64,000 bases of DNA from Halobium salinum (lineage in GTDB: Archaea; Halobacteriota; Halobacteria; Halobacteriales; Haloferacaceae). How positions within the stretch are numbered: the stretch's first letter is position 1; each line of letters starts with the position of its first letter. Below, in pieces: positions 1-64,000 of this stretch. A model generated the notes under the pieces. It was not told the origin of the DNA and did no database searches. It worked only from the letters and a program-made list of their open reading frames with translations. Location of the stretch: assembly GCF_026586625.1 (NCBI RefSeq), contig NZ_JAODIW010000008.1, forward strand, positions 93,332 through 157,331. The letters run 5' to 3'. Position numbers and translations under genes: made by a program.

Positions 1-138
1 GGCGGCGAGGAAGTCCATCCCGAGCGGGAGCGCCGGCCCGTGCTGTTCGGTCGCGCCGGTCGGAAACAGCGCCACCTGGACGCCGTCTAACTCGTCGAAC
101 GTAGTCGAGGTGTGGTGTGCGAGGAGCGTCGGGTCCAT
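1..138 (-). CDS. Creatininase-family amidohydrolase, N-terminal fragment (gene continues beyond window start)
   Basis: Reverse translation from ATG at 136-138 gives MDPTLLAHHTSTTFDELDGVQVALFPTGATEQHGPALPLGMDFLAA. The EQHGPxLPLGxD motif is typical of the creatininase / ArfB-type amidohydrolase family. Confidence 0.5.
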   Translation of the reverse strand, partial: MDPTLLAHHTSTTFDELDGVQVALFPTGATEQHGPALPLGMDFLAA

Positions 139-232
139 ACGACGCCGTGGACGGGGGGCCACTTAGGGGTTGACGCGGGCCGGAACGAGTCGGAGCGGTC
201 GCCGCTGAGGCCACCGACCCCGCCTCGGCGTC

Positions 233-1024
233 TCACTCACTGAAGTCGGCGACGCCGCGGGCAGGGTAGCCGACGACGCGGTCGACGCCGGCTTCCTTCA
301 GGGCGGCGACGCGCTCGCCGACCGTCTCGGGCGCCCCGACGAGCGCGTAGTCCCGCACCGCCTTCGAGAGGACTTCGCGGGCGCGCCCGGTCGCCGCGGC
401 GTCGGTGTCGGCGTCGTCGGGGAGCGCGCGGGCGACCGGTCGACGCCGGGCCGCGTAGCCACCGACCGCGTCGAGGACGGCGTCCTCGTCGTCGGTGAGG
501 ACGGTGGGCGCGTAGACGAGCACCTCCCCGTCGAAGCCGGCGGCGCGGAGTGCCCGCACGTCGCGTTCGGTCGACCGCGAGAGCAGTTCGTACTGGGGAC
601 CGCCCGCGGCGAGGGCGACGCGCTCGACGCCCTCCGTGCCGACCCACGCGTCGGGCGCCGCCTCCCGGGCCGCGCCGAGGCGGGGGGCGACCGGGCGGCC
701 CCGCTCCTCGTCGGTGAGGTACGCCGGGTGGCCGGCGACGACGACGCGGCCGACCTCGTCGGGAATCTCGGCGAGGAGTTCGCCGTCGCCGAGGGGGTCG
801 TACCCGTCGGCGCGGACCGGTGTCGTCAGCCGGACCCGTTTCTCCGCGGCGAGGGTGGCGAGGGTCTCCCGGTCGGGGACGTGCTCGCGGCCCTCGTAGT
901 CGACCGTGACGGTGTCGAGCGGGAGGTCGAGCGCCCGCCGTACGTCACACTCGGCGGGCTTGAGCGCGACCGCGTCGAGGCCCGCGAGGGCGACGCGGGA
1001 CTCGCCCGCCTCGCCGGTCAGCAT
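233..1024 (-). CDS. Putative TIM-barrel oxidoreductase (luciferase-like / methylene-H4MPT-reductase-like class)
   Basis: 263 aa ORF. The C-terminal segment ...GAPETVGERVAALKEAGVDRVVGYP resembles the C-terminal signature of luciferase-like monooxygenase-class proteins. The assignment is weak. Confidence 0.3.
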   Translation of the reverse strand: MLTGEAGESRVALAGLDAVALKPAECDVRRALDLPLDTVTVDYEGREHVPDRETLATLAAEKRVRLTTPVRADGYDPLGDGELLAEIPDEVGRVVVAGHPAYLTDEERGRPVAPRLGAAREAAPDAWVGTEGVERVALAAGGPQYELLSRSTERDVRALRAAGFDGEVLVYAPTVLTDDEDAVLDAVGGYAARRRPVARALPDDADTDAAATGRAREVLSKAVRDYALVGAPETVGERVAALKEAGVDRVVGYPARGVADFSE

Positions 1025-1210
1025 CGGCTCGCTTCCCCGGTTGTTTCGGACAGTGAGTCGAACATAGAGTCGGTGGTAGAAGGCTCGTTAGCGTCGTCGC
1101 GGAACGCGATCCATCGTCTGTGCGACCATGTACCCCTCTCTACCCCTGTCGCGTGGATAAGCGTTGCGTCGGGCGCACAAAGTTGCCGCTCTCCCGTCGG
1201 GCCGAGAGAC

Positions 1211-2014
1211 CTACCGCTCCACTTCGAGTACCCGCGCTCCGCAGTCGCCACAGTCGTAGGTGACGACGTCGACGGTGCGACAGCAGGACTCCGTCCGTTC
1301 CTCGCTGAAGGCGAGCGGCCCGTCACACGAGGGACAGTTCTCCGCGAAGATGCGTAGGCCCGCGAGCAGTTGCCCCTGTGTCACGCGGTCCAGTTCGTCC
1401 CAGTTCGCGACGCGCTCCCGGAGGAGCGGGACCGCCCCGAGGTCGGCGAGCAGGGCCGCCTCGGAGGGCCAGCGCGCCCGCTCGACGCCGCCGTCGGTGA
1501 CGATACAGGCGACCTCGCGGTCCTCGACTCGCGGCTCCTCCAGCGCCAGGAGCGACCCGACGTGGGCGGCCGTGTCGCGCCGGACCGACTCGATGGAGTC
1601 GCGCCAGGCCGCCCGGAACTCGTCGGTGATTCGGAGGTCGTCGTCGGCCTCCTCGACCGCACCGATGGCGAGCAGTTCGGTCTCTGGGTCGACCTGTGGC
1701 GTGTCGGGGTCGACCTCGACGCGTGCCTCGGCGCCGACCCCCGTGGCCGGCCCCTTGTCGAAGCGACGGAGCACCCAGTCGGGGAAGTACCGCTTCGTCA
1801 ACTCGGGCGTTCCCGGGACGAGGTAGCCGCGAAGCCAGATGGCCCCGAGCGAGAGTCCGAGGACGACGACGGCGAGGACCGGGGAGACGACGCCCGCGAC
1901 GAGCGTGAGCAGGGCGGCGATGGCGGTGTTCGCGACGGTGCAGGGGAGACACCGGTTCTCGCCGGTGTACTCCGGCCGGTGGAAGCGCCGCAGCGGCGCC
2001 GGTACCGAGTCCAT
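1211..2014 (-). CDS. Hypothetical membrane protein with C-terminal zinc-ribbon (CxxC...CxxC)
   Basis: Internal ATG (MDSVPAPL...) chosen because the upstream extension is Arg-rich. Two predicted TM helices (AIAALLTLVAGVVSPVLAVVVLGLSLGAIW). C-terminus carries CPSCDG ... CGDCG. Confidence 0.45.
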   Translation of the reverse strand: MDSVPAPLRRFHRPEYTGENRCLPCTVANTAIAALLTLVAGVVSPVLAVVVLGLSLGAIWLRGYLVPGTPELTKRYFPDWVLRRFDKGPATGVGAEARVEVDPDTPQVDPETELLAIGAVEEADDDLRITDEFRAAWRDSIESVRRDTAAHVGSLLALEEPRVEDREVACIVTDGGVERARWPSEAALLADLGAVPLLRERVANWDELDRVTQGQLLAGLRIFAENCPSCDGPLAFSEERTESCCRTVDVVTYDCGDCGARVLEVER

Positions 2015-2663
2015 GGTCGAATACGAGTGGGCTCTCGGTGAAAAGCCTCTCCCTCCCCGTCGTTCGGTTAGTTCGGGGGGCCGAAGCGCCCCTCCGAGGG
2101 CACAGTACTCATCCACAGACACATTCAGAGAGAATTAACAGTCAGTTTACCCAAAATTTTGGGCTCATTAGCTAAGGGGGAACGGGGCGACGGATGGAGT
2201 ACGGGGTTCGTGTGGGAATCCCGACGAAAGCGGCCGCGGTGCGGTACGACGTGGGTTGTGTGACCCGACGCGGTTCGACGCAGTTCGGTGTACGAGACGG
2301 TCGAGCGCGGTCGGGTGTGGATGCGGTCGGACGTGGGTACGGTCGGTCGGGAGCGCGGTGATGCGCCCCCGACACGGTGTGTCGGCGTGTCTGTCGCCCG
2401 TGGTGGGGCGGCGTCGACTGTGGTGGTGTAGTGTGAGACGCGCCGTCGCTCGTGGTGGAGCGACGGCACTCGGTGCGATGGCGGGCGCGCGGTCGTGCCG
2501 CCCGTCCCGGTGGTGTATCGCGAACGCGAACGGGCCCGGGTCGATGTCGGGGTGCGGTTCCCGACGCCGGTCCGGACTTCATCCTTCCCGACTACTCACG
2601 CCTCGTGACCGGACGGTTCCGGGAGCGGACGGTTCATTACCGTCGTGGGCCCAACGTGTGTGC

Positions 2664-2900
2664 ATGAGCTGGGTCGAAGCCGACGCCGACGGCGTCGTCG
2701 AGTGGGAGCGCTCGGACGGGTACGCGACCATCAGGCTCCGCGAGCGCCACGACGGCTCGTGGGCGGTACGACTCGACCGGCTGTTCCAGGCGCCCGAGGG
2801 CCAACTGTACCGCAGGGAGACGGCGCCGACCGAGACGGCGGCGCGGGCCGTGGTCGAGCGCTGGCAGACCGAGTTCGACGTCGAGGAGCCGGCGGCCTGA
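2664..2900 (+). CDS. Small conserved hypothetical protein (78 aa)
   Basis: ATG at 2664 begins MSWVEADADGVVEWERSDGYATIRLRERHDGSWAVRLDRLFQAPEGQLYRRETAPTETAARAVVERWQTEFDVEEPAA. The upstream part of the long ORF 2256..2900 is Cys/Arg-rich junk. Confidence 0.4.
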   Translation: MSWVEADADGVVEWERSDGYATIRLRERHDGSWAVRLDRLFQAPEGQLYRRETAPTETAARAVVERWQTEFDVEEPAA

Positions 2901-2946
2901 GGTCGGCCGCGTTCGCCCCCCGACCGCACGAGTAGGACGGCGAACC

Positions 2947-3717
2947 TCAGTAGTGACCGAGGACGCCGAGCCGCCGCGCCCGCCGGCTGGCGAGACCGAA
3001 CAGGACGTAGCCGACGAGGAGGTAGGCGACCGCGGTGCCCGACAGGACGGCGAGCGCGGACGGCTCGAACTCCCAGAGGCGCACCCCCTCGCGCATGGCT
3101 CGGCCGAGCAGGCTACTTCCCTGTGCCAGCGGGAGCCACCGGAGGAACGGGTACTGTCCCAGCGGGGCGGCGATGAGCCCGACGAACGCGAACTGGACGA
3201 GGCTGAACACGTTCTCGATGCGCTTGTAGACGAGCGCCAGCCCGCCGAAGACGAAGCCGACGCCGACGGCGGAGGCGAGCGTGAGGAGCGCGAGGGGGAC
3301 GACGGTGAAGAGGTCGACGACCAGCGTCCGTCCGGTCGTCAACAGCATCAGCCCGAGAATCAGGCCGCCCCAGAGGAGGCTGAACAGGACGTTTACCACC
3401 ACCTTGACCGCGAACACGCGGCCGAACCCGTGAGGCGACATGAACAGCTGTTCGAGGGTCCCCCACTGCGCCTCGCGGGTCACGTCCCAGGAGAGGCCGG
3501 CGTAGGCGACGACGGCCATGGTGAACAGGAAGAACCCGACGACCAGCCCGCCGAGACTCTCGTCGAACGCCGCCCCGCCGACCGCCTGTCCGCCGTAGAA
3601 CAACAGGAGGAAGAAGACGTAGAGGCCGAACACCTGCGAGACGGTGTTGAGCGGGTATCTGACGAGGAGGAGCGCCTGCTTGCGTGCCACCGCCCGGAGT
3701 AGGGTCAGGGTCGTCAC
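2947..3717 (-). CDS. ABC-2 type transporter permease
   Basis: 256 aa with six hydrophobic segments. ATGA overlap with the upstream ATPase gene at 3714-3717. Confidence 0.75.
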   Translation of the reverse strand: MTTLTLLRAVARKQALLLVRYPLNTVSQVFGLYVFFLLLFYGGQAVGGAAFDESLGGLVVGFFLFTMAVVAYAGLSWDVTREAQWGTLEQLFMSPHGFGRVFAVKVVVNVLFSLLWGGLILGLMLLTTGRTLVVDLFTVVPLALLTLASAVGVGFVFGGLALVYKRIENVFSLVQFAFVGLIAAPLGQYPFLRWLPLAQGSSLLGRAMREGVRLWEFEPSALAVLSGTAVAYLLVGYVLFGLASRRARRLGVLGHY

Positions 3718-4913
3718 CGGTCCGCTCCCACGTCGGCACCCGAGTTGGCGCCGGAACCGGGCCGAACTCCGGTGTCGGCTCCGTTCGCGGCGTCGGCTCC
3801 ACCCTCGGGGTCATCTCCGACCGGCGCGTCCGTCACCGGTGCCGCGTCCCGCTCGGTGAGCCGGAGGAACACCTCCTCGAAGTCCGGGTCGGCGGCGTCG
3901 ACGGACGCCACCTCGTGGCCCGCGTCGAGGACGGCCCCGAGTGCGGCGTGGAGCTCGCGACCGCTCTCGACCGCGAGTTCGAGGTGGGTGGTGTCGCCCA
4001 CGGGCTCGCTCCGAATGACCTCGTACTCCCGACGGAGGCGTGCGTCGAGGCGGTCGTCGATCCGGCCGTCGACGACGACCCGGTAGCGCTGGGTCCGGAA
4101 CAGAGCTTTGAGCGCCGCGACCGAGTCGTCGGCGACGACGCGACCCTCGCTCAGCACGACGACCCGGTCACAGACGGTCTCGATGACGCCCATGTCGTGA
4201 CTCGACAGGACGACCGTCGTCGACTCGTCCTCGGCCAAACGCCGAAGCTCCCGGCGGAGCGACAGAGAACTCTCCACGTCGAGCCCCAGCGTCGGCTCGT
4301 CGAGGAACACCACGGGGACCCCCCGTGAGAGCGTGCAGGCCAGCGCGGTCTTCTGCTTCATCCCGCGCGAGAGGTCGTTGACGGGGGTGTCGGCTTTCTC
4401 CTGCAGGTCGAGTCGGTCGAGTAGCTCCTCGCCTCGCTCCCGCGCCTTCGCCGGGTCGACGTCCCCCAGCGCGGCGAAGAACCGCAGGTTCTCCCGGACG
4501 GTGAGGCGCCAGTAGACGTTGCGGGCGCCCTCCAGCATCGCGCCGACGTGGCGGTACGCCTCCCGAGTGTCCGCGTACACGTCGACGCCGTCGATGTCCA
4601 CCGCCCCGGCGTCCGGCAGGACCAACCCCAGGACGGACTTGATGAGCGTCGTTTTCCCGGCGCCGTTCGGTCCGAGGAGGCCGACGACGGTTCCAGGCTC
4701 GACGTCGAATGAGACGCCGTCCACCGCACGCACGTCGTCGCCGTAGGTCTTCGTCAGGTTTCGGACGGAGACCGCGGCGGCGCCCGAGTCGAGGTGAGGG
4801 CGGGTCGCCGCGTCCCCGTCGGTCGCGGCCCCGTCGACCGCCTCCGGCGGCTCCGCGCCGGCACTCGTCGCGGCGGTCCCCTCGTCGGCGCCGGGAGGTT
4901 GCATAGCTGTCAC
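3714..4913 (-). CDS. ABC transporter ATP-binding protein (low-complexity N-terminal extension; true start may lie downstream)
   Basis: Walker A (LLGPNGAGKTTL), ABC signature (LSRGMKQK), and Walker B (VVFLDEPTLGLD). The N-terminal roughly 50 aa are A/G/D/T-rich. Confidence 0.85.
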   Translation of the reverse strand: MTAMQPPGADEGTAATSAGAEPPEAVDGAATDGDAATRPHLDSGAAAVSVRNLTKTYGDDVRAVDGVSFDVEPGTVVGLLGPNGAGKTTLIKSVLGLVLPDAGAVDIDGVDVYADTREAYRHVGAMLEGARNVYWRLTVRENLRFFAALGDVDPAKARERGEELLDRLDLQEKADTPVNDLSRGMKQKTALACTLSRGVPVVFLDEPTLGLDVESSLSLRRELRRLAEDESTTVVLSSHDMGVIETVCDRVVVLSEGRVVADDSVAALKALFRTQRYRVVVDGRIDDRLDARLRREYEVIRSEPVGDTTHLELAVESGRELHAALGAVLDAGHEVASVDAADPDFEEVFLRLTERDAAPVTDAPVGDDPEGGADAANGADTGVRPGSGANSGADVGADR

Positions 4914-4977
4914 CTGCGGTCGAACGCGGATAACGGTTTCCGGGCCGTGGACTCACGGATAGGGCCGCTCGCTACCC

Positions 4978-5131
4978 CAACCGCTTCGTCGTCTCGCACC
5001 TCCACGGTGGCAGGTATCGCGCCGATAAACCGGCGCGTCACTGCAACCGCTTCGTCGTCTCGCACCTCCGCGACGGCAGGTCGCTCACAGACGAGACTGC
5101 TAGCTACTGCAGTCGCTTCGTCGTCTCGACC
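4978..5131. repeat. Intergenic direct repeat, about 38 nt x2.5 (caaccgcttcgtcgtctcgcacctccRcgRYggcaggt)
   Basis: Copies at about 4978-5015, 5044-5081 and a partial copy at 5112-5131. They lie between the ABC ATPase gene start and the CBS/ParB gene stop. Confidence 0.5.
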
Positions 5132-5886
5132 AACGGATGCCGTGCGTAATCCACCACGGAGATGTCGTCGATGGAGCGCAGCCCCTCCTTCTCGGCGGTC
5201 TTCGCCATGCCGAGTTCGACGGACTTCGGGAGGACGATGACGTAGGCGTCCATCTCCGCCACCTCGATTCGGTCGGCCGCGAGCACGCGGTGGTGACCGT
5301 CGGCCAGCAGGAGCGTGCCGTCGTTGTCGATGACGACCAACGGCTCGGCGAGGCCGCGTTCGAGCTCGTACCGCCGTCCCTCCAGTTCGTCCGCGTACAC
5401 CCGCGCCTGCGTCGGGATGAGTTCGGCGAGGGGCACTCGCCGGCGCTCCTGTGCCACCTCGATGCCGTGAATCTGTTCCAGGGTCCGCATCAGCTTCCCC
5501 ACCTTCTCGGGGGTGACGCGTTCGATCTGTGAGCGCACCACGTCCGTGTTCGAGATGATACCGACGAGGTTGCCGGCGTCGTCGACGACCGGAAGCTTCT
5601 GGATGCCCGACCGGAGGATGACGCGGGCGGCGTCGGTCACCTTCATCTCCGGGTGGGCAACGATGAGGTCGTCGGTCATCACGGTGAAGATGAGCGCGTC
5701 GTCGTCCGCGAGCAGGAGGTCGCTCGCGGTGACGAACCCCTCGACCTTCCGCCCCTCACAGACGGGGAACCCGTTGTGCCCGTCGCTCTCGGCGATACGG
5801 CGGGCGACGGCCGCGACCGTGTCGTCCGGCGAGACGGTCTGGACGTCCCGCGTCATGTACTCGTCGACGGTCGCCTTTCCGGACAT
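5104..5886 (-). CDS. CBS-domain pair fused to ParB-like nuclease (ParBc/sulfiredoxin-fold) domain protein
   Basis: N-terminal CBS-type segments (MTRDVQTVSPDDTV... and LPVVDDAGNLVGIISNTDVV). The C-terminal region (ELIPTQARVYADELEGRRYELERGLAEPLVVIDNDGTLLLADGHHRVLAA) carries the ParB/Srx GHHR-type motif. Confidence 0.65.
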   Translation of the reverse strand: MSGKATVDEYMTRDVQTVSPDDTVAAVARRIAESDGHNGFPVCEGRKVEGFVTASDLLLADDDALIFTVMTDDLIVAHPEMKVTDAARVILRSGIQKLPVVDDAGNLVGIISNTDVVRSQIERVTPEKVGKLMRTLEQIHGIEVAQERRRVPLAELIPTQARVYADELEGRRYELERGLAEPLVVIDNDGTLLLADGHHRVLAADRIEVAEMDAYVIVLPKSVELGMAKTAEKEGLRSIDDISVVDYARHPLVETTKRLQ

Positions 5887-5975
5887 GCCGCCCGCTACGC
5901 GAGGCCGGATGAAAAGCGTGGCCCCGCCGAGTCGGCCGTGTGCGGTCGTGAAGCGACCGCCGACGGGGTCGTCGC

Positions 5976-7562
5976 CTACGTCCGCTCCTCCTCGTCGTCG
6001 CCGGACTCGTCCCCCTCCGCCCGTTCGAGCGCGGAGAGGCCGGCGCCGTCACCCCCCGACGTCGCCGATTCCCCGGCACTCGACGGGTCGGAATCGTCGA
6101 CGCCGTCTCCCGGAAGTTCGTACGCGAGGTCCGTGCCGAGGTCCCCCGGTGGCGTCTGCGGAGCGTCCTTCAGCGTCTCGAAGAAGCGCTCGGAGACGAT
6201 GTCCCGGACGACCTCGGCGAGCGACTCGGCCGACCCCTCGTCCACGTCGGCGAGGATGCCGAGCGGAATCTGGGCGCCCGCCATGTCGGCGTGACCGCCG
6301 GCGCTCCCGATGGCGTCGAAGGCGTCACGCAGGGTCTCGCCGAGGTCGAGACCGGTCCCGCGCGCCCGGGCGGAGACGTAGACGGTGCCGTTCTTGAACC
6401 CGTAGACGAGCGTCGCGGAGACGCCCTCCATGTCGAGCAGGCGGTCCGCCGCCTGCGCCAGCGCGTCGCGGTCGCGGATGCGGCCGACACCGGTCGCCAG
6501 CGCCGAGTCCCGCAGGTCGCGGTTTCGGATGGCCTTCGCCAAGGTCTCCAACACCTCGGCGCTCATGCTCGGCGTCTCGACGCGTTCGAGCACGCTCTCG
6601 TCGGCCGTCGAGAGGAGGTACGCCGCCGCCTCGAAGTCCATACTCGAGGCCTCTCGAGTGAAGTCCTTGGTGTCGATGCGGATGCCGTAGAGGAGCGCGG
6701 TGGCGGTCGTGCGGTCGGGAGCGACGCCGAAGCGTTCGAGGTAGTCCGTGAGGAGCGTGCTCGTCGCCCCCGCGTCGCTCCGAAGGTCGACGAAGCGGGC
6801 CTCGACGGGTGCGCGGGGCGGATGGTGGTCGACGACGATGTCCACTTTCGTGTCCTCGGAGAGGCCGTCGTTCACGCCCGGCCGGGAGTGGTCGACGAGC
6901 GCGATGCCGGCGTAGTCGTCGAGGGTCTCGTCGGGGTCGAGGTCCCGGAGGTCGAGGTCGAGCAGGTTCACCAGGGCGCGGTTCTCCTGGTGGGATATCT
7001 CCCCGAAGTAGCAGGCGTCGGCGTCGACGCCGGCGTCCTCGGCGAGCCTGACGAGGGCGACGGCGCTCGCGAGCGCGTCGGGGTCCGGGTTGTCGTGGGC
7101 GACGACCGCCAGCGGCCCGTCGAGCGACCAGAGGACGCGCCTGAGCTTCTGCATCCGCACCGCGGCGTCGCCGGTGGCGACGTCGAGCACGCGGTCCCCG
7201 ACGGCGTGTTCGAGGTCGAGCACGCGGTCCGCGACCGCTCCGATGGCGGCTTTGCTCTCCGCGTCGGCGCCCTCGCCGGTGTACGCGAAGAGGAGCGCGT
7301 CCGGATAGCGCGCGCGGGCGGCCTCGGCGGCGACTCGGTTGCGCTCGGGGTCGTCGCCGGCGACGACGACCACGTCGGCGCTGTCGGGGTACACCGCCGG
7401 CTCGGTGGGGTCGGCCTCGACCGCCCGGACGCTGTCGTCGCGGAGGACGTCCACGCGGCTCGGGTCGCTCGTGATGACGTGGAGGCGACCGGGCTGGTCG
7501 ACGGCCCACTCGATCACGTCGTGGCCGACGGTGCCACAGCCGAGCACCAGTCGCCTGTCCAT
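5976..7562 (-). CDS. DHH/DHHA1 phosphoesterase with N-terminal TrkA-N-like NAD-binding domain and acidic C-tail
   Basis: Rossmann-like LVLGCGTVGHDV. DHH motifs (AHDNPDPDALASAVAL and DHHPP). A GGH motif (GSAGGHADMAG) typical of DHHA1. C-terminal D/E/S/G-rich tail. Confidence 0.7.
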   Translation of the reverse strand: MDRRLVLGCGTVGHDVIEWAVDQPGRLHVITSDPSRVDVLRDDSVRAVEADPTEPAVYPDSADVVVVAGDDPERNRVAAEAARARYPDALLFAYTGEGADAESKAAIGAVADRVLDLEHAVGDRVLDVATGDAAVRMQKLRRVLWSLDGPLAVVAHDNPDPDALASAVALVRLAEDAGVDADACYFGEISHQENRALVNLLDLDLRDLDPDETLDDYAGIALVDHSRPGVNDGLSEDTKVDIVVDHHPPRAPVEARFVDLRSDAGATSTLLTDYLERFGVAPDRTTATALLYGIRIDTKDFTREASSMDFEAAAYLLSTADESVLERVETPSMSAEVLETLAKAIRNRDLRDSALATGVGRIRDRDALAQAADRLLDMEGVSATLVYGFKNGTVYVSARARGTGLDLGETLRDAFDAIGSAGGHADMAGAQIPLGILADVDEGSAESLAEVVRDIVSERFFETLKDAPQTPPGDLGTDLAYELPGDGVDDSDPSSAGESATSGGDGAGLSALERAEGDESGDDEEERT

Positions 7563-7675
7563 ACCACGACGGTCGGCGCGGCGGGTGAAAACGTTGCCGT
7601 CCGGCCCCGACGAGTCGGTTGTTTCCCGTCGCCCCCGATGGAATTATACATCCGTGCCTATTGGTGCCAAACGGC

Positions 7676-8053
7676 ATGAACGAACGGACCGGCCTCGTCG
7701 ACGGGGAGCGCGCCGACCGCTTCGAGAGCGCCTGCCGAACCGTCGTCGGCGACACGCTCAGGAGCATCACCTACTTCACGCCCGACGGCTTCGAGCAGAC
7801 CTACCTGCGGAGCGACCTCGACGCCGACGCCGACCTCGCCGGCTTCGTCGAACACGAGTCGCTCGGCTTCCGCGCCCGGACCGCCTACCGCGACTCCGAA
7901 CTCGGCGACTACGAACACACCGTCCGGTCGTTCGAGAACGGGTACATCACCCGCGTCGTCGGGCACGAGGAGGGCGTGTTCGTCACGACCGACGGCCTCA
8001 CCATGCGCCGCTCCGAGGAGGTGGCGACGGCGCTCGGAGAGCTCCTCGACTGA
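7676..8053 (+). CDS. Conserved hypothetical protein
   Basis: ATG at 7676 (MNERTGLVDGERADRFESACRTVVGD...) with coherent acidic composition. No recognisable motif. Confidence 0.4.
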   Translation: MNERTGLVDGERADRFESACRTVVGDTLRSITYFTPDGFEQTYLRSDLDADADLAGFVEHESLGFRARTAYRDSELGDYEHTVRSFENGYITRVVGHEEGVFVTTDGLTMRRSEEVATALGELLD

Positions 8054-8092
8054 GACGAAAGAGAGAACCGGCCGTGGGAATCGACGGACCGC

Positions 8093-9634
8093 TTACGCGC
8101 CGAAGAGCGCGGAGGCGGCCGTCTGGGCGGTCTCGATGATCGGGCCGAACGCCGGGAGGAGGAGGAACGTCCCCACCGCGGCGATCATGATGCCGGCGTA
8201 GAGGCCGACAGGCTTCGAGCGAATCTCGAACTCGCTCGTCGCGTCCTCTATCCACATCGCCTTGACGACGCGGGAGTAGTAGAACAGCGACAGCGCGCTG
8301 TTGATGGCGCCGAGCGCCGCCAGCCACCAGAAGCCGGCGAAGACGGCGTTGGCGAACAGGAAGTACTTCGAGAAGAACCCGCCGCCGACGGGGAGGCCCG
8401 CGAGGCTGAACATGAACAGCGCCATGGCCGCGCAGGCCATCGGCGCCTTCGACGCCAGCCCGTTGAAGTCCTCGAAGGTGCGGCCGATGCCCCAGTGTTC
8501 GGTGAGGGCGATGAACAGGAACGCGCCCGTGTTCATGAACCCGTAGACGAACAGGTGGGCCATCGCGGCGCCCATCACGTCGCCGTTCTGGCTACTCGCG
8601 CCGCCGGCGAGGGCGGCGAGGCCGATGAGCACGTACCCCGCCTGACCGATGGAGGAGTACGCGAGCATCCGCTTGACCGTGTCCTGGGTGGCCGCGGCGA
8701 AGTTGCCGAGCGTCATCGTGACGACGGCGAGAATCTGGAACAGGATGACCCAGTTGATGCCTTCCGGGATGGCCGAGAGCGAGAACGCCTCGACGAACAC
8801 GCGGAAGGCGACGGCGAAGCCGGCCGCCTTCGACGCCGAAGAGAGGAAGCCGCTGATGGGTGCGGGCGCGCCCTCGTAGGCCTCCGGCGCCCAGAAGTGG
8901 AACGGCACCGACGCCGTCTTGAACGCGAACCCGCCGGCTATCATCAGCACGCCGACGCCGGCGACGCCGACGAGTTCGGTCTCCCCGAGCGCCTCGGCCA
9001 CGTCGCTGAACAGCAGCGACCCCGTGACGGCGTAGACGAGCGAGATGCCGAACACGAAGATGGCCGAGGAGAGCGCGCCGATGAGGAAGTACTTGAGCCC
9101 CGCCTCGACGCTCCCCTTGTTCTTCTTGAGGAACGCGACGAGCGCGTAGGAGGGGAGCGAGGCGAGTTCGAGCGCGACGAACGCCGACGCGAGACTGTTG
9201 GCGGACGCCATGAGCGTCATCCCCGTCGCCGCCAGCATCGTCAGCGCGTAGAACTCGCCCTGGTACTCCTTGCCCGCGAGGTAGTCGTAGCTCGCGATGG
9301 CGACCATCGCCGCCACGGAGGCGAAGATGGCCGAGAAGAACAGGTACATGCCGTCCACGACGAGCGCCTCGCCGTAGAGGACGATCTCGCCGCCGGTGCC
9401 GGACTGGCCGGTGCCGGCCGCGAGGTACCAGCCGCTGAACGCGAGCGAGACGAACGACCCGACGGCCGTCGTGCCCGCGAGCAGGGCGTTGTTCTTCGTC
9501 TCCGGCGAGATGCTGTCGACGAGCAACAGCGCCAGCGCGGTGAGCGCAAGCGCGAGCGTCGGCGCGAGCGCCGTCCACTCGGGCAGGGCGCCACCGCTCT
9601 GGAGCAGCGTCGCGGTGACCGATGGGAGCGACAT
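8093..9634 (-). CDS. nuoN: NADH-quinone oxidoreductase (complex I-like) subunit N
   Basis: 513 aa polytopic antiporter-like subunit. It is the last gene of the nuo operon and its start overlaps the nuoM stop. Confidence 0.9.
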   Translation of the reverse strand: MSLPSVTATLLQSGGALPEWTALAPTLALALTALALLLVDSISPETKNNALLAGTTAVGSFVSLAFSGWYLAAGTGQSGTGGEIVLYGEALVVDGMYLFFSAIFASVAAMVAIASYDYLAGKEYQGEFYALTMLAATGMTLMASANSLASAFVALELASLPSYALVAFLKKNKGSVEAGLKYFLIGALSSAIFVFGISLVYAVTGSLLFSDVAEALGETELVGVAGVGVLMIAGGFAFKTASVPFHFWAPEAYEGAPAPISGFLSSASKAAGFAVAFRVFVEAFSLSAIPEGINWVILFQILAVVTMTLGNFAAATQDTVKRMLAYSSIGQAGYVLIGLAALAGGASSQNGDVMGAAMAHLFVYGFMNTGAFLFIALTEHWGIGRTFEDFNGLASKAPMACAAMALFMFSLAGLPVGGGFFSKYFLFANAVFAGFWWLAALGAINSALSLFYYSRVVKAMWIEDATSEFEIRSKPVGLYAGIMIAAVGTFLLLPAFGPIIETAQTAASALFGA

Positions 9635-11175
9635 CAGGCACCACCCCCGGTCTCGAGGACCGGCTCAACGGCGTCCAGAATCATCCCCCAGAACAGCTCG
9701 GGGGCGACACCCAGCGCGATGACCAGAAGCAGGAGCACCGCGATGGGGAGCTTGTCGTGCAGCGGCGCCGGCCCGACGGTGTAGTCGGTCTCCAGCCGGA
9801 ACGGGCCGAACAGCGTGCGCTGCATCGCAAACAGCAGGTAGCCGGCGACGACGACGATGCCGAACATCGCGAGCGCCGTGAACAGCGGCGCGAACGGCAG
9901 GGTCTGCGAGCCGAAGGAGCCGACGAAGATGAAGAACTCCGCGGCGAAGCCGGCCATCAGCGGCAGTCCCATGTAGCCGAACGCGGCCGCGACGAGGATG
10001 CCCACCGTGACGGGCATCCGGTCTGCGAGCCCGGACATGTCGCCGACCATCCGCGTGTGCGTCGTGTTGTAGATGACGCCGACCGTCATGAACATCAGCC
10101 CCGAGATGAGGCCGTGTGCGACCATCTGGAACGTCGCGCCGCCGACCCCGTAGAGGGTGTAGGCGACGAGACCCAGGATGACGTACCCCATCGACGAGAC
10201 GGAGGAGTACGCGACGATGCGCTTCAGGTCCTGCTGGGCCAGCGCGAGGAACGCGCCGTAGATGACCGAGACGACCGCGAACACCGCGATGATTATCGCG
10301 TACTGCGCTGCGACGTCCGGCAGCATCGTGAAGTTGAACCGCAGCAGGGCGTACGTCCCCATCTTCAGGAGGACGCCCGCCAGCATCACCGACACCGGCG
10401 TCGGCGCCTCGACGTGGGCGTCCGGCAGCCACGTGTGGAACGGGGCGATTGGCACCTTCACGCCGAAGCCGACGAACATCGCGGCGAAGGCGACCGTCTT
10501 GATGGCGCCGGCGCCGAGGCCGAAGTACGACCCCACTTCGCCGGCGCGGGTCGCCTGCGCGATTTCGGGGAGGCCGAGCGAGGTGACCGAGTCCCCGAGC
10601 GCGAACACGAGCGCCATGAAGCCGATGAACATCGCCAGCGACGCGACGTTCGTGTACACGAAGAACTTGATTGCTGCGTACTTCCGGCGCGGGCCGCCCC
10701 AGACGCCGATGAGGAAGTACATCGGGACGAGCACGGCCTCCCAGAAGACGAACCACGCGAAGAAGTCGAGCGCGGAGAACACGCCGAGGAGGCTCGCCTC
10801 CATGAACAGCATCAGGCCGTAGAACTGCGAGGCCCGCGTGTCGATGGGCGTCCACGCGCTGACGATAGCCAGCGACGTGAGCACCGTCGTCAGCACGAAC
10901 AGCGGCAGGCTGATGCCGTCCAGGCCGACGTGCCAGGCGATCTCGTACCCGCCGAGGGAAATCCACGGCATGTTCGTCTCGAACGCGACCTGGCTGCCCT
11001 GCAGCAGGGCGTTGCCGGACGCGTCGAACAGTGACCACATGTAGAGGCTCCCGACGACGGGAACCAGACTGAGCGCGAACGCCAGTTTCCCCGACACCCG
11101 GTCGGGTGCGAAGAACGTTGCCAGCGCCGCGACGAGCGTGAAGGCGATGAGAATCTCGATTATCACAGGAACCAC
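9634..11175 (-). CDS. nuoM: NADH-quinone oxidoreductase subunit M
   Basis: 513 aa antiporter-like subunit (…TWLPDAHVEAPTPVSV…) in the position between nuoL and nuoN. Confidence 0.9.
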   Translation of the reverse strand: MVPVIIEILIAFTLVAALATFFAPDRVSGKLAFALSLVPVVGSLYMWSLFDASGNALLQGSQVAFETNMPWISLGGYEIAWHVGLDGISLPLFVLTTVLTSLAIVSAWTPIDTRASQFYGLMLFMEASLLGVFSALDFFAWFVFWEAVLVPMYFLIGVWGGPRRKYAAIKFFVYTNVASLAMFIGFMALVFALGDSVTSLGLPEIAQATRAGEVGSYFGLGAGAIKTVAFAAMFVGFGVKVPIAPFHTWLPDAHVEAPTPVSVMLAGVLLKMGTYALLRFNFTMLPDVAAQYAIIIAVFAVVSVIYGAFLALAQQDLKRIVAYSSVSSMGYVILGLVAYTLYGVGGATFQMVAHGLISGLMFMTVGVIYNTTHTRMVGDMSGLADRMPVTVGILVAAAFGYMGLPLMAGFAAEFFIFVGSFGSQTLPFAPLFTALAMFGIVVVAGYLLFAMQRTLFGPFRLETDYTVGPAPLHDKLPIAVLLLLVIALGVAPELFWGMILDAVEPVLETGGGA

Positions 11176-13208
11176 CCTCCGTAGAGGCCGAGCGCGACCA
11201 TCAGCACGACCACGCCCAGCGTCAGCAGCGCCGCGTAGTTGCTCACGACGCCCGTCTGGACCCGCTTGACGCGACTACCCGAGAACAGGCTGACCGAGGA
11301 GACGCCGTTGACGACGCCGTCAACGACGCCCTGGTCGAACTTGTCGCTCCCGCGGGCGATGCCGAGACCGCCCGTCTCCGCGAGCCACACCTGGAACTCG
11401 TCCTGGTAGTAGTTGTGGTACCAGAGGTCCTTCACGGCGCCGAGCTTCGCGGTGTGCTCCTCGGGGCTCGGGTCGTTGTAGAGCATCCACGCGAGGCCGA
11501 CCCCCGCGAGGGCCATCCCCAGCGAGACGGCCGCCGAGATGAGGACGCTGAAGTCGGCGGCCGTGTAGCCGGCCACGTCGTGCAGCAGCGTCGAGTAGTG
11601 CTCGCCGTTGAGCGTCTCCGGCCCGTGGTAGAGCCAGTCGTGCAGGAAGTCGACGTTCGCACCGGTCAGTTTCTCGACCGGCACGAGGTTGGCGAAGCCG
11701 GCCGTCGCCGCCAGAACGCCGAGCACGACGAGCGGCCCCTTCACGTTCCAGCGCACGCCGTGGGGGTTGCGCGCCGTCTCCGAGCGGGGCTCACCGTGGA
11801 AGGTCAGGAGGACCATCCGGAAGGTGTAGAACCCGGTGAAGAAGACGGCGAGCAGGCCCATGGCGTAGGCGGCGAGGAGCAGGGGACTGCCCCCCAGTCC
11901 GTGGACGAGCGTCTCGTACAGCACCTCGTCCTTCGACCAGAAGCCGGCGAAGGGGAAGATGCCCGCGAGCGCGAGCGACCCCGAGAGGAACGTGTAGTAG
12001 GTGACGGGCATCCGCTCTTTCAGCCCGCCCATGTCCCACATGTTCTCGTTGTGGTGCATGGCGATGATGACCGACCCGGCGCCGAGGAACAGCAGCGCCT
12101 TGAAGAACGCGTGGGTCATCAGGTGGAAGGTCGCCGCGACGTACCCGCCGCCGCCCAGCGCGAGCATCATGTACCCGTACTGGGAGATGGTGGAGTACGC
12201 GAGCACCTGCTTGATTTCGCGCTTGACGACGCCCATCGTCGCCGCGAACAGGGCGGTGAACCCGCCGATGAACGCGATGATGGCGAGGGTCGTCGGGATG
12301 AGCGCGTAGAAGCCGTACATCCGGGCGACGAGGAACACGCCGGCCGCGACCATCGTCGCCGCGTGGATGAGCGCCGAGACGGGCGTCGGACCCTCCATGG
12401 CGTCGGGGAGCCAGGTGTGCAGTGGGAACTGCGCGGACTTCCCGACGACGCCGCCCAGCACGAGCAGGCCGACGATGTTGAACCACGTCGCCGCGTCGAA
12501 GCCGAACGTGTTGATGCCCTCGGCACTCCCGGTGAGCGCCTCTTCGGCGAGGACGGGGAACGCTTCCATCCCGCCGATGGGCGAGAACTGCGAGGTGCCG
12601 AACGTGGCGAACACGGCGACCACGCCGATGAGGAAGAAGTAGTCCCCGAAGCGAGTGACGAGGAACGCCTTCTTCGCGGCGCTCGGCGGGCCGGGCTCGC
12701 GGAACCAGAAGCCGATGAGGAGCCACGAGCAGAGTCCGACCAGTTCGAAGAACATGAACGCCATGAGGAGGTTGTCCGCGACGACGAAGCCGAGCATCGA
12801 CGCCGAGAACAGTCCGAGACCGGCGTAGTACCGCGGGAGGCCGGTCTCGTCCTCGTCGTTCATGTAGCCGAGGCTGAACACGTGGACCAGCAGCGAGACG
12901 AGCGTCACGATGACGAGCATCATCGCCGACAGCTGGTCGACGAGCACCCCGAAGGTGAGGGTGAACGTCCCCTCACCGGGGCCGGACGCCCACGTGTAGA
13001 GCGTCTGGTCGTACGCCCCCTGTGCCTCGACGGTGACGAACATCCAAATCGAGAGCAGCAGCGCGCCGGCCATCGCGACGATGCCCGGGAGCGCGCCGCC
13101 CTTCGGGAGGACGTTCTTCCCGCGCGCGAAGATGGCCGTGCCGATGGCCACGAGGAACGACAGGAAGGGAAGCAGGACGATGACGGGTGCGTAGTCGAAT
13201 GCTGCCAT
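11163..13208 (-). CDS. nuoL: NADH-quinone oxidoreductase subunit L
   Basis: 681 aa with the NuoL signature (…HTWLPDAMEGPTPVSALIHAATMV…) and a long C-terminal extension typical of NuoL. Confidence 0.9.
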   Translation of the reverse strand: MAAFDYAPVIVLLPFLSFLVAIGTAIFARGKNVLPKGGALPGIVAMAGALLLSIWMFVTVEAQGAYDQTLYTWASGPGEGTFTLTFGVLVDQLSAMMLVIVTLVSLLVHVFSLGYMNDEDETGLPRYYAGLGLFSASMLGFVVADNLLMAFMFFELVGLCSWLLIGFWFREPGPPSAAKKAFLVTRFGDYFFLIGVVAVFATFGTSQFSPIGGMEAFPVLAEEALTGSAEGINTFGFDAATWFNIVGLLVLGGVVGKSAQFPLHTWLPDAMEGPTPVSALIHAATMVAAGVFLVARMYGFYALIPTTLAIIAFIGGFTALFAATMGVVKREIKQVLAYSTISQYGYMMLALGGGGYVAATFHLMTHAFFKALLFLGAGSVIIAMHHNENMWDMGGLKERMPVTYYTFLSGSLALAGIFPFAGFWSKDEVLYETLVHGLGGSPLLLAAYAMGLLAVFFTGFYTFRMVLLTFHGEPRSETARNPHGVRWNVKGPLVVLGVLAATAGFANLVPVEKLTGANVDFLHDWLYHGPETLNGEHYSTLLHDVAGYTAADFSVLISAAVSLGMALAGVGLAWMLYNDPSPEEHTAKLGAVKDLWYHNYYQDEFQVWLAETGGLGIARGSDKFDQGVVDGVVNGVSSVSLFSGSRVKRVQTGVVSNYAALLTLGVVVLMVALGLYGGWFL

Positions 13209-13211
13209 AAG

Positions 13212-13514
13212 TTACCACCTCATCGTCGTCGCCGACGTGACGTCGGTGTCTCTGAAGTTGCGATACAGGACGAGGATGATGCCGATGCCGATGGCGACCT
13301 CCGCGGCCGCGATAGCCATCGTGAACAGGCCGAACGTCTGGCCCGTGACGTTCCCCCACTGCAGGGAGAACGCCACGAAGTTGATGTTGGCTGCGTTGAG
13401 CATCAGCTCGACGGACATCAGGAACATCAGCGCGTTGCTCCGGGTGAGCACGCCGAACACGCCGATGCAGAACACCGCGGCGGCGAGCAGGAGGTACCAC
13501 TGTGCCGGCACCAT
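13212..13514 (-). CDS. nuoK: NADH-quinone oxidoreductase subunit K
   Basis: 100 aa with three TM segments (…LLAAAVFCIGVFGVLTRSNAL…ELMLNAANINFVAF…AAAEVAIGIGIIL), NuoK/ND4L-like. Confidence 0.85.
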   Translation of the reverse strand: MVPAQWYLLLAAAVFCIGVFGVLTRSNALMFLMSVELMLNAANINFVAFSLQWGNVTGQTFGLFTMAIAAAEVAIGIGIILVLYRNFRDTDVTSATTMRW

Positions 13515-13882
13515 TACTGCTCGCCCTCCTCGGTCTCCGTCTCCTTACGCGTGCGCCCGCCGTCCGTGACGAGGGCCGTGAGACTGCGCCCGTCGGCCTC
13601 GCGGCGCGCGAGTAGAATCGCGCCCGCGAGCGCCCCCACGAGCACGAGCCCCATGACTTCGAGGGCGACGACCATCCCTTCGCCGGGGACGGTGTTCTCC
13701 ATGCCCGTGATGTTGAACATCGAGTAGCCGATGCTGCCGACGACGTTGGTTCCGTCGGGGAACCCGGCGGGCTCGGGGAACGACGCGCCGAGGAACACGA
13801 TCGCCAGTACGACGAACAGTGCGACCGCGGCGAGCCCCTGGACGAGGTTGCCGCCCGTGTTGAGCGACGGTTTGTCTGTCAT
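13514..13882 (-). CDS. nuoJ: NADH-quinone oxidoreductase subunit J, second part (NuoJ2)
   Basis: Internal ATG (MTDKPSLNTGGNLVQGLAAVALFVVLAIVFLG...) overlaps the stop of the preceding J1 ORF by an ATGA-type overlap. Split NuoJ is typical of haloarchaea. The upstream part of the 181 aa ORF is Arg-rich. Confidence 0.65.
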   Translation of the reverse strand: MTDKPSLNTGGNLVQGLAAVALFVVLAIVFLGASFPEPAGFPDGTNVVGSIGYSMFNITGMENTVPGEGMVVALEVMGLVLVGALAGAILLARREADGRSLTALVTDGGRTRKETETEEGEQ

Positions 13883-14148
13883 ACGCTCTCTACCTCCGGT
13901 CCGTCCCGGCGCGTGAGCATCACGGCGAACGTGATGAGGATGAGTACCCCGCCCACGTAGACGAGGATCTGCATCGCTGCGAGGAACTCCGCCTGCAGCA
14001 TCACGTAGTGCACCGCGACCGTCAGCAGGGCCCCGCCCATGAGAAGTGCGGCGTGCCACACGTCCTCGACGAGGACCATGCCGGCGCTGAACCCTATGGT
14101 GGTGAGGGCGAACAGCGCGAACGCGATTATCTCCACGACTGTAGCCAT
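13879..14148 (-). CDS. nuoJ: NADH-quinone oxidoreductase subunit J, first part (NuoJ1)
   Basis: 89 aa with two to three TM segments (MATVVEIIAFALFALTTIGFSAGMVLVEDVWHAALLMGGALLTVAVHYVMLQAEFLAAMQILVYVGGVLILITF), ND6/NuoJ-like. Confidence 0.7.
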   Translation of the reverse strand: MATVVEIIAFALFALTTIGFSAGMVLVEDVWHAALLMGGALLTVAVHYVMLQAEFLAAMQILVYVGGVLILITFAVMLTRRDGPEVESV

Positions 14149-14236
14149 TGTGTGTGTCTCCTATCGATATCCCTTTGAAGATTACTGAACCGACCCGAGC
14201 CGCGCCCCCGAAGGACGCACCCGCCGGTCCCGAGAG

Positions 14237-14698
14237 TTACTGGTAGTCGACCTCCCCTTCACCCTCGCCGATCCACGCGCCACGGTCGGGGTTCCGGGAG
14301 TTGAGCGGGTCGATGTCCTTGTACCACGGTACGTTCTTGAGCTGCTCCTTGTTGTAGACGAACTCGTCTTTCGTGTCCGCGGTGAACTCGAAGTTCTGCG
14401 TGAGCAGGATGGCGTCTACGGGGCAGACCTCCTCACAGAGTCGGCAGTAGATACACTGGCCGATGTGGAGGTTGTACTGTTCGCCGTTGCGCGAGCTGTC
14501 CGTGACGATCTGGATGGTGTCGTTCGGACAGACGTTCTCACACTGGCGACACCAGATGCAGCGCTCCTGGCTGAACTTGTGGACCCCGCGGAACCGGGGG
14601 CTCACCTCGGGTGCGACGTCCGGGTACTCGACCGTGAACGTCTCGCCGTCGAGCGCGTGCTTCAGCGTCGTCGCCATGCCTTTCAAAATTCCGATCAT
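14237..14698 (-). CDS. nuoI: NADH-quinone oxidoreductase subunit I (2x[4Fe-4S] ferredoxin)
   Basis: Internal ATG ([12 protein letters not shown]...) overlaps the nuoH stop (TAATG). Two CxxCxxCxxxCP motifs (CIWCRQCENVCP and CIYCRLCEEVCP). The upstream 260 aa of the long ORF is Arg-rich junk overlapping nuoH. Confidence 0.85.
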   Translation of the reverse strand: MIGILKGMATTLKHALDGETFTVEYPDVAPEVSPRFRGVHKFSQERCIWCRQCENVCPNDTIQIVTDSSRNGEQYNLHIGQCIYCRLCEEVCPVDAILLTQNFEFTADTKDEFVYNKEQLKNVPWYKDIDPLNSRNPDRGAWIGEGEGEVDYQ

Positions 14699-15954
14699 TA
14701 GATGATCACTCCCACGATGATGGCCGTGAGCACCAGGTTGGCGAAGGCGAGTTCGAGCATCCCCTTCCAACCGATTTCGATGAGCTGGTCGATGCGGACG
14801 CGGGGCACCGCCGACCGGCACCACTGGGTGAACAGGAAGAACGCCCAGATTTTGATGACGAACCAGACGAACCCGGGGATGAACCCGAGCGCCGGGACCG
14901 GCGGGGCGGCCCCGCCGAGGAACAGCACGGCCATCAGCGCGCCGCCCAGGAAGATGTGGATGAACTCCCCGAGGTAGAACAGCACGAAGTACACCGAGCT
15001 GTACTCGGTCTGGTACCCGGCGACGATTTCGGTCGGCGCCTCCGGAATGTCGAAGGGGTTCCGGCCGATTTCGGCCATGTTCGCCACGAGGAAGAGGACG
15101 AACGCGAACGGGTTGACGAACGCGAACCACGAGGGGATCGTCAGCGCGCCGGCCTCGATCAGCGGCTGGCTCTGCACGGCGACGATCTCGCTCATCCGCA
15201 GCGTCCCGGTGAAGATGACGACCGACGCGGCCGTCACCACGAGCGGAATCTCGTAGGCGAGGTTCTGCGCGATGGAGCGCAGCCCGCCGAGCATCGAGTA
15301 CTTGTTGTTCGAGGCGTAGCCGGCCATCACGAGGCCGAGCGAGGCGATGGAGGCCGCCGCGAAGGCGAACACCAGCCCCGTCTCGGGGTCGGCCAACTGG
15401 ATGCCGCTTCCCATCGGGATGACCGCGAACCCGAGCAGCGCCGAGAACGGCAGGATGATGGGCGCCAGGTCCCACGCCGGGCGGTCAGCGCCCTCGGGGA
15501 CGATGAGCTCCTTCGACAGGAGCCGGACGGCGTCGGCCACGATGATGAGCAGGCCGAACGGTCCGATACGGTTGACGGCGATGCGGTCCGTGAACGCGGC
15601 GGTAATCTTCCGCTTCGCCCACGGGCCGGCGACGGCCGTCATCGTGAGCATCACGTTGGCAATGAGGAACGCACCCAGCAGCGCGGCGACCGCGTCACCC
15701 CAGATGCCGAAGCCGTCGAGGCCCAGGAGGCCGGAGATGAGGTCCGGGAGCGGCGTCTCGGAGGTCGGCCCGGCGGCGGTCGCGTTGGTCGCGTTGCCGG
15801 CCGTGGCGTTGGTCGCGTTGCCGGCCGTGGCGTTGGTCGCGTTGCCGGCCGTGGCGTTGGTCGCGTTGCCGGCCGTGGCGTTCGTGGCGTTCCCCGTGGC
15901 GTTACCGCTGCCGTTCTGCTGGAGGAGTACCGAGGCGAGGTCGACCCCGCTCAT
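14698..15954 (-). CDS. nuoH: NADH-quinone oxidoreductase subunit H with unusual N-terminal N-A-T sequon tandem-repeat extension
   Basis: Core matches NuoH/ND1 (…[17 protein letters not shown]…, 8 TM segments). The start ATG overlaps the nuoCD stop. The N-terminal roughly 65 aa contain GNATGNATNATAGNATNATAGNATNATAGNATNATAGNATNATAAG. Confidence 0.85.
15781..15910. repeat. 24-nt perfect tandem repeat x4 (gcgttggtcgcgttgccggccgtg) plus degenerate copies, inside the nuoH 5' coding region
   Basis: Read directly from the sequence. On the minus strand it encodes (NATNATAG)n in the nuoH frame. Confidence 0.7.
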
Positions 15955-17678
15955 CGATCGACGCTCCCCAGCACGATGTCGAGGCTACCGAGGGCCGCGA
16001 CGAGGTCGGGGATGTACTCCCCGTTGGACATCGGCGCCAACGTGTGCAGGTTGTTGAAACAGCCGGCGCGAATCTTGAAGCGGGCCGGCGTGTCGGTGCC
16101 GTCCGAACGGATGTACACGCCCATCTCCCCCTTCGCGGCCTCGACGGCCTTGTACGTCTCCGTGTCGTCGTCGGGACGGATGGTCCGCGGCACGTTGCTC
16201 TGGATGGTGCGCTCCTCCTCGGGCCAGTCCTCGAGGAGGTCGATGCACTGCCGGATGATCTTCGCGGACTCCTCGACCTCGCGCAGGCGCACGAGCAGGC
16301 GCGAGTAGTTGTCACAGCCGTCCTCGACGGCCACGTCCCAGTCCAGCTCGTCGTAGTAGCCGTACGGGTCGTCCCGACGGAGGTCCATGTCGATGCCGGA
16401 AGCCCGGGCGACCGGCCCGGTCGCCCCGTACTGCTTCGCGGTCTCCTTCGGGAGCATCCCCTTGCCGACGGTGCGGAGCTGGAGAATCTCGTTCTGCGAG
16501 ATGAGGTCGTGGTACTCCTCCAGCGCGCTCGGGAGCTCGTCGAGGAAGTCGCGCACCTTCTCGAACCACTCCTCGCGGGGTTCGGGGAGGTCCCAGACGA
16601 CCCCGCCGAGCCGGAAGTAGTAGAACATCATCCGCTGCCCGGTGAGGTCCTCGAGAATGTTCTGTACCTTCTCGCGGTCCCGAATCGCGTACATGAAGAT
16701 GGCGGTGAAGTCGCCGTACACGTCGAGCGCGAACGTCCCCACCGCGAGGAAGTGCCCGAGCATCCGGCCGAACTCCGTCGCCATCGTCCGCAGAACCTGT
16801 GCGTACTCCGGCACCTCGAGGTCCGCGAGGTCCTCGATGGCGCGGGCGACCGCCCACTCGTTGGGCATGTTCGCCGTGTAGTCCCACCGGTCGGAGTAGG
16901 GGATGATCTGGTAGCGGTAGGTGCCCTGCTGGGCCATCTGCTCCTCACAGCGGTGGAGGTAGCCGATGTCGGGTTCGACGTCGACGACTTGCTCCCCGTC
17001 GAGGATGGTCTTCAGGTGGAGCACGCCGTGGGTCGCCGGATGGTGCGGCCCGATGTTGAGGTACATCGTATCCGAGTCCGCCGCGTCGTCGACGGCGCCC
17101 GACTCGACCGTGTTCGAGTGTGCGTTGGCACCCGTCCCGGACGCCCGCTGGTCCTCCTCGAGCGGGTTCGCGTGCTCGCGAAGGGTGACGATCTGCGGGC
17201 GGTCCTGGTCGTAGTCGAGCGACAGCGGGTGGCCCTGCCACGTCTCCGGCAGCAGGATGCGCCGCAGGTCCGGATGCCCCTCGTAGTCGATGCCGACGAG
17301 GTCGTACGCCTCGCGCTCGTGCCAGTCGGCCGTCTTGTAGACGGGTTCGGCCGTCTGGGACACCGGGTTCTGTTTCGAGGTGGGGACCACGACGCTGACC
17401 TCGTCCATCGGGTTGTCGTACCGCTTCAGGTGGTAGATGGACTCGTAGCGGTCCTCGTACTCCTGTGCGGTCACACAGGAGAGGAAGTCGTAGCCCGCCT
17501 GGTCGCGCAGGTCGAACAGCACGTCCTGCACCTCGTCCGGGCGGATGACGAACGCCGGCGCGTTCTTGTGGTCGTCACGCGAGAGCGCGCGCTCGCCGAG
17601 CAGGTCGGCGAGTTCGTCCTCGCGGGAACGACCCTCCAGTGCACCCTGTTGTTCCTTCTCCGGGTCTTCGAGGCTCAT
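15951..17678 (-). CDS. nuoCD: NADH-quinone oxidoreductase fused subunits C/D
   Basis: 575 aa. The N-terminal 30-kDa-subunit-like region and the C-terminal 49-kDa-subunit-like region (…[23 protein letters not shown]…) are in one reading frame. ATGA overlap with nuoB. Confidence 0.9.
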
Positions 17679-18376
17679 GGCGAATCAGCCCAGTTGTACC
17701 GCATGACGAGGTCGTCCTCGTTGATCTCCTCCGAGAGCTTGTCGACCACCTCGTCGCGCGGGAGGTCGCCGAACTGCTCCAGTTCGTACGGCTTCACGAC
17801 GACGGGGCTCGACTCGCCGTTGGCGATGCGCTCCTGAAGCTTGGCGATGCCGTAGACGAGCGCCTCGGGGCGGGGCGGGCAGCCGGGGATGTGGATGTCC
17901 ACCGGGATGACCTCCTCCGCACCCTTGATGACGTTGTACCCCTCCTGGAACGGCCCGCCGGAGATGGTACACGAGCCCATGCCGACGACGAACTTCGGCT
18001 CGGGCATCTGGTCGTACACCCGCTTCATCCGCGGGGCGAACTTCGAGACGATGGTCCCCGGGACGATGATGACGTCGGCCTGTCGCGGCGACGCGCGCGG
18101 CACCCCGGCGCCGAAGCGGTCGAGGTCGTGTTTCACCGCGTACGTGTGCATCATCTCGATGCTGCAGCAGGCGATGCCGAACTGCAGCATGAACATCGAC
18201 GACCCCCGCACCCAGTTCATGAACTTGTCGAACTTCGTGAGGATGAACGGAGAGGAGCCGAACGCTTCGCGAAGCTTCGAGTTGAAGCGGTTGTCCTGCC
18301 CCGTAATGCGGGAATCGCGGGTCTCGGTCTGTACTCGTGTGGTGTCTGCGACGAACGTATCTTTGTCGCTGCTCAT
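17675..18376 (-). CDS. nuoB: NADH-quinone oxidoreductase subunit B (20 kDa, [4Fe-4S] N2)
   Basis: Internal ATG at 18374-18376 (MSSDKDTF...) forms an ATGA overlap with the nuoA stop. Conserved ...[11 protein letters not shown]… and …[10 protein letters not shown]… Cys motifs. Confidence 0.85.
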
Positions 18377-18786
18377 GATTCTCCCTCTACTTTCCGGCTG
18401 GTCGCGCGCGGGCTCTTGACCCACTCGACCGCGCCGTTACGCCACGCCCAGACGAGAGGCATAGTCAAGATCCCGATGAAGAGAAGCATCGGGAAGAGAA
18501 CTTTCCCGAGCCCGACGCCGCTCTCCAGTGCGGACCGGTAGATGACGGTCCACGGGAAGATGAGGACGGTCTCGATGTCGAAGATGACGAACAACAGCGC
18601 AACCATGTAGTACTGGATGTTGAACCGGATGCGCGTCGTCCCCGTCGGAATCTCACCGCTCTCGTAGATGGCGCTCTTTCCTTGTTCGGGTACGCTCGGA
18701 CGTAGGATGGCCGACACCGCCATCATCCCTAACGGGATGCCGACCCCCATCACCGCCAGAGCCCCGATGGCTATCCATGGATTCAT
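18373..18786 (-). CDS. nuoA: NADH-quinone oxidoreductase subunit A
   Basis: 137 aa with three TM segments. It is the first gene of the operon and is preceded by an AT-rich promoter region. Confidence 0.85.
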   Translation of the reverse strand: MNPWIAIGALAVMGVGIPLGMMAVSAILRPSVPEQGKSAIYESGEIPTGTTRIRFNIQYYMVALLFVIFDIETVLIFPWTVIYRSALESGVGLGKVLFPMLLFIGILTMPLVWAWRNGAVEWVKSPRATSRKVEGES

Positions 18787-18825
18787 AACCGTAAGTCTCC
18801 GTAACGTCCGCCGGTTAGAAGCGCT

Positions 18826-18842
18826 CCCCTATAAACGTTGAT
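18826..18842 (-). promoter_or_regulatory. Putative TATA box / promoter of the nuo operon
   Basis: The minus-strand sequence TTTATAGGGG lies about 45-50 nt upstream of the nuoA ATG, in an AT-rich island (18790-18960) within an otherwise high-GC genome. Confidence 0.25.
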
Positions 18843-18947
18843 TGTTTCTCGCCCCGCCGAATTCGGATGTTTGAGGGCTTCTCGTGGCCGTTTTCGGGAG
18901 GGGTCGGAAAGGAAACCAGTGCTTTATCCTGTTCGGCCGCAGACAGC

Positions 18948-19015
18948 CGTCTCGACACCGATTTCGGTGACGACAGCGACCCCTGTCGTCATCGGGGCGC
19001 CTTGATATGACAGGG
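18948..19015 (-). terminator. Cluster of short hairpins downstream of purE (candidate terminator)
   Basis: CGACAG-cgaccc-CTGTCG, then CCCTGTCgTCAT...ATGACAGGG, and CACCG-attt-CGGTG, sitting 25-90 nt after the purE stop on the transcribed strand. Confidence 0.25.
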
Positions 19016-19038
19016 CCGACCCGCGACGGCACCGCTCG

Positions 19039-19653
19039 CTACTCGCGGTCGGCTCGGAACCCCTCGACACCGCGGTCGTGGAGGGCCGCCGAGACTTCGG
19101 CCACGTCGCCTCGGAGGTCGTCGTGGGACGCGACGAGTCGCTCGCGGAGGACGTCGTGTTCTCGCGCGAGTACCTGCACCGCCGACAGCGCGGCGTTGAA
19201 CGACTTGCCGGCGTCGACGGCGACGATGGGCGCCCCGGTCGGCATCCCGATGACCGAGTCGACGGATTTCTCCTGGACCGGGACGCCGATGACGGGCAGC
19301 GGGTACGCGAGCGAGGCGGTCATGTTCGGGAGGTCCGCGGACTTCCCGCCCGCGCCGGCGACGAGTACGTCGAGCCCGCGGTCCGCAGCGGTCTCCGCGT
19401 ACGCGTACATGAGGTCGGGCGTTCGGTGGGCGGAGACGACGTACGTCTCGTAGGTGAACCGCTCCTCGGGCGGGTCCTCGAAGTCGGTCTGTTCGGCGAA
19501 CCCCAGTTCGTCGAGCGCCTCGTGGGCGCCGCTCATCGCGTCGAGGTCCGAGTCAGAACCCATGATGATTCCCACGTCGGGGGTCGTCTCGGGGTCGCGG
19601 TGCTGGTCGGCTTCCGATTCGAGTCTGTCGATGAGGTCGGTGACGGTGGTCAT
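19039..19653 (-). CDS. purE: N5-carboxyaminoimidazole ribonucleotide mutase
   Basis: GIIMGSDSD and VVSAHRTPD motifs. An N-terminal roughly 25 aa acidic extension. Confidence 0.85.
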   Translation of the reverse strand: MTTVTDLIDRLESEADQHRDPETTPDVGIIMGSDSDLDAMSGAHEALDELGFAEQTDFEDPPEERFTYETYVVSAHRTPDLMYAYAETAADRGLDVLVAGAGGKSADLPNMTASLAYPLPVIGVPVQEKSVDSVIGMPTGAPIVAVDAGKSFNAALSAVQVLAREHDVLRERLVASHDDLRGDVAEVSAALHDRGVEGFRADRE

Positions 19654-19793
19654 GATTTGTGGGTTCTAGAAGGGCTGGCGACGGCGGTACGGTGATTCCC
19701 TACGGAAGCCCCACCCGATGTGGGTCGGCGGCGCGGCCGTCGCTCCGGCGGATTCTCGATGGGGGTCCGTCTCGCCGGCTGGTTCGACGCGCA

Positions 19794-21047
19794 TCAGTCG
19801 GTCCGGAACGTCATCCGGTCGCGAACCTCCCGCGCCCGAGCGAGCAGGTCGTCGCGGGCGCTCTCGTCCTCCGGGTCGGCGTCGGCCGTCGCCGTGATGT
19901 GGCCCATCTTCCGGAGCGGGCGGGCCTCGCGCTTGCCGTACCAGTGGAGGCTGACGTTCTCGGCGGCGAGCGCGGCGTCGACACCCCGGAGTTCCGCCGT
20001 TGTGGGCTCCTCCACGTCGCCGAGGATGTTCGCCGAGACCGTCGGGGCACGCAGGGCGGTCGACCCGAGCGGCCAGCCGAGCACCGCGCGGACGTGCTGT
20101 TCGAACTGGGAGGTTCGGGCGCCCTCGATGGTCCAGTGCCCGGAGTTGTGCGGGCGCGGGGCGATTTCGTTGACCAGAATCTCGCCGTCGCTGTCTCGCG
20201 GGCCTCGCCCGCTCGACGTTCCCGAGCCGCGTTGTGGCTCGCACTCGAACAGTTCGATGCCGAACACCCCCCGACCGTCGAGCACGGCGAGCACGTCCTC
20301 GGCGACTTCGTGGGCGCGCTCTGCGACCGCGTCGCTCGTCCGGGCGGGGGCCACGGTCTCGCGCAGAATCTCCGCCTCGTGCACGTTCTCCCCGAGCGGG
20401 AACTGTCGGGTCCCGTTCTCGCCGCGGACGCCGACCACCGACACCTCGCGTTCGAAGTCGATCAGTTCCTCGGCGACCGCGGGGGCGTTTCCGATGTCGG
20501 CGAGCGCGGCCTCCGGGTCGTCGCCGGGCTCGACCGGAACGTTCCCCCGACCGTCGTAGCCGCCGGTGCGGGCCTTGAGCATGACGCCGCCGGACGGCGC
20601 GAACGCCTCGAGCGCCTCCCGGAGGTCGTCGGCGTCGTCGACGCGGCGGTAGCGGGGGACGGGCACGCCCGCCTCGTCGAGCGTCTGTTTCTCGAGGAGC
20701 TTGTCGCCGGTCGTCCGGAGCGCCTCGGGAGAGGGGTGGACCGGGACGTCGTACTCCTCGCGCACGCTCGCGAGCAGGTCGGGGTCCGCGAGCTCGATTT
20801 CGAACGTCAGGGCGTCGACGCGCTCGGCCAGCGACCGGACGGCGTCCGCGTCGTCGAACGCCCCGGCGACGGCGTCGGCGACCCGTCCCGCCGGCGGCTC
20901 CGGCGTCGGGTCCAGCACGACCACGTCGACTCCGAGCGGCGACGCCGCCTCGGCGAGCATCCGCCCGAGCTGGCCGCCGCCGACCACGCCGAGGGTCGGA
21001 CCGGGTACGGATATCGTCACGCGCGACGGTACCGGACGAACCTGCAT
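19794..21047 (-). CDS. purK: N5-carboxyaminoimidazole ribonucleotide synthase (ATP-grasp)
   Basis: …TLGVVGGGQLGRMLAEAA… at the N-terminus and ATP-grasp motifs (…ELIDFEREVSVVGVRGENG…). Internal ATG at 21045-21047 chosen because the upstream roughly 100 aa of the long ORF is Arg/Ser-rich and overlaps the tandem-repeat region. Confidence 0.8.
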   Translation of the reverse strand: MQVRPVPSRVTISVPGPTLGVVGGGQLGRMLAEAASPLGVDVVVLDPTPEPPAGRVADAVAGAFDDADAVRSLAERVDALTFEIELADPDLLASVREEYDVPVHPSPEALRTTGDKLLEKQTLDEAGVPVPRYRRVDDADDLREALEAFAPSGGVMLKARTGGYDGRGNVPVEPGDDPEAALADIGNAPAVAEELIDFEREVSVVGVRGENGTRQFPLGENVHEAEILRETVAPARTSDAVAERAHEVAEDVLAVLDGRGVFGIELFECEPQRGSGTSSGRGPRDSDGEILVNEIAPRPHNSGHWTIEGARTSQFEQHVRAVLGWPLGSTALRAPTVSANILGDVEEPTTAELRGVDAALAAENVSLHWYGKREARPLRKMGHITATADADPEDESARDDLLARAREVRDRMTFRTD

Positions 21048-21120
21048 AAGAGTTGCCGTCGGCGACCACTCGATATGCACGTCAATGCATACACTGCAGC
21101 CTGAAGCAGCGACGGCTCTG

Positions 21121-21300
21121 ACGGAACCGAACCGGTTCCGAGTGGACTCCGGACCGGCCCCGACCAGAACCGACACCGACTCCGGCTCCGAATCGGCTTC
21201 GGGCCGGCTCCGAACCAACTCCGAATCGGCTTCGGGCCGGCTCCGAACCAACTCCGAATCGACTTCGGACCGACTCCGACCGACTTCGGACCGACTACGC
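21121..21300. repeat. Intergenic tandem repeat (about 33-36 nt unit ccgaatcggcttcgggccggctccgaaccaact, about 3 copies) rich in small hairpins
   Basis: Two perfect unit copies at about 21186-21251 then diverged copies through about 21300, plus the palindrome GGAACCGaACCGGTTCC at 21122-21139. Each unit contains CCGAA-tcggc-TTCGG. Confidence 0.6.
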
Positions 21301-23340
21301 CGACGCCGCCCGCCGCGCCGCGACCGCCGAGGGCCGAACGACGTCGGCCGCTCCGGGAGCGGTAGCCACACTCCCGGGAGCGCCGATTACACCCCCGGAG
21401 ATGGACTGGCGGCCGTCGTCGGGAGCGTCGCGGTCGGTCCGCGTCGACGCCCGCAACGCGGACCGGTCGACGAAGATTACGACGTGCTCCCCCCAGAGCT
21501 TGAACCGGTGTTCACGCTTCTCGTACCCCGGGAGGTGCGGTTCGATATCCGACGCGTTCCACCGGTAGGCGACCACGACCGGCGGGGCGTCGTCGAGCAC
21601 CGCCGCGGTCGAGGCGTTCGGGTGCGAACTCGTCACGTTCGCGCCGTAGGATTCGAAGTACCACGGGATCGGGAGCCGGCTGTGCCAGGCGGGACCGCCG
21701 GGTGGCATCCGCTGGAGGCTGGATTCGTCTTTCACGTAGAACAGCGCGTCACTCATGTCGGACCGGTCGCAGGCTCCACCCGCGGGGTTGCAGGTGCCGA
21801 AGAACAGCACGTCCTCGCCCGGGTTGGTCCGGGAGACGCGCTCGACGTCCGCCAGCGTCTCCTTCAGGTCGTTCTCGGGCTGGGCCCACTGGAGTAGCTC
21901 CTTCTGGTCCTCGCTCGCGGCGTTCACGTAGGTCGCGTTGGCGCCGACGACCCCGACCATCGCGGCGAGAACGACGAGTGCGGCGATACCGGTGCCGACC
22001 GCGTCGTCGACGGAGAGCGAACGCCGGGCGACCCGGTAGACGTACCCGCCGCCGACGCCCGCCGGGATGGCGAAGGCGACGACGACGTGCACCGCGGCCC
22101 ACGGCGCCTGGATGTCGGTCGCGATGGGGTAGCCGACGAGCGAGGCGACGCCCCAGTACATCGAGAACGCGACGAGGTCGCGCGGGCGGTCCTCGCCGTA
22201 CCCGTCGGCGACGAACCCGATGAGCGCGAACACCAGCAGGACGCCGGAGCCGTACACGAGCGTCTCGACCAGGTCCTTCGCGTAGGGCGCGTAGTCGTGG
22301 CTCTGGTGGGTCCCGGACGCCCACGTCGAGTAGAACTTCTCCCACGAGCCGACGGTCGCCGTCTCGAACACCCCGGGCAACTGCGTGGGGTTCGCGAGCG
22401 CCGTCCACAGCTCCGGGCGCGGGGCGTAGAAGAAGACAGTGACCGCGAGGAACGCGAGCACGGCCCCGACGGAGTAGACGCCGACGAGGCCGACGCCCGT
22501 CCACAGGTCGCCGGCCCACGCCGACAGCCGGCGCCTCGTCCGCCGGAGTTCGCCCGCGAGGACGGCCCTGACGTTCAGGAGCGGCTCCGTCTCGGATTCG
22601 GCCTCCCCACCCCAGTCCGCGTCCGCGCTCGGGCCGGCGTCCTCGCCTCCGTCCGGAACCGACGGCGGGGTCGATTCGGCAGCGTGGGTCGGGGACCGAC
22701 GTGACTCCGACGCCGACCTCGCCTCGCGCGTGCGTCGGACGAGGTAGTGGTCGAAGAGGAGGACGCCCGCGCCGGCGAAACAGGCCAAGTAGAGCAGGCC
22801 GTTCTCCTTCGCCGCGAGGCCGGTCGCGAAGGCGGCGCCCGCCGGGACGAAGTAGGCGGGGTTGCGCCGGTCGATGCCGCGGACGACGAAGCCGAGCGCG
22901 AACACGGAGAACACGGCGACGATGACGTCGCTGCGCATGAACCGCGAGTAGTAGACGAGCAGGGGGTCGGCGGCGAGAAACAGCGAGAGCGCGACCGTCT
23001 CGGCATTTCTGAGCCGGTCACGGAAGAGGAGGGCGGCGAGGGGGAACAGCCCACCGACGACCGCGACGACGAGGCGGGCGCTGAAGTCGGTCGGCGGGAG
23101 GACCGTGAACACGTAGTCGTTGACGACCGGGAGGAAGGGTCCGTGGATGATGGGTCGGTAGAAGAACTCCCCGTTCTCGTGGTACCGGAGAATCCAGTAG
23201 CCGACCCGACCTTCGTCCCAGTGCATGACTCGCGCGCCGAGGCCGACGAGGCGGACGGCGAGGGCGAGTGCGGCCACCGCGAGCACCCCGAGTGCGGTCG
23301 CATCGAGGCCGCCGCGGGAGCCGACTCCGTCGGTTCGCAT
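21295..23340 (-). CDS. Multi-pass membrane glycosyltransferase, GT-C fold (PMT_2/ArnT-like; TIGR03663/Agl23- or AglS-type)
   Basis: ATG at 23338-23340 (MRTDGVGSRGGLDATALGVLAVAALALAV…). First-loop HWDEGRVGY matches the GT-C DE-type motif. At least 10 TM segments and a large C-terminal soluble domain. The upstream 290 aa of the 973 aa ORF is Arg-rich junk. Confidence 0.55.
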   Translation of the reverse strand: MRTDGVGSRGGLDATALGVLAVAALALAVRLVGLGARVMHWDEGRVGYWILRYHENGEFFYRPIIHGPFLPVVNDYVFTVLPPTDFSARLVVAVVGGLFPLAALLFRDRLRNAETVALSLFLAADPLLVYYSRFMRSDVIVAVFSVFALGFVVRGIDRRNPAYFVPAGAAFATGLAAKENGLLYLACFAGAGVLLFDHYLVRRTREARSASESRRSPTHAAESTPPSVPDGGEDAGPSADADWGGEAESETEPLLNVRAVLAGELRRTRRRLSAWAGDLWTGVGLVGVYSVGAVLAFLAVTVFFYAPRPELWTALANPTQLPGVFETATVGSWEKFYSTWASGTHQSHDYAPYAKDLVETLVYGSGVLLVFALIGFVADGYGEDRPRDLVAFSMYWGVASLVGYPIATDIQAPWAAVHVVVAFAIPAGVGGGYVYRVARRSLSVDDAVGTGIAALVVLAAMVGVVGANATYVNAASEDQKELLQWAQPENDLKETLADVERVSRTNPGEDVLFFGTCNPAGGACDRSDMSDALFYVKDESSLQRMPPGGPAWHSRLPIPWYFESYGANVTSSHPNASTAAVLDDAPPVVVAYRWNASDIEPHLPGYEKREHRFKLWGEHVVIFVDRSALRASTRTDRDAPDDGRQSISGGVIGAPGSVATAPGAADVVRPSAVAARRAASA

Positions 23341-23504
23341 ACCCGGTACCTCCGGACCGACGACTACAACTCTTGTGCTCTGCGTCGGCGAGAGCGGACG
23401 GGGATGCGCCTCCGACACCGTCGCGTCGCGCAGACCGCCGTAGCGGCCTCGGACGGCGCTTAGCCGGTGCATAGTAAACCCCGACGCGCCGGAACCGTCG
23501 GTGC

Positions 23505-24143
23505 ATGCGAAGACGCCGCCTCCTCGGAGCCCTCGGCGCACTCGTCGGACTGGCCGGCTGTGGTGCCGGTACCGACGGTGGGTCGACGGTCCACACCGTC
23601 GGCCCGAACGCGACGAGCGACACCGACGAGGGCGCCGCCGACGCCGGCGCCGAAGGGACGACTGCGGACACGACCGCCACCGCGACCGGGACGGACGGGT
23701 CGAGTGGGACAGACGAGACGAGTGGGACGGGCGAATCGAGCGGGACGAACGGGACCGGCGGCGCGGGCACGGGTGACGGGTCGGCTTCCGACGGCGCCGC
23801 TGGTGCGAGCGGGAACGGAACGGGGAACGGAACGGGCGGAGGCGGACCCGACGAGAGCGGCGGCGGCCCCGGGAACGGCTCGGGGAGCGGTGCAGGCGGG
23901 GGCCCGAACGGCACCGGTGCCGGAGGCGGTACCCGGACCGGGGCGAACGGGACCGGCGCCGCCGACGGTGGTGGGACGAACAACGGGACGACGGGCGACC
24001 GGGCGCTCGGCAACGGGACGAGCGACGGAACAGTCGGCAACGGAACGGCCGGTAACGGAACTGGGGGCACCGCCGGAGGGAACGGGACCGGGGACCGGAG
24101 CGAAGACGACACCGGGAACGGCTCGAGCGGCGGCGCGTTCTAG
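23505..24143 (+). CDS. Tat-secreted lipoprotein, G/T/N/D-rich low complexity with about 15 N-x-T/S sequons
   Basis: Twin-arginine plus lipobox: MRRRRLLGALGALVGLAGC. The remainder is ...NGTGGAGTGDGS…NGTGNGTGGGG…NGSGSG…NGTGAGGG…NGTGAADGGGTNNGTTGD…NGTSDGTVGNGTAGNGTGGTAGGNGTGD…NGSSGG. Confidence 0.6.
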   Translation: MRRRRLLGALGALVGLAGCGAGTDGGSTVHTVGPNATSDTDEGAADAGAEGTTADTTATATGTDGSSGTDETSGTGESSGTNGTGGAGTGDGSASDGAAGASGNGTGNGTGGGGPDESGGGPGNGSGSGAGGGPNGTGAGGGTRTGANGTGAADGGGTNNGTTGDRALGNGTSDGTVGNGTAGNGTGGTAGGNGTGDRSEDDTGNGSSGGAF

Positions 24144-24252
24144 TCGGCCGCGGTCGGGGACGGTGTGGGATTCGCCAACAGACATATGCCGACCCCCGCC
24201 GTACCGTAGGTTGCAACCTGAGACGTACGCTTCGTCTACGATGGAGCGGTCG

Positions 24253-24395
24253 TCGGGTTGCGGCATTCCGGCACTCGCCCCCCGGCGGGTGTTTTCGAGC
24301 GCGTCACACCCCTCAGATACGTATATATCGATGCCCTTCGTAGAGGACGCCGTCTGCTCAGTCACTGGGCAGACATCGGAATGCCGCAACCCTTC
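24253..24395. repeat. Perfect 16-bp inverted repeat (GGGTTGCGGCATTCCG / CGGAATGCCGCAACCC) flanking a roughly 105 bp core containing a TATATAT tract and an internal hairpin
   Basis: Read directly from the sequence: the left arm is at 24255-24270 and the right arm at 24376-24391. Inside is GTCTGCTCAG-tca-CTGGGCAGAC. Beyond the arms lie direct-repeat-like gggtgttttcgagcg and ggggttttcccgagcg. It sits in a 476-bp intergenic region. Confidence 0.45.
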
Positions 24396-24619
24396 GCGGG
24401 GTTTTCCCGAGCGGGGCGGCTTCCGCGGAATGTAGGCAGTTACCGTCCGCCACGCGGGTGGTATCGCGCCTGCACTCTGTCACGGACTCCGAGCCCGTGC
24501 GAACGCACGTCTCGTACGCCTCGAGCGATGCGACTGGTCGGTGGATTACTGAGGACTCCCGGACGGTTTCCCGACGACCACCGGAACCGATTCCCACCCC
24601 GGCCCCGACTGACGGCACG

Positions 24620-24907
24620 ATGAGTGACCACGACGAGCACGGCACCGGCGAGGACTCGACGGACGTGGACGCTGAAGCGCGCGACCAGGCCGGCGACCTC
24701 GAGTCGGTCGCGCTGCCCATCACGGTGTCTGTCGACGTCGCCGAGACCATCCTCGAAGAGCTCGAAGCCGGCCGGTCCGTCGAGGCGGAGCTGGACCCGG
24801 AGCTGATGCCGCAGCTCGCGGAGCGAATCCGGTGGCAACTGGCGCACGGCCGACGAATCACGGAGCTCGTGGCCGAGTACGACGACGAGCGCGAATCGGA
24901 GGAGTAG
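24620..24907 (+). CDS. Small acidic hypothetical protein (95 aa)
   Basis: ATG at 24620 (MSDHDEHGTGEDSTDVDAEARDQAGDLESVALPITVSVDVAETILEELEAGRSVEAELDPELMPQLAERIRWQLAHGRRITELVAEYDDERESEE). The antisense 301 aa ORF is Ser-rich and was rejected. Confidence 0.4.
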   Translation: MSDHDEHGTGEDSTDVDAEARDQAGDLESVALPITVSVDVAETILEELEAGRSVEAELDPELMPQLAERIRWQLAHGRRITELVAEYDDERESEE

Positions 24908-25038
24908 GTCGCGAGCGGGTCGGCCCCGGCGGACGGCGAGGGCGAGCCGACCACGCCGGGTCGGCGACCTGTCGCCGACCCGGCATCCGGATTACGGGTA
25001 TGGAACCTTTCTTTTAGCGGGACCGTGAACCGACGCGC

Positions 25039-25443
25039 ATGGTCGCACTCGGACTGGTGGTCGCGCGCTTCAACGCGTCGGTCACCGAAGAGATGGAAGC
25101 ATCGGCTCGCGACGCCGCTCAGGACCGCGGCGCCGACGTGGTCGAGACGGTACACGTCCCGGGCGCGTACGACGCCCCGCTCGCCGCGGACCGCCTCGCC
25201 CGCCGCGACGACGTCGACGCCGTCGCCGTCGTCGGCGCCATCGTCACCGGCGATACGAACCACGACGAGGTCATCGGACAGGCCGCCGCCGACGCGCTCA
25301 CGCGAGTGAGCCTCGACCGCGACAAACCGGTCACCTTCGGCGTGAGCGGTCCCGGTCAGAGCGGCGCTGAGGCCCGGGATCGCGTCGGGAAGGGCGCCGA
25401 AGCGGTGGACGCCGCCGCCGACCTCACGGAGGCCCTGCCATGA
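25039..25443 (+). CDS. ribH: 6,7-dimethyl-8-ribityllumazine synthase
   Basis: 134 aa. MVALGLVVARFN…VVETVHVPGAYDAPLAA… matches the archaeal lumazine synthase pattern. Confidence 0.85.
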   Translation: MVALGLVVARFNASVTEEMEASARDAAQDRGADVVETVHVPGAYDAPLAADRLARRDDVDAVAVVGAIVTGDTNHDEVIGQAAADALTRVSLDRDKPVTFGVSGPGQSGAEARDRVGKGAEAVDAAADLTEALP

Positions 25444-26594
25444 GCTTCGAGTTCGACTTCGCCGAGCGCGTCGAGCGCGTCGAGCCGAGCGCGACGCTCG
25501 CCATCAGCAACGCCGCGAACGAACTCCGGGCGCAGGGTGAGGACGTCGTCGACCTCTCGGTCGGCGCCCCCGACTTCCCCACCCCGGAGAACGTCACGCA
25601 GGCCGGCAAGGACGCCATGGACGCCGGCCACACCGGCTACACCTCCTCGAACGGCGTCCCCGAACTGAAGGAGGCCATCGCCGAGAAACTGCAGGGTGAC
25701 GGCGTCGACGCCGCGCCCGGCGAGGTCATCGTCACGCCCGGCGCGAAGCAGGCGCTGTACGAGACGGTCCAGACCCTCGTCGACGACGGGGACGAGGTCG
25801 TCCTGTTCGATCCAGCGTGGGTCTCCTACGAGGCGATGGTCAAGCTCGCCGGCGGGTCGCTGAACCGCGTCGACACCGCGCCGTACGACTTCCAGCTCGA
25901 ACCCGCCCTCGACGACTTCGCGGAGGCCGTCTCCGACGACACCGAACTCGTCGTCGTCAACTCCCCGTCGAACCCGACGGGCGCGGTGTACTCCGACGCG
26001 GCCCTCGAAGGCGTGGCCGACCTCGCCGTCGACCACGACTTCGCCGTCATCTCCGACGAGATATACGAGAAAATCACCTACGGCGTCGAGCCGACCAGCC
26101 TCGCGACGTTCGACGGGATGAGAGAGCGGACGGTGACCATCAACGGGTTCTCGAAGGCGTACTCGATGACGGGGTGGCGCCTCGGCTACCTCCACGCGCC
26201 GGAGGAGCTGATTTCGCAGGCCGGTAAGCTCCACTCGCACTCGGTGTCGTGTGCGACGAACTTCGTCCAGCGCGCGGGCATCGAGGCGCTCCGCAACACC
26301 GACGACGCCGTCGAGGAGATGGTCGGCGCCTTCGAGGAGCGCCGGGACCTGCTCGTCGACCGTTTCGGCGACCTCGGCGTCGACGTGGCCGTCCCCGACG
26401 GCGCGTTCTACATGATGCTCCCGGTCGACGAGGACGACTCGGCGTGGTGTGAGGAGGTCATCGAGGAGGCCCACGTCGCCACGGTTCCGGGGAGCGCGTT
26501 CGGCTCTCCCGGCTACGCGCGCATCTCCTACGCCGCGAGCACCGAACGGCTGAACGAGGCCGTCGACCGCCTCGACGCGGGCGGCTTCTTCTGA
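25440..26594 (+). CDS. Pyridoxal-phosphate-dependent aminotransferase class I/II (aspartate aminotransferase-like)
   Basis: …VVNSPSNPTGAVYS… and …NGFSKAYSMTGWRLGY… (PLP lysine motif SKxxxxTGxR). ATGA overlap with ribH. Confidence 0.85.
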   Translation: MSFEFDFAERVERVEPSATLAISNAANELRAQGEDVVDLSVGAPDFPTPENVTQAGKDAMDAGHTGYTSSNGVPELKEAIAEKLQGDGVDAAPGEVIVTPGAKQALYETVQTLVDDGDEVVLFDPAWVSYEAMVKLAGGSLNRVDTAPYDFQLEPALDDFAEAVSDDTELVVVNSPSNPTGAVYSDAALEGVADLAVDHDFAVISDEIYEKITYGVEPTSLATFDGMRERTVTINGFSKAYSMTGWRLGYLHAPEELISQAGKLHSHSVSCATNFVQRAGIEALRNTDDAVEEMVGAFEERRDLLVDRFGDLGVDVAVPDGAFYMMLPVDEDDSAWCEEVIEEAHVATVPGSAFGSPGYARISYAASTERLNEAVDRLDAGGFF

Positions 26595-26618
26595 GCCGGT
26601 AGCTCCCCGTTTTCGACG

Positions 26619-26956
26619 TCAGCGACCGACCGAGCCGTCGCCGCCGTCGTCGCTCTCGACGGTGGTGTCGCTACCATCGGCACCGACGTCGGCCGTCCGG
26701 TCGCCGCCGAGGTCGGTCGTCCGGTCGCTGCCGAGACCGCTACCGTCTCGCCGCCCGACACGGGAGGCGAGCCCGTCGGCCCGCTCGCGCACGCCCCAGG
26801 ACTCCGAGCCGAGGTCGTCGCGACCCCAGTAGCGGTAGCAGGCGTAGACGAGCAGCGGGATGCCGACGAACTGCGTGACCAGCGGAATCGGGACGAAGAG
26901 GACGAGCACGCCGAGCGCTCCGACGGCGAACGTCAGCTTGTCGGGTCGGTGTATCA
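26619..26956 (-). CDS. Small hypothetical membrane protein with G/D/S-rich C-tail
   Basis: Possible GTG start (VIHRPDKLTFAVGALGVLVLFVPIPLVTQFVGIPLLVYACYRYW…). The upstream part of the ORF is Arg-rich junk. Confidence 0.3.
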
Positions 26957-27046
26957 CGTCGACATCGAGACGGGCCGAACGGGTAAACGACGTGGCGGAG
27001 TTCGAAACGCGGGGGTCGGGGAGCCGAGAGTAGCGGGCCGACCGAC

Positions 27047-27421
27047 TCAGCCCAGCGCCTGTACGACCCACAGCGCGACCATCCCGACGCCGATGGTCGC
27101 GAGCACGTTCTCCGTGCGCCACGCGACCAGCGCCGCGACCGCGCCGGCGACGAGCTTCGGCGTCTCGAAGTCGAGTCCGAGGCCGAGGCGGGACACCGCC
27201 ACCGGCGCCGAGGCCGGGTCGGCCGACAGAGCGAGAAACGCGGGGGCGACGAGCGCCGCGAGCACCGCGGCGGGGACGAACCTGAGGAGGCCGACGACGC
27301 GGTCGGGCACCTCGTCGACCCGGCCGAACAGGAGGACGAACGACAGCCGGAGGGCGAACGTCCCGAGGCCGGCGGCGAGGACGACGAGCCAGATTTCGCC
27401 TGCGGTGTAGGAGGTGCTCAC
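27047..27421 (-). CDS. azlD: Branched-chain amino acid exporter small subunit
   Basis: 124 aa with four TM segments, of typical AzlD size and composition. Overlaps upstream azlC by 4 nt. Confidence 0.65.
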   Translation of the reverse strand: MSTSYTAGEIWLVVLAAGLGTFALRLSFVLLFGRVDEVPDRVVGLLRFVPAAVLAALVAPAFLALSADPASAPVAVSRLGLGLDFETPKLVAGAVAALVAWRTENVLATIGVGMVALWVVQALG

Positions 27422-28200
27422 CGGCTCTCACCGCCGTTCGTGTGCTCGGCGGCGCCGCCGTCCGTTTCGGGCCGGTCCTCGACGGCCGACCCGCCCTCGA
27501 CCGTGGGGAACGTCCCCCGCCGGAGTTCGAGGGCCGCCCCGGCGACGACGCCGACCAGCGCGCCGGCGACGAGCCCGAAGTTGAACGGGAGCGGCGCGGC
27601 GACGACCCCCACGAGCGCGCCGACGACGGCGGCGACGGCGGTCGCTCGGTCGTCGAGCGCGTGAAAGAGGAGCGCCATGAACGTCAGCGGCACCGCGAAC
27701 TCGAGCGAGAGCCCGTCGGGGACGCGGGCGCCGAGGAGGGCGCCGAGGACGGTCGTGACCTGCCAGACGACCCAGAGGGTCGCCGCGGCGCCGAAGTAGT
27801 ACCACCAGCGACTCCGGGTCTCGGGGGTCGTCTCGCCGTACTCGGTGACGGAGAGCGCGTACGCATGGTCGGTGAGGACGTACGCCGCGAGCCACTTCGC
27901 CCCCGCCGAGAAACGACGGAAGTGCGGGGCGATGGAGGCGCTGTACATCACCAGCCGGAGGTTGATGACGAGCGCCGTCGCGACCGCGACGACGACGGGC
28001 GCGTCCCGTGAGACGAGGTCGATGGCGGCGAGTTGGGAGGCGCCGGCGAAGACGACGACCGACATGGCGACCGTCTGTACGACGGAGAGTCCGGCGTTCA
28101 CCCCGGCCGCGCCGGCGACGAGCCCGAACGGAGCGATTCCGAGGAGGATGGGGGCGACCGCCCGCGCGCCGGCGAGAAAATCGTCGCGGCCGTCGCTCAC
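27418..28200 (-). CDS. azlC: Branched-chain amino acid exporter permease (AzlC family)
   Basis: …LLGIAPFGLVAGAAGVNAGLSVVQTVAMSVVVFAGASQLAAIDL… is the AzlC signature. A GTG start near 28200 is assumed because no ATG precedes the conserved region. The N-terminal roughly 150 aa of the ORF is Arg-rich junk. Confidence 0.6.
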   Translation of the reverse strand: MSDGRDDFLAGARAVAPILLGIAPFGLVAGAAGVNAGLSVVQTVAMSVVVFAGASQLAAIDLVSRDAPVVVAVATALVINLRLVMYSASIAPHFRRFSAGAKWLAAYVLTDHAYALSVTEYGETTPETRSRWWYYFGAAATLWVVWQVTTVLGALLGARVPDGLSLEFAVPLTFMALLFHALDDRATAVAAVVGALVGVVAAPLPFNFGLVAGALVGVVAGAALELRRGTFPTVEGGSAVEDRPETDGGAAEHTNGGESR

Positions 28201-28404
28201 CGGCTCCTCCCCGGTGCTCTCTCGCGGCTCCGCCTTCCGCACGTGACCCGTCGTCTGAACACGGCGGTTGTTGGTCGACGCCCGCCATGAACGCCTCGGA
28301 GTCGGCTGGACTCGCCACGTCGCTCCCGAGCCACCCCATGAGATATTTACTCGCACAGGCGTAGCACCGCCGGGCTTTTTGAATCGGTGCGCGTACCGCC
28401 CGAC

Positions 28405-30168
28405 ATGAGAAACGCGAAAATCGTCTGTACGCTCGGGCCCGCCTCGGACGACCGGGGGACGATTCGGGACCTCGTCGACGCCGGCATGTCGGTGGCGCGG
28501 CTCAACGCCAGCCACGGGACGCCGGAGCACCGCGCCGAAGTCATCGACCGCATCCGCACCGTCGACGCGGCGACGGAGCCGCCGGTCGCCGCCATGGTCG
28601 ACCTGCAGGGACCGGAGGTCAGGACCGCACCGCTCGACGAGCCCATCCACCTCGACACCGGCTCCGAGGTGCGCTTCGTCGAGGGCGACGACGCCACCTC
28701 CGAGGAGGTCGGCCTCTCGTACTCCATCTCAGCGGCCGAACGGGGCGACCGCATCCTGCTCGACGACGGCCGCATCGAGGCGACCGTCGAGCGCGTCGAC
28801 GGCGAGACCGTAATCGGTACCGTCGTCTCCGGCGGCGACCTGGGCGGCCGGAAGGGCGTGAACCTCCCGGGCGTCGCGCTCGACATCGACCTCATCACGG
28901 AGAAAGACTGGAAGGAACTGGAGGTCGCCGTCGAGAAGGAGGCCGACTTCGTCGCCGCCTCGTTCGTCCGGAGCGCCGAGGACGTGTACGCCATCAGCGA
29001 CGCGCTCGACGAGCTCGGCGACGGCGGGGTCGACATCCCCATCGTCGCGAAAATCGAGCGCGCCGGCGCCGTCGACAACCTCGACGGCATCGTCGACGCC
29101 GCCTACGGCGTGATGGTCGCCCGCGGCGACCTCGGCGTCGAGTGCCCGCTGGAGGACGTGCCGATGATTCAGAAGCGCATCATCCGCAAGTGCGTCGAGA
29201 CGGGAACGCCCGTCATCACGGCCACGGAGATGCTGGACTCGATGGTCCACGCCCGCCGACCCACCCGCGCGGAGGCCTCAGACGTGGCGAACGCCGTCCT
29301 CGACGGCACCGACGCGGTGATGCTCTCCGGCGAGACGGCGGTGGGCGACCACCCCGTCCGCGTCGTCGAGACGATGGACCGCATCGTCCGACAGGTCGAG
29401 GACAGCGAGGAGTACTACGAGTCCCGCGAACAGCGCGTCCCGACCGCCGGCGAGGACTCGCGAACGGAAGCGCTCGCGCGTTCCGCCCGCTATCTCGCCC
29501 GCGACATCGGGGCGTCGGCGGTCGTCGCCGCCTCCGAGTCCGGCTACACGGCCAGGCGGACCGCGCAGTTCCGTCCGCCGGTGCCGGTCGTGGCGACGAC
29601 GCCGAACGACCGCGTGCGGCGTCAGCTCACCCTCTCGTGGGGCGTCGCGCCGCGGTACGCCGAGTACGCCGAGGGCGTCGACTCCATCATCGAGGGCGCC
29701 GTCGACGCCGCGATGGACGGCGGCGTCGCCGAGAGCGGCGACACGGTCGTCGTGCTCTCGGGGATGATGACCGAACTGGAGGGGACGAACTCGACGAACA
29801 TGCTGAAGGTCCACGTCGCCGCCGAGTCCATCGCCCACGGGCGGAAGATCGTCGGCGGCCGCGTCGCCGGCCCCGTCTTCCGCTCGACCGACGGCGACCT
29901 CTCTGCCGCCCCGAAGGGCGCGCTGCTCGTCCTCCCCGCGGAGTTCGACGGGGAGTTCGACGGCGACGCCCGGAAACTCGGCGGCATCGTCGACGCCCGC
30001 GCCGGCATGACGGGCTACCCGGCGCTCGTCGCCCGCGAACTCGACATCCCGATGGTGAGCGGCGCCCCGCTCCCCGACGAACTGCGCGACGGCGAGACCG
30101 TCACCCTCGACGCCGAACGCGGCGTCGTCTACGAGGGCGACGTGCTGACGCCGGGCCGGGGCCGGTAG
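28405..30168 (+). CDS. pyk: Pyruvate kinase with C-terminal PEP-utilizing-enzyme mobile domain
   Basis: MRNAKIVCTLGPAS…ARLNASHG… and …MVARGDLGVE… are pyruvate kinase motifs. The C-terminal roughly 90 aa (…GGIVDARAGMTGYPALVARELDIPMVSGAP…) resembles the PEP-utilizer domain. Confidence 0.9.
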   Translation: MRNAKIVCTLGPASDDRGTIRDLVDAGMSVARLNASHGTPEHRAEVIDRIRTVDAATEPPVAAMVDLQGPEVRTAPLDEPIHLDTGSEVRFVEGDDATSEEVGLSYSISAAERGDRILLDDGRIEATVERVDGETVIGTVVSGGDLGGRKGVNLPGVALDIDLITEKDWKELEVAVEKEADFVAASFVRSAEDVYAISDALDELGDGGVDIPIVAKIERAGAVDNLDGIVDAAYGVMVARGDLGVECPLEDVPMIQKRIIRKCVETGTPVITATEMLDSMVHARRPTRAEASDVANAVLDGTDAVMLSGETAVGDHPVRVVETMDRIVRQVEDSEEYYESREQRVPTAGEDSRTEALARSARYLARDIGASAVVAASESGYTARRTAQFRPPVPVVATTPNDRVRRQLTLSWGVAPRYAEYAEGVDSIIEGAVDAAMDGGVAESGDTVVVLSGMMTELEGTNSTNMLKVHVAAESIAHGRKIVGGRVAGPVFRSTDGDLSAAPKGALLVLPAEFDGEFDGDARKLGGIVDARAGMTGYPALVARELDIPMVSGAPLPDELRDGETVTLDAERGVVYEGDVLTPGRGR

Positions 30169-30268
30169 TCGTCGCCGCCGACCACGCGGTGTCGTGTCGG
30201 CCGACGCGTCGGTGACCGCGTCGCGAGACCCCGGAATCCCTTTGTCGTCCCCGCGGATACGAACGAGT

Positions 30269-30514
30269 ATGAGCGACAGGAGCGGTCGGCGCCGCGACGG
30301 GCCGAGCGCCGGCGACGGCGACGGGGACGGCGACGGCGAGGGCGAAGAGGGGGAGTGGCGCTTCGGACTCGACGAGGTTGGCGAGGACGCCGAACCGGAG
30401 CGCGAGCCACGAGAGCCGCTCGAACCGGAGTCGGTGTCGGTCGAGAACGCCTTCTTCGTCCTCGTCGGCGCGCTGGCGACGGTCCTGCTGTTCTGGGCGC
30501 TGGCGATGCCCTGA
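30269..30514 (+). CDS. Small acidic protein with C-terminal TM anchor
   Basis: MSDRSGRRRDGPSAGDGDGDGDGEGEEGEWRFGLDEV…NAFFVLVGALATVLLFWALAMP. Confidence 0.3.
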   Translation: MSDRSGRRRDGPSAGDGDGDGDGEGEEGEWRFGLDEVGEDAEPEREPREPLEPESVSVENAFFVLVGALATVLLFWALAMP

Positions 30515-30598
30515 GCGGGTCAGGGCGGACGGTCGGCGGCGGGCGGACCGCCGGGGTCCGTCCAAAGGGTTAATCGGTCGGCTTCCCTACCCGTCGAC

Positions 30599-31246
30599 AT
30601 GGACCGAGCGCGTGCCATCGTCCTCCAGTCGGGCCTCGTCGGTCCCGACACCCTTCCCCTCCTCCTCGTCATCGCCGGCATCGGCCTCTCCATCGCGGAG
30701 GCGTTCGCCCCCGGCGCCCACTTCATCGTCGTCGGCGTTGCCCTGCTGGCCGCGGGGCTCGTCGGCCTCCTACTGGGCTCGTTCGCGAGCCCCATCGTCC
30801 TCGCGCTGCTCGTCTTTCTGTTCGGCGCGCTGGCGCTGTACGGCTACCGCGAGTTCGACCTCTACGGCGGGAAGGGGACGGGCCAGACCTCCGACTCCGA
30901 CTCGCTGACGGGGAAAACCGGCCGCGTCACCGAGCGCGTCACGCCCACCGAGGGACAGATAAAGCTCGACGAAGGGGGGTTCAACCCCTTCTACGCGGCA
31001 CGGTCGGTCGACGGCGAGATTCCCGTCGGCAACGAGGTGATGGTCGTCGACCCCGGCGGCGGCAACGTCGTCACCGTCGAGTCCCTCGACGTCGTCGAGC
31101 GCGACGAAATCGACCGCGAGCTGGCGCGAGAGCGCGAGCGGTCGGCCGCCCGAAACGGGGACGACGGCGAGGCGGCGTCGGAAGACGCCGGGACGGGCGG
31201 GGACGAGTCGGAGCGCGAAGCCGAAACCGAGTCCGAGCGCAACTGA
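30599..31246 (+). CDS. nfeD: NfeD-family membrane protein (stomatin operon partner)
   Basis: N-terminal TM helices plus a C-terminal OB-fold-like region (…LTGKTGRVTERVTPTEGQIKLDEGGFNPFYAARSVDGEIPVGNEVMVVD…). Lies immediately upstream of the SPFH gene. Confidence 0.7.
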   Translation: MDRARAIVLQSGLVGPDTLPLLLVIAGIGLSIAEAFAPGAHFIVVGVALLAAGLVGLLLGSFASPIVLALLVFLFGALALYGYREFDLYGGKGTGQTSDSDSLTGKTGRVTERVTPTEGQIKLDEGGFNPFYAARSVDGEIPVGNEVMVVDPGGGNVVTVESLDVVERDEIDRELARERERSAARNGDDGEAASEDAGTGGDESEREAETESERN

Positions 31247-31372
31247 AGCGCTCGAGGGTCGCGCCGGCGTGGCGACGAGAGCCACCGAGGCGCCCGAAAC
31301 GGGCCGTTTACTCCTGTCGACCGCCCGACGCGCAGGGGAAGTATTATCCCTGCGACATACCAAGCGTCCGAT

Positions 31373-32629
31373 ATGGCCCCCGTATCAGCCATCGTGCCGT
31401 TGCAGGCCCTTGGTATCGGCGTGGCAGTCGTCGGACTGCTGTTGCTGATCCTCGCGGTCGTCGTCGTGTTCTCGATGGTCGAGATCGTGAACGCCTACGA
31501 GAAGCGTGCCCTCACCGTGTTCGGCGAGTACCGGAAGCTCCTCGAACCCGGCATCAACTTCGTGCCGCCGTTCGTCTCCCGGACGTACCCCTTCGACATG
31601 CGCACCCAGACGCTCGACGTGCCGCGTCAGGAGGCCATCACCCGGGACAACTCGCCCGTGACCGCCGACGCCGTCGTCTACATCAAGGTGATGGACGCGA
31701 AGAAGGCGTTCCTCGAAGTCGAGGAGTACAAGGTCGCCGTCTCCAACCTCGCTCAGACCACCCTCCGTGCCGTCCTGGGCGACATGGAACTCGACGACAC
31801 GCTGAACAAGCGCCAGGAGATCAACGCCCGCATCCGCCGCGAACTCGACGAGCCAACCGACGAGTGGGGGATTCGCGTCGAGTCCGTCGAGGTGCGCGAA
31901 GTGAACCCGAGCGCCGACGTCCAGCAGGCGATGGAGCAGCAGACCTCCGCCGAGCGCCGCCGGCGCGCCATGATTCTCGAGGCGCAGGGTGAGCGCCGCA
32001 GTGCCGTGGAGTCCGCGGAGGGTGAGAAGCAGTCGAACATCATCCGCGCCCAGGGTGAGAAGCAGTCCCAGATTCTGGAAGCGCAGGGTGACGCCATCTC
32101 GACCGTCCTGCGTGCGAAGTCCGCCGAGTCGATGGGCGAGCGCGCCATCATCGACAAGGGGATGGAGACGCTCGAGAACATCGGCCAGTCCGAGTCGACG
32201 ACGTTCGTCCTGCCCCAGGAGCTCACCAGCCTCGTCGGCCGGTACGGCAAGCAGCTCTCCGGCAGCGACGTACAGGAGAAGGCCGGCCTCGACTCGCTCG
32301 ACTTCGACGAGGAGACCCGCGAGCTCATCGGTCTCGACGACATCGAGGAGATAATCGGACAGATAGACGAGGCCGCCGAGATGGACGTCGAACAGCTCGA
32401 ACAGGAGGCCGAAGCCGTCAAGGCCGGCGAAGGTGCCGACATGAAGAGCGCCGAGGAGGTCATCTCCGAGGCGAACGAGGAGGACGGTCTCGGCGACGGG
32501 TCGACCGCCGGCGGGAGCACGGCCAGCGCCGACGACACCGGTACCGCCACTGCCGACACCGCCGACGGCGCCGCCGCGGACGGCGAATCGGCCGCGACGG
32601 ACCGCGAGCCCGAGCCCGAGACGGAGTAG
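31373..32629 (+). CDS. SPFH/Band-7 (stomatin/prohibitin-like) protein with repeat-containing coiled-coil C-terminus
   Basis: N-terminal TM helix then the SPFH core (…LTVFGEYRKLLEPGINFVPPFVSRTYPFDMRTQTLDVPRQEAITRDNSPVTADAVVYIKV…). Internal AQGE(K/R)xS repeats and an acidic tail. Confidence 0.8.
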   Translation: MAPVSAIVPLQALGIGVAVVGLLLLILAVVVVFSMVEIVNAYEKRALTVFGEYRKLLEPGINFVPPFVSRTYPFDMRTQTLDVPRQEAITRDNSPVTADAVVYIKVMDAKKAFLEVEEYKVAVSNLAQTTLRAVLGDMELDDTLNKRQEINARIRRELDEPTDEWGIRVESVEVREVNPSADVQQAMEQQTSAERRRRAMILEAQGERRSAVESAEGEKQSNIIRAQGEKQSQILEAQGDAISTVLRAKSAESMGERAIIDKGMETLENIGQSESTTFVLPQELTSLVGRYGKQLSGSDVQEKAGLDSLDFDEETRELIGLDDIEEIIGQIDEAAEMDVEQLEQEAEAVKAGEGADMKSAEEVISEANEEDGLGDGSTAGGSTASADDTGTATADTADGAAADGESAATDREPEPETE

Positions 32630-32687
32630 CGGCCGGGCCGACACGCAGCCGAAGCTTTTTCTTCACGAGCCGTCTACCCCGAAGCAG

Positions 32688-33320
32688 ATGCCACGGGGGG
32701 AGGACTCGTCCGTCGACGAGGGGAAGCGGGCTACGCTCCGTCGGTTCGCGGCGCTCGGAGCGGCGACGCCGCTGGTCGGGCTCGGCGACGCGAAGGATGC
32801 CGACGGCGACGGCGCCGACCGTAGCGACGCCCGCGACGCCATCGTCGGCTACCTCGCCGCGACCCCCGGCGCGCACTTCTCGAAGATTCGCGACGACCTC
32901 CAACTGGGCACCGGTGAGACCCAGCACCACCTCCGGCGGCTGGGCTCGGCGGGAGTGGTCACGTCGCGCAAGGACGGCGACTACAGCCGGTTCTTCCCGA
33001 CGGGTCGCTTCTCGGAGTACGAGCAGGTCGCGCTGGGGTACCTCCGGCGTTCGACTCCCCGCGGGATGCTCATCGAACTCCTGCGGGACCCCGACGCGAC
33101 CGGGAGCGACCTCGCCGACGCGCTCGACGTGTCGCGCGCCACCGTCTCGAACTACGCCGCCGACCTCGACGAGGCGGGGCTGATGACCCGCGAGGACGGG
33201 TACGCCGTCGCCAAGCCGGAGGTCGTCATCACGCTCCTTCTCAGGTACGCCGACTCCTTCGGCGCCGACGCCGCGACGTTCGCGGCCGAGGCGGACCGGT
33301 ACATTCGGTTCGATCCGTAG
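32688..33320 (+). CDS. Putative winged-helix transcriptional regulator (two wHTH-like segments) with Tat-like N-terminal motif
   Basis: RATLRRFAALGAATPLVGLG at the N-terminus. wHTH-like IVGYLAATPGAHFSKIRDDLQLGTGETQHHLRRLGSAGVVTSRKDGDYSRFFP and a second …LIELLRDPDATGSDLADALDVSRATVSNYAADLDEAGLMTREDG…. Confidence 0.45.
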   Translation: MPRGEDSSVDEGKRATLRRFAALGAATPLVGLGDAKDADGDGADRSDARDAIVGYLAATPGAHFSKIRDDLQLGTGETQHHLRRLGSAGVVTSRKDGDYSRFFPTGRFSEYEQVALGYLRRSTPRGMLIELLRDPDATGSDLADALDVSRATVSNYAADLDEAGLMTREDGYAVAKPEVVITLLLRYADSFGADAATFAAEADRYIRFDP

Positions 33321-33337
33321 CCGGTCCCACCAGCCCG

Positions 33338-34009
33338 TCAGCCCGTCGGACGTAACTCCGTCAACGCCGTCAGCGACTCGACTTCGTACGTCGGCTCCCG
33401 CTCCAACGTCACGTCCCGATTGTGCGAGCGACGAACGAACGCCGCGTCCATCTCCGCCCGGTCGGCGGCGACCACGTCGCTCTCGCGGTCGCCGACGTAC
33501 AGCGAGTCTTCGGCCGCGACGCCGAGGTCGTCGAGCGTCTCGCGGAGGTAGTGCGGATCGGGCTTCTTGCGTTCGTACCCCTCGACGGTCGGGTCGCGTC
33601 CCCGGAGCACCGACGCCGACTCGGCGAACCCGACCCAGTCGGCGACGAACTCGACGGTCGCCTGTCGGTTGTTGCTGACGACGGCGATTTCGTGCGTCTC
33701 GGCGAGCGTCGAGAGGACCGCGGCGTCGTCGTAGGGGGCGCGGTCGCCCGCGTCGAGGCGCTCGTGTTCGAGTTCGCTCGCGCGCGCCTCCCGGTCGGCC
33801 CAGAAGGCGTCGGGGTCGAGTCCCTCGGCCGCGGCGGCGTCGAGGATGTCGCAGTGAGCGCCGTCGTGGTGGTCGAGGAGGTCGTCGGGCACGTCGGTGA
33901 CGCCGGCGTCGGCGAACAACTCGCGCGTCGCGTCGTGGTAGAGCGTCGGGTCCGTTCCACGGCCGTCGAGCAACACCCCGTCCATGTCGAACAGAATCGC
34001 GTCGTACAT
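33338..34009 (-). CDS. HAD-superfamily hydrolase
   Basis: MYDAILFDMDGVLLD (motif I DxDGVL), and a C-terminal …VGDRESDVVAA… (motif IV). Confidence 0.75.
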   Translation of the reverse strand: MYDAILFDMDGVLLDGRGTDPTLYHDATRELFADAGVTDVPDDLLDHHDGAHCDILDAAAAEGLDPDAFWADREARASELEHERLDAGDRAPYDDAAVLSTLAETHEIAVVSNNRQATVEFVADWVGFAESASVLRGRDPTVEGYERKKPDPHYLRETLDDLGVAAEDSLYVGDRESDVVAADRAEMDAAFVRRSHNRDVTLEREPTYEVESLTALTELRPTG

Positions 34010-34261
34010 TCGAGCGCTCGCGCTTGGGGAGGCGAGAGCAAACCGTTTCCGGGGACTGGGCGGGGTCCGGTCGAGGCCGGTGCGAGGTCTGGACCGGCCG
34101 CTGTCGACGTCACGTCCGAGTCGAGCGCTGGTCCGGACGGGGCGGAGGGCCACCGGCGAGTGACTGGGCGGTGGGACGATGCCAGCCCAGTGCGGTAACG
34201 CCGGCCCGGTGGGGCGATACCGGTGGCCGACTCGGTGAGATGACGCCGAGGCGAGCGGCGG

Positions 34262-34525
34262 TCAGACCGTAACCTTCCAGGTCGTCCCCGAGGAGTAGCC
34301 CCACTTCTCGACGGACACGTCGAACTCGCCGTCGAGCAGAGGCGACATGTTGGCACCGACCTCCTTCGCCGTCAGGTCGAGCTCCTCGGCGATGAGCCGG
34401 GACTTGAAGTAGGTCTTCGTCGCCCCCTCCTCGCGGAGGTAGGCGAGGATTCGACGCTGTTTGTCGGTGAGGTCGGTGGTGGGGTCGGCAGCGGTTGCGG
34501 CGCCGGTCGCGGAAGTCGCGCTCAT
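34262..34525 (-). CDS. Small winged-helix protein, paralog A
   Basis: 87 aa from the internal ATG (MSATSATGAATAADPTTDLTDKQRRILAYLREEGATKTYFKSRLIAEELDLTAKEVGANMSPLLDGEFDVSVEKWGYSSGTTWKVTV). By eye it aligns with ORF 56819..57043 (RRILxYL…YF+…IAEx+xL+AKxVG…L…E…V…EKWG…TTW+VT). Confidence 0.5.
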   Translation of the reverse strand: MSATSATGAATAADPTTDLTDKQRRILAYLREEGATKTYFKSRLIAEELDLTAKEVGANMSPLLDGEFDVSVEKWGYSSGTTWKVTV

Positions 34526-34722
34526 ACATCTACGGAGGAGAGTATCTCCAAAAGGGGATTTGGTACGGGAGGTTAACACGGCGCCGTCGAGCGGTTTTTG
34601 CGTCGTGTGAAGGACGTGACCGGTGTGGCACCCCCGCCAGCGGACGACGACGAGGTCGACAGGTACAGTCGGCTAACGGGCCTGACGGTCGAGAGAGCGG
34701 GGGAGCGTGGCTGGCGACGGGG

Positions 34723-35142
34723 TCAGTGGTGTGGCTCGTCGGGACGCGGGTCCTCGAACTCGAGCGTACACCAGTGACAGAACCCCATCTCGGGGTCGAC
34801 GGGCCGGGCACAGGCGGGGCAGGTCGGTCCCTCGGTCCCCGCGTGACTCCGCCGGCCGAGGACGTACGCGTCGAATATCGAGAGCGAGAGCAGCACGAAC
34901 AGTGTGACGACGACCCACCGGGGCCACTGCTGGACGTCGAGCAGGAACCCCGGCTCCATGAGTCGGGCCGGGTCGAACGCCATCGTGAGGAGTACCAGCG
35001 AGGCGCCCGCAGAGAGCGCGAACCAGGCGACGGCGCGTCGCCACTCGCGTAGGAAGAGGTGGCCGAGGCCGGCGACGCCGACGACGGCGCCGATGGCGCC
35101 GATCATGGCGGCCACGAACGCACGACGGCTCGTATCGGTCAT
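34723..35142 (-). CDS. Small membrane protein with C-terminal zinc ribbon
   Basis: 139 aa from the internal ATG (MTDTSRRAFVAAMIGAIGAVVGVAGLG…). Three TM segments, then CPACARPVDPEMGFCHWC. Confidence 0.45.
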   Translation of the reverse strand: MTDTSRRAFVAAMIGAIGAVVGVAGLGHLFLREWRRAVAWFALSAGASLVLLTMAFDPARLMEPGFLLDVQQWPRWVVVTLFVLLSLSIFDAYVLGRRSHAGTEGPTCPACARPVDPEMGFCHWCTLEFEDPRPDEPHH

Positions 35143-35249
35143 TGCACGTCCTACGAACCGGATGTGGGATAAAGACCGGGGGTCCGAGACTCGAAACTGA
35201 TACTGCCAGGGGTCGGCGGCGGCGCCGTCGACAGCCGCGACGCCGTCGC

Positions 35250-35942
35250 TCAGTCGCCCCCGAGCAGGTCCACCAGCGTCCGGAGCGTCCCGAGGTCGTA
35301 CTGGCCCGGCGCGGTGGCGTCGGCCGGGTCGACCGGCGCGTAGCCGATTCGCGACCCGTAGACGGGGGCGACGGCGCGGGTGTGCCGTCCCGGCTCCCCC
35401 ATCGCCATCGTGGCCGGCGTCCCGCCGTCGGCCGCGACCGCGTAGGTCGCCTGCAACAGCGCGAGCGCGTCGCCGCGGTCGGTCGCCGTCGTCGCGAGCT
35501 TCCCCACGTCGCCGGCGTCGCAGGCGGCCGAGAGCTGTTCGCGGAGCGCGTCGGGACGCGCCGTCCCCTCGAAGTCGTGGACCGAGGCGACGACGGCGAC
35601 GCCCGACTCCCGGGCGTGCTCGCGCAGCGCGTCCGCCTCCGCCGCGTCGACGCCGCCCCGTCCCTCGAAGCAGGCCGCTTCGACGTCGACCGCCTCGACG
35701 GCGTCGTGGTCGACCGCCTCGGCGAGGACGGCGAGTCGCCCCTCGTCGTCGGCCTCGCCGCCCTCCCACGTCGCCCGGTTGGTCGCGAGAAGCGGCAGCG
35801 TCCCGTCGTAGTCGTCGAGCGCCGCGAGCGGGTCGTCCGCGAGGTCCATTCGGAACTCCACGGCGTCAGCGTCGTCGCGGGCGGCGGCCTCGTCGTCGAG
35901 GTCCGCCGTCGAGGCCGCGAGCACGAACGAATCGAACTCCAT
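35250..35942 (-). CDS. aroD: 3-dehydroquinate dehydratase, type I
   Basis: MEFDSFVLAASTADLDD…VEFRMDL…LLATNRATWEGG… matches the AroD type I pattern. Internal ATG used. Confidence 0.8.
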   Translation of the reverse strand: MEFDSFVLAASTADLDDEAAARDDADAVEFRMDLADDPLAALDDYDGTLPLLATNRATWEGGEADDEGRLAVLAEAVDHDAVEAVDVEAACFEGRGGVDAAEADALREHARESGVAVVASVHDFEGTARPDALREQLSAACDAGDVGKLATTATDRGDALALLQATYAVAADGGTPATMAMGEPGRHTRAVAPVYGSRIGYAPVDPADATAPGQYDLGTLRTLVDLLGGD

Positions 35943-36002
35943 AGTCCGACCTCCGGCGCCGGCGACAAAACGCTGTCTCACCCGCGCGGACGAAGCGCCG
36001 GC

Positions 36003-36150
36003 GCGGGACGGGGTGGGAAGCGGGGAAGAAGGAAAAGAGAAGAGCGGAGGGAATGGGAGGAAAGCGGACAGGGAGGAGAGCAGAGGGGAGGAAAGCGGAC
36101 AGGGAGGAGAGCAGAGGGGAGGAGAGCAGAGGAGAGGAAAACGGAGGGGA
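36003..36150. repeat. Polypurine (GA-rich) tract with a 31-nt direct repeat (ggaaagcggacagggaggagagcagagggga x2)
   Basis: Seen directly in the sequence. Lies between the MTase gene 3' end and the aroD 5' end. On the transcribed (minus) strand it is a CT-rich tract. Confidence 0.5.
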
Positions 36151-36161
36151 TACCGGGCGCG

Positions 36162-37331
36162 TCACCCCTCGAAGGGGGTGTAGTCGACGCGGTACCGACG
36201 GGCGGGTGCGGTGGTCTCGCGGGTGCCACCCTCGCCCGAGTCGGTGTCGTCGATGCGGTCGACGCCGTCGACGGCGTAGAACCGGATGCGGCGCTCCTGC
36301 TTCGTGACGACGGGCACGTCGTAGTGGACCGCCTCGTAGTTCGGGTCGCGGTCGCGGTCGGCGAGGAAGTCGCGGTGTCGCTCGAGGCGGGCGCTGAGGT
36401 GCCGGTCGGAGCGCTCGGCGAGACCGCTCCGGCGGTCGTCGAAGGCGGCGACGAAGTCGGGGTCGAGTTCGTAGCCGACCGAGTCACGAGCCGCGAGCAT
36501 CGCGGCGAGGGTCGTCGTCCCCGTCCCCCAGAAGGGGTCGAGGACGGTGTCGCCGTACGCGGAGTACATCCGAACCAACCGGAGCGGGAGTTCGAGGGGG
36601 TACGCCGCAGAGCGGTCGCGGACGTCCGTCGCCCCCTCCGATTCGGTCGCGTCGTCCGCGTCACCCGCTCCCCCGGTGCCCCCCGCTCCGGTGCCGGCTC
36701 CGCTGTCGGCCGCGTCCTCGCGGTCGGCGAGCGTCTGCGTCGTCCCGCCCAACTCCCACAGGTCGGAGAACCAGCGGTTGCGCTCCTCCCAGAAGAAGGC
36801 GCTCTCGTAGCGGGCGTCGTCGCCGGGGGGGAACCGGCGGGTCTCCCCCTTCCGGAAGACGAGGACGTACTCGTGTTCGAGCGTGACGTAGGCGTTCGAG
36901 GGGAGCATCCCCGAACCCATGAACTTCGTGAGGCTGTTGGTCGGCTTGCGCCAGAGGATATCGGGGAGCGCTCGTAGGCCCCGTTCACGGAGGGCGGCGA
37001 GGACGCGGGCGTGATTGGGGTACTGCCGGAACCCGTCGTCGAGCGAGCGGGTCGCGTCGCCGACGTTGACGCAGGCGATTCCCCCCGGCGCGAGCACCCG
37101 AACGACCTCGTCCCAGACGGCGTCGAGCGTCTCGTGCATCCGCTCGAACGCCGTCTCCCCGTCGCCGCGGTCGAGCGCGTCCCGGACCGCCGGCTCCTGC
37201 TCGGCGAACAGGTCGTCCCACATCTCTATCATCGGGTACGGCGGGGAGGTGACGACGAGGTCGACGGCGCCGTCGTCGACGGCGGCCATGTCGGCGGCGT
37301 CGGCGACGTAGAGGCGGTGCTCGGTTCGCAC
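36162..37331 (-). CDS. Site-specific DNA methyltransferase (N4-cytosine/N6-adenine, beta-class), apparently orphan
   Basis: Motif IV DLVVTSPPY lies near the N-terminus and motif I (VLDPFWGTGTT) near the C-terminus, the beta-class order. A low-complexity insert (…DSGAGTGAGGTGGAGDADD…). No restriction endonuclease candidate is adjacent. Confidence 0.8.
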   Translation of the reverse strand: MRTEHRLYVADAADMAAVDDGAVDLVVTSPPYPMIEMWDDLFAEQEPAVRDALDRGDGETAFERMHETLDAVWDEVVRVLAPGGIACVNVGDATRSLDDGFRQYPNHARVLAALRERGLRALPDILWRKPTNSLTKFMGSGMLPSNAYVTLEHEYVLVFRKGETRRFPPGDDARYESAFFWEERNRWFSDLWELGGTTQTLADREDAADSGAGTGAGGTGGAGDADDATESEGATDVRDRSAAYPLELPLRLVRMYSAYGDTVLDPFWGTGTTTLAAMLAARDSVGYELDPDFVAAFDDRRSGLAERSDRHLSARLERHRDFLADRDRDPNYEAVHYDVPVVTKQERRIRFYAVDGVDRIDDTDSGEGGTRETTAPARRYRVDYTPFEG

Positions 37332-37574
37332 TGCGTAGCGGTTGGTGTGGAGGGTACTAGTCTTTTCGCCGAGTTGGGGGGTACTCTGAAAACGGCGGCG
37401 TGTCGACGGAGACGGAACTGTACCGGCGTCCCACGGAGGCCCCCGCTCCCTTCCGGAGCTTCACCCTACGTCGGCTGGCCGGTTAGTCGCCGTTGGCGCC
37501 ACGAACGGTGAGTCGTCGCTCGCAGTCGCGTCCGGTTCCGACAGCCCGATGTGGGTCGGCGTCGGACCGCGACC

Positions 37575-38129
37575 ATGACCACTCGAGTCGGCGTCGGCAG
37601 CGGCAACCCGGTGAAGCGACGGGCGGTCGAAGCGGTGTTGAACGACGGGAACGGCGGCTTCGCCGAGGCGTCGGTGGAGGCCGTCCCGGTCGACTCCGGC
37701 GTGAGCGAACAGCCCGAGGGCCACGCGGAGACCCTCGAAGGCGCCGAGAACCGCGCGCGGGCCGTCGTCGAGGCGGGGTCGGACCTCGGAGTCGGCGTGG
37801 AGGGCGGCGTGGCGACGTTGGACGCCGGTGCCGGAGACGCCCGAGGCGACCTCTACCTCGTCATGTGGGCCGCCGTCACCGACGGCGACCGCTGGGGCCG
37901 GGGGTCGGGGCCGGCGCTCGCGCTCCCCGCTGACGTCGCCGAGCGCGTGCGCGACGGCGAGGAACTCGGCCCGGTGATGGACGACACGCTCGGCGAGGAG
38001 CACGTCGCGCGAAAGCAGGGTGCGGTCGGGGCGTTCACCGGCGGTCGCGTCGACCGCGCGGACGCGTTGGCGACGGCGGTCGCGGGGGCGCTCGGACCGT
38101 TCGTCACGGACCACTACCGAACGCGCTGA
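37575..38129 (+). CDS. Inosine/xanthosine triphosphatase (YjjX/DUF84 family non-canonical NTP pyrophosphatase)
   Basis: MTTRVGVGSGNPVKRRAVEAVL…DSGVSEQPEGHAETLEGAENRARAV… matches the YjjX family pattern. Confidence 0.65.
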   Translation: MTTRVGVGSGNPVKRRAVEAVLNDGNGGFAEASVEAVPVDSGVSEQPEGHAETLEGAENRARAVVEAGSDLGVGVEGGVATLDAGAGDARGDLYLVMWAAVTDGDRWGRGSGPALALPADVAERVRDGEELGPVMDDTLGEEHVARKQGAVGAFTGGRVDRADALATAVAGALGPFVTDHYRTR

Positions 38130-38145
38130 CGGACGCCGCCGGGAC

Positions 38146-40035
38146 TCAGTCCTGGGCGGACTCCGCGCCCTCGACCCGCTCTCCCACGTCCGCGGACTCG
38201 TCGACCGCGGTGGTGAGCGAGACGTTGAGCGACGCCATCGAGACGACCCCGCCGGCGAGGGTGACGAGGTTCTTCACGGCGTGGTCGACGAACGCGGCGC
38301 CGACCACGACGGCGGGAGAGATGGCCGGGACGAGGACGACGACGAGCACGGTGAAGGCGGCCTCGTACAGTCCGATGCCGCCGGGCGACAGCGGGAGCAC
38401 CTTCGCGAGGTTGCCGACGCTCACCGCGAAGAAGGAGACGGCGAGCAGGTAGCCGAGCGGGACGCCGGCGGGGATTCCGAACGCCAGCAGGACGAGGAAC
38501 GCGGTGAGCACGTCGAGCGTCCAGATGGCGAGACTCGACAGGCCGACGCGGGCGAACGCGCCGGGCGTGCCGGCCGCCCGCTGGAGGTCGCCGACGAACC
38601 GCTCGACGACCCCGGCGACCATGTCCGCGTAGGAGTCGTCACTGAGGCGAGCGACGACCGGGCGCACGAGGTTGCGCTCGGAGCGCGCGGAGGCGACGAT
38701 GGCGACGACGGCGCCGACCGCGGCGACGCCGACGAACGCGGCGACGCCGGCCGCGACGCGAGCCGCGTTCTTGTCCACGTCGCCGACGGTGCCCGAGCCG
38801 GTGATGCCGACGATTAGCTCCGTGGTGCGGCCGGTGGCGACGAGTCCGACGAAGACGAGGCCAGCGAGTGCGACCAGCGAGAGCAGGTCGAACACCCGCT
38901 CTGCGGCGAGGGAGGCGAACCCGGAGGCGTACGGGATGCGCCGGCGGGCCTTCACGACGTACGCGCGCACGGCGTCGCCGGCGCGGGCCGGGAAGACGAG
39001 GTTCCCCGTCTGGCTGATGAAGATGGCCCCCGTCAGGAAGCCGACCGACTCGCGATACCCCAACTCGGAGAGGATGTCGCGGTAGCGCGTCCCCCGGAGG
39101 GGCCACGAGAACAGGTAGACCAGCGCCGCGCCGGCGATGAGCGCCGGGTCGGCCTCGCTGGCGCGGGCGACAACCTGCTCGAAGTCGATGTACAGCGTCA
39201 TCAGCCCGACCGCGACGACCGTCATCAGGATGCCGACGGCCATCGAGACCTTCCGAGTGATACGGGGTTGAACCGACAGCTCCCACCACGTCCGGAGAAC
39301 CTGACTCCCCATCCCGAGCACGTCGCGGACGAGGTCGACTTTCGTGTCACCCTTCGGCGTCCAGTCGACCGGGAACTCGGCGACGCGGTACCCCCGACGC
39401 TGAGCGCGCACGAGCAGTTCGGTGTCCCAGAACCAGTGGTTGTCGCGGATGTCGTGGTGGAGCACCTCGAACGCCTCCCGCGAGACGGCCTTGAATCCGC
39501 ACTGGTGGTCACGTAGGGAAGACCGGAGGAAGAGCCGCACGAACCCGTTGTAGACGCGGCTCGGGACGCCCCGTTTCGGCGGTCGGTCCGCGGTGCGGCC
39601 GGGCATCCAGCGCGAGCCGGTCGCCACGTCGGCCTCGCCGGAGCGCACCGTCTCGACGAGCTCCTCGAGGTGACGCATGTCGGTCGCGAGGTCGGTGTCG
39701 AAGTACACCAGCACGTCGCCGTCGGCGGCGGCGAAGGCCCGCTCCAAGGCGCCGCCGCGACCGAGGCGCTCGTCGCTGTGGAAGTGTCGGACCCGGGCGT
39801 CCTCGGCGGCGAGGCGACCGGCGATGTCGGGCGTGGCGTCGTCACAGCCGTCCTCCGCAACCATCACCTCGAAGCTCCCGCTCGGAAGGAAGCGTGAGAG
39901 CGTCGACAGCGTCTCGCGGACCGTCCCCTCAATGGTCTGCGCCTCGTTGTACGCGGGGAGGACGACGCTCACCTCGACGCTCGCGGGGGACCGGCGAGCC
40001 TCAGGTGCGTCGGCCGCGGCGGCCGGGCCACTCAT
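38146..40035 (-). CDS. GT2 dolichyl-phosphate hexosyltransferase fused to flippase-like (lysyl-PG synthase TM-type) membrane domain; AglD-like
   Basis: The N-terminal GT-A domain (VSVVLPAYNEAQTIEGTV…) has DxD motifs (EDGCDD and YFDTDLA). The C-terminal roughly 330 aa has about 8 TM segments and a PGGIGLYEAAF motif. Internal ATG (MSGPAAAAD…) used. Confidence 0.65.
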   Translation of the reverse strand: MSGPAAAADAPEARRSPASVEVSVVLPAYNEAQTIEGTVRETLSTLSRFLPSGSFEVMVAEDGCDDATPDIAGRLAAEDARVRHFHSDERLGRGGALERAFAAADGDVLVYFDTDLATDMRHLEELVETVRSGEADVATGSRWMPGRTADRPPKRGVPSRVYNGFVRLFLRSSLRDHQCGFKAVSREAFEVLHHDIRDNHWFWDTELLVRAQRRGYRVAEFPVDWTPKGDTKVDLVRDVLGMGSQVLRTWWELSVQPRITRKVSMAVGILMTVVAVGLMTLYIDFEQVVARASEADPALIAGAALVYLFSWPLRGTRYRDILSELGYRESVGFLTGAIFISQTGNLVFPARAGDAVRAYVVKARRRIPYASGFASLAAERVFDLLSLVALAGLVFVGLVATGRTTELIVGITGSGTVGDVDKNAARVAAGVAAFVGVAAVGAVVAIVASARSERNLVRPVVARLSDDSYADMVAGVVERFVGDLQRAAGTPGAFARVGLSSLAIWTLDVLTAFLVLLAFGIPAGVPLGYLLAVSFFAVSVGNLAKVLPLSPGGIGLYEAAFTVLVVVLVPAISPAVVVGAAFVDHAVKNLVTLAGGVVSMASLNVSLTTAVDESADVGERVEGAESAQD

Positions 40036-40221
40036 TGGGAGCCTCTCACCCCGGCGAGTGTAAGAACTTTCTGTCTCGCCGGAGGTCGGCCGTCTCCCGC
40101 TCCGAGATGCGCTGTGGCGACGAGACGCTCCGTCCGGACGGTTCGACCCCGAAAACCAGTTGTCCAGATTATCAATCAGTACGCCGAACATTTTTCACGG
40201 TGGACTGTGAGAGGCCAGTCG

Positions 40222-40749
40222 ATGAGCCTCGACCCGCGCGACTACGACCTCACCGAGCTCCGGTCGGTTGCCGGCGGCGAGTTCGTCGCCGACCCCGACG
40301 CGAGCGGCGACGAACCCACCGACGAGAGCACCGTATCGCCGGGTGAGCGGCTCCGCCGCCGGGAGCGCGACCGCGAACTGCTGACGCTCGCGGCCGCCGA
40401 CGGCGACAGCGTCGAACGCCCCTTCGTCGACCGAATCCCGGTGTCGCGGGCCGCAGAGCGGGTCGTCTTCGACTGGCTCGACTTCCTGCTCACCGTCGGC
40501 GGCGAGACGGGTGCACGCGACGCCCTCACCTACTACGAACGCGTCGAGTGGCTCGGCACGTCCGCCCGGGAGTCCCTCGAACGCTACTTGGACGGGTTCC
40601 CCGAGGCCCACCGCGGCGGCGAGGGCCGCGTCACGCTCGACGACCATCGCGAGAGCCTCGCCTTTGTCGCCCGTATCCGCGCCTTCGACGCGCCGCGCCG
40701 GCGACGCGAGGCGCTGCGAGACGCCCGCACGCCGGCCGACGGCGAGTAG
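40222..40749 (+). CDS. Hypothetical protein with FlaD/FlaE (ArlD/E)-like C-terminal domain
   Basis: MSLDPRDYDLTELRSVAGGEF…VVFDWLDFLLTVGGETGARDALTYYERVEWLGTSARESLERYLDGF… This resemblance to the archaellum FlaD/E domain comes from memory of the family pattern and has not been aligned. Confidence 0.35.
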   Translation: MSLDPRDYDLTELRSVAGGEFVADPDASGDEPTDESTVSPGERLRRRERDRELLTLAAADGDSVERPFVDRIPVSRAAERVVFDWLDFLLTVGGETGARDALTYYERVEWLGTSARESLERYLDGFPEAHRGGEGRVTLDDHRESLAFVARIRAFDAPRRRREALRDARTPADGE

Positions 40750-40795
40750 TCCCTCGGTGGTCGAGCGGCGCCGAATCCTGTCACCGAGTTGTATT

Positions 40796-40846
40796 CAGAT
40801 ATTTACCAGTGATAAATTGAAAGTCAGGTTTTTCAATAAGGAGTGG
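40796..40846 (+). promoter_or_regulatory. AT-rich promoter (TATA-like AGATATTTA / GATAAATT) plus Shine-Dalgarno-like GGAGTG for the actin-like gene
   Basis: This roughly 60 nt AT-rich island is the most AT-rich stretch in the window. GGAG sits 13-19 nt before the ATG at 40859. Confidence 0.3.
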
Positions 40847-40858
40847 GTCGGCCCTCGT

Positions 40859-41977
40859 ATGGCACCCGAAACCGAAACGGACGCAGCCCCGAACGCAGCC
40901 GCGGACGACGCCGAGGCTTCGAGTTCCGACGCGGCGTTCGGCGACGAGTCGAGCGCCGCCCAGCGAACCGCGGTCGGCGTCAAACTCGGCAGTACCCGGA
41001 CCGTACTCTCGATGGGTCGCGACGAGGAACGACGCGTCGTGAAGACGCTCACCTGTCTCGCCACGTACGAGGACGCCCTCACGGGCGACGAGCGCGTCCT
41101 CTACGGCGAGACGGCCGCCGCCGAGTACCCCGACCGCGTCCAGTACATGCTCCGCTCCGGCCTCCCGGAGGACGACGAGCGCGCCGAACTCACCGAGCGC
41201 TTCTTCGCCGAACTGCTCCGTTCGGAGTCGGTTCCCGAGGACAGCGGCGTCGTCTACGCCATCCCGACCATCGACAACGAGCCCGGGCTGGAGAACCTCG
41301 GCGCGGTCGTCGAGGACAGCGAAATCGGCTCCGAGGGCGTCCGTTCGTACCCCGAGTCGCTCTGTGGCGCCATCCCGGCGATGGGCGACGGCCTCGAAGC
41401 CATCAACGACATCTTCGTCTCCATCAACCTCGGCTCGACGAACCTCGAGGCCTGTGCGTACCGCCGCGGCGAGCAGCTCGCCCCGTGGGCGACGGGCGCC
41501 GTCACCGGCGTCGGCGTCGACCGGGCCATCACGGGCTACGTCGAGGAGGAGACCCAGCGCCGGGTCACCGTCGACCAGCAGACCGCCCGCGAGTACAAGG
41601 AACAGCACGCCGACTTCGTCGACTACGAGCCGTTCACGGACATCGTCCAGCAGCCCGGCGGCGGCTCCCACGAGTTCACCATCGAGTGGGCGGTCATGGA
41701 CGCCGTCGACGAGTTCGTCGACGCCGCCGTCGAGGCCGTCGCCGACGACTTCCTCCCCGGCGTCGCCCAGGAGCACGTCCGCGTCTACCGCCGCGCCCTC
41801 GACCGACCCATCGTCCTCACGGGCGGGATGGCCTGCATCCCCGGCCTCGTCGAGGAGTTCGAGACCCGTCTGAGCGAGACGCTCGACCGCGAGGTCACCT
41901 GCGTCGCCCCCGACGACCCCGAGCTGGCGGCCGCCGAGGGCGCCCAGCGCATCGCCGAGCGCCTGCTCGAGAACTGA
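40859..41977 (+). CDS. Actin-fold (ASKHA superfamily, MreB/ParM/actin-like) ATPase
   Basis: Phosphate-1 VGVKLGSTRTVLS, phosphate-2 VSINLGSTNLEACAY, and adenosine motif VLTGGMACIPGLVEEFETRLSE. 372 aa with an acidic N-terminus. Confidence 0.55.
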   Translation: MAPETETDAAPNAAADDAEASSSDAAFGDESSAAQRTAVGVKLGSTRTVLSMGRDEERRVVKTLTCLATYEDALTGDERVLYGETAAAEYPDRVQYMLRSGLPEDDERAELTERFFAELLRSESVPEDSGVVYAIPTIDNEPGLENLGAVVEDSEIGSEGVRSYPESLCGAIPAMGDGLEAINDIFVSINLGSTNLEACAYRRGEQLAPWATGAVTGVGVDRAITGYVEEETQRRVTVDQQTAREYKEQHADFVDYEPFTDIVQQPGGGSHEFTIEWAVMDAVDEFVDAAVEAVADDFLPGVAQEHVRVYRRALDRPIVLTGGMACIPGLVEEFETRLSETLDREVTCVAPDDPELAAAEGAQRIAERLLEN

Positions 41978-41990
41978 GCTGAACCGACCG

Positions 41991-43019
41991 ATGGCCGCCG
42001 GCGCCGACGGAACGGACGGTCGTCACCCCGCCGAGAGCGACGCCGGCGGGGCCACCGGCGGCGACGCCGACGACGGTACCGACGCTACACCGGTCTCCGG
42101 TCCGGAGCGGTGGTGTTACGCCGGCGAGAAGCCCGTCGAGACCGTCCCGGTCGCGGACGGGTGGGCCGCCGTCACGACCCACCGACTCCTCCTCTCCGAC
42201 CCGAGCGACGGCGGGTCGAACCTCCTCGCCGTCGACCGGCCGAACGTGACCGACGTGCGCGTCGACGCGGCCGGCACGACGCGGTACCTCGAACACCTCC
42301 CCGACCTCGTCGTCTACACGCTCGTCCTCCTCGGCGGCCGGGCCGGGCTCGCCTTCGTCGACTTCGGTTCGACGCTGTCGACGAGCATCCCGTCGGGGAC
42401 CGGAATCGGCGGGCTCTCCTCGATGCTGTCGATGTTCCAGACGGGGTTTCGACTGCTCTCGACCGGCCTTCTGGTCGGCGGGGTCCTCTGTGGGGCCGCG
42501 GCGCTGGCGCTCGGTGGGCTCTACGTCCGCTCGCGGGAGCGGCGACTGGTCGTCGACCGCGCCGGCGACGAACCGCTCGAACTCCCGCTTCCGGACGGCG
42601 CCGTCGACGCCGGACGGCTCCGGGCGGCGCTCGGGCTGGACACCGACGCTCAGGGCGCCGGACCGAGCGCGCCGGACGAACCCAGCGCGAGACCTGTCGG
42701 CGCGAGCGGGACCGACGCCGCCGACACGCCGACCGGCGCCGACACGCGGAACGTCACTGACACGCGGAACGTCACCGACGTACCGACCGGCGTCGACACT
42801 CCGAACGTCGCCGACACTCCCGAGACTCGGACGGCTTCCGACGTCCGTGCAGACCCCGACCGTCGTCCCCCCGCCGACCGGGACGCCGCACCCGGACCGG
42901 ACGCGCCTGTCGCCGGTCGGGACGAGGAGGGCTCTGACGAGCCGTTCGACCTGAGCGAGTTCGAGCGGGCGGAGGCGTACGACTCGATAGAGTCGATTCC
43001 GCCGGACGAACGGCTCTGA
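41991..43019 (+). CDS. Membrane protein with N-terminal bacterial-type PH (bPH_2/GRAM-like) domain and disordered repeat-containing C-tail
   Basis: WCYAGEKPVETVPVADGWAAVTTHRLLLSDP…LLAVDRPNVTDVRVD… is PH-like. Two to three TM segments (…LVVYTLVLLGGRAGLAFVDF… and …LLSTGLLVGGVLCGAAALALGGLYV…). The tail carries …ADTRNVTDTRNVTDVPTGVDTPNVADTPE… tandem repeats. Starts 14 nt after the actin-like gene. Confidence 0.5.
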   Translation: MAAGADGTDGRHPAESDAGGATGGDADDGTDATPVSGPERWCYAGEKPVETVPVADGWAAVTTHRLLLSDPSDGGSNLLAVDRPNVTDVRVDAAGTTRYLEHLPDLVVYTLVLLGGRAGLAFVDFGSTLSTSIPSGTGIGGLSSMLSMFQTGFRLLSTGLLVGGVLCGAAALALGGLYVRSRERRLVVDRAGDEPLELPLPDGAVDAGRLRAALGLDTDAQGAGPSAPDEPSARPVGASGTDAADTPTGADTRNVTDTRNVTDVPTGVDTPNVADTPETRTASDVRADPDRRPPADRDAAPGPDAPVAGRDEEGSDEPFDLSEFERAEAYDSIESIPPDERL

Positions 43020-43073
43020 GACGGCGTCGACCCGGTCGCAACTCTCGGCTCCACCTGTCGGTCGCTCGCCGGC

Positions 43074-43877
43074 TCACAACAGTTCGTCCAACCGCTCCTT
43101 GCTCGTCCCGACGTAGTCGTAGTTCAGCGTGTACACCTCGAGCGAGAGCGTCCCGTCCCACTCGGCGGGAAACGCCTCGAACACCTGCTCGAAGTCGATG
43201 GTGCCGGCGCCGAAGGGGAGGTGTTCGTCCTTCGACCCGCGGGTGTCGTTGAGGTGGACGTGCGAGATGCGCTCCCCGTGGTCGGCGACGAACGAGGCGA
43301 TGCCGCCGGAGTCCCGCCCGTCCATCCGGGCGTGACCGGTGTCGAGGGTCATCGACACCTCCGTATCGGCGAGCAGTCGGTCGAACTCGTGGGTCCGAAA
43401 GACGCTGTAGGGGACGTTCTCCGCGCAGAGTTCCACGTCGCGGTCGGCGGCGTACGCGTCGAGCGTCCGAACCGACTCGACGACACCCTCGCGAACCGTC
43501 GAGCGGTCCCACGCGGCGCCCCAGGCGTGGGAGTCGGGGTGGACGACCGCCTTCTCGACGCCGATGTCGGCGGCGAGGTCGAGGTACGCCTCCAGTTCAC
43601 GGACCGTCCCCTCCCGAACCCGTTCGTGCGGGGAGCCGAGGTCGAATCCGCCGAAAGGGAGGTGTGCGAGCACGGAGAGCGCCCGACCCGCCGGTCGGTC
43701 CGTGTTCACCGCGTCGACGGCGTTCCGAACCGACGCGGGGTCGAGTCGGCTCCGGGCGCCCGCTCCGTCCAGCATCAACTCGACGAAGTCGAACCCGAAG
43801 TGGTCGGCGGCCTCGACAGCCTCGTCGAACGCCATCCCCTGTTGCGTGACGAACCCGGTCCGGACGTTCGGGTTCAC
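43074..43877 (-). CDS. Sugar phosphate isomerase/epimerase (xylose-isomerase-like TIM barrel)
   Basis: 267 aa with …VELCAENVPYSVF… and …HVHLNDTRGSKDEHLPFGAGTIDFEQVF…, typical of AP-endonuclease-2 / xylose-isomerase-like TIM-barrel proteins. Confidence 0.7.
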   Translation of the reverse strand: MNPNVRTGFVTQQGMAFDEAVEAADHFGFDFVELMLDGAGARSRLDPASVRNAVDAVNTDRPAGRALSVLAHLPFGGFDLGSPHERVREGTVRELEAYLDLAADIGVEKAVVHPDSHAWGAAWDRSTVREGVVESVRTLDAYAADRDVELCAENVPYSVFRTHEFDRLLADTEVSMTLDTGHARMDGRDSGGIASFVADHGERISHVHLNDTRGSKDEHLPFGAGTIDFEQVFEAFPAEWDGTLSLEVYTLNYDYVGTSKERLDELL

Positions 43878-44080
43878 GATTGCCTCATGGCCCGTCGTTC
43901 GGACCGTGCGCGTTTATCTCCGTGGGTGACCCCGAGACCTCCGTGGGTGGCCCCGAGGCGGACGCCGTCGTCGCCACCTGCGCCGCCGCCCCCGCTGTCG
44001 CCGTCGAATCGACCGACGGCGGCCCACGAACGTCCGCCGTAGCCGGACTCCTTTTGCGTCTGCCGGTCCAAGAGCCGGCG

Positions 44081-44455
44081 ATGAGCGACGACCGGGACCC
44101 GCTCGCCGTCTTCGACGACGCACTCGTCGCCGCGGTCGCCCAGGAGCGCAGCCTCGACCCGACCGCCCTCAGGACGCTCGTCCGCCGCCACCAGGAGGCC
44201 GTCCGGTCGCTCCCCGGCGTCGACGGCCTCGTCTACGAGTGGCGGAAGGCGTTCGCCAACGACCCCCTGCTCGAACGCCGGCCGGAGGCGTACTTCCTCG
44301 CGCTCCCGGGACACGTCTGGATAGAGTTCGCCTCGACCATCGAGGCCGACGGGGACGAACTCGCCGCCGTCCGCGACGTCCACGAGCGGTTCCTCCGACG
44401 CGAACTCGGCGACGTGCTCGACGACCGCGAGGCGATGGTGCTCGTGCGGCCCTGA
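44081..44455 (+). CDS. Conserved hypothetical protein (124 aa)
   Basis: Internal ATG (MSDDRDPLAVFDDALVAAVAQERSLDPTALRTLVRRHQEAVRSLPGVDGLVYEWRKAF…). The antisense 386 aa ORF was rejected. Confidence 0.4.
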   Translation: MSDDRDPLAVFDDALVAAVAQERSLDPTALRTLVRRHQEAVRSLPGVDGLVYEWRKAFANDPLLERRPEAYFLALPGHVWIEFASTIEADGDELAAVRDVHERFLRRELGDVLDDREAMVLVRP

Positions 44456-44551
44456 GGCCACCGGAGCCTCGCTCGTCGGTCCCGGTTTCGGTTCGACAGT
44501 CAGTACCACGGCACGGAAACGTTCACCTTCCAGCGCCCGGCATTCGGAGGT

Positions 44552-45085
44552 ATGCCCGGTGCAGTGTTTCTGGAGAACGAGACGGTCGAACTCCGAACCG
44601 TCGAGGAGGAGGACCTCGAGTTCGTCCGCGACAACGTCAACGACCCCGAGGTCTGGCGCACGCTCGGTATGTCCCGGCCGAACAACATGAAGGATGAGGA
44701 GCAGTGGCTCGAGCGAATCTCCGAGGAGGACGACGACGTGCACCTCCTGATGGCCGACGACGGCGAACCGGTCGGCTCGGTCGGCCTCCACGTCAATCAG
44801 GAGTGGGGCGTCGGCGAGTTCGGCTACTGGGTCGCCGCCGACCACTGGGGCAACGGTTACTGTACCGCCGCCGTTCGCCTCCTCAGCGGCTACGCCTTCG
44901 ACCACCTCCGGCTCCACAAGGTCGCCGCCGGCGTCTACGACCACAACCCCGGCTCGGCGAAGGTGCTCGAGAAGGTCGGCTTCGAGCGCGAGGGCGTCCG
45001 CCGCGAGGAGGCGTTCGTCGACGGCGAGTACCACGACGTGTTGCGGTACGGACTGTTGGCCGACGAACTGGAGCGCGAGCAGTAG
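44552..45085 (+). CDS. GNAT-family N-acetyltransferase (RimL/RimJ-like)
   Basis: …VGSVGLHVNQEWGVGEFGYWVAADHWGNGYCTAAVRLLSGYAFDHLRLHKV… is the acetyl-CoA binding core. Confidence 0.8.
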   Translation: MPGAVFLENETVELRTVEEEDLEFVRDNVNDPEVWRTLGMSRPNNMKDEEQWLERISEEDDDVHLLMADDGEPVGSVGLHVNQEWGVGEFGYWVAADHWGNGYCTAAVRLLSGYAFDHLRLHKVAAGVYDHNPGSAKVLEKVGFEREGVRREEAFVDGEYHDVLRYGLLADELEREQ

Positions 45086-45307
45086 TCAGAACAGCGCGAA
45101 CGGCCCGCCGACGGAGATGCTCAGGCCGACGGCGACAAAGACGACGCCGAGGACGCGCGTGAACGTCGTCCGCGCGCCCGTCGGCTCGACCGTCGCGGTC
45201 GACCCGTCGCTACCGGCGATTCTCCGGGAGGCGGACCGTAGCTGTCGCTCTCCCGTCGGAAATGAAGAACGCTGTGGTCGGGTGTCGGAGCCGACCCCGT
45301 TAGCCAT
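45086..45307 (-). CDS. Small hypothetical protein with C-terminal TM helix
   Basis: MANGVGSDTRPQRSSFPTGE…TRVLGVVFVAVGLSISVGGPFALF. Weak call. Confidence 0.25.
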   Translation of the reverse strand: MANGVGSDTRPQRSSFPTGERQLRSASRRIAGSDGSTATVEPTGARTTFTRVLGVVFVAVGLSISVGGPFALF

Positions 45308-45356
45308 CCGAATCCGCCTGGGAGGCCGAGCTGTCGCCCCTGGAGGCTCCACCAGG

Positions 45357-46496
45357 TTACAGTCCGAGTTGGCGGCCGATGACGAGGTGCTGAATCTCGC
45401 TCGTGCCCTCGCCTATCTCCATCAGCTTCGCGTCGCGGTAGAACCGCTGGGGCGCGAAGTCGGTGGTGTAGCCGTAGCCGCCGAGCACCTGCACGGCGTC
45501 TTCTGCGTTCTCGCGGGCGGCCTCGCTGGCGTCGAGCTTGGCGAGCGCGGACTCGCGGTTGACCTCGTTGCCCTGGTCGTACGTCCAGGCGGCTTTGTGT
45601 GTGAGGAGGCGCGCGGACTCGACCTTGCGGTGCATGTCGACGATTTTGTCCCGAATCGCGTCGAACTTCGAGATGGGCTGGCCGAACTGCTCGCGCTCAC
45701 CTGCGTACTCCTTCGCGTGGTCGTAGGCGCCCTGTGCGAGCCCGGTCGACAGCGCGGCGATGGAGATGCGCCCGCCGTCGAGGGTCTTCTTCGTCTGCTC
45801 CCAGCCCTCGCCCTCCTCGCCGAGCAGGCGGTCCTCGGGGACGCGCACGTCGTCGAGGGCGATTTCACAGGTCGGCGAGCAGTTGAGTCCCATCTTGTCC
45901 CAAACGGTCGTGACTTCGAACCCGTCGTCCTCGGGGTCGACGATGAACGTAGAGATGCCGTCGTAGCCCGCACCGGGCTCGGTGACGGCCTTCACGAGGA
46001 CGGAGCCGGCGACGGAGGCGTTCGTGATGAACTGCTTGGTGCCGTTCAGGACGTACTCGTCGCCGTCTCTCTCCGCCATCGTGTCCATGTCGCTTGCGTC
46101 GGAGCCGGAGCCGGGTTCGGTGAGCGCCCAGGCGCCCATCGCGTCACCGGAGGCGAGCGGCGCGAGCCACTCCGCTTTCTGTTCCTCGGTGCCGAACATC
46201 TCGATGGGTTTGGAGGCGAGGGAGACGTGCGCGGCGTAGGAGAGGCCGATGCCGCCGGAGACGCGACCGAGTTCCTCGGTGACCAGCGCGTACATGAGCT
46301 GGTCGCCGCCGAGACCGCCGTACTCTTCGGAGACGGGAACGCCCATCACGTCGAGGTCGGCGAGCTGGTCGAACACCTCCTGCGGGAAGCGGTGCTCGTC
46401 CTCGATCTCCTGTGCGATGGGGGCGATCTCCTCCTGACAGAACTCCCGGACGGTGTCCCGAATCATCCGGTGTTCCGCGGGCAGCTCGAAGTCCAT
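45357..46496 (-). CDS. Acyl-CoA dehydrogenase
   Basis: 379 aa. MDFELPAEHRMIRDTVREFCQEEIAPIAQEIE… and the C-terminal …YDQGNEVNRESALAKLDASEAARENAEDAVQVLGGYGYTTDFAPQRFYRDAKLMEIGEGTSEIQ… are typical of acyl-CoA dehydrogenases. Confidence 0.85.
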   Translation of the reverse strand: MDFELPAEHRMIRDTVREFCQEEIAPIAQEIEDEHRFPQEVFDQLADLDVMGVPVSEEYGGLGGDQLMYALVTEELGRVSGGIGLSYAAHVSLASKPIEMFGTEEQKAEWLAPLASGDAMGAWALTEPGSGSDASDMDTMAERDGDEYVLNGTKQFITNASVAGSVLVKAVTEPGAGYDGISTFIVDPEDDGFEVTTVWDKMGLNCSPTCEIALDDVRVPEDRLLGEEGEGWEQTKKTLDGGRISIAALSTGLAQGAYDHAKEYAGEREQFGQPISKFDAIRDKIVDMHRKVESARLLTHKAAWTYDQGNEVNRESALAKLDASEAARENAEDAVQVLGGYGYTTDFAPQRFYRDAKLMEIGEGTSEIQHLVIGRQLGL

Positions 46497-46570
46497 GTCC
46501 GACCTTACAGCAGGCCACGCATAAAGACAGCGAACGACCGTGAGGAACCGCGTCCGCGGGGCGTTGGTGG

Positions 46571-46730
46571 GGGACGAGGCGAAGCGAAACGAAGCGAGGC
46601 GAGGCGAAGCGAGCCGGGACGGACCCGAGGCGAAGCAAAAGCGGAGTGACCGACGCCGGGCGGGCCGGTCGGTCCCGGCGCTCGAAGAGTGAAGCGGAGA
46701 GAGAGAGAGCGGGAGTGAAACGGGGGTGGG
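46571..46730. repeat. Polypurine tract with short tandem repeats (gaggcgaagcga units; gagagagagagag)
   Basis: Seen directly in the sequence. Between the acyl-CoA dehydrogenase 5' end and the HalOD1 gene 3' end. CT-rich on the transcribed strand. Confidence 0.4.
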
Positions 46731-46736
46731 TCGGAG

Positions 46737-47018
46737 CTACGGCGGAGTGACGACGACGCGACCTTCGCTGTAAACCGTGACCTCGCACTCGGCCAGTTCG
46801 AACGTGAGTCGGCCGCCGGTCCTGATGGCGCCGTCGGCCTTCTTTCCGAACACCTGTTCGAGCCCGTCCGGGTCGACCACGTCGTACAGACGCGTGTCGA
46901 GTTTGAGCGGGTCGATTCCGGTCGCTTCGGCCACCGCCTCTACGACGGCCGTGCCGAGTCGCTCCCCGTGGGCGAACCGTTCCACCGTCTCCACCTGAGT
47001 TCCGTGCGTCCCTCCCAT
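46737..47018 (-). CDS. HalOD1-domain small protein
   Basis: 93 aa. …AVVEAVAEATGIDPLKLDTRLYDVVDPDGLEQVF…GRLTFELAECEVTVYSEGRVVVTP matches the HalOD1 output-domain pattern. Confidence 0.55.
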   Translation of the reverse strand: MGGTHGTQVETVERFAHGERLGTAVVEAVAEATGIDPLKLDTRLYDVVDPDGLEQVFGKKADGAIRTGGRLTFELAECEVTVYSEGRVVVTPP

Positions 47019-47068
47019 CCCTGACTGGTGAGAGGACCGTGTTTGAGTCTTAAATATCTATGGGTGAA

Positions 47069-47100
47069 TGAACGGTTCACCCCCGCCAATGAACGGTTCA
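47069..47100. promoter_or_regulatory. Two copies of the perfect 11-bp palindrome TGAACgGTTCA spaced 21 bp centre-to-centre (candidate dimeric TF operator) in a divergent promoter region
   Basis: aTGAACGGTTCAc at 47069-47079 and aTGAACGGTTCAc at 47090-47100. A TATA-like TTAAATATC sits at 47050-47058. Downstream are gtgtcgcNgtcgac-type repeats (47170-47240). Confidence 0.35.
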
Positions 47101-47293
47101 CACGGTGTCTGCGGGCGAGAGGGGGTCGTCGTAGGAAGTCACAGTCGACGGGGAGGAGTCGGTGCGGAGATGTCGCGGTCGGTGTCGAGGTGTCGCAGTC
47201 GACGCGGTGTTGTCGCGGTCGACGGGGGGGACGGCCCTCGAGGCGCCCGCCGGCCGAAGGGTATTATGCCCGCCCCGCTCTTACCGCCTGTCG

Positions 47294-48118
47294 ATGGATT
47301 TTCGCCGGTTCGTTCGTGGCGCGGTCGACTGGCCGCGTCTCGAAGCCGTCGCCCGCGAACTCGCGCGACGCTACGGTCGCGAGGAGCTTCACGTCCGCTA
47401 CCTCGAAGCCGACAACTGGCTCTCCACGCCGATGGTCGTCGACGACGAGTGGTTCGTGAAGGTCGTCTCCAGACAGAACTCGGTCGTCCACGCGCTGTTC
47501 ACCACGGGCCGGAACCTCGGAGCGTTCTCCTCGGGCACCGAGGGGTTCTTCGAACACTTCGGCACGCCGCTCGACATGGCCGAACACGAGTTGGAGGCGA
47601 CCGAACGGATGCGCGAAATCGGCGTCAACGCCCCCGCGCCGGTCGAGGCGTTCGAGGTCGACGGGCTCGGCGTGCTCGTCCTCGAGTACCTTCCCGCGTT
47701 CCGCTCGCTCGACCAACTCGACCGCGAACGGGAACGCGAGGTCGCGCCACAGCTGTTCGAGTCGCTTCGTCTACTTCACGAGAACGGGCTGGCCCACGGC
47801 GACCTCCGGGCCGAGAACGTCCTCATCTGTGACGGCGAACTCTACTTCATCGACGCGACGAGCGTCAGAAAGGACGCCGCCGCCGACGCGCGGGGGTACG
47901 ACCTCGCCTGTGCGCTCGCGGCGCTCGAACCCCTCATCGGGACGCGTGCCGCGGTCGAGGCGGCCCTCGGCGTCTACGACAGCACCGAACTGCTCGCCGC
48001 CCGCGAGTTCCTCGACTTCGTCAACATCCGTCCGGACCACGACTTCGACGCCGCCGCGCTGAAGGGTGAAATCGAGAAGCGCGCCACCGACTCGGGGTCG
48101 GGCCACGGCGTCGCCTGA
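47294..48118 (+). CDS. Protein-kinase-like fold phosphotransferase (RIO/Kdo-kinase-like)
   Basis: Catalytic-loop-like LAHGDLRAENVLICDGELYFIDATS (HGDxxxxN … D) and N-lobe-like …EWFVKVV…. Internal ATG used. Confidence 0.55.
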   Translation: MDFRRFVRGAVDWPRLEAVARELARRYGREELHVRYLEADNWLSTPMVVDDEWFVKVVSRQNSVVHALFTTGRNLGAFSSGTEGFFEHFGTPLDMAEHELEATERMREIGVNAPAPVEAFEVDGLGVLVLEYLPAFRSLDQLDREREREVAPQLFESLRLLHENGLAHGDLRAENVLICDGELYFIDATSVRKDAAADARGYDLACALAALEPLIGTRAAVEAALGVYDSTELLAAREFLDFVNIRPDHDFDAAALKGEIEKRATDSGSGHGVA

Positions 48119-48175
48119 GCGTCGGGGCGCCCGCGTCGGCCGGTTACGAGCCGACTCGGCGCGACCGACGCGACG

Positions 48176-48634
48176 TTACTCCTCGTCTTCGCTCTCGTCG
48201 TCGATGTCGATGGTGACCGCGTCGGTGTCGGGGTCGGAGCCCTCCGTCGTCTCGGCGCGTTCCAGGTGCTTCTCGATGGTATCGACGTTCCACAGGTTCG
48301 ACCGCCAGAACGTGTCGAACACCGTACCGACGACGGGAATCGAGCCGACGCCGAAGTCGATGCCGGTGAGCAGGAGCATCTTGGCGAGTTCCTCCTTCGG
48401 GACGCCCGCACGGGCGCCCTCCGCAACGATGTACAGCGACATTCCGGCGCTGACCGCGTCGCCGCCCACGGGGAGGATGCCGAGGATGGGGTCCAGCCCC
48501 ACCTCGATGTCGGTGCCGGGGACGGTGAAGGCACTGTCCATCAGGTTCGCGACGTAGCGGGCGCGTTCGAGCGCCGCTTCGGGTGTCGGGTCGGTCATCG
48601 ACGGGAAGCCATCCGACGCGTCGGGGTCGTCCAT
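48176..48634 (-). CDS. DUF4112-like membrane protein
   Basis: …LDPILGILPVGGDAVSAGMSLYIV… and …GIDFGVGSIPVVGTVFDTFWRSNLWN… match the DUF4112 pattern. Acidic C-tail. Confidence 0.5.
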   Translation of the reverse strand: MDDPDASDGFPSMTDPTPEAALERARYVANLMDSAFTVPGTDIEVGLDPILGILPVGGDAVSAGMSLYIVAEGARAGVPKEELAKMLLLTGIDFGVGSIPVVGTVFDTFWRSNLWNVDTIEKHLERAETTEGSDPDTDAVTIDIDDESEDEE

Positions 48635-48722
48635 GTACCCCTACTGCGCGCGGCGGGAGCAAGTCGTTGGCGGCCGCTTCGTCTCCCGAGCCGTCGGCTC
48701 ACCGGCCGGGGGTCGCCGCCGT

Positions 48723-49823
48723 TTACTCGTCGGGACCGAATCCGCTGTCGGCTCCTCGGTCGCGTACCCGTCGCATCGTCGCCCGGAGGTCGTCGGGGAC
48801 GGCCGGCGCGTCCGGGGCGGACCCGTGGCCCGCGTCCCTCCGGCCGTCCCCGCGCTCGGCTCCTTCGGTACCCTCCGCCGGTCGCGGAAACGCTCTGAGG
48901 GCCTTGTGGACCGCGATACCCGTCCGCGCGCCGTCCCCGATGGCGATGGGCGTCTGGTTCTGGCCGTGCGTGAGGTCGCCGGCGGCGTACACGCCGTCGA
49001 CGCTCGTCCGGCCGACCTCGTCGGCCGCGACGGAGCCGTCCGCGTTCAGGTCGCAGCCGAGGTCGTTTGCCAGCCCGCTCTCGAACGTCCGGCCGTACAT
49101 CGCGAACCCTCCGAGGTAGTCGCGGCGCTCGCCGTCGGCAAACGTCAACCCGCCGAGCCACAGCTCGTCGCGGTCGTCTGCGGCCTCGTCGGTCGCGTAG
49201 GCCCCGTCGACGATGCGGTCGTCGACGGTCACCGAGTAGGCGTCGAGCTGTGCCGCGACCTCGTCGCTCCAAGTCGGGTCGGCGCCGTCGGGAAACAGGT
49301 CCACGTCCGCCGTGAAGTTCAGCATCGTCAGCGCCACGTGGGCGGCGTGGTCGTCGTGGCCGAGGACGAACACCGGGCCGTCCGCGAGCCCGTAGGCGTC
49401 GCAGTGGAGGCAGTAGTGGAGCCCGCGGCCGGTGAACCGTTCGATTCCGGGGACGCCGGGGTCCTGGTCGCTGAACCCCGTCGCCAGCACGACGGCGTCG
49501 GCCCGTACCGTCGAGCGGTCCCCCCGGAGTTCGAAGCGTTCGGGGACGGCGTCGCCCGGCCGTTCGACGGTCTCGACGCGCTCCTCGTACACGTCGCCAC
49601 CGTACTCGTCGAGCTGTGCTTTCGCCTCGGCGCTCAGTTCGGCGCCGCTGGTCGCCTCCGAGAGCCCGATGAGGTTGTGGACGTGGCTCGCCGACTCGTG
49701 ACGCCCGCCGACGCCGTCGACGAGGGCGGTCCGATGACCGAGACGCGTCGTGTACAGGGCCGCGGTCGCGCCGGCCGGCCCGCCGCCGACGACCGCGACC
49801 TCGTAGGAGGGGTTCCGTCTCAC
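48723..49823 (-). CDS. Thioredoxin-reductase-like FAD/NAD(P)-dependent pyridine nucleotide-disulfide oxidoreductase
   Basis: YEVAVVGGGPAGATAALY (FAD GxGxxG), …LHYCLHCDAYG… (redox-active CxxC), and …VYAAGDLTHGQNQ…. GTG start assumed at 49823 because no ATG precedes the conserved region. The upstream roughly 320 aa of the ORF is Arg-rich junk. Confidence 0.7.
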   Translation of the reverse strand: MRRNPSYEVAVVGGGPAGATAALYTTRLGHRTALVDGVGGRHESASHVHNLIGLSEATSGAELSAEAKAQLDEYGGDVYEERVETVERPGDAVPERFELRGDRSTVRADAVVLATGFSDQDPGVPGIERFTGRGLHYCLHCDAYGLADGPVFVLGHDDHAAHVALTMLNFTADVDLFPDGADPTWSDEVAAQLDAYSVTVDDRIVDGAYATDEAADDRDELWLGGLTFADGERRDYLGGFAMYGRTFESGLANDLGCDLNADGSVAADEVGRTSVDGVYAAGDLTHGQNQTPIAIGDGARTGIAVHKALRAFPRPAEGTEGAERGDGRRDAGHGSAPDAPAVPDDLRATMRRVRDRGADSGFGPDE

Positions 49824-49903
49824 GTCCCCTGGTCCGACGGGCGGACGGTTCCGCGTTGGGGCAGGCGTCGGCCGGCCCGAGTGATCCTCCCCGAAACACT
49901 CGC

Positions 49904-51319
49904 CTACCACCGCTCGACGACGGTCGCGTCCCCGCCGACGGCGACGATACGCTCGTCGCCGGCCGCGACCCCGAACAGGTCCGCCTCGGTCGGTACCGGC
50001 ACCGCCGTCCACGAGCCGTCGCCCTCGTCGAGGACGACCGTGCCGCCGTCCCCGACCGCGACCCCGAGTCGGGTTCCGGCGTCCCTGTCGACGCCGGCGA
50101 GCGTCGACTCGGCGACCCGCTCGGGCGTCCAGACGCCGTCCGCGTGTCGGTGGACGCGGCCGTCCGCCGCGGCGACCTCGACATCGGCTTTCGCGACGGT
50201 CGCGTCGCGAAGCGCGTCGGCACCGTCGATGCCGACCGTCTCGAACGTCCCGCCGTCGCCCTCGGCGAGGAACACCGAGCCGTTCGTGTCGCAGGCGACG
50301 ACGCGTCCCGTGCCCGGGTCGGCCACGACGGCGCTCAGACTCGACCCGCTGCCGGGTTTCGTCGGCTCGTCCCACGTCGGTTCGGCGTCGCCGTCGGTCC
50401 GCGACCCCCGCATCACCGCGCCGGAGCCGTTCACGAGGTACACCGTCTCTTCGCCGGCGTCGCCGACGACCGCCACGTCGTTCCAGGTGCTCGTCCGGTC
50501 CTCGGGCGCGGAGAGGTCGACGTGTCGCCTCCGCTCGGTGTCGTAGACGCCGAGCGCGCCGCCGTCGCCGGCGACCCAGATGGCCCGTCCGTCGTCGCTG
50601 AGGTCGACCCCGCGGAGGGTCTCCCCCTCGGCTCCGGGTCCGTGGCCGAGAATCGACTCCCAGCGGTCGTCCTCGCGAGCGAGGAGAACGCCGCCGTCGC
50701 CGACCGCGTAGGCGGCGCCGTCGGCGACGGCGACGGCGTTGAGTGCCGCGTCGGTGGGGACGGTCGCCGTCGTCCACTCGGCCGACGTGACGTCCGCGTC
50801 GGCGTCGCGGTCGGTGTCGGTATCCCCGCCCCTGTCGGCGTCGCTCTCAGCGTCGGCGTCACCGTCCGTGTCGACATCCTCGCCCGTATCGGTATGTTCG
50901 TCTCCGTGCGCCGACGTGGCGTCGTCGACCCCCGTCGTCGGCGCCCCCTCGGCGGGGTCGGCCGGGTCGGTCGCGGCGGTCGTCGCGTCCGGTTCGCCGC
51001 GTTCGTCGGTGGACACAGCGGCCCGTTCGTCGGGAGCGGAGTCGGTCGCGGACCCGTCGCGTGCCGGGTCCGTCGACCGGGAGTCGTCGCCGGTGTCGGC
51101 CCCGGTTCGTCGGCTCCCCCGAGTCGCGTAGAGGTACGCCGGCGGGAGGACGTAAATCACGATGCCGGCGACCGCGAACGCCGGGTTCCCGGCGACCGAG
51201 TAGAGCAGTGCGAACAGCGTGAGCAGCGCCGCCGCTCCGGCGTGAATCCCCGACCGCCCGTACCGACGGAAGAACGACACGAAATCGTCGCCCTCGCGTC
51301 CGGTCGTCTCGGTAGCCAT
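49904..51319 (-). CDS. Membrane-anchored beta-propeller-like (Ycf48/BNR-like repeat) protein with long acidic linker
   Basis: Two N-terminal TM helices, roughly 130 aa of D/T/E-rich linker, then repeated …G..G.V……DGG.TW… blocks (…WESILGHGPG…, …IWVAGDGGALGVYD…, …VYLVNGSGAVMRG…, …VVACDTNGSVFLAEGDGGTFE…). Confidence 0.45.
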   Translation of the reverse strand: MATETTGREGDDFVSFFRRYGRSGIHAGAAALLTLFALLYSVAGNPAFAVAGIVIYVLPPAYLYATRGSRRTGADTGDDSRSTDPARDGSATDSAPDERAAVSTDERGEPDATTAATDPADPAEGAPTTGVDDATSAHGDEHTDTGEDVDTDGDADAESDADRGGDTDTDRDADADVTSAEWTTATVPTDAALNAVAVADGAAYAVGDGGVLLAREDDRWESILGHGPGAEGETLRGVDLSDDGRAIWVAGDGGALGVYDTERRRHVDLSAPEDRTSTWNDVAVVGDAGEETVYLVNGSGAVMRGSRTDGDAEPTWDEPTKPGSGSSLSAVVADPGTGRVVACDTNGSVFLAEGDGGTFETVGIDGADALRDATVAKADVEVAAADGRVHRHADGVWTPERVAESTLAGVDRDAGTRLGVAVGDGGTVVLDEGDGSWTAVPVPTEADLFGVAAGDERIVAVGGDATVVERW

Positions 51320-51455
51320 TACCCGGCCGTTCGCCGGTGAGACGTTTCAGGCTTGTCGCCGTCGCGGATACTGTCGCGGCCGCGCGACGTGTCAGGCGTC
51401 ACCCGGCGTCCAACCACCTGGATTTTTCTCCCCCGCTCTCGCAAGTTTTACCGAC

Positions 51456-52994
51456 ATGAGTCAGCAGACAGCCGAGGTCTATCAGCACTACATCGGCGGC
51501 GAGTGGACCGACGGCGAGGGAGAGGAGACGTTCGAGAGCGAGAACCCGGCGACCGGCGAGACGCTCGGGGAGTTCACACGCGGCACCGAGGCGGACGTCG
51601 ACCGCGCGATGACTGCGGCCGACGAGGCGTTCGAGGAGTGGCGCGCGCTCTCGCGAATCGAGCGCGCCGAGTACCTCTGGGACATCTACCAGGAGCTCAA
51701 AGACCGCCACGACGAACTCGGCGAGGTCGTCACGAAGGAGTGCGGCAAGGAGATTTCGGAAGGGAAGGCCGACGTGGCCGAGGCGTGGCACATGGTCGAG
51801 TGGGCCGCCGGCGACGCCCGCCACCCGAAGGGCGACGTGGTACCCAGCGAAATCGCCGAGAAGGACGCGTACATGCGCCGCAAGCCCCGCGGCGTCGTCG
51901 GCTGCATCACGCCGTGGAACTTCCCGGTCGCCATCCCGTTCTGGCACATGGCCGTCGCCCTCGTGGAGGGGAACACGGTCGTCTGGAAGCCCGCCGAGCA
52001 GACGCCGTGGTGCGGGCAGATAATCGCCGAGATGTTCGAGTCGACCGGCATCCCCGACGGCGTGTTCAACATGGTTCAGGGCTTTGGTGACGCCGGCGCC
52101 GCCGTCGTCGACGACGAGCGCACCGCCACGGTCCTGTTCACGGGGAGCGCCGAGGTCGGCCACCAGGTCGCCCAGGAGGTCGCCCAGAAGCCCGGCACGC
52201 TCGCGGCGTGTGAGATGGGCGGGAAGAACGGCATCGTAATCACCGAGAACGCGGACCTCGACATCGCCGTCCACTCGGCCATCATGTCGAGCTTCAAGAC
52301 GACCGGCCAGCGCTGTGTCTCCTCGGAGCGCCTCATCGTCCACGAGGACGTGTACGACGAGTTCAAGGAGCGCTACGTCGACATCGCGAAGGAAGTCTCC
52401 GTCGGCGACCCCCTCGACGAGGGGACGTTCATGGGGCCGCTCATCGAGGCCGAGCACAAGGAGAAGGTCACGAAGTACAACCAGCTCGCCGAGGACGAGG
52501 ACGTGAACGTGCTCGTCGACCGCACCGAACTCGACGAGAGCGAGATTCCCGACGGCCACGAGGGCGGTCACTGGGTCGGCCCGTTCGTCTACGAGGCCGA
52601 CGCGGGCGCCGACCTGCGCTGCACCCACGAGGAGGTGTTCGGTCCGCATGTCGCCCTCCTCGAATACTCCGGCGACGTCGACGACGCCATCGAGATTCAC
52701 AACGACACCGAGTACGGCCTCGCCGGCGCCATCATCTCCGAGGACTACCGGCAGATCAACCGCTTCCGCGACCGCGCCGAAATCGGCCTCGCGTACGGCA
52801 ACCTCCCCTGCATCGGTGCGGAGGTCCAGCTTCCCTTCGGCGGCGTGAAGAAGTCCGGCAACGGCTACCCGAGCGCCCGAGAGGTCATCGAGGCCGTCAC
52901 CGAGCGCACCGCGTGGACGCTCAACAACTCGAAGGACATCCAGATGGCCCAGGGGCTGTCTGCCGATATCAAGACGAGCGGGCAGGACGACTAA
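51456..52994 (+). CDS. NAD(P)+-dependent aldehyde dehydrogenase
   Basis: …VVGCITPWNFPVAIPFW… and the catalytic …FKTTGQRCVSSERLIVH… (Cys), with …LEMGGKNG…-type ACEMGGKNG (Glu). Confidence 0.9.
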   Translation: MSQQTAEVYQHYIGGEWTDGEGEETFESENPATGETLGEFTRGTEADVDRAMTAADEAFEEWRALSRIERAEYLWDIYQELKDRHDELGEVVTKECGKEISEGKADVAEAWHMVEWAAGDARHPKGDVVPSEIAEKDAYMRRKPRGVVGCITPWNFPVAIPFWHMAVALVEGNTVVWKPAEQTPWCGQIIAEMFESTGIPDGVFNMVQGFGDAGAAVVDDERTATVLFTGSAEVGHQVAQEVAQKPGTLAACEMGGKNGIVITENADLDIAVHSAIMSSFKTTGQRCVSSERLIVHEDVYDEFKERYVDIAKEVSVGDPLDEGTFMGPLIEAEHKEKVTKYNQLAEDEDVNVLVDRTELDESEIPDGHEGGHWVGPFVYEADAGADLRCTHEEVFGPHVALLEYSGDVDDAIEIHNDTEYGLAGAIISEDYRQINRFRDRAEIGLAYGNLPCIGAEVQLPFGGVKKSGNGYPSAREVIEAVTERTAWTLNNSKDIQMAQGLSADIKTSGQDD

Positions 52995-53276
52995 GCGCAA
53001 CGACGCCGGGCAGTCTCGGCTGCCTGGCCATCACTGACGCGGTAGTGCAGGTGGCCGAACGCAACGGCGCGGGTGGGCTCGTCCGTCTGCGACTCGCCGA
53101 AGCGACCGCGTGACGACTCGGGTTCGGGACGACCGGTTTGCGGCTGCTGACCGAGTTACCGACGCGACAACGCGAGAATCACGACGGAGCGTAGCGACCC
53201 CGGCGCGGCCGCTGTGAGGGTGATTTTCAAAGAAAGTCGATGTGAGTCGGACGCGAACTGAACGCCGTTCGGCGCG

Positions 53277-53948
53277 TCAGTTCGCGGTCGTGTTGCCGGC
53301 CGTCGAATTACCCATCGTCTCGTTGCCCATCGTCGTGTTTCCGGTCGCGTTGCCGCCCGAGAGGTTCCCCTCGTCGCCGGCCGTCTGTGCGACGTCGCCG
53401 TCGAGGTTGACCGTGTAGTTCGTCACTTCGGCCATCTGGGCCTCCTCGAACACGACGTCGAAGTCCCAGGACTCTCCCGTCGGGAGGCCGGCGGTCTGGG
53501 CCTCCTCGGTTTCGTCGACGAACTCGTAGAGGACCTCACCTTGGTCGTCCTGGAGCGTGACCTCGGCTTCGACGGTCTCGTAGGCCTGCTCACCGGTGTT
53601 CTCGACCGTCCCGCGGAGACCGACCTCGCCGTTGGTCTGGTAGAGTTCACGGGTCGTGACCTCCAGACCCTCGGGCGAATCACCGATTTCACCGTCGACG
53701 TCGACGACGTCGCCGTCGGTCCCTGCGGCACTCTCGTTGCCGCCGGACTCGTTGCCGGCCATCGACTCGTTACCCGCCATCGACTCGTTGCCGGCGGTCC
53801 CGTTGTCGGTGGCCTCACTACCGCTCTCGTTCTCTGCGGAGGCGTTCTCGCTCCCGCCACCCGACTGTCCGCCACAGCCGGCGAGCGCCATCCCGCCGGC
53901 GACCGCGCCTGCCGTCTTCAGCAGTTTGCGTCGATGCATCACGTCCAC
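53277..53948 (-). CDS. Tat-secreted lipoprotein with sequon-rich (N-E-S / N-x-T) low-complexity termini flanking an acidic globular core
   Basis: RRKLLKTAGAVAGGMALAGC (Tat plus lipobox). The N-terminal region contains …NASAENESGSEATDNGTAGNESMAGNESMAGNESGGNES…. The C-terminus ends …NLSGGNATGNTTMGNETMGNSTAGNTTAN. Confidence 0.55.
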   Translation of the reverse strand: MDVMHRRKLLKTAGAVAGGMALAGCGGQSGGGSENASAENESGSEATDNGTAGNESMAGNESMAGNESGGNESAAGTDGDVVDVDGEIGDSPEGLEVTTRELYQTNGEVGLRGTVENTGEQAYETVEAEVTLQDDQGEVLYEFVDETEEAQTAGLPTGESWDFDVVFEEAQMAEVTNYTVNLDGDVAQTAGDEGNLSGGNATGNTTMGNETMGNSTAGNTTAN

Positions 53949-54154
53949 GTGCTCACGAAACGGGGTTACCGAGTGAGGCTGTATTTACAGCCCTTTTTCC
54001 GACGGTCGGGGGACCGCCGGGGCAACGCCCCCACCGCGAGAGCGTTTGACACGGTCCCGTACGGGTTCGGCGCCCTCCCCGGTTCCCTGCCCATAATCGT
54101 TTTGCGCACACGGTCCTTCCCTGCGGACGAGTAGCTCTCCTCCAGACCCCTACC

Positions 54155-54826
54155 ATGACTACCGACACCGTCTCCGACACGTTCGCGGGGAACGCACTGC
54201 GTATCCGGGCGGCCGGCGGCGCTAGCCTGCTCGGCGCCCTACTGATGACGTTCGCCGTCCTCCGCCGGGCCACCGCCGACTTCACCAACTTCGGGCCGGT
54301 CGACGACGGCGTGCTGTTCGACGTCCAGCGCGTCGTCTTCCGCGTCGACAACGGCGTGCTCGTGCTCTCCATCGCCCTGCTGTTCATCGGGCTTCTCGGG
54401 CTCTGGACCCGCCAACAGTGGGTCTCCGGCTGGCTGTGGAACGCCGGCATCGCCGCCACCGGCGGCGGGTTCATCCTCGCTCTGCTCTCGGCGGTCGCCC
54501 AGACCGCCTTCGTCGGGAGCGACACCGCCCTCGGCGGCGTCGTCGGCATCGGCTTCGCCCTCGGAAACTTCCTGTTTTTCATGGGCGGGCTCCCGCTCGG
54601 TCTCGCGCTGTACCTGCAGGCCGAACCGGCCATCCTGAAGATAGCCGGCCTCGCACTGATGGGCGCCGGCCCCTCGCTGTCGATGGCCGCGATGTTCTAC
54701 ACCGTGAACACCGTCCTCGGTGCCCTGCTGTTCGTCGGCCCCATCGCCACCGCCTGGGGGCTCGTCGGTTACTACCTCGTCGCCGAGGGGACCGGGGCCC
54801 CGATGCCGCTGCGCGGTTGGGCCTGA
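54155..54826 (+). CDS. Hypothetical polytopic membrane protein
   Basis: 223 aa with six to seven hydrophobic segments and Gly-rich helices. Confidence 0.5.
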   Translation: MTTDTVSDTFAGNALRIRAAGGASLLGALLMTFAVLRRATADFTNFGPVDDGVLFDVQRVVFRVDNGVLVLSIALLFIGLLGLWTRQQWVSGWLWNAGIAATGGGFILALLSAVAQTAFVGSDTALGGVVGIGFALGNFLFFMGGLPLGLALYLQAEPAILKIAGLALMGAGPSLSMAAMFYTVNTVLGALLFVGPIATAWGLVGYYLVAEGTGAPMPLRGWA

Positions 54827-55431
54827 GCACTCCCTGTTCGACGTTCGACCGTCGTCCGACGCTCAACTTTCGGCTCGCCGCGTCTCCAATACCGACCCCG
54901 ATACGGCGCGGACCCTCCGCGCCGACCGTCGATGACAGACGGCCGACACCGACGGCTCACGGTGGACGGTCGACGGTGAACGCACCGTGGTCGGCGCGTG
55001 CGAGAATCGGGAATGCCGACGCGTCGCTCGGGGGCGGGGTTCGAGTCGAGAGGACGACGTCGGTACGGGTCGACTCCACGGAGCGAGGCGCACGAGCGGA
55101 GCGCCGTCGCTCCCTGGAAGTTGGAACGCCCCTGCCGGGCTCAGGGGCGGGCGTCGTCACGCCTTGAGTCGGCGGCTGTCCGGCCGCCGGTCGCGGTACC
55201 ACAGCGGACCCCTACGCCGTGGATGTGCGCGGTTTCGTGCCGGAATGACGAGAAAAGCGTCAATCACCGGCATCAGTTCGTTGCGCTCCCCCTTTAATAA
55301 ACCCTTCGACCGCGAGTACGCGACGTCGTCACACGCTCACGTGTCCGGGAGCGTCGCTCCCGGCGACCGGAGTGGGACCGAGCGGTCGTGGGTCGCTCGG
55401 GGCGGCCGTGGTTCAGTCGGGGGGCTGTCGT

Positions 55432-56241
55432 TCACTCCCGACGGTCGCCGAGCGCCGGGAACTCCTCGCGGACGGCGTCGACGCGCTCGGGGTCGACCTC
55501 CGCCGTGACGAGCGCGGGGTCGTCGCCGGCGCTCGCGAGCGTCGTCCCCCACGGGTCGTAGACGGTGGAGCGCCCGAGCAGCGTCGCCGACTCGAACTCG
55601 GTTGCCCCGTTGACCGTCGCGACGTAACAGAGGTTCTCGATGGCGCGGGCGCGCGGGAGCGTCGTCCAGTGCTCCACCCGGGGGTAGGGCCACGCGCTGG
55701 GGACGAGCACGAGCGTCGCGCCGGCGTCGGCCAGTTCGCGGTACAGTTCGGGAAAGCGTAGGTCGTAGCAGGTGGTGACGCCGACCTCGAACCCCTCGAA
55801 GCGCGTCGTCTCGACGGCGTCCCCGGGGGTGAGCAGACGCGACTCGGCGGATTCGTAGCCGAACAGGTGATGCTTGCGGTAGACCGCTCGGCGTTTCCCG
55901 TCCCGGTCGTAGAACACCGCCGTGTTCGCGAGCCCCTCCGCGGCGGGGACGTCGACGCCGGCCTCGGCGCTCTCGGCGAGGTCCTCGACGTGGCTCCCGG
56001 CGAGCAGGCCGACGCCGTGGTCGGCGGCGAGGTCGGCGAGGCGGGAGAACGTCGGTCCGTCGAGCCCCTCGGCGTCGCGGGCGTACGACTCGAAGGCGAA
56101 GTAGCCGACGGTGAACAGCTCCGGGAGGGCGACGAGGTCGGCCCCCCTGCTCGCGGCGTCCGCGACGGCCGCGGCGGCGCGGTCGACGTTCCCCTGCACG
56201 TCGCCGGCCTCCTGGTCGAGCTGTGCGAGTGCGAGCTTCAT
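55432..56241 (-). CDS. Carbon-nitrogen hydrolase (nitrilase superfamily)
   Basis: MKLALAQLD…LVALPELFTVGY (Glu), …AVYRKHHLF… (Lys), and …GVTTCYDLRFPE… (Cys). Confidence 0.85.
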   Translation of the reverse strand: MKLALAQLDQEAGDVQGNVDRAAAAVADAASRGADLVALPELFTVGYFAFESYARDAEGLDGPTFSRLADLAADHGVGLLAGSHVEDLAESAEAGVDVPAAEGLANTAVFYDRDGKRRAVYRKHHLFGYESAESRLLTPGDAVETTRFEGFEVGVTTCYDLRFPELYRELADAGATLVLVPSAWPYPRVEHWTTLPRARAIENLCYVATVNGATEFESATLLGRSTVYDPWGTTLASAGDDPALVTAEVDPERVDAVREEFPALGDRRE

Positions 56242-56669
56242 GCTTTCAGTTCCAGGTCGCGCCGGAGCGCCGCCTCGAGGTTGTCGAGCTCGCGGTCGAG
56301 ATTGCGCTTGAAGAACTTCTCGACGCCGGGGAGTTTCCCGTCGACGACGAACTCGTTCTGTAGCGTCGTCCCCGACTCGGTCGACTCGATGGTGTGCTCG
56401 CCGGTGACGCGCATCGCACGGGAGCGCCCGACGAACTTCACGTAGCGGGGCTCCTCGCGGGTCACGTCCTCGGTCTCGACGGCGACCGTCGAGGAGATGA
56501 GGGGGATGGGGAGTTTCACGTGCCAGGTGGCCGTACGACCGTCGTCACCGACGTCGTACTCGTCGACGACGCTGATGGCGGCGGCTCGTTTCTCGGGGTC
56601 GGCGATGAACGCCCAGACCTCCTCGGGGTCGGCGTCGAACTCGAAGGTCCGGCTGACGCGGACAGTCAT
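56238..56669 (-). CDS. SRPBCC (START/Bet v1-like, polyketide-cyclase-type) family protein
   Basis: 143 aa. …FEFDADPEEVWAFIADPEK… is typical of SRPBCC proteins. Its stop overlaps the nitrilase gene start. Confidence 0.65.
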   Translation of the reverse strand: MTVRVSRTFEFDADPEEVWAFIADPEKRAAAISVVDEYDVGDDGRTATWHVKLPIPLISSTVAVETEDVTREEPRYVKFVGRSRAMRVTGEHTIESTESGTTLQNEFVVDGKLPGVEKFFKRNLDRELDNLEAALRRDLELKA

Positions 56670-56818
56670 GAACGAGGGTACGGACGAGAGCGGTAAAAGC
56701 GTGGTAGCTCGCGGACGCTATCGTACATCGTCTATCGTCTGGGTCCGTCGACGACTCCCGTGGTCGGTCTCTCGGGACACGGGGACGGTGGCCTCGGGAC
56801 ACGGAGAGGAGGTCTCGA

Positions 56819-57043
56819 TTAGCTGAGCGTGACGCGCCAGGTCGTCGAGCGGGCCCGACCCCACTTCTCGATGTCGACGTCCTCCGACTCCTCTGCGAGC
56901 CGCGGCAGCCGGGAGCCGACCTGCTTCGCCGAGAGCCCGATGGCTTCGGCGATGTTCTTCGCGCGGAAGTATCGCTCGCCACCGGTTACGCTGTCGTGGA
57001 GGTAGGAGAGGATGCGTCGGTCCTCGTCGCTCATTTCGCTCAT
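56819..57043 (-). CDS. Small winged-helix protein, paralog B
   Basis: 74 aa (MSEMSDEDRRILSYLHDSVTGGERYFRAKNIAEAIGLSAKQVGSRLPRLAEESEDVDIEKWGRARSTTWRVTLS), alignable with ORF 34262..34525. Confidence 0.5.
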   Translation of the reverse strand: MSEMSDEDRRILSYLHDSVTGGERYFRAKNIAEAIGLSAKQVGSRLPRLAEESEDVDIEKWGRARSTTWRVTLS

Positions 57044-57157
57044 TCCCGGCGACGATTGGAGCGTGAGGATATTAACGGTTGTCGCTTACCAGTATGCTTG
57101 CTTGTCGGGACCGGTCCGCCCGGCCCGCTCGGTCTACCAGTCCGGCGGTCCGACGGG

Positions 57158-57337
57158 CTACCAGTACGCCTGCGCACCGACGACCGCGAGCGCGGCCGCC
57201 GTCATCGCCGCGGCGAACCCCCACGCCGCCGTCGACTGGTCCCCCACGAGCATCACGACCGCGCCGCCGAGCGCGAGCACCGAGCAGACGACGGCGAGGC
57301 CGACGCCCATGTCCGAATCCGCTGTGGCCGTTTCCAT
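57158..57337 (-). CDS. Small hypothetical membrane protein
   Basis: METATADSDMGVGLAVVCSVLALGGAVVMLVGDQSTAAWGFAAAMTAAALAVVGAQAYW has two TM segments. Weak call. Confidence 0.25.
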   Translation of the reverse strand: METATADSDMGVGLAVVCSVLALGGAVVMLVGDQSTAAWGFAAAMTAAALAVVGAQAYW

Positions 57338-57483
57338 ACCCGGAGGTGCGCCGGGCCGACCTAATACGTTGTGTTCCTGTCCGCTCCGGGGCCGACGCGC
57401 GTCTGACACCCCCGTCGGCTCCCCCTCGGCGCCGCTACCTCGAGCCGCGTGAGATTTATACGATTGTATGACTGTCTCCGATT

Positions 57484-58680
57484 ATGGATAGAATTCGGGC
57501 ACTGCTGTCGGGCACTCGTCGGTTGGTGACCGTCGCGGCCGTCCTCGTCCTCGTCGCCGCCGGCGTGGCGGTGGCGACGGGCGTCTTCGGCGCCCCGTCG
57601 GTGGCGGGCGTCGACAACCGTTTCGGCCCCGTCGACGACGAGACGACCGCCGTCGAGACCGACCTCCACGTGTCGAACCCGAACCCACTCGGCGTGTCGT
57701 TCGGGGACGCGACGGTCGACTACGCGGTGTCGATGAACGGGGTCGGGATGGCCGAAGGGACGAAGTCGGGCGTCGCGCTCGACCGCGGAGCGTCGACCCT
57801 CGCCTTTCGCACCGACATGCACAACGAGCGCATCCCCGACTGGTGGGTGAGCCACGTCCGAAACGACGAGCGGACGACGCTGACCGTCGACGCGTCGGTC
57901 TCCTCGCCCCTCCTCGGCGGAGCGGGCGTCGACGCGCCGGCGGTCGAGCGCGAGGTCGAAACGGACCTCGTCGGCGGGTTCGCCTCGAACGAGACGCGGC
58001 CGGTGAACGCGAGCCGGCCGCTCGTCTCGGACCCCGTCCTCTACGTCAACGAGACCGACGCCGCGTGGGGCGAGGTGAACGACTCCGCGACGCCCATCGA
58101 CACGAACTTCACGCTCTACAACCCGAAGCCGGTCCCCGTCGCGCTGACGGAGGTCGGCTACACCGTGACGATGAACGACGTGACCGTCGGCCAGGGGGCA
58201 TCCGACCGCACGTACGTCGTCCCGAGCGGGGAGGCTCGCACGCTGGAGACGACGACGCGAATCGACAACTCGGAGCTCGACGAGTGGTGGGTCAGCCACC
58301 TCCAGCGGAACCAGACCACCGACCTCCGCATCGAGTTCTACGCGACGCTCCGAGTCGGCGGCGACTCGATTCGCGTCCCGCTGGACTCGCTGACCTACGA
58401 GAAGACGTTCGAGACGGACGTGTTCGGGACGAAGGCCGACGGGGGCGAGGTCGCGAACGCGAGTGGAGGGTCGACGACCGCGACCACCACGGCGACCGAC
58501 GGCGAGTCGGGGTCCGAGGGGACGACGGGTACGACGGCCGGCGGGTCGACGACGACCGCGACCACCACGACCGACGCCGGCGGTCTGTTCGGAGGCGGCG
58601 ACGGGAACGGGAGCGCCGGCGACGGCGGCGGACCGGGGACGACCACGACCGACGACGGCCTGCTCGGCCTCCGGTCGTAG
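57484..58680 (+). CDS. Signal-anchored LEA_2 (LEA14/WHy-like) tandem-domain protein with Thr/Gly-rich C-tail
   Basis: N-terminal TM anchor, then two repeats of the LEA_2-type pattern (…DLHVSNPNPLGVSFGDATVDYAVSMNGVGMAEG… and …NFTLYNPKPVPVALTEVGYTVTMNDVTVGQGAS…). C-terminal …GGSTTATTTATDGESGSEGTTGTTAGGSTTTATTTTD…. Confidence 0.6.
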   Translation: MDRIRALLSGTRRLVTVAAVLVLVAAGVAVATGVFGAPSVAGVDNRFGPVDDETTAVETDLHVSNPNPLGVSFGDATVDYAVSMNGVGMAEGTKSGVALDRGASTLAFRTDMHNERIPDWWVSHVRNDERTTLTVDASVSSPLLGGAGVDAPAVEREVETDLVGGFASNETRPVNASRPLVSDPVLYVNETDAAWGEVNDSATPIDTNFTLYNPKPVPVALTEVGYTVTMNDVTVGQGASDRTYVVPSGEARTLETTTRIDNSELDEWWVSHLQRNQTTDLRIEFYATLRVGGDSIRVPLDSLTYEKTFETDVFGTKADGGEVANASGGSTTATTTATDGESGSEGTTGTTAGGSTTTATTTTDAGGLFGGGDGNGSAGDGGGPGTTTTDDGLLGLRS

Positions 58681-58816
58681 CGAGGTCGCGACGCTCTCCG
58701 TCGCGGGCGGCGATGGCTTTTTCACCCGGTGTGTCATACGACCACGTACATGTCCCGGAGTACCCAGTCTCCTGGTCGAGTTCTCCTCGCGTGATGAGGA
58801 ACCCGACACGGTAGAC

Positions 58817-59281
58817 GTGACTGCGGACGGGGAATCGATTCTGCTGACGGTCGACGGTACGGAGCACGAGCTCTCCAGAGCCGACGCCGCGGGGTTGCAG
58901 GAGGCGCTGGGGACGGCGCTGACCGAGAAGCGCGAGTTCTTCCGCACCGCCGGCGAGTACCGCGAGGACGGCAGCTACGTCGTCTCCCGGCGCGGCGCCG
59001 ACTCGACGGGCAACGCCAAAGTGTTCGACTCGTTCGACGCTCTGCGCCGACTGTTCGGCCGCCTGCCCGAGGAGTTCACCGCCGAGGCGGTGGGCCGTTC
59101 GGGTATCACCGGCTCGCGTCGACACATGGTGTTACAGCACTTCGCGGAGCATCCGGCGTTCGACTGCGAAATCAGCCACCGGAACCCGATGACCGCGCGG
59201 AAGACGGGCGAGTCCGTGAGCGAGGTGGCGCCGGTGGCGACGGTCGAGAACCAGACCGAGCCGGAGGTGCCCGCGGACTGA
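58817..59281 (+). CDS. Hypothetical protein (start uncertain; GTG at 58817 assumed)
   Basis: A coherent non-Arg-rich frame (…SILLTVDGTEHELSRADAAGLQEALGTALTEKREFFRTAGEYREDGSYVVSRRGADSTGNAKVFDSFDALRRLFGRLPEEFTAEAVGRSGITGSRRHMVLQHFAEHPAFDCEISHRNPMTARK…). No ATG lies upstream in frame within the plausible region. Confidence 0.3.
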   Translation: MTADGESILLTVDGTEHELSRADAAGLQEALGTALTEKREFFRTAGEYREDGSYVVSRRGADSTGNAKVFDSFDALRRLFGRLPEEFTAEAVGRSGITGSRRHMVLQHFAEHPAFDCEISHRNPMTARKTGESVSEVAPVATVENQTEPEVPAD

Positions 59282-59694
59282 GTCGGAGTCGGAGATAGTA
59301 GGCCGGAGTTCTCTCCCGACGGCGGGCAAACCGAACGCGGTGAGCGTCGAGACTACCGAGTCACAACGAGACGCCACATCCTCCCCAGCCGACTGCGATG
59401 CTCGCTCGCTGCGGTCGCTGCGCTTCTCGTCCCTCGCACGGCCTCGCTCGCCGACGAACCGGCTCGCGGCGCGCGCCTCGTGTCGCCCGCGGCACGAGCG
59501 TTCGTGCGAGGGATGGCTGAGCGACCGAGTGAAACGAGGGAGCGAAGGAAACGGTTGGGGAGGGTGTGGCAATTCGCTGTGACTCGGAAGTCGCTCGACA
59601 CCCCGCGGTAGCAGGCGCCACGCGCTTCCGACTACCTGTAAAAGATGAAAGAATCCGAAACGAAGCGCGCCCGAAAACGACTACAGCCCAGAAC

Positions 59695-60729
59695 TCACCT
59701 GATGGTGACGTGCTCGTTCTCCTCGTTGAGCGCGAGGTTCGCCGCGATCTCCGCGTTGCGCATCGCGTACTGGGCGGTCTGCTGGAGGCTGACGAGCACC
59801 TCCCGCACCCGTAGCAGGGCCCGGTTGTCCATCTCGGGGAGGTCGTTCAGAATCTCGGACTCCCGGTCGCCGATCTGCCTGAACAGGTGACGCACCTCGA
59901 TGGTCTTGTCGTAGTCGCGGTCGACGACCGCCTCGACGGCCTTCACCGTTATCTCGTCGACCTGGTCGGTGAACTCCCGGATGCGTCGCATCGTCCCCGA
60001 GTCCACGTCGAGGGTGTGGCCCTCGGTCTCCAGGACGATGTCCGCGATATCCTCCGCGTTGTCGGCGGTGAGTTCGAGGTTCTTCGCCACGGAACGGTAG
60101 CCGATGAGCGGGAAGCCCGACTCGAGCCCCACGGCCCGGCAGAGGTTCGGGTTCTGGTAGGCGGTGAAGATGAGCCGCAGGAGGAGGACGAATATCTTGT
60201 TCGCCTGCCGCTCCCGGTTGAGCGCGCGCTGAGCGAGGTCGGGGTTGCCGTGAGCCAGCGCCTTGACCGCCTCGCCCCGCATCGTGCTCCCCGTGCTCTC
60301 GAGTCGCTTGAGGAGGTTGTCGAGCGTGAAGTCCTCAGGGTCCACCGAACAGCGGATGGCGATGTTCTCGGGTGTCTCCTCGATGACGCCGAGCCCCATC
60401 AACTGCGTCTCGGCCTTGTAGACGGCGTTGATCTGCTCGCTGTCCAGGGCGCCCTCGTCGGACTGGACGTGGATGACCCGCCGACCGAGGACATACTGGG
60501 CGAGGATGGCCCGCTCGAGGGAGTTTGCGTCGAGGTTGTCCGCGTGGAGGATGGCCTCGGAGTCCTCCGTGCTCGCCGACTCGGGGAGGACGGTGAGGGT
60601 ACCCTTGCCGCCCATCCGAATCGACACCTCGTCGCCCTTGTTCACGCCGTGTTCCTTCGCCCACTCCGCGGGTAACGTCATCGCAAGCGTCGAAGGCCCC
60701 AGCCGCTGGACCTTGCGCGTCTCGACCAT
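59695..60729 (-). CDS. PhoU-domain regulator with N-terminal AbrB/SpoVT-type DNA-binding domain
   Basis: MVETRKVQRLGPSTLAMTLPAEWAKEHGVNKGDEVSI is the AbrB-like swapped-hairpin domain, followed by two PhoU-like helical repeats. Confidence 0.75.
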   Translation of the reverse strand: MVETRKVQRLGPSTLAMTLPAEWAKEHGVNKGDEVSIRMGGKGTLTVLPESASTEDSEAILHADNLDANSLERAILAQYVLGRRVIHVQSDEGALDSEQINAVYKAETQLMGLGVIEETPENIAIRCSVDPEDFTLDNLLKRLESTGSTMRGEAVKALAHGNPDLAQRALNRERQANKIFVLLLRLIFTAYQNPNLCRAVGLESGFPLIGYRSVAKNLELTADNAEDIADIVLETEGHTLDVDSGTMRRIREFTDQVDEITVKAVEAVVDRDYDKTIEVRHLFRQIGDRESEILNDLPEMDNRALLRVREVLVSLQQTAQYAMRNAEIAANLALNEENEHVTIR

Positions 60730-60867
60730 GGCACTCGGTACCCCTTGTAGGACCTTAATCTTGCCCCTCCAATCCTTATATGTTCATAATGAACGTCCGG
60801 CCGGCGGATGCGCCCCGGTCTCGGCCCGCGGCACGGGCTCGGTCCTCGGGGGAGGCTCGGTCCCCGC

Positions 60868-62001
60868 CTACTCGACCCGCATCATCCGGCGCTCGAAGCG
60901 GCCGACGCGGACCTTCGTCCACCCGCGGAGCGCGGCGTCGAGTTCTGGGTCGTCGGTGTCGACCCGGAGGCTGTCCAGCCCGTCGAGCTTCGCGCGGGAG
61001 GCGACGACCTCCACGTCGCAGCGTCGGATGACGGCGGGGGAGAGCTGTGGGTTCCCCCGACCGAAGACGAACCCCTGCCCGCCGATGGGGGAGACGACGA
61101 TGACGTTCCGGTCGCCGAGGGCGTCGAGAATCTCGGTCTCGCTCCCGTCGCGGACCAAAAGCTCCCCGCGACGAGAGCGCCCCTCGCTCTCGTCTGCTCC
61201 CGAGTCCTCGTCGGACTCGGGGACGACTCGCCACACGTCGACGCCCAGCGGCGACCCCTCGAAACCGAGTTCCGCTTTGACGGCGCCGACGGTGCTCCCC
61301 GGGCCGAGCACGTAGGTGACACCGGGTTCGACTGCGTCGGCGACGCCCTTCGCGAGCGCTTCGACGGTCCCGCCCCCCAACTGTTTGGAAGACTGGAGGT
61401 CGTCGGCGACGGGCACTCGAACCACGGCACGGAGTTCGGGGTGGACCTCCCCGGAACGGTACTCGTCCTCGTCGATGTCCATCACCTCGCGGCTCTCGGT
61501 CCGGTCGAAGGTGGCGGCGACCTCGCCGGCGTCCTCCGGAGAGACGGCGAACACCGAGGAGTAGACCTTGACGCCCGCCGGCACGCCGAGCACGGGAACC
61601 TCCCCCTCGGCACCCGTCGCGTCGAGCGCGTCGGCCACGTCCGCGGCGGTGCCGTCGCCGCCGACGAACAGCACGAGGTCGACGCCGGCGTCGGCGAACC
61701 GCTCGACGGCCGCGCGGGTGTCGGCCGCGCTCGTCTCCCCGTCTTCGAGGCTCGGGTCGCCGACGACTTGGGGGTCGAAGCCGGCCGCGCGGGCCTCGGC
61801 CTCGCCCATCGGGTCGCCGTAGGTCAGGAGGGTGACCCCGGGCGCGGCGTCGGAGAGTGCGTCAAGCGCGCGCCGGGCGCGGTCCGGTGCGCGGGGGGCT
61901 GCGCCCCGCTCGCGCGCCTCCGCGACCTTTCCGTCGGTCCCCTTCAACCCGACCCGTCCGCCCATCCCGGCGACGGGGTTGAGCACGAAGCCGATTCGCA
62001 T
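60868..62001 (-). CDS. ATP-NAD kinase / diacylglycerol-kinase-catalytic-domain family protein
   Basis: Internal ATG (MRIGFVLNPVAGMGG…) followed by …DLVLFVGGDGT… (GGDG motif). Confidence 0.65.
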   Translation of the reverse strand: MRIGFVLNPVAGMGGRVGLKGTDGKVAEARERGAAPRAPDRARRALDALSDAAPGVTLLTYGDPMGEAEARAAGFDPQVVGDPSLEDGETSAADTRAAVERFADAGVDLVLFVGGDGTAADVADALDATGAEGEVPVLGVPAGVKVYSSVFAVSPEDAGEVAATFDRTESREVMDIDEDEYRSGEVHPELRAVVRVPVADDLQSSKQLGGGTVEALAKGVADAVEPGVTYVLGPGSTVGAVKAELGFEGSPLGVDVWRVVPESDEDSGADESEGRSRRGELLVRDGSETEILDALGDRNVIVVSPIGGQGFVFGRGNPQLSPAVIRRCDVEVVASRAKLDGLDSLRVDTDDPELDAALRGWTKVRVGRFERRMMRVE

Positions 62002-62347
62002 ACCGGGAGCGCGGCCCGCTCGGAGAAAGTCGCGTCGGTTCACGGGAAGGGGGTTAACTGTTTAGGCGCCGGGGTTAGGTGACCCGACCCGATAGCACGG
62101 ATGCGGACGGGACGGACCGTCGACTGACCGACCGAAGCCGGTTCGCGTCAGGTCGAGAGCGACGCCGTCCGCCCCGAAGCCGGAATGCCACGCCACGCCG
62201 GGCCACCAGTCCCGGACCGACCGGAATGCCGACCGACGCGGCGGGCCGAGAGCCGACCCCGGCTCGGAGGCCCGCTTCGAAGATTCTCTCGCCGAGCCCC
62301 GCCGCCGGAACTCGAAGCTTGAAGTGCCGGGCCGCGGAAGGGCGGGT

Positions 62348-62461
62348 ATGATGCTCGCAGAAGCAGGCGAAGTCGCCTTCGACCCGAACCTGAGCGGCGG
62401 CGTCGTCCTCGTGGTCAGTCTCCTCATTACCGTCGGCTGGCTGGCCTACCTGTACCGCTGA
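62348..62461 (+). CDS. Candidate small membrane protein (37 aa)
   Basis: ATGATGCTCGCAGAAGCAGGC… translates to MMLAEAGEVAFDPNLSGGVVLVVSLLITVGWLAYLYR*. One TM helix. Sits in a 440-bp intergenic region. Below the length cutoff of the ORF track. Confidence 0.3.
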   Translation: MMLAEAGEVAFDPNLSGGVVLVVSLLITVGWLAYLYR

Positions 62462-62485
62462 GCCGCCGTTACTCCGTGTTTGGAG

Positions 62486-63184
62486 TTACTCCGATTGCGT
62501 AGCGACGTCCACGCGCTCGCGAAGCCACGCGACCGCCGACTCCACCTCCGACTCGTCGGTTCCCGTCAGCTTGAGCCGGACGCCCTCGCCCGGGTAGCTC
62601 CCGACCCGCACGTCGAACGCCTCGCGGACCCCCTCGATGCGGTCGAGGAGGGCCGACTCCGGCTCGTCGGCGAGCAGCGTCCGGACGTACCGCGGCTCTC
62701 CCGAGAACTCCGTCTCGATGGCCGCGAACATCGCCTCCATCTCGTCCGGGACGCCCGGGAGCACGTACACCGACTCGACGACACAGCCGGGGGCGACGCC
62801 CTCCGTGTTCGGGAGGAATCGCGCGCCGGCCGGGAGGTCGGTCGTCCCGGCCGCGAGGTCGGAGGCCGAGTAGCCGCCGTGTTCGGTGAGCCAGTCGAGC
62901 GCCTCGTCGTGCGGTTCGAGGTCGCGGCCGAACGCCGCGGCGACGGCCGCCATCGTCAGGTCGTCGTGAGTCGGGCCGAGTCCGCCGGTGACGAGGACTG
63001 CGTCGTACTCGGCGTGGTACTCGTTGACGACGCGGGCGATGTCGGCGACGCGGTCGGGGAGCGTGATCACGCGTTCGACGTCCACGCCCCGCTCGGCGAG
63101 TCGGGCACAGAGCCACGAGGCGTTCGTGTTGACGGTGTCTCCGGCGAGAATCTCGTCGCCGACGGTGACCACGGCTACCTGCAT
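62486..63184 (-). CDS. Molybdopterin-binding domain protein (MoaB/MogA/CinA-N-terminal family)
   Basis: MQVAVVTVGDEILAGDTVNTNASWLCARLAERGVDVERVITLPD…VLVTGGLGPTHDDLT… is the MoCF-biosynthesis / CinA-like fold signature (GGxGxT.DD). Confidence 0.7.
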   Translation of the reverse strand: MQVAVVTVGDEILAGDTVNTNASWLCARLAERGVDVERVITLPDRVADIARVVNEYHAEYDAVLVTGGLGPTHDDLTMAAVAAAFGRDLEPHDEALDWLTEHGGYSASDLAAGTTDLPAGARFLPNTEGVAPGCVVESVYVLPGVPDEMEAMFAAIETEFSGEPRYVRTLLADEPESALLDRIEGVREAFDVRVGSYPGEGVRLKLTGTDESEVESAVAWLRERVDVATQSE

Positions 63185-63274
63185 GGTCGGGGCGAGGCGT
63201 GGGGCGAGTAAAAGCGCGCGGGTCGGCGGGAGCGTTGCCGTCGTCGACTGCCGATGCGGGTTCGGGGTTCCGCC

Positions 63275-63889
63275 TCAGCCCATCCCCGGCGGCGGGTCGT
63301 CGCCGAAGTCGTCGTCCTCGAGTTCGGCCTTCCCGCCCATCTCCTCGCGGCGTTCCCGCAGTTCCTCGATCTGTCGGCGGTAGTACACCAGCCCGACCAG
63401 CCCGACCAGCAGGAGCGCGGCGGCGATGCCGCCGAAGACGTACACGTCGCGCTGGAGGTAGTACTGGACCGAGACGGAGCCGGCGGTCACGTCGGACCAG
63501 ACGATGCGCACCCGGTCACCCTGGTCGCGGGCCTCGTAGCCGCCCGGCCGGACGTTCCCGAAGACGGGGAGGTCGACCGAGCGCTGGGGCGGGAGCACGA
63601 CCTCGTAGCTGGTGCCGCCGACCCAGTCGTACGCCGGGAGCGAGAATCGCTTCGGCGTCGACGAGGAGGTGAACGCCAGGCGTCCGGGCTCGCCGGACGT
63701 GCCGTTCGGCAGGTCGACGACGACCTCGTCGCGGGTCTGCCTGACGCTCCCGCCGTAGTCCTCGAACTCGCCGCCGCTGATGGTGGTCCCGTTCGGATAC
63801 CGATAGCGCACCGCCGAGACGTCGATGGCGTTCGTCCCGCCGAAGCCGTCGTTGCGGTAGAGGGTTATCTCGGAGCGGTTCGCGGGCAC
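63275..63889 (-). CDS. Hypothetical membrane-anchored protein (C-terminal TM helix, acidic tail); N-terminus may extend
   Basis: 204 aa. …VYVFGGIAAALLLVGLVGLVYYRRQIEELRERREEMGG…. The reading frame may continue upstream toward the window end. Confidence 0.4.
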   Translation of the reverse strand: MPANRSEITLYRNDGFGGTNAIDVSAVRYRYPNGTTISGGEFEDYGGSVRQTRDEVVVDLPNGTSGEPGRLAFTSSSTPKRFSLPAYDWVGGTSYEVVLPPQRSVDLPVFGNVRPGGYEARDQGDRVRIVWSDVTAGSVSVQYYLQRDVYVFGGIAAALLLVGLVGLVYYRRQIEELRERREEMGGKAELEDDDFGDDPPPGMG

Positions 63890-64000
63890 CTGATAGACGG
63901 CGAGGAACCGGGCGTTCTCCGTCAGCGTGAAGTGCGCCGCCCGGTCGGCGTCCCACTCGTACTCGTAGCCGTCGGGTGGCGCCTGGTCCAGACGCTCGTC

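Follow-up and report, generated by a model that had tools for sequence, protein, structure and literature searches.

An apparently recent in-frame minisatellite expansion encodes a sequon-rich N-terminal tail on the respiratory subunit NuoH of Halobium salinum

Introduction

The haloarchaeon Halobium salinum has a nuoH gene in which a perfect tandem repeat, close to the start codon, encodes a dense series of N-x-S/T sequons ahead of the first transmembrane helix (TM1) of the product. Does this repeat belong to the translated NuoH protein, on which side of the membrane would the encoded tail lie, is the tail likely to be N-glycosylated, and is it peculiar to H. salinum? We addressed these questions by computational analysis of the window (the whole 64-kb stretch of H. 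salinum DNA analyzed here) and by comparison with NuoH proteins and nuoH loci of other organisms. In Escherichia coli, NuoH builds the Q cavity with the cytoplasmic NuoB and NuoD proteins (PMC8357420), and haloarchaeal Nuo is without NuoEFG and may not oxidize NADH (PMC8305020). A literature search for Halobium salinum found no mention of this organism.

Results

A bona fide nuoH gene carries a perfect in-frame repeat

The 418-residue product of the gene is 100% identical to the NCBI protein “NADH-quinone oxidoreductase subunit H [Halobium salinum]”, which has PF00146 on record. Comparison with solved structures by phmmer against the PDB gave E values of 1.2e-62 (NdhA), 1.7e-60 (NuoH, 8qby), and 1.5e-52 (Nqo8) over query residues ~90-415. 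Cyanobacterial NdhA proteins were the best solved matches, which fits the view of haloarchaeal Nuo as a complex without NuoEFG (PMC8305020). The best NCBIfam model, NF004741, scored 295.3 bits, narrowly under the bacterial equivalog cut-off of 305, and other NuoH/FpoH models scored well under their cut-offs. The gene lies in a minus-strand operon in the order nuoB (17675-18424), a fused nuoCD (15951-17678), nuoH, and nuoI (14237-14698). H. salinum has in common with canonical NuoH/ND1/Nqo8/NdhA systems (PF00146) both the gene order nuoB-nuoCD-nuoH-nuoI and a core that is homologous over its full length from TM1 on (E values of 1e-52 to 1e-62). By these comparisons, the predicted H. salinum protein is a bona fide NuoH/ND1-family subunit, and its catalytic core is unchanged by the tail. 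The features of the gene are collected in Table 1.

Table 1. Features of the nuoH locus in window coordinates
Feature	Coordinates	Strand	Evidence or remark
nuoH, complex I-like subunit H, 418 aa	14698..15954	-	ORF; PF00146; PDB homologs to E 1e-62; GC3 0.95
ATGA overlap, nuoH ATG 15954-15952 / nuoCD stop TGA 15953-15951	15951..15954	-	Direct sequence read
N-terminal motif, codons 1-13, LLQ(S/Q) core conserved across genera	15916..15954	-	Comparison of 120 homologs and 80 genome loci
Sequon array, codons 14-59, NGS + 11 x NAT, low-complexity N/A/T/G	15778..15915	-	Codon table; shuffling; AF2
Perfect 24-nt tandem repeat, 4.2 copies	15782..15882	.	Wider degenerate array 15774-15903, 5.5 copies
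Conserved pre-TM1 motif, codons 68-81	15712..15753	-	(T/P)LP(D/E)xIxxLLGLxG in nearly all haloarchaeal NuoH
Predicted TM1, ~codons 84-108, holds V101, M102, M105	15631..15705	-	Hydropathy, AF2 helix, alignment to solved chains
WAKRK, start of TM1-TM2 loop, first basic residues, positive-inside marker	15607..15621	-	Charge count

The repeat unit, gcgttggtcgcgttgccggccgtg, was read directly from the sequence in four head-to-tail copies with 0 mismatches at 15782-15877. A first-pass annotation, made from the letters of the window, had reported the four perfect 24-nt copies correctly but placed them one base too low, at 15781-15876. The perfect period-24 run extends over 101 nt, or 4.2 copies, and only ~1e-37 perfect runs of this kind are expected by chance per 64 kb. 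Tandem Repeats Finder, which called the wider array at period 24 with 93% matches, gave it a score of 211, the highest in the 64-kb window. On the coding strand, the unit AACGCCACGGCCGGCAACGCGACC is translated as NATAGNAT, and the array encodes (NATNATAG)n in frame with nuoH. The 24-nt unit is a multiple of three, and the reading frame of nuoH is intact across the array. Residues 14-59, which end in (NATNATAG)3NATNAT, hold 11 NAT and one NGS for a count of 12 N-X-S/T sequons with X not Pro, more than the at least nine N-A-T sequons annotated earlier.

Searches with the array itself were also performed. A 53-aa array peptide gave no scored match against 5.8 billion proteins, with 2601 candidates having short words in common with it. 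Scans of metagenome DNA gave 0 matches to the degenerate pattern NATNATAGNATNAT and only two to a QQNGSGNA-based pattern, both of them unrelated and found by chance. On the opposite strand, a plus-strand ORF at 14956-16308 lies over the repeat; we rejected it as an antisense ORF of the kind usual at a genomic GC of 69%, the GC3 of nuoH and nuoCD on the minus strand being 0.93-0.95.

The extension is very likely translated

According to the codon table, codons 2-100 of nuoH include no in-frame ATG, GTG, or TTG. The next start candidates are codons 101, 102, and 105, in the region of the MLTMTAV methionines, and all are located within TM1 as delimited by a hydropathy (KD) peak at residues 88-106 and an AF2 helix at residues 84-108. 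Their location inside TM1 counts against initiation at MLTMTAV, the alternative start named in the first-pass annotation. The GC3 of codons 1-87 is 0.97, like that of the remainder of nuoH. We confirmed the ATGA overlap of the nuoH start with the nuoCD stop, by which the two genes would be translationally coupled, and an ATGA or TGATG overlap between them is kept in relatives. Motifs on both flanks of the array are conserved across genera, with ...(V/L)LLQ(S/Q) upstream and (T/P)LP(D/E)xIxxLLGLxG downstream. The latter, pre-TM1 motif is modeled by AF2 as short helices at residues 69-76 and 79-82, and the blocks of residues 71-80 and 81-90 have an average pLDDT of 87-88. These sequence features make translation from the upstream ATG very likely, in agreement with the earlier view of the extension.

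We also considered a Sec or Tat signal peptide at residues 1-13, which would call for a basic n-region, a hydrophobic h-region of ~10 residues or more, and a cleavage site. We rejected this reading, as K, R, and H are all absent ahead of residue 114 and only VLL (residues 9-11) forms a hydrophobic run. Both lipoprotein ORFs of the window, unlike NuoH residues 1-13, have RR...LAGC signals.

The tail is predicted to face outward

Solved NuoH, Nqo8, and NdhA chains align with the H. salinum protein only from query residues 86-98 on, and all earlier residues therefore constitute an N-terminal tail ahead of TM1. No K, R, or H occurs in residues 1-113, the first basic residue being at position 114. 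Counted by region, the tail (residues 1-87) has 0 K/R and 5 D/E, and the loop at residues 107-124 has 4 K/R. In complex I, the TMH1-2 loop of subunit H faces the peripheral arm, which would place the NuoH N terminus on the outer side. From the charge pattern and homology to solved NuoH/Nqo8/NdhA, the N-terminal tail is predicted to face outward, as the first-pass annotation had supposed. Our literature search found no explicit statement on NuoH N-terminal topology, and the predicted orientation consequently rests on homology, on general knowledge of complex I, and on the E. coli structure paper, in which NuoH residues 1-52 cover TMH1 and some of the TMH1-2 loop (PMC8357420).

Nearly all of residues 1-64 have an AF2 pLDDT of <50, consistent with a disordered tail over this region. 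The last sequon, at N57, is ~27 residues ahead of TM1.

Sequon-bearing inserts recur at one hot spot in Haloferacaceae NuoH

We surveyed the N-terminal tails of the 120 best NuoH homologs and of 80 Halobacteria genome loci, the latter set containing no Halobium genomes. Most Halobacteria, including Haloferax, Halorubrum, Haloarcula, Halobacterium, and Natronomonas, have ~20-25 residues before TM1 and no tail sequon. From the start to the PWAKRK anchor, we counted 110 residues in H. salinum versus 46 in Haloferax NuoH, a difference of 64 residues. The pre-TM1 region has a median length of 21 residues in 113 distant NuoH representatives, compared with ~85 residues in H. salinum, and 0 of the 113 have a sequon-dense low-complexity tail.

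Some of the Haloferacaceae have an insert, located exactly between the LLQ and PLPDxI motifs. Haloplanus inserts read TPTGTANATANAS and GTPTPTGTANATANASASG (2 sequons in the latter), the uncultured lineages P0005/P0006 have NGT...NGTANAT (3 sequons), P0059 has GNATGNATNATAGG (3 sequons), and the insert of P0069 has 7 sequons. Sequon-bearing inserts are also present in P0056, P0065, P0120, and Salinirarus. Halopelagius has poly-Gly at the hot spot, a few lineages have G/S inserts without Asn, and Haloferax and Halorubrum have no insert at this position.

Within the A/T/S/G-rich inserts, the proportion of Asn residues that are part of N-x-S/T is, by lineage, 12/12, 7/8, 4/4, 3/3, 3/3, and 2/2. 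The 12 of 12 in the H. salinum array compare with 2.9 expected on shuffling, and the per-lineage shuffle P values range from 0.0001 to ~0.07, with the reservation that they are inflated by internal duplication and that the lineages are not entirely independent. Lineages vary in the X residue, the +2 residue, and the spacing (NAT, NAS, NGT, and NST) while the sequon is kept. In a rough neighbor-joining tree of the NuoH core, sequon-bearing tails appear in at least six places, among close relatives without them, and inserts are gained or lost among close relatives such as P0005/P0006 compared with Salinigranum-type tails. This pattern points to fast gain and loss of sequon-bearing inserts.

The locus had at first been described as a repeat graft onto NuoH. 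Our survey supports the tail as real but not as a one-off graft, since a sequon-rich insert recurs in several Haloferacaceae NuoH proteins. The NuoH proteins of Haloplanus, H. palmae, and uncultured Haloferacaceae have the same layout as that of H. salinum, namely, an LLQ motif, a variable sequon insert, PLP(D/E)xI, and TM1. They differ in having 1-7 resolved sequons in degenerate units, compared with 12 sequons and 4.2 identical copies in H. salinum. Judged by these sequences, the H. salinum tail is the most expanded case found of a fast-turnover insert at one NuoH hot spot.

Array length and unit composition differ within the Halobium clade

A metagenome sister of H. salinum (P0002/P0003; 383 aa) has one unit and no array, with 4 sequons, and an alignment of the DNA leaves a ~94-nt gap opposite the H. 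salinum copies. This sister allele without an array suggests that the H. salinum array is a recent in-frame expansion. In H. palmae, the nuoCD contig breaks off inside nuoH with MNGADLVAILLQQSGNGSGNATANGTANGTANATTAANGTANG, in which we counted 6 complete sequons in ANGT/ANAT units, and a second contig resumes at ...PTPLPDAI (contigs JBHSWU010000197 and JBHSWU010000069). The H. palmae hot spot reads NGSGNATANGTANGTANATTAANGTANG..., an NGT/NAT array unlike the H. salinum unit. By its sequence, H. palmae possesses a distinct array of its own, inside which the draft assembly breaks. Length and unit composition differ among the three Halobium-clade lineages with the sequon character kept. Two contigs, one of 197 kb and one of 1.1 Mb, encode the identical 418-aa H. 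salinum product, which lends modest support to the copy number.

The tail resembles exported, sequon-dense segments

A sequon-density scan of all ORFs in the window (threshold of at least 4 sequons within 30 residues) picked out the NuoH tail and only two other ORFs, both with Tat/lipobox signals (RR...LAGC). Of these two, one has an FxLYD domain (53277-53948) and the other is rich in NGT (23505-24143). Because of these signals, both are taken to be exported, and within the 64-kb window sequon-dense low complexity is found only in segments predicted to be exported. Exported haloarchaeal sequon-rich segments of the S-layer glycoprotein, pilins, and lipoproteins have the same composition of G/A/T/S with N-x-T/S and, like the NuoH tail, are predicted to be extracellular. 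In contrast to such exported AglB substrates, the H. salinum tract is on a polytopic respiratory subunit, is without a signal peptide, and is a perfect minisatellite.

An Agl23 homolog (TIGR03663, 374 bits versus a cut-off of 126) is encoded 5 kb away, at 21295-23520. Agl23 acts on lipid-linked intermediates of haloarchaeal glycosylation (Lu et al. 2020, as cited in PMC11407970). AglB was not found in the 64-kb window, in which we observed no WWDxG-type motif. In Haloferax volcanii, AglB acts outside the cell on N-X-S/T, including on proteins with multiple transmembrane segments, and an Asn-Ala-Ser sequon of the Halobacterium cell-surface glycoprotein is N-glycosylated, according to the title of reference 43 in the same paper (PMC8241124). 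We regard N-glycosylation of the tail by AglB as the best reading of these sequence data. Glycoproteomic data, to which the first-pass annotation had looked for evidence, include no reported Nuo subunit in the Hfx. volcanii glycoproteome (PMC8241124); this result fits the Haloferax NuoH tail, which has no sequon. For H. salinum, trypsin would give a glycopeptide of >110 residues and standard trypsin workflows would miss the tail, since no K or R occurs before residue 114.

Discussion

We propose that the 5' part of the nuoH coding sequence underwent a recent expansion of a 24-nt in-frame minisatellite, most likely via replication slippage or unequal recombination, at a low-complexity insertion hot spot flanked by the LLQ motif and the PLPDxI pre-TM1 helix. 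This would give a NuoH protein with an N-terminal tail of ~85 residues that is uncharged to acidic, intrinsically disordered, and furnished with 12 N-x-S/T sequons. This tail would be translated from the ATG coupled to nuoCD and carried to the outer face as TM1 inserts with its N terminus out, where it would become an AglB substrate, most likely bearing several N-glycans, and an accessory, rapidly evolving surface appendage. We consider it reasonably probable that the recently expanded minisatellite lengthens an extracellular disordered NuoH tail and that several of the sequons are N-glycosylated by AglB. Some considerations temper this proposal. Where sequons adjoin (N at i and i+3), occupancy may be no more than partial, and an 87-residue N-terminal tail must cross the membrane without a signal peptide. 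Translocation of a long N-terminal tail without a signal peptide is known for proteins of the E. coli ProW type. In these proteins, a long N-terminal segment poor in basic residues likewise crosses ahead of TM1, a likeness that we put forward as a lead only.

Before biological alternatives are weighed, the array must be real and the extension must be present in the protein. Tandem repeats are error prone in short-read assemblies, and in H. palmae the draft has a break inside the array, so the copy number or perfect identity in H. salinum might stem from collapse or expansion during assembly. We find such an artifact highly improbable, as typical reads are longer than the 101-nt perfect run, which has unique sequence on its flanks, the frame is intact, and the same 418-aa product is found on two contigs of different size; even with a wrong copy number, the array itself would be real, as the relatives show. 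It is just as hard to credit that the extension is absent from mature NuoH, whether through a downstream start at V101, M102, or M105 or through removal of a signal peptide. The short pre-TM1 tails of most Halobacteria and of the distant representatives would agree with such an absence, and automated gene calls favor long ORFs. However, a start at any of these three codons would remove the conserved pre-TM1 motif and half of TM1, and codons 2-100 are without any start codon. Upstream of the array, conservation of the LLQ motif across genera is seen at the protein level, and both the ATGA coupling and the GC3 of 0.97 speak against a downstream start. Residues 1-13, which have no basic n-region and a short hydrophobic stretch, are unlike a Sec or Tat signal.

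The main alternative accepts that the tail is translated and outside but attributes it to neutral, slippage-driven growth in a tolerant linker, with glycosylation absent or incidental, no selected role, and an NAT content that came from the duplication of a unit in which NAT was encoded by chance. The hot spot has poly-Gly in Halopelagius, sequon-free G/S-rich inserts elsewhere, and no insert in most Halobacteria, indicating that a glycan is not required for NuoH function and that the site tolerates neutral low-complexity growth. These observations weigh against a glycosylated tail and in favor of neutral growth, as do the perfect copies, which imply an event so recent that selection has had no time to act, the gain and loss of inserts among close relatives, and the unchanged NuoH core. 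Other evidence is harder to reconcile with neutral growth, which we regard as possible but on the whole unlikely. Asn is almost always accompanied by S or T at +2 in several lineages with different units, H. palmae has ANGT/ANAT units rather than the H. salinum unit, and the other sequon-dense tracts in the window are only in exported lipoproteins. Moreover, provided that AglB is present and the tail lies outside, one would expect unstructured N-x-T sites to be modified, selected or not. A stronger claim, which we hold to be rather improbable, is that the tail has been selected as a hypervariable appendage bearing glycans, with slippage under diversifying pressure tuning its length and its number of sequons. 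Such a tail might be a glycan brush between the membrane and the S-layer that stabilizes the complex in brine, or it might be a surface epitope that is exploited or avoided by haloviruses, and a respiratory-complex subunit would then be part of the variable cell-surface glycome.

New at this locus are the placement of a sequon-rich tract on a polytopic respiratory subunit that has no signal peptide and the perfect-repeat state of the tract. The NuoH tail is a curiosity and a neat testable case rather than a new mechanism, and it leaves the view of complex I catalysis as it was. Were the tail glycosylated as we propose, H. salinum would have a complex I-type membrane subunit with a dense N-glycan array, of which none is reported in the Hfx. 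volcanii glycoproteome (PMC8241124), and a core bioenergetic enzyme would join the fast-evolving haloarchaeal surface glycome. In practice, the nuoH hot spot breaks draft assemblies, as in H. palmae, and the tail is a predicted blind spot of trypsin-based proteomics.

One side observation concerns alignments of NuoH N termini, in which a chloroplast NdhA alignment to Haloferax NuoH extends to residue 7. Another concerns engineered tandem DQNAT “GlycoTags”, which serve as multi-site acceptors and, like the H. salinum array, consist of tandem short sequons on an unstructured tail. The H. salinum array is natural and differs in organism, machinery, and origin, and we draw the parallel as a lead only; the natural (NATNATAG)n tail might be a possible multi-site acceptor tag for archaeal glycoengineering.

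Repeat insertions in the NuoH N-terminal tail of relatives

The draft assembly of Halobium palmae breaks inside the 5' sequon array of nuoH, between contigs JBHSWU010000197 (locus L088, 3112-3240) and JBHSWU010000069 (locus L001, 1-60). On one side of the break the contig terminates in ...NATTAANGTANG, and on the other it opens with ...PTPLPDAI; because the split falls within the array, this NuoH is labeled "partial" at NCBI.

We also observed a duplication of another kind at the hot spot in the N terminus of a metagenomic NuoH relative, P0105 (MSAASAFAGAADAPLAFAGAADAPLQLLPD). Its N-terminal tail carries a direct repeat of 10 residues (AFAGAADAPL) without sequons. This sequon-free duplication shows that the NuoH hot spot is tolerant of repeats of unrelated sequence.

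Sequon-bearing putative surface proteins and other tandem repeats

Other putative surface proteins in the window also bear sequons. The FxLYD domain of the 223-aa ORF is bordered on both sides by low-complexity, sequon-rich tracts (NESMAGNESMAGNESGGNES... and GNATGNTTMGNETMGNSTAGNTTAN), and TRF detected an 18-nt repeat at 53746-53795 within this ORF. The 402-aa ORF, which had no NCBIfam match, is probably another surface protein; its low-complexity, Thr/Gly-rich C-terminal part is encoded by 2.4 copies of a 78-nt repeat and contains NAS/NGS sequons. NET, NAS, NDS, and NFT sites are also found in the sequence of this ORF.

About 5 kb separates nuoH from a homolog of Agl23, a haloarchaeal N-glycosylation component. 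As listed, the ORF of this homolog extends upstream to 24216, and the added 5' part is Arg-rich and probably spurious. Antisense to this extension, and overlapping it, is the 212-aa ORF, which is G/T/N-rich and dense in NGT/NGS sequons and for which a search for a family match returned none. Its GC3 of 0.82 only weakly favors the plus frame.

The nested repeats occur where the 3' end of the Agl23 homolog meets a long extension at the 5' end of the purK ORF (19794-21386), in which the purK match begins only at residue ~125. The 66-nt repeat lies between two minus-strand ORFs, in a stretch where three of the six frames contain stop codons, and may represent intergenic repeat elements. The purine-rich repeats lie near the end of minus-strand ORF 35250-36161.

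Table. Sequon-bearing ORFs, the Agl23 homolog, and tandem repeats in the window
Feature	Position	Strand	Description
66-nt repeat	4967-5128		2.5 copies, 75% matches
Nested tandem repeats	21182-21304		Periods 11/22/33 nt; 33-nt unit, 2.8 copies, 95% matches
Agl23 homolog	21295-23520	-	TIGR03663 "flippase activity-associated protein Agl23," E 9e-112, 374 bits
212-aa ORF	23505-24143	+	Begins MRRRRLLGALGALVGLAGC; lipoprotein-like
Purine-rich tandem repeats	36037-36150		GGGAGGAAAGC...; periods 15/31/46
223-aa ORF	53277-53948	-	Tat/lipobox signal (RRKLL...LAGC) and FxLYD domain
402-aa ORF	57472-58680	+	Repeat at 58472-58659

Follow-up and report, generated by a model that had tools for sequence, protein, structure and literature searches.

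Agl23 has been described in Haloarcula hispanica. In the account given by Chen et al. (2024, PMC11182771), which cites Lu et al. (2020, Mol Microbiol 114:762), this protein is required for hexose-phosphodolichol to be used at the external face of the membrane, and the purified protein translocates lipid-linked oligosaccharide in liposomes. The same source describes Agl23 as a hexose-P-dolichol flippase or a flippase-associated protein. Agl23 is a general component of the pathway. As for the acceptors, glycoproteomics of Haloferax volcanii revealed that Tat(lipobox) and Sec(lipobox) proteins are N-glycosylated in an AglB-dependent manner, and these lipobox glycoproteins are modified by AglB on N-x-S/T after export (Schulze et al. 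2021, PMC8241124).

The window analyzed here is the whole stretch of 64,000 nucleotides of Halobium salinum DNA, in which an earlier note, made from the sequence alone, had pointed to a GT-C-type membrane glycosyltransferase gene standing back to back with the gene of a sequon-rich Tat lipoprotein. The reading that we prefer, with a probability of roughly three in four, is that unrelated genes lie back to back here by accident: a housekeeping agl23 and the gene of a lineage-restricted, fast-evolving, sequon-rich lipoprotein. The features of the first gene are given below.

21295..23340, minus strand: agl23, encoding a 681-aa GT-C-fold membrane protein (HMM, NCBI identity, AlphaFold/Foldseek)
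23197..23223, minus strand: HWDEGRVGY, residues 40-48 of Agl23, a DE-type motif in the first external loop
21421..21903, minus strand: C-terminal soluble alpha/beta domain of Agl23, about residues 480-640 (Agl23_C, PF26681; precomputed Pfam, AlphaFold secondary structure)

The minus-strand open reading frame was found as the earlier note had claimed, and its 681-aa translation is 100% identical to the NCBI protein of Halobium salinum named "flippase activity-associated protein Agl23"; the gene is already annotated and requires no new name. The proposed GT-C family was borne out by the profile search that had been suggested for it, in which TIGR03663 (NCBIfam HMM) matched over positions 3-434 of the 435 in the profile with 375 bits (cut-off 126.25), and PF13231 (PMT_2, Pfam) matched the N-terminal membrane domain with 46.1 bits against a cut-off of 26.1. 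A PDB sequence search with the Agl23 profile returned chance matches to CopC alone (E = 0.27), and the fold was therefore tested using a structural model and Foldseek. The AlphaFold model has a pLDDT of 83.3 and a pTM of 0.84, and its top PDB match is ArnT (5F15/5EZM, E = 5.8e-8, probability 1.0), followed by STT3/OST, PglB, Pmt4, ALG12 and EmbB, which again agrees with the GT-C call. As judged from the model, the membrane domain is a GT-C fold that is superimposable on ArnT, PMT and STT3. The claim of more than 10 transmembrane helices is plausible: the model shows about 13-15 helices N-terminal to residue 475, which fuse into 9 segments in a crude hydropathy scan.

The first-loop motif HWDEGRVGY is present as described and, by the positions in the AlphaFold model, directly follows TM1 (helix 14-35). 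Among 66 homologues, H40, D42, E43, R45, V46 and W49 are invariant, and for W41, G44 and Y48 the conservation is 90% or higher. D42 and E43 are the conserved acidic pair of a GT-C-like first external loop, for which a catalytic use is putative. The C-terminal alpha/beta domain is predicted to face outside; PF26681 is among the precomputed domains for exactly this protein of Halobium salinum, and three of the four sequons that Agl23 itself carries are located in the domain (N568, N575, N595).

The Halobium salinum protein resembles Agl23 of Haloarcula hispanica in its HMM family, its PMT_2 and Agl23_C domains and its conserved haloarchaeal locus, and it is about 45% identical to a Haloarcula orthologue (L057) and 53% identical to that of Haloferax volcanii. 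Compared with most orthologues, it has about 100 additional aa, which lie in a loop around residues 215-255, modeled with low confidence, and in a C-terminal tail (residues 645-681) that is disordered. With ArnT, PMT and STT3 (PDB 5F15, 9I5K, 6S7O, 3RCE), Agl23 has in common the membrane fold, the acidic first-loop motif and a polyprenyl-phosphate sugar as the substrate, whereas the sequence identity to these GT-C enzymes is just 9-15%. Unlike STT3 and AglB, it does not contain WWDxG, a motif that was absent from every frame of the 64-kb window as well. In addition, the published activity of Agl23 is the translocation of lipid-linked sugar, whereas ArnT, PMT and STT3 are glycosyltransferases. 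The GT-C fold and the invariant DE motif are in conflict with the "flippase" label, a conflict to which the present locus adds nothing new. The conserved external DE motif suggests that Agl23 may be a true hexose-P-dolichol glycosyltransferase and not a flippase alone; in that case, it would act on surface glycoproteins, including the sequon-rich lipoprotein, the features of which are as follows.

23505..24143, plus strand: lipoprotein gene, 212 aa with a sequon-dense disordered mature part; called in GCA_042651865.1
23505..23561, plus strand: signal peptide MRRRRLLGALGALVGLAGC, with twin-arginine n-region, h-region and LAGC lipobox, read from the sequence
23583..23615, plus strand: STVHTVGPNAT, the sole conserved segment of the mature lipoprotein, containing the first sequon
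23748..24125, plus strand: Gly/Thr/Asn low-complexity tail, holding 12 of the 13 lipoprotein sequons (cluster scan)

The plus-strand gene likewise stands where it had been placed and encodes 212 aa starting with MRRRRLLGALGALVGLAGC. Its product shows the marks of the Tat lipoprotein that had been described: the RR pair, a hydrophobic stretch and an LAGC lipobox ending in Cys are all present. The Pfam TAT_signal profile gave no match at E up to 1. The three orthologues agree at R3, R4, L7, G18 and C19, and the signal peptide, as read from the sequence, points to export that is probably by the Tat route and to Cys19 as the candidate site of lipidation. The mature part is 35% Gly and 16% Thr; within it, the three orthologues all share G26, S27 and V29-H30-T31-V32. 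The positional orthologues in the loci L083 and L001 have 127 and 230 aa, respectively, and the length of the tail varies widely among orthologues. The signal peptide, the lipobox and VHTVG-NAT are conserved in L083 and partly in L001, and the identity to the L083 protein is 65% across the first 37 aligned codons. No family was found for the lipoprotein in Pfam and NCBIfam. A phmmer-type HMMER search of 5.8 billion proteins with E up to 1e-3 returned no match, and none even to the protein itself, probably because of the composition correction, and of the 96 matches to lipoprotein motif patterns across metagenomes, 0 were confirmed.

The public annotation of GCA_042651865.1 calls both agl23 and the lipoprotein gene. 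Judged from this annotation and from the conservation of the signal peptide, the lipobox and VHTVG-NAT, the lipoprotein is encoded by a real gene. The contrary view, which we consider improbable, is that the frame is a decaying remnant or a non-functional low-complexity open reading frame, in which an L001-like globular C-terminal domain was lost and the signal peptide and linker were left. Several observations are in line with such decay. The C-terminal globular part of the L001 version, about 100 aa, is missing in the window protein, the three lengths and tails differ as given above, and homologues and a family were not obtained. Furthermore, the GC3 of 0.82 lies below the 0.86-0.94 of the flanking genes (ribH, nuoCD, aspC, pyk and agl23), and a non-coding stretch of 476 bp follows 3' of the gene. 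However, neither Halobium-clade version has an interrupted frame, the start, the RR pair, the lipobox Cys and VHTVG-NAT are kept over the 37 codons of 65% identity, and the promoter-like block GCTTAGCCGGTGCATAGTAAACC is 23/23 identical in L083, the closest relative. The Asn residues also remain within sequons (13 of 14 in the window protein and 6 of 8 in L083), a pattern that would not survive neutral decay. When traces of the globular L001 domain were sought 3' of the window gene and in L083, none came to light (best E = 0.2).

The mature part had been described as a string of about 15 N-G-T/N-G-S sequons. The sequon excess is indeed strong, but the count is 13, consisting of 10 NGT, 2 NGS and 1 NAT. 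The number expected by chance in the mature part is 3.6 ± 1.6, with a maximum of 11 in 20,000 shuffles. Of the background Asn residues in the other 61 open reading frames of the window, chosen by GC3, 56 of 341 (16%) are within sequons, compared with 13 of 14 in the lipoprotein (Fisher p = 2.5e-9); the corresponding sequon densities are 0.33 and 6.1 per 100 aa. An origin of the sequons in DNA tandem repeats was rejected, as the repeats in the gene are short (12-18 bp only), cover a minority of the sequons and explain just a few of them.

Because of the sequon excess, a glycosylated cell-surface role of the lipoprotein is plausible. Like the Haloferax volcanii lipobox glycoproteins, it has a lipobox signal peptide of the Tat or Sec type; the listed Haloferax volcanii glycoproteins have 1-5 mapped sites (PMC8241124), whereas 13 sequons and no globular domain are found here. 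Most probably, the lipoprotein is simply one of the regular substrates of AglB.

Sequon-dense exported or membrane proteins are also encoded elsewhere in the window (14698-15954, 53277-53939 and 57484-58680), none of them near any agl gene. These other sequon-dense proteins of the window are NuoH at its N-terminus, with the repeat GNATNATA, a Tat lipoprotein with an FxLYD domain and an LEA_2 protein. The lipoprotein at 53277-53939 (FxLYD/DUF3426) resembles the agl23 neighbor in its RR signal, AGC lipobox and Gly/Asn/Thr(Ser)-rich linkers, and 14 of its 18 Asn residues are in sequons. It differs in that a folded FxLYD domain lies between two sequon-rich linkers, and its sequons are mostly N-E-S or N-x-T. 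Together, the agl23 neighbor, the NuoH repeat and the other sequon-dense proteins suggest that Halobium salinum may habitually load exposed disordered segments very heavily with N-glycans, which, if true, would render this species well suited to studying the role of dense N-glycan brushes in haloarchaea.

The chromosomal surroundings of agl23 were compared in 80 species loci and 73 metagenome loci, with reference to two flanking genes of the window.

25039..25443, plus strand: ribH (lumazine synthase, PF00885), the ancestral divergent neighbor of agl23
19794..21020, minus strand: purK (PurK_C and ATP-grasp, Pfam), downstream of agl23 and followed by purE and the nuo operon

The layout of the locus is fixed, with agl23-purK-purE-nuo on one side and ribH, usually directly upstream, on the other. 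In 52 of the 80 species loci and 42 of the 73 metagenome loci, ribH is directly divergent from agl23 within 500 bp upstream, and purK follows 3' on the same strand in 72 of the species loci, as in the window. By its chromosomal position next to purK-purE, which is that of Haloferax and other Halobacteria, the window gene again belongs with Agl23. Unrelated insertions occupy the gap between ribH and agl23 in 9 of the 80 species loci, and 19 of the 80 have no ribH upstream of agl23 within the fetched locus. The gap occupants in other genomes, as labeled by sequence inspection alone, include a long, apparently multi-pass membrane open reading frame, an alcohol-dehydrogenase-like open reading frame, a Tat-signal protein and small membrane proteins. 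A related divergent lipoprotein beside agl23 occurs only in L001, L083 and L084, which are close relatives; it is present in 1 of the 80 species loci (L001) and upstream of agl23 in 0 of the 73 metagenome loci, where a loose lipobox regular expression gave off-frame artefacts only (L104, L134, L135).

In the preferred reading, agl23 has kept its ancestral position behind a conserved promoter-like element of its own and would serve the whole N- and O-glycosylation machinery rather than a single client, and the lipoprotein gene would have been inserted, in the Halobium lineage only, into an intergenic hot spot of variable content. The lipoprotein would then be exported, probably by Tat, anchored through a lipid at Cys19 and exposed as a disordered Gly/Thr/Asn stalk, on which the general oligosaccharyltransferase AglB would glycosylate the 13 N-x-S/T sequons after translocation. 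The completion of its glycans would depend on Agl23 only as for every glycoprotein, and the lipoprotein would be one case of a genome-wide habit of placing sequon-dense linkers on exposed protein segments.

This reading has to be weighed against the dedicated enzyme-substrate pair of the earlier note, in which the GT-C enzyme Agl23 directly glycosylates the adjoining lipoprotein and expression of both genes is coordinated through the divergent promoter region. The GT-C fold with its invariant external DE motif, the strong sequon excess and the retention of the arrangement in the window, L083/L084 and L001 are consistent with such a pair. Absence of the adjacency from relatives had been named beforehand as speaking against it, and in the conservation check agl23 stood at the same locus without such a neighbor in 79 of the 80 species loci and all 73 metagenome loci. 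Furthermore, it is the STT3/AglB enzymes that glycosylate Asn, and Agl23 does not contain their WWDxG motif; its role as given in PMC11182771 is the general handling of hexose-P-dolichol, and the other sequon-dense proteins of the window do not adjoin agl genes.

The intergenic region bears on the same question. The shared gap is 23341-23504, which is 164 bp and not the 165 bp stated earlier, and it contains two promoter-like elements, each of which occurs once in the window.

23365..23380, minus strand: GAGCACAAGAGTTGTA, agl23 promoter-like element of 16 nt, -41 to -26 from the agl23 ATG
23458..23480, plus strand: GCTTAGCCGGTGCATAGTAAACC, lipoprotein promoter-like block, -47 to -25 from the lipoprotein ATG

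With up to 3 mismatches, the first element is found upstream of agl23 in 54 of 84 loci from many genera, whatever the upstream gene. In nine loci its position is -41 or -42, and the matches in seven of these start at query residue 1. It may be a BRE/TATA-like core promoter element or a transcription-factor site, and the second block may be the own promoter of the lipoprotein gene. Between the two blocks, the spacer lacks conservation and is deleted in L083. The separate core promoter blocks and the variable spacer also argue against the dedicated pair, which we regard as very improbable; the adjacency of the lipoprotein should not be used as evidence of an Agl23 substrate. An Rfam scan of 20500-25500 gave only a sub-threshold NiCo match within the agl23 coding region (22.9 bits against a threshold of 37), which was dismissed as chance.

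The Agl23 proteins of the lineages that keep the lipoprotein arrangement (window, L083/L084 and L001) are 59-100% identical. Because the arrangement persists across this divergence, some selective reason for the linkage in the Halobium-related clade is possible. A specific proposal of this kind, quite improbable in our estimate, is that the lipoprotein is a minimal component of an N-glycan glycocalyx or hydration layer and that its expression is tuned to the supply of glycan donor through the adjacency to agl23. The persistence down to 59% identity, the extreme sequon density and a sequon-rich C-terminal tail on the L001 Agl23 itself are compatible with it, but the promoter blocks are independent, a single insertion event that was simply inherited could account for the arrangement, and the comparable lipoprotein at 53277-53939 has no agl neighbor. 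Similarly, it seems rather unlikely that the lipoprotein is a minimal lipid-anchored "N-mucin" of the Halobium lineage that kept its place beside agl23 perhaps because its amount follows the supply of glycan donor. If true, the protein would lack any folded domain and would serve only to carry about a dozen N-glycans on the surface of the membrane, where it would act as a hydration layer, a glycocalyx or a virus decoy.

The gap between ribH and agl23 holds a second clade-specific gene.

24620..24907, plus strand: 95-aa acidic protein, called in the public annotation

This protein had no tblastn match in the 80 species loci and no Pfam or NCBIfam family, and an orthologue of 97 aa is located at the same place in L083.

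The window is haloarchaeal DNA with a GC content of 65–73%. The two divergent genes and a small gene on the far side of the lipoprotein gene are as follows:

21295-23340, minus strand: agl23, an ORF of 681 aa with N-terminus MRTDGVGSRGG
23505-24143, plus strand: lipoprotein gene, 212 aa with N-terminus MRRRRLLGALGALVGLAGC, called in the public annotation
24620-24907, plus strand: gene for a 95-aa acidic protein, with a 97-aa orthologue in L083, a collected agl23 locus

Agl23 matches nearly the full profile of NCBIfam TIGR03663 ("flippase activity-associated protein Agl23") with 375 bits against a cut-off of 126, and Pfam PMT_2 with 46 bits against a cut-off of 26, which bears out the GT-C family assignment of the earlier note. 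It is 100% identical to the same-named NCBI protein of Halobium salinum; the window itself matches contig JBHSDS010000010.1 of GCA_042651865.1. No solved structure related to Agl23 was detectable by sequence search. The AlphaFold model built from a 66-sequence alignment (pLDDT 83.3, pTM 0.84) gave ArnT as its top PDB matches (5F15 and 5EZM, E = 5.8e-8), followed by STT3/OST, Pmt4, PglB, ALG12, ALG9 and EmbB, and the GT-C fold is confirmed by this predicted structure. The DE-type motif HWDEGRVGY is present as described, at residues 40-48 directly after TM1 (helix 14-35 in the model); within HWDEGR, H40, D42, E43 and R45 are invariant and W41 and G44 at least 90% conserved in the alignment of 66 homologues. 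A C-terminal alpha/beta part (approximately residues 480-640, Pfam Agl23_C) comes after the last membrane helix and contains three of the four sequons of the protein. In the metagenome-assembled genome of locus L001 (5959-7971, plus strand), the Agl23 protein itself has a terminal tail rich in sequons, NQSANATEPTDVNRSTNATASADANRSNSS, where 6 of them lie within 60 aa.

Unlike the Asn-transferring enzymes STT3/AglB, Agl23 has no WWDxG motif, and none was found anywhere in the 64-kb window. Chen et al. 2024 (PMC11182771) demonstrate translocation of M5GN2-PP-lipid by purified HhAgl23 in liposomes, as well as rescue of yeast rft1-delta; Lu et al. 2020, as cited there, is a source on Agl23 function. 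From the family match, the sequence identity and the published function, agl23 is therefore a general pathway component, already named and correctly annotated.

The mature lipoprotein consists of 35% Gly and 16% Thr, the remainder being mostly Ala, Ser, Asp and Asn. Its richness in sequons stands, although their number is 13 (10 NGT, 2 NGS and 1 NAT) and not about 15 as first counted. As many as 13 of the 14 Asn residues fall in sequons, where 3.6 ± 1.6 sequons are expected and 13 were never reached in 20,000 shuffles of the mature sequence. In 61 other GC3-picked ORFs of the window, sequons account for 56 of 341 Asn (Fisher p = 2.5e-9 for the lipoprotein excess), and the sequon density is 0.33 per 100 aa against 6.1 in the lipoprotein. 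The DNA tandem repeats in the gene are short (12-18 bp) and account for only a few sequons. The shuffles, the background ORFs and the short repeats therefore indicate that the excess is real and not a by-product of composition. HMMER found no homologue in a large protein collection, and no family matched in Pfam and NCBIfam scans; the gene is real but lineage-restricted.

The arrangement around agl23 was mapped from the window neighbours onto 80 species loci, obtained by an alignment-driven scan with one genome per species (Agl23 identity 43-60%). The order aspC <- ribH <- / -> agl23 -> purK -> purE -> nuoA is very stable: purK lies downstream on the same strand in 72 of the 80 loci, and ribH, encoding lumazine synthase, is directly divergent in 52, with 96-484 bp between matches. 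The nine loci with a wider gap have unrelated genes in it; judged by their sequences, these are an ORF resembling alcohol dehydrogenase, a long membrane ORF that appears to be multi-pass, a larger protein with a Tat signal and small membrane proteins; in the other 19, ribH was not found upstream within the fetched locus. The 95-aa acidic protein has no orthologue among the 80 species loci. When all 84 loci were scanned upstream of agl23 for lipobox ORFs or clusters of sequons, these turned up only in L081 and L082, the window's own contigs, and in L083, L084 and L001. Agl23 identity to the window is 74% for L083/L084, the closest metagenome relative, and 59% for L001. A second scan covered 80 metagenome loci, of which 73 had sufficient upstream sequence; ribH directly adjoins agl23 in 42 of these, and a sequon-rich or lipobox gene lies upstream in none. 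From the two scans, the agl23-lipoprotein adjacency is thus absent in relatives outside a narrow clade, an outcome that the earlier note named as counting against its reading. The note suggested, as one of two readings, that the divergent neighbours are a glycosyltransferase and its dedicated substrate; with the adjacency missing beyond this clade the pairing is unsupported and very improbable.

Between the two genes lies a gap as described, of 164 bp (23341-23504) instead of 165 bp, containing two elements:

23365-23380, minus strand: agl23 element GAGCACAAGAGTTGTA, 16 nt, −41 to −26 from the agl23 ATG
23458-23480: lipoprotein element GCTTAGCCGGTGCATAGTAAACC, −47 to −25 from the lipoprotein ATG

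The agl23 element, which includes an ACAA-N3-TTGT palindrome, occurs once in the window; upstream of agl23 it recurs, with 3 mismatches at most, in 54 of 84 loci belonging to many haloarchaeal genera, irrespective of which gene lies upstream. Its position is −41 or −42 in nine loci, and in seven of these the match starts at query residue 1. This conservation is unusually strong for an intergenic site, and the element probably serves as the core promoter of a leaderless mRNA or as the binding site of a regulator. L083 has an identical copy of the lipoprotein element, and L001 lacks it. Both positions fit the BRE/TATA of leaderless haloarchaeal transcripts, which suggests a promoter role. A common promoter region, as first assumed, is not seen in the alignment of divergent intergenic regions: the two conserved blocks are separate, the spacer between them is non-conserved and partly deleted, and nothing points to a regulatory element common to both genes. 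That the lipoprotein is a clade-specific, co-tuned glycocalyx component is improbable. On its other side, the 476-bp stretch 24144-24620, up to the 95-aa gene, has no called gene, and a block of about 100 bp (~24377-24473) is 75% identical to the corresponding L083 spacer.

The L083 lipoprotein (127 aa) starts with MHRRALLGALAGLAGLGGCLSDTGSKVHTVGANAT, continues in a Thr/Gly/Asn tail, has 6 of its 8 Asn in sequons and is 65% identical to that of the window over the first 37 aligned codons. The L001 version (230 aa) has the RR signal, lipobox and GS-VHTV in common with the window protein, followed by a Lys-rich linker and a globular part of about 100 aa; its residues 1-112 align to the window gene by tblastn (E = 3e-9 in a small database). 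The total lengths of the orthologues vary (212, 127 and 230 aa in the window, L083 and L001), a sign that the tail grows and shrinks rapidly. Decay of the window gene to a remnant is an unlikely account, and tblastn found no remnant of the L001 C-terminal domain there.

Dense runs of sequons appear to be a general trait of this genome. Three more sequon-dense proteins are encoded within the 64-kb window, none adjoining an agl gene:

14698-15954, minus strand: NuoH of the NADH dehydrogenase-like complex (PF00146, 330 bits)
53277-53939, minus strand: second Tat lipoprotein MHRRKLLKTAGAVAGGMALAGC, an FxLYD/DUF3426 domain between two sequon-rich linkers
57484-58680, plus strand: membrane-anchored LEA_2-domain protein, two matched stretches

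The N-terminus of NuoH is extended by about 60 aa that contain about 12 sequons and are encoded by a 24-bp tandem repeat (5.5 copies, 93% match, 15774-15903). The second Tat lipoprotein has 14 sequons among 18 Asn, its linkers being NES, NGT and NxT repeats, and in the LEA_2 protein there are 8 sequons, the C-terminal tail being rich in Thr and Gly. The lipoprotein beside agl23 belongs, as an orphan, to a familiar class: haloarchaeal proteins that are exported and carry glycosylated linkers of low complexity. Its one peculiarity is that it consists of nothing but linker. Lipobox-protein substrates have precedent, since a glycoproteomic study of Haloferax volcanii (PMC8241124) detected AglB-dependent N-glycans on proteins of both the Tat(lipobox) and the Sec(lipobox) type.

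The best explanation, with a probability of about 0.75, is that agl23 is a general pathway gene and the lipoprotein a lineage-specific, AglB-modified surface protein. Agl23, transcribed from its own ancestral promoter and working as in other haloarchaea, would serve all glycoproteins by supplying or using hexose-P-dolichol on the outer face. The lipoprotein would be exported, with RRxLL suggesting the Tat route, and lipid-anchored at Cys19 with a disordered stalk exposed; AglB would modify the stalk sequons after translocation, resulting in a small glycan-bearing surface peptide. Both the lipoprotein gene and the 95-aa acidic gene may have been inserted, within the Halobium lineage, into an intergenic hot spot of variation.

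About 15 kb from agl23, 38146-40191 (minus strand) encodes a 681-aa fusion of a GT2 glycosyltransferase domain and a flippase-like LPG_synthase_TM domain (TIGR00374), which weakly resembles AglJ and models of dolichyl-phosphate hexose transferases and may be a dolichol-phosphate sugar synthase. The gene at 40859-41977 (plus strand) encodes salactin (PF25229, 584 bits), a recently described haloarchaeal actin homologue, and is followed by an uncharacterised 342-aa ORF.

Follow-up and report, generated by a model that had tools for sequence, protein, structure and literature searches.

A clade-restricted RNA-like unit and a complementary upstream site in a long intergenic spacer of Halobium salinum

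The locus and its relatives

The window (the whole 64-kb stretch of Halobium salinum DNA analysed here, 69% GC) contains a 476-bp spacer between two plus-strand genes. It runs from the stop codon of a gene for a lipobox/low-complexity G/N/T-rich protein (hereafter the lipoprotein gene) to the ATG of a gene for a 95-aa acidic orphan protein (Table 1). The initial annotation had given these limits and described the spacer as unusually long, and both statements are confirmed: among the 16 spacers in the gene calls of the 20-kb neighbourhood, no other is as long. Upstream of the lipoprotein gene lies an Agl23-like membrane glycosyltransferase gene on the opposite strand; the small ORF is followed by ribH and then by an aminotransferase gene.

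The 95-aa protein has an identical copy, the H. salinum hypothetical protein (Haloferacaceae) of contig JBHSDS010000010.1 in assembly GCA_042651865.1. A profile search of 5.8 billion sequences returned just four clusters, and the protein matched no family in Pfam, NCBIfam, PHROGs or PADLOC. Its AlphaFold model is poor (pLDDT 57.6).

Relatives of the locus were taken from the contigs of these four small-protein clusters and from contigs found via ribH homologues. They form four lineages: H. salinum (the window, L121 and L122), L123, the L126 group (L126-L131 and L137-L144) and L136. By protein identity these are two sister pairs, the window with L123 and L126 with L136. The order Agl23-like gene, lipoprotein gene, spacer, small ORF, ribH is common to all four. 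Most of the relatives retrieved through ribH have the Agl23-like gene immediately beside ribH. This is the case in Haloprofundus and in four other metagenomic relatives, where the two genes adjoin directly and where neither the lipoprotein gene, nor the small ORF, nor any similarity to the spacer was found. One more contig, L149, carries the small ORF and stops 14 nt upstream of it.

Table 1. Genes and features of the locus, with positions in the window
Feature	Position	Strand	Remarks
Agl23-like membrane glycosyltransferase gene		minus	upstream of the lipoprotein gene
Lipoprotein gene	23505-24143	plus	
Spacer	24144-24619		476 bp, from the lipoprotein-gene stop to the ATG of the 95-aa gene
Putative 3' UTR of the lipoprotein gene	24144-24296	plus	contains the left arm, ends in T1 and T4C
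Local stem, 5' strand	24209-24218	plus	GGTTGCAACC (core GUUGCAAC, 24210-24217); pairs with GGGTTGCGGC, the first half of the left arm
Left arm	24255-24270	plus	GGGTTGCGGCATTCCG; exact complement of the right arm
T1	24271-24296	plus	terminator-like; 9-bp hairpin (24271-24279 / 24284-24292), then TTTTC
Promoter-like block	24314-24331	plus (orientation inferred)	CAGATACGTATATATCGA; TATATAT at 24322-24328
Conserved RNA-like unit	24352-24491	plus	extent of the covariance model
H1	24352-24374	plus	9-10 bp; the 5' hairpin, where the transcript is predicted to start
Right arm	24377-24392	plus	CGGAATGCCGCAACCC; 106 nt between the arms
Helix P2	24377-24386 with 24417-24425	plus	CGGAAUGCCG (first ten bases of the right arm) with CGGCUUCCG; from RNAalifold
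P2 interior	24387-24416	plus	two short hairpins, or one extended hairpin
P2 3' strand	24417-24425	plus	CGGCTTCCG; conserved local partner of the right arm
P3	24431-24474	plus	long hairpin; outer stem 24431-24437/24468-24474, inner stem 10 bp
95-aa acidic orphan protein gene	24620-24907	plus	
ribH	25039-25443	plus	
Aminotransferase gene			beyond ribH

The inverted repeat and the conserved RNA-like unit

The spacer holds a perfect 16-nt inverted repeat, as had been reported, although its right arm lies at 24377-24392 and not, one base to the left, at 24376-24391. In 300 dinucleotide-preserving shuffles of the 476-nt spacer the longest perfect inverted repeat measured 7-13 nt and never reached 16. 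The repeat is non-random. The helix that the two arms can form is perfect and is not extended on either side. Between the arms, the internal hairpin GTCTGCTCAG-TCA-CTGGGCAGAC, which we call H1, is present as described, and the TATATAT tract, claimed to be unique in the region, is the sole such heptamer in the entire window.

The imperfect direct repeats that were said to flank the arms are placed otherwise. One of them, gggtgttttcgagcg (24287-24301), is internal to the element, with 16 nt separating it from the left arm; the other, ggggttttcccgagcg (24398-24413), is external, 5 nt past the right arm. Since they do not flank the arms they cannot be target-site duplications (TSDs); each corresponds to a hairpin's 3' half together with a T-tract. 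The bases that adjoin the arms on the outside show no repetition, either in the window (GTCGTC before the left arm, TTCGCG after the right arm) or in L123 (GCCTC and CCCAT, respectively).

BLASTN and alignments delimit a block common to the four lineages. It consists of the AGATACGTATAT box, invariant in all of them, then 21-24 unconserved nt, then a folded region of ~130 nt that starts exactly at H1. Conservation runs ~90 nt past the right arm (similarity to about 24476, i.e. 84 nt). The population variants of L126-type loci differ only between the box and H1, with an unchanged RNA region. Scored with a covariance model built from the four lineages, the unit reaches 140 bits in the window; in L123, L126 and L136 the scores are 128-149 bits. 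The model has no other credible match in the window, and none in Haloprofundus or in the other relatives whose loci are without the module. By these comparisons the conserved RNA-like unit is found only in Halobium and three uncultured relatives (uncultured Haloferacaceae). It occurs together with the small ORF in each of the four lineages, and both are missing from the other relatives.

The consensus fold computed by RNAalifold comprises 43 pairs, with 97% of the cells paired as against 41-44% in slid controls. Helices are kept by compensatory change across the four lineages: three pairs carry compensatory changes and eight carry one-sided changes. The covariation score was matched by 21 of 500 shuffles, and with four sequences the support that covariation gives to the fold is modest. 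The per-pair table of the consensus fold counts 16 G·U cells, which would be A·C mismatches on the minus strand; the plus strand is thus the structured one. A structured RNA had been put forward initially as an alternative to a mobile element. The conserved fold supports this with other boundaries: instead of a 138-bp element that the 16-bp stem would close, the unit is a plus-strand RNA-like region of ~130 nt extending from the internal hairpin rightwards.

The three helical parts of the unit vary to different degrees. H1 has nine pairs, two with compensatory and two with one-sided G·U changes across the four lineages, and is present in the four MFE folds. The right arm provides the 5' strand of P2 plus the beginning of the inner hairpin. 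Within it CGGAATGCCG is invariant in all lineages, the L126 version reading CGGAATGCCGACACCC. The nine pairs of P2 are likewise invariant, and P2 forms in every one of the four MFE folds; being invariant, it offers no covariation for or against itself. The P2 interior can adopt two folds, which lie within 1.5 kcal/mol of each other in three lineages, while L126 shows only the extended hairpin. The apical loop of this extended hairpin is the T-tract GGGGTTTTCCC (24398-24408), and the change from UUCG/CGAG in the window to CAUC/GAUG in L123 preserves it. The T-tract itself reads T4C in the window, T2C in L123, T3C in L126 and T5C in L136. P3 has 17 pairs, with one compensatory change, three one-sided changes and many G·U pairs.

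The unit has no match in Rfam 15, at gathering thresholds over the window or at E≤10 over 24000-24800, and ARAGORN found no tRNA or tmRNA. We rejected the possibility that the conserved block is coding, since the lineages differ by indels whose lengths are not multiples of three. An outer stem around the entire spacer (24153-24174 / 24588-24609) was also discarded, as it is significant in the window only and is not conserved. A metagenome scan with the pattern CGGAATGCCG-N18-38-GGGRCGGCTTCCG gave three matches, all in coding DNA of unrelated organisms; they have neither box nor H1 and are chance matches.

H1 begins 27 nt after the centre of the TATA tract, the spacing between box and H1 is 21-24 nt throughout, and a W-W dinucleotide is found near -10 in the four lineages. 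The distance and the A/T pair near -10 accord with the haloarchaeal pattern (PMC4983044). The plus side of the box has no clear CGAAA-type BRE, and the minus strand reads at least equally well (CGA-TATATA). A simple terminator/promoter scan, tuned to bacterial signals, found nothing. We infer that the box may be the promoter of a small RNA, directed towards H1.

The left arm and the lipoprotein gene's 3' end

Given the stop codon at 24143 and T1 at 24271-24296, the left arm would lie in the 3' UTR of the lipoprotein gene. The length of this putative 3' UTR, 153 nt, fits the range of Haloferax volcanii (median 97 nt, first termination site; PMC7237163). In the same species a T-stretch followed by C is an intergenic termination motif, and hairpins also terminate transcription (PMC7237163). 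T1 failed a bacterial-type terminator scan and has only four Ts. Compared with L123, the putative 3' UTR is moderately conserved (61% in its 5' part). T1 differs in two loop bases and is otherwise identical. RNAalifold of the window and L123, together with MFE folds, gives in addition a local stem in which the first half of the left arm is paired upstream; its 5' strand is identical to that of L123 at 9/10 positions, and the hairpin that it encloses is 34% identical. T1 and this local stem each contain two G·U pairs and so point to the plus strand, those of T1 becoming A·C on the minus strand.

The left arm and T1 are confined to the window and L123. In the L126-type loci and L136, no match to their own right-arm complement was found at ≤4 mismatches. 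Conservation of the arms in relatives, one of the points raised at the outset, holds for the right arm, which is kept at the syntenic site, and for the left arm in the window and L123 only. This distribution requires no more than a single gain or a single loss, the window being sister to L123 and L126 to L136. In a comparison of the window with L123, the left arm is identical at 16/16 positions, the promoter-like box at 17/17 and the right arm with its linker at 17/18, amid adjacent spacers that are 34-46% identical and next to a protein that is 70% identical. The identity of the left arm amid such diverged spacers implies strong constraint since the window and L123 separated. Judged from the comparison of the lineages, the long 16-bp stem is a lineage-specific addition.

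Written 5' to 3' as RNA, the left arm is GGG[UU]GCGGC[A]UUCCG and the conserved 3' strand of P2 is GGGGCGGCUUCCG. The left arm thus repeats this strand and adds the bases opposite the three that are bulged in the right arm. The predicted duplex of the two arms has an energy of -32.4 kcal/mol, compared with -19.5 (window) and -16.6 (L123) for the right arm with its native P2 strand. When the putative 3' UTR and the RNA are cofolded, the net gain is -13.1 kcal/mol in the window and -9.8 kcal/mol in L123.

Interpretation, alternatives and significance

We hold, with moderate confidence, that the locus encodes a clade-restricted small RNA or leader, plus a site for pairing with it in the 3' UTR of the upstream gene. 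The inverted repeat would then be the complementarity of two neighbouring plus-strand RNA segments and not the ends of a mobile element. The small RNA unit would have its own TATA-like box and a transcript start at about 24352, and the putative transcript would fold into H1, a long hairpin closed by P2 and a second long hairpin, P3. In H. salinum and L123 only, the 3' end of the lipoprotein transcript would carry the left arm just before the terminator-like T1, and this arm is predicted to pair with the right arm ~13 kcal/mol better than the native 3' strand of P2 does. Pairing could take place in trans, between the small RNA and the lipoprotein mRNA's 3' UTR, or alternatively in cis when T1 is read through. 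In either case it would open P2 and may couple the fates of the two transcripts. Such pairing would not be essential to the RNA, as the left arm is missing in two of the four lineages. The same unit could also be the 5' leader of the small ORF, since there is no oligo-T tract between P3 and the ORF.

This last point leads to the main rival, which we regard as possible but unlikely: the TATA-like box would drive the mRNA of the 95-aa ORF, the fold would be the 5' part of a 266-nt leader in which the T-tract of P2 is a premature termination point, and the left arm would act in cis only, in transcripts that read through T1. The joint presence and absence of RNA unit and small ORF speaks for such a leader, as do the missing T-stretch between P3 and the ORF, the lack of an AT-rich box just upstream of the ATG and the two near-isoenergetic folds of the P2 interior. 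So do the T-tracts of the window (T4C) and of L136 (T5C), a T5C motif terminating 95% of transcripts in H. volcanii (PMC7237163), but the tract is merely T2C in L123 and T3C in L126. The spacer between fold and ATG is moreover long and variable (145-234 nt) and unconserved (40% identity), and a shared CCGRAAMC motif ~35 nt upstream of the ATG could act as a weak promoter in its own right. Haloarchaea, 72% of whose transcripts are leaderless, also rarely have long structured leaders (PMC4983044). A leader of the riboflavin gene ribH was rejected, as ribH has its own conserved promoter-like box, TTTCTTTTAG, in all lineages.

The remaining explanations concern the left arm or the element as a whole. 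That the near-symmetric TATA box fires both ways, each transcript consisting of a hairpin and then CGGAAUGCCGCAACCC, with the left arm read on the minus strand, is improbable. It would explain why either direction gives a hairpin, 1-2 nt and then the same 16-mer, and the minus-strand reading of the box is near the haloarchaeal BRE/TATA pattern CGAAA/TTWT (PMC4983044). Yet the G·U pairs of T1 and of the 3' UTR stem become A·C on that strand, the window and L123 differ by 23 nt in the distance that separates the left block from the box, L126 and L136 show no conservation leftwards of the box, and the minus strand has no T-stretch before it runs antisense into the lipoprotein gene. We find it quite improbable that the arms act in the DNA, as binding sites of a regulator that flank and control the promoter, e.g. 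by looping. They are roughly symmetric about the TATA box (52 and 48 bp) and invariant between the window and L123, but they are 106 nt apart in the former and 130 nt in the latter, a change of 24 bp or ~2.3 turns, so that the helical phase is not kept; two lineages have a single site, and the right arm is fully explained by a conserved RNA helix with a conserved local partner. A functionless left arm, i.e. the neutral leftover of a recent local inverted duplication, is very improbable: its resemblance to the 3' strand of P2 would fit a local copy, but all 16 bases are retained despite the divergence of the adjacent spacers and protein, and the adjoining T1 hairpin changes in its loop only. 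Scarcely credible, finally, is the first interpretation of the element as a miniature inverted-repeat transposable element (MITE) or insertion-sequence remnant with 16-bp terminal inverted repeats, suggested by the perfect repeats, their 138-bp span and the unusually long spacer. There is no TSD directly outside either terminus, no second copy in the 64 kb at up to 3-4 mismatches and no covariance-model match. The element sits at an orthologous position in four diverged lineages, its halves are not inherited as one unit (box, H1 and right arm occur without the left arm in the L126-type loci and L136), conservation extends beyond the right "terminus", and the interior contains a conserved promoter-like box and a covarying hairpin. 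Plasmid and phage collections (blastn) and viral contigs (two scans) yielded nothing similar, and no transposase gene lies in the 20-kb neighbourhood. These results, taken together, argue that the element is not a MITE. The initial annotation is thus partly supported: largely correct in what it observed, close to the mark, with different boundaries, in its alternative of a structured RNA, and in all likelihood wrong about the MITE.

A scan of genome collections with the bare 16-mer (2 x 596 Gb, ~280 chance matches expected) gave at least 120 matches, and among the matches listed all are in unrelated bacteria. Two further candidates were rejected. For an rRNA-type processing stem, the arms form a perfect 16-bp helix with no bulges; the bulge-helix-bulge consists of two 3-nt bulges separated by a 4-bp helix in a long stem. 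For an archaeal replication origin, no Orc/Cdc6 Pfam family was found in the 20-kb neighbourhood, and the AT-only tract is 7 bp; archaeal origins have ORB repeats around an AT-rich unwinding element, an adjacent orc1/cdc6 gene and a long AT-rich stretch.

Several known systems resemble parts of the locus. Haloarchaeal MITEs (MITEHsal, MITEHwa, ISH2; PMC7002104, PMC3119063) are likewise short non-coding DNA between inverted repeats. They share their termini with a transposon and typically have TSDs, several copies and an optional presence (PMC7002104), in contrast to the single copy in 64 kb, the missing TSD and the separately inherited halves found here. Binding of archaeal sRNAs to 3' UTRs has precedent, with sRNA257(1)/Sso1183 of Sulfolobus solfataricus as an example and candidates in H. 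volcanii and Pyrobaculum (review PMC4152357). As in these cases, the H. salinum unit would be an intergenic RNA with a promoter-like box and a long, perfect predicted complementarity to the 3' end of an mRNA, in a group with mostly leaderless mRNAs for which 3' UTR control has been proposed. It differs in that its candidate target is a same-strand gene directly upstream, that only part of the clade has the complementary site, and that the putative pairing segment is normally closed in the local helix P2. It has no sequence or Rfam relationship to the described sRNAs. In its 5' hairpin, its conserved segment for pairing and its U-tract-bearing hairpin the unit also recalls a bacterial-style sRNA. 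As with sRNA sponges or mimics, a second RNA would carry a better-than-native complement that could titrate or remodel the first. Here, unlike in bacteria, the context is archaeal and without Hfq-type evidence, and the "mimic" would reside in a neighbouring 3' UTR. With attenuators and riboswitch leaders the unit shares a structured RNA upstream of a co-inherited ORF, a hairpin with a T-tract and two folds of similar energy; it departs from them by the absence of an Rfam match and of a clue to a ligand, by its long unconserved spacer and by its variable T-tract.

A more speculative extension of the pairing model, which we consider rather unlikely, is a self-contained RNA switch. A short isoform, ending at the T-tract, would expose the pairing segment, and a long isoform would keep it locked in P2. 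In one sub-lineage the neighbouring mRNA would have acquired, in its 3' UTR, a "perfected" decoy of the P2 strand, by which the adjacent transcripts would regulate each other. If true, this would amount to 3' UTR-mediated control of the lipoprotein mRNA, or to sponge-like control of the RNA and the orphan protein, of a type not known to have been described in archaea.

For scans of such spacers the locus is a caution: perfect inverted arms around an AT-rich core, set in a long spacer, mimic a MITE, and it was comparative data that revealed two independent RNA-level features behind this look. The scope is narrow, one small clade. If transcribed, the unit would constitute a family of structured RNA that has not been described before and is limited to Halobium and a few uncultured Haloferacaceae. 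For the leaderless haloarchaea, control via 3' UTRs has been put forward as the chief route of post-transcriptional regulation and, to our knowledge, few sRNA-target pairs are established. With both partners encoded next to each other, the candidate pair would lend itself readily to testing, and the clade provides a natural comparison, two lineages having the perfect complementary site in the 3' UTR and two lacking it.

A lineage-restricted module upstream of ribH

The lipoprotein gene, the RNA-like block (a candidate structured RNA of the + strand) and the orphan gene of a 95-aa protein together form a module of ~1.4 kb, located between an Agl23-like gene and ribH and carried by only four lineages: H. 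salinum, its sister L123, the L126 group and L136. In Haloprofundus and other relatives (loci L124, L125 and L145-L148) the Agl23-like gene directly adjoins ribH, with a spacer of 120-250 bp. The module has the appearance of either an insertion or an invention of this clade.

The upstream protein, encoded at 23505-24143 of the window, carries a MRRRRLLGALGALVGLAGC signal (twin-arginine-like, with a lipobox) followed by a long low-complexity region rich in G, N, T and D; its homologue in the L126 group is of the same type and shorter (127 aa). Homologues of the acidic 95-aa protein encoded at 24620-24907 are found in just four clusters among 5.8 billion proteins, and Pfam, NCBIfam, PHROGs and PADLOC hold no family for it. 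Its AlphaFold model consists of two helices, at low confidence (pLDDT 57.6).

Coordinates of the module and of sequence features in and around it
Feature	Locus	Position	T-tract
Module	window	23505-24907	
Outer inverted repeat	window	24153-24174 / 24588-24609	
CCAACAGAC(A/C)TAT	window	24176-24189	
CCAACAGAC(A/C)TAT	L123	41-54	
Left-arm segment	window	~24210-24296	
Palindrome	window	~24958-24977	
Palindrome	L123	~848-867	
TTTCTTTTAG box	window	~25010-25025	
T-tract, P2 apical loop	window	24398-24408	T4C
T-tract, P2 apical loop	L123	291-300	T2C
T-tract, P2 apical loop	L126	~3297-3308	T3C
T-tract, P2 apical loop	L136	~250-262	T5C

Repeats and putative promoter elements

The whole spacer between the lipoprotein gene and the small ORF is enclosed in the window by an imperfect inverted repeat (19/22), whose left end lies 10 nt past the stop codon of the lipoprotein gene and whose right end lies 10 nt short of the small-ORF ATG. 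The energy of its duplex stands out (z-score = -2.9). This outer repeat is not conserved, because the duplex energy of the corresponding spacer ends of L123, L126 and L136 is not unusual.

In the gap that separates the small ORF from ribH, the palindrome GTCGGCGAC-CT-GTCGCCG occurs both in the window and in L123. A TTTCTTTTAG box ~25-30 nt 5' of the ribH ATG is common to all lineages, those devoid of the module included; it is likely to be a leaderless ribH promoter.

Another motif, CCAACAGAC(A/C)TAT, is conserved in the window and L123 and precedes GGTTGCAACC by ~33 nt. Should this motif act as a weak TATA-like box, the left-arm segment might be an RNA in its own right, ~85 nt long, and not 3' UTR of the lipoprotein transcript.

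T-tract of the P2 hairpin

P2, a hairpin of the RNA-like block, carries in its apical loop a T-tract that ranges from T2C to T5C across the four lineages. T5C terminates transcription efficiently in H. volcanii (PMC7237163). Judging from these tracts, the RNA may exist as a short isoform (~55 nt), in which the pairing segment would be free, and a long one (~130 nt), in which it would be closed in P2, in proportions that may differ by lineage.
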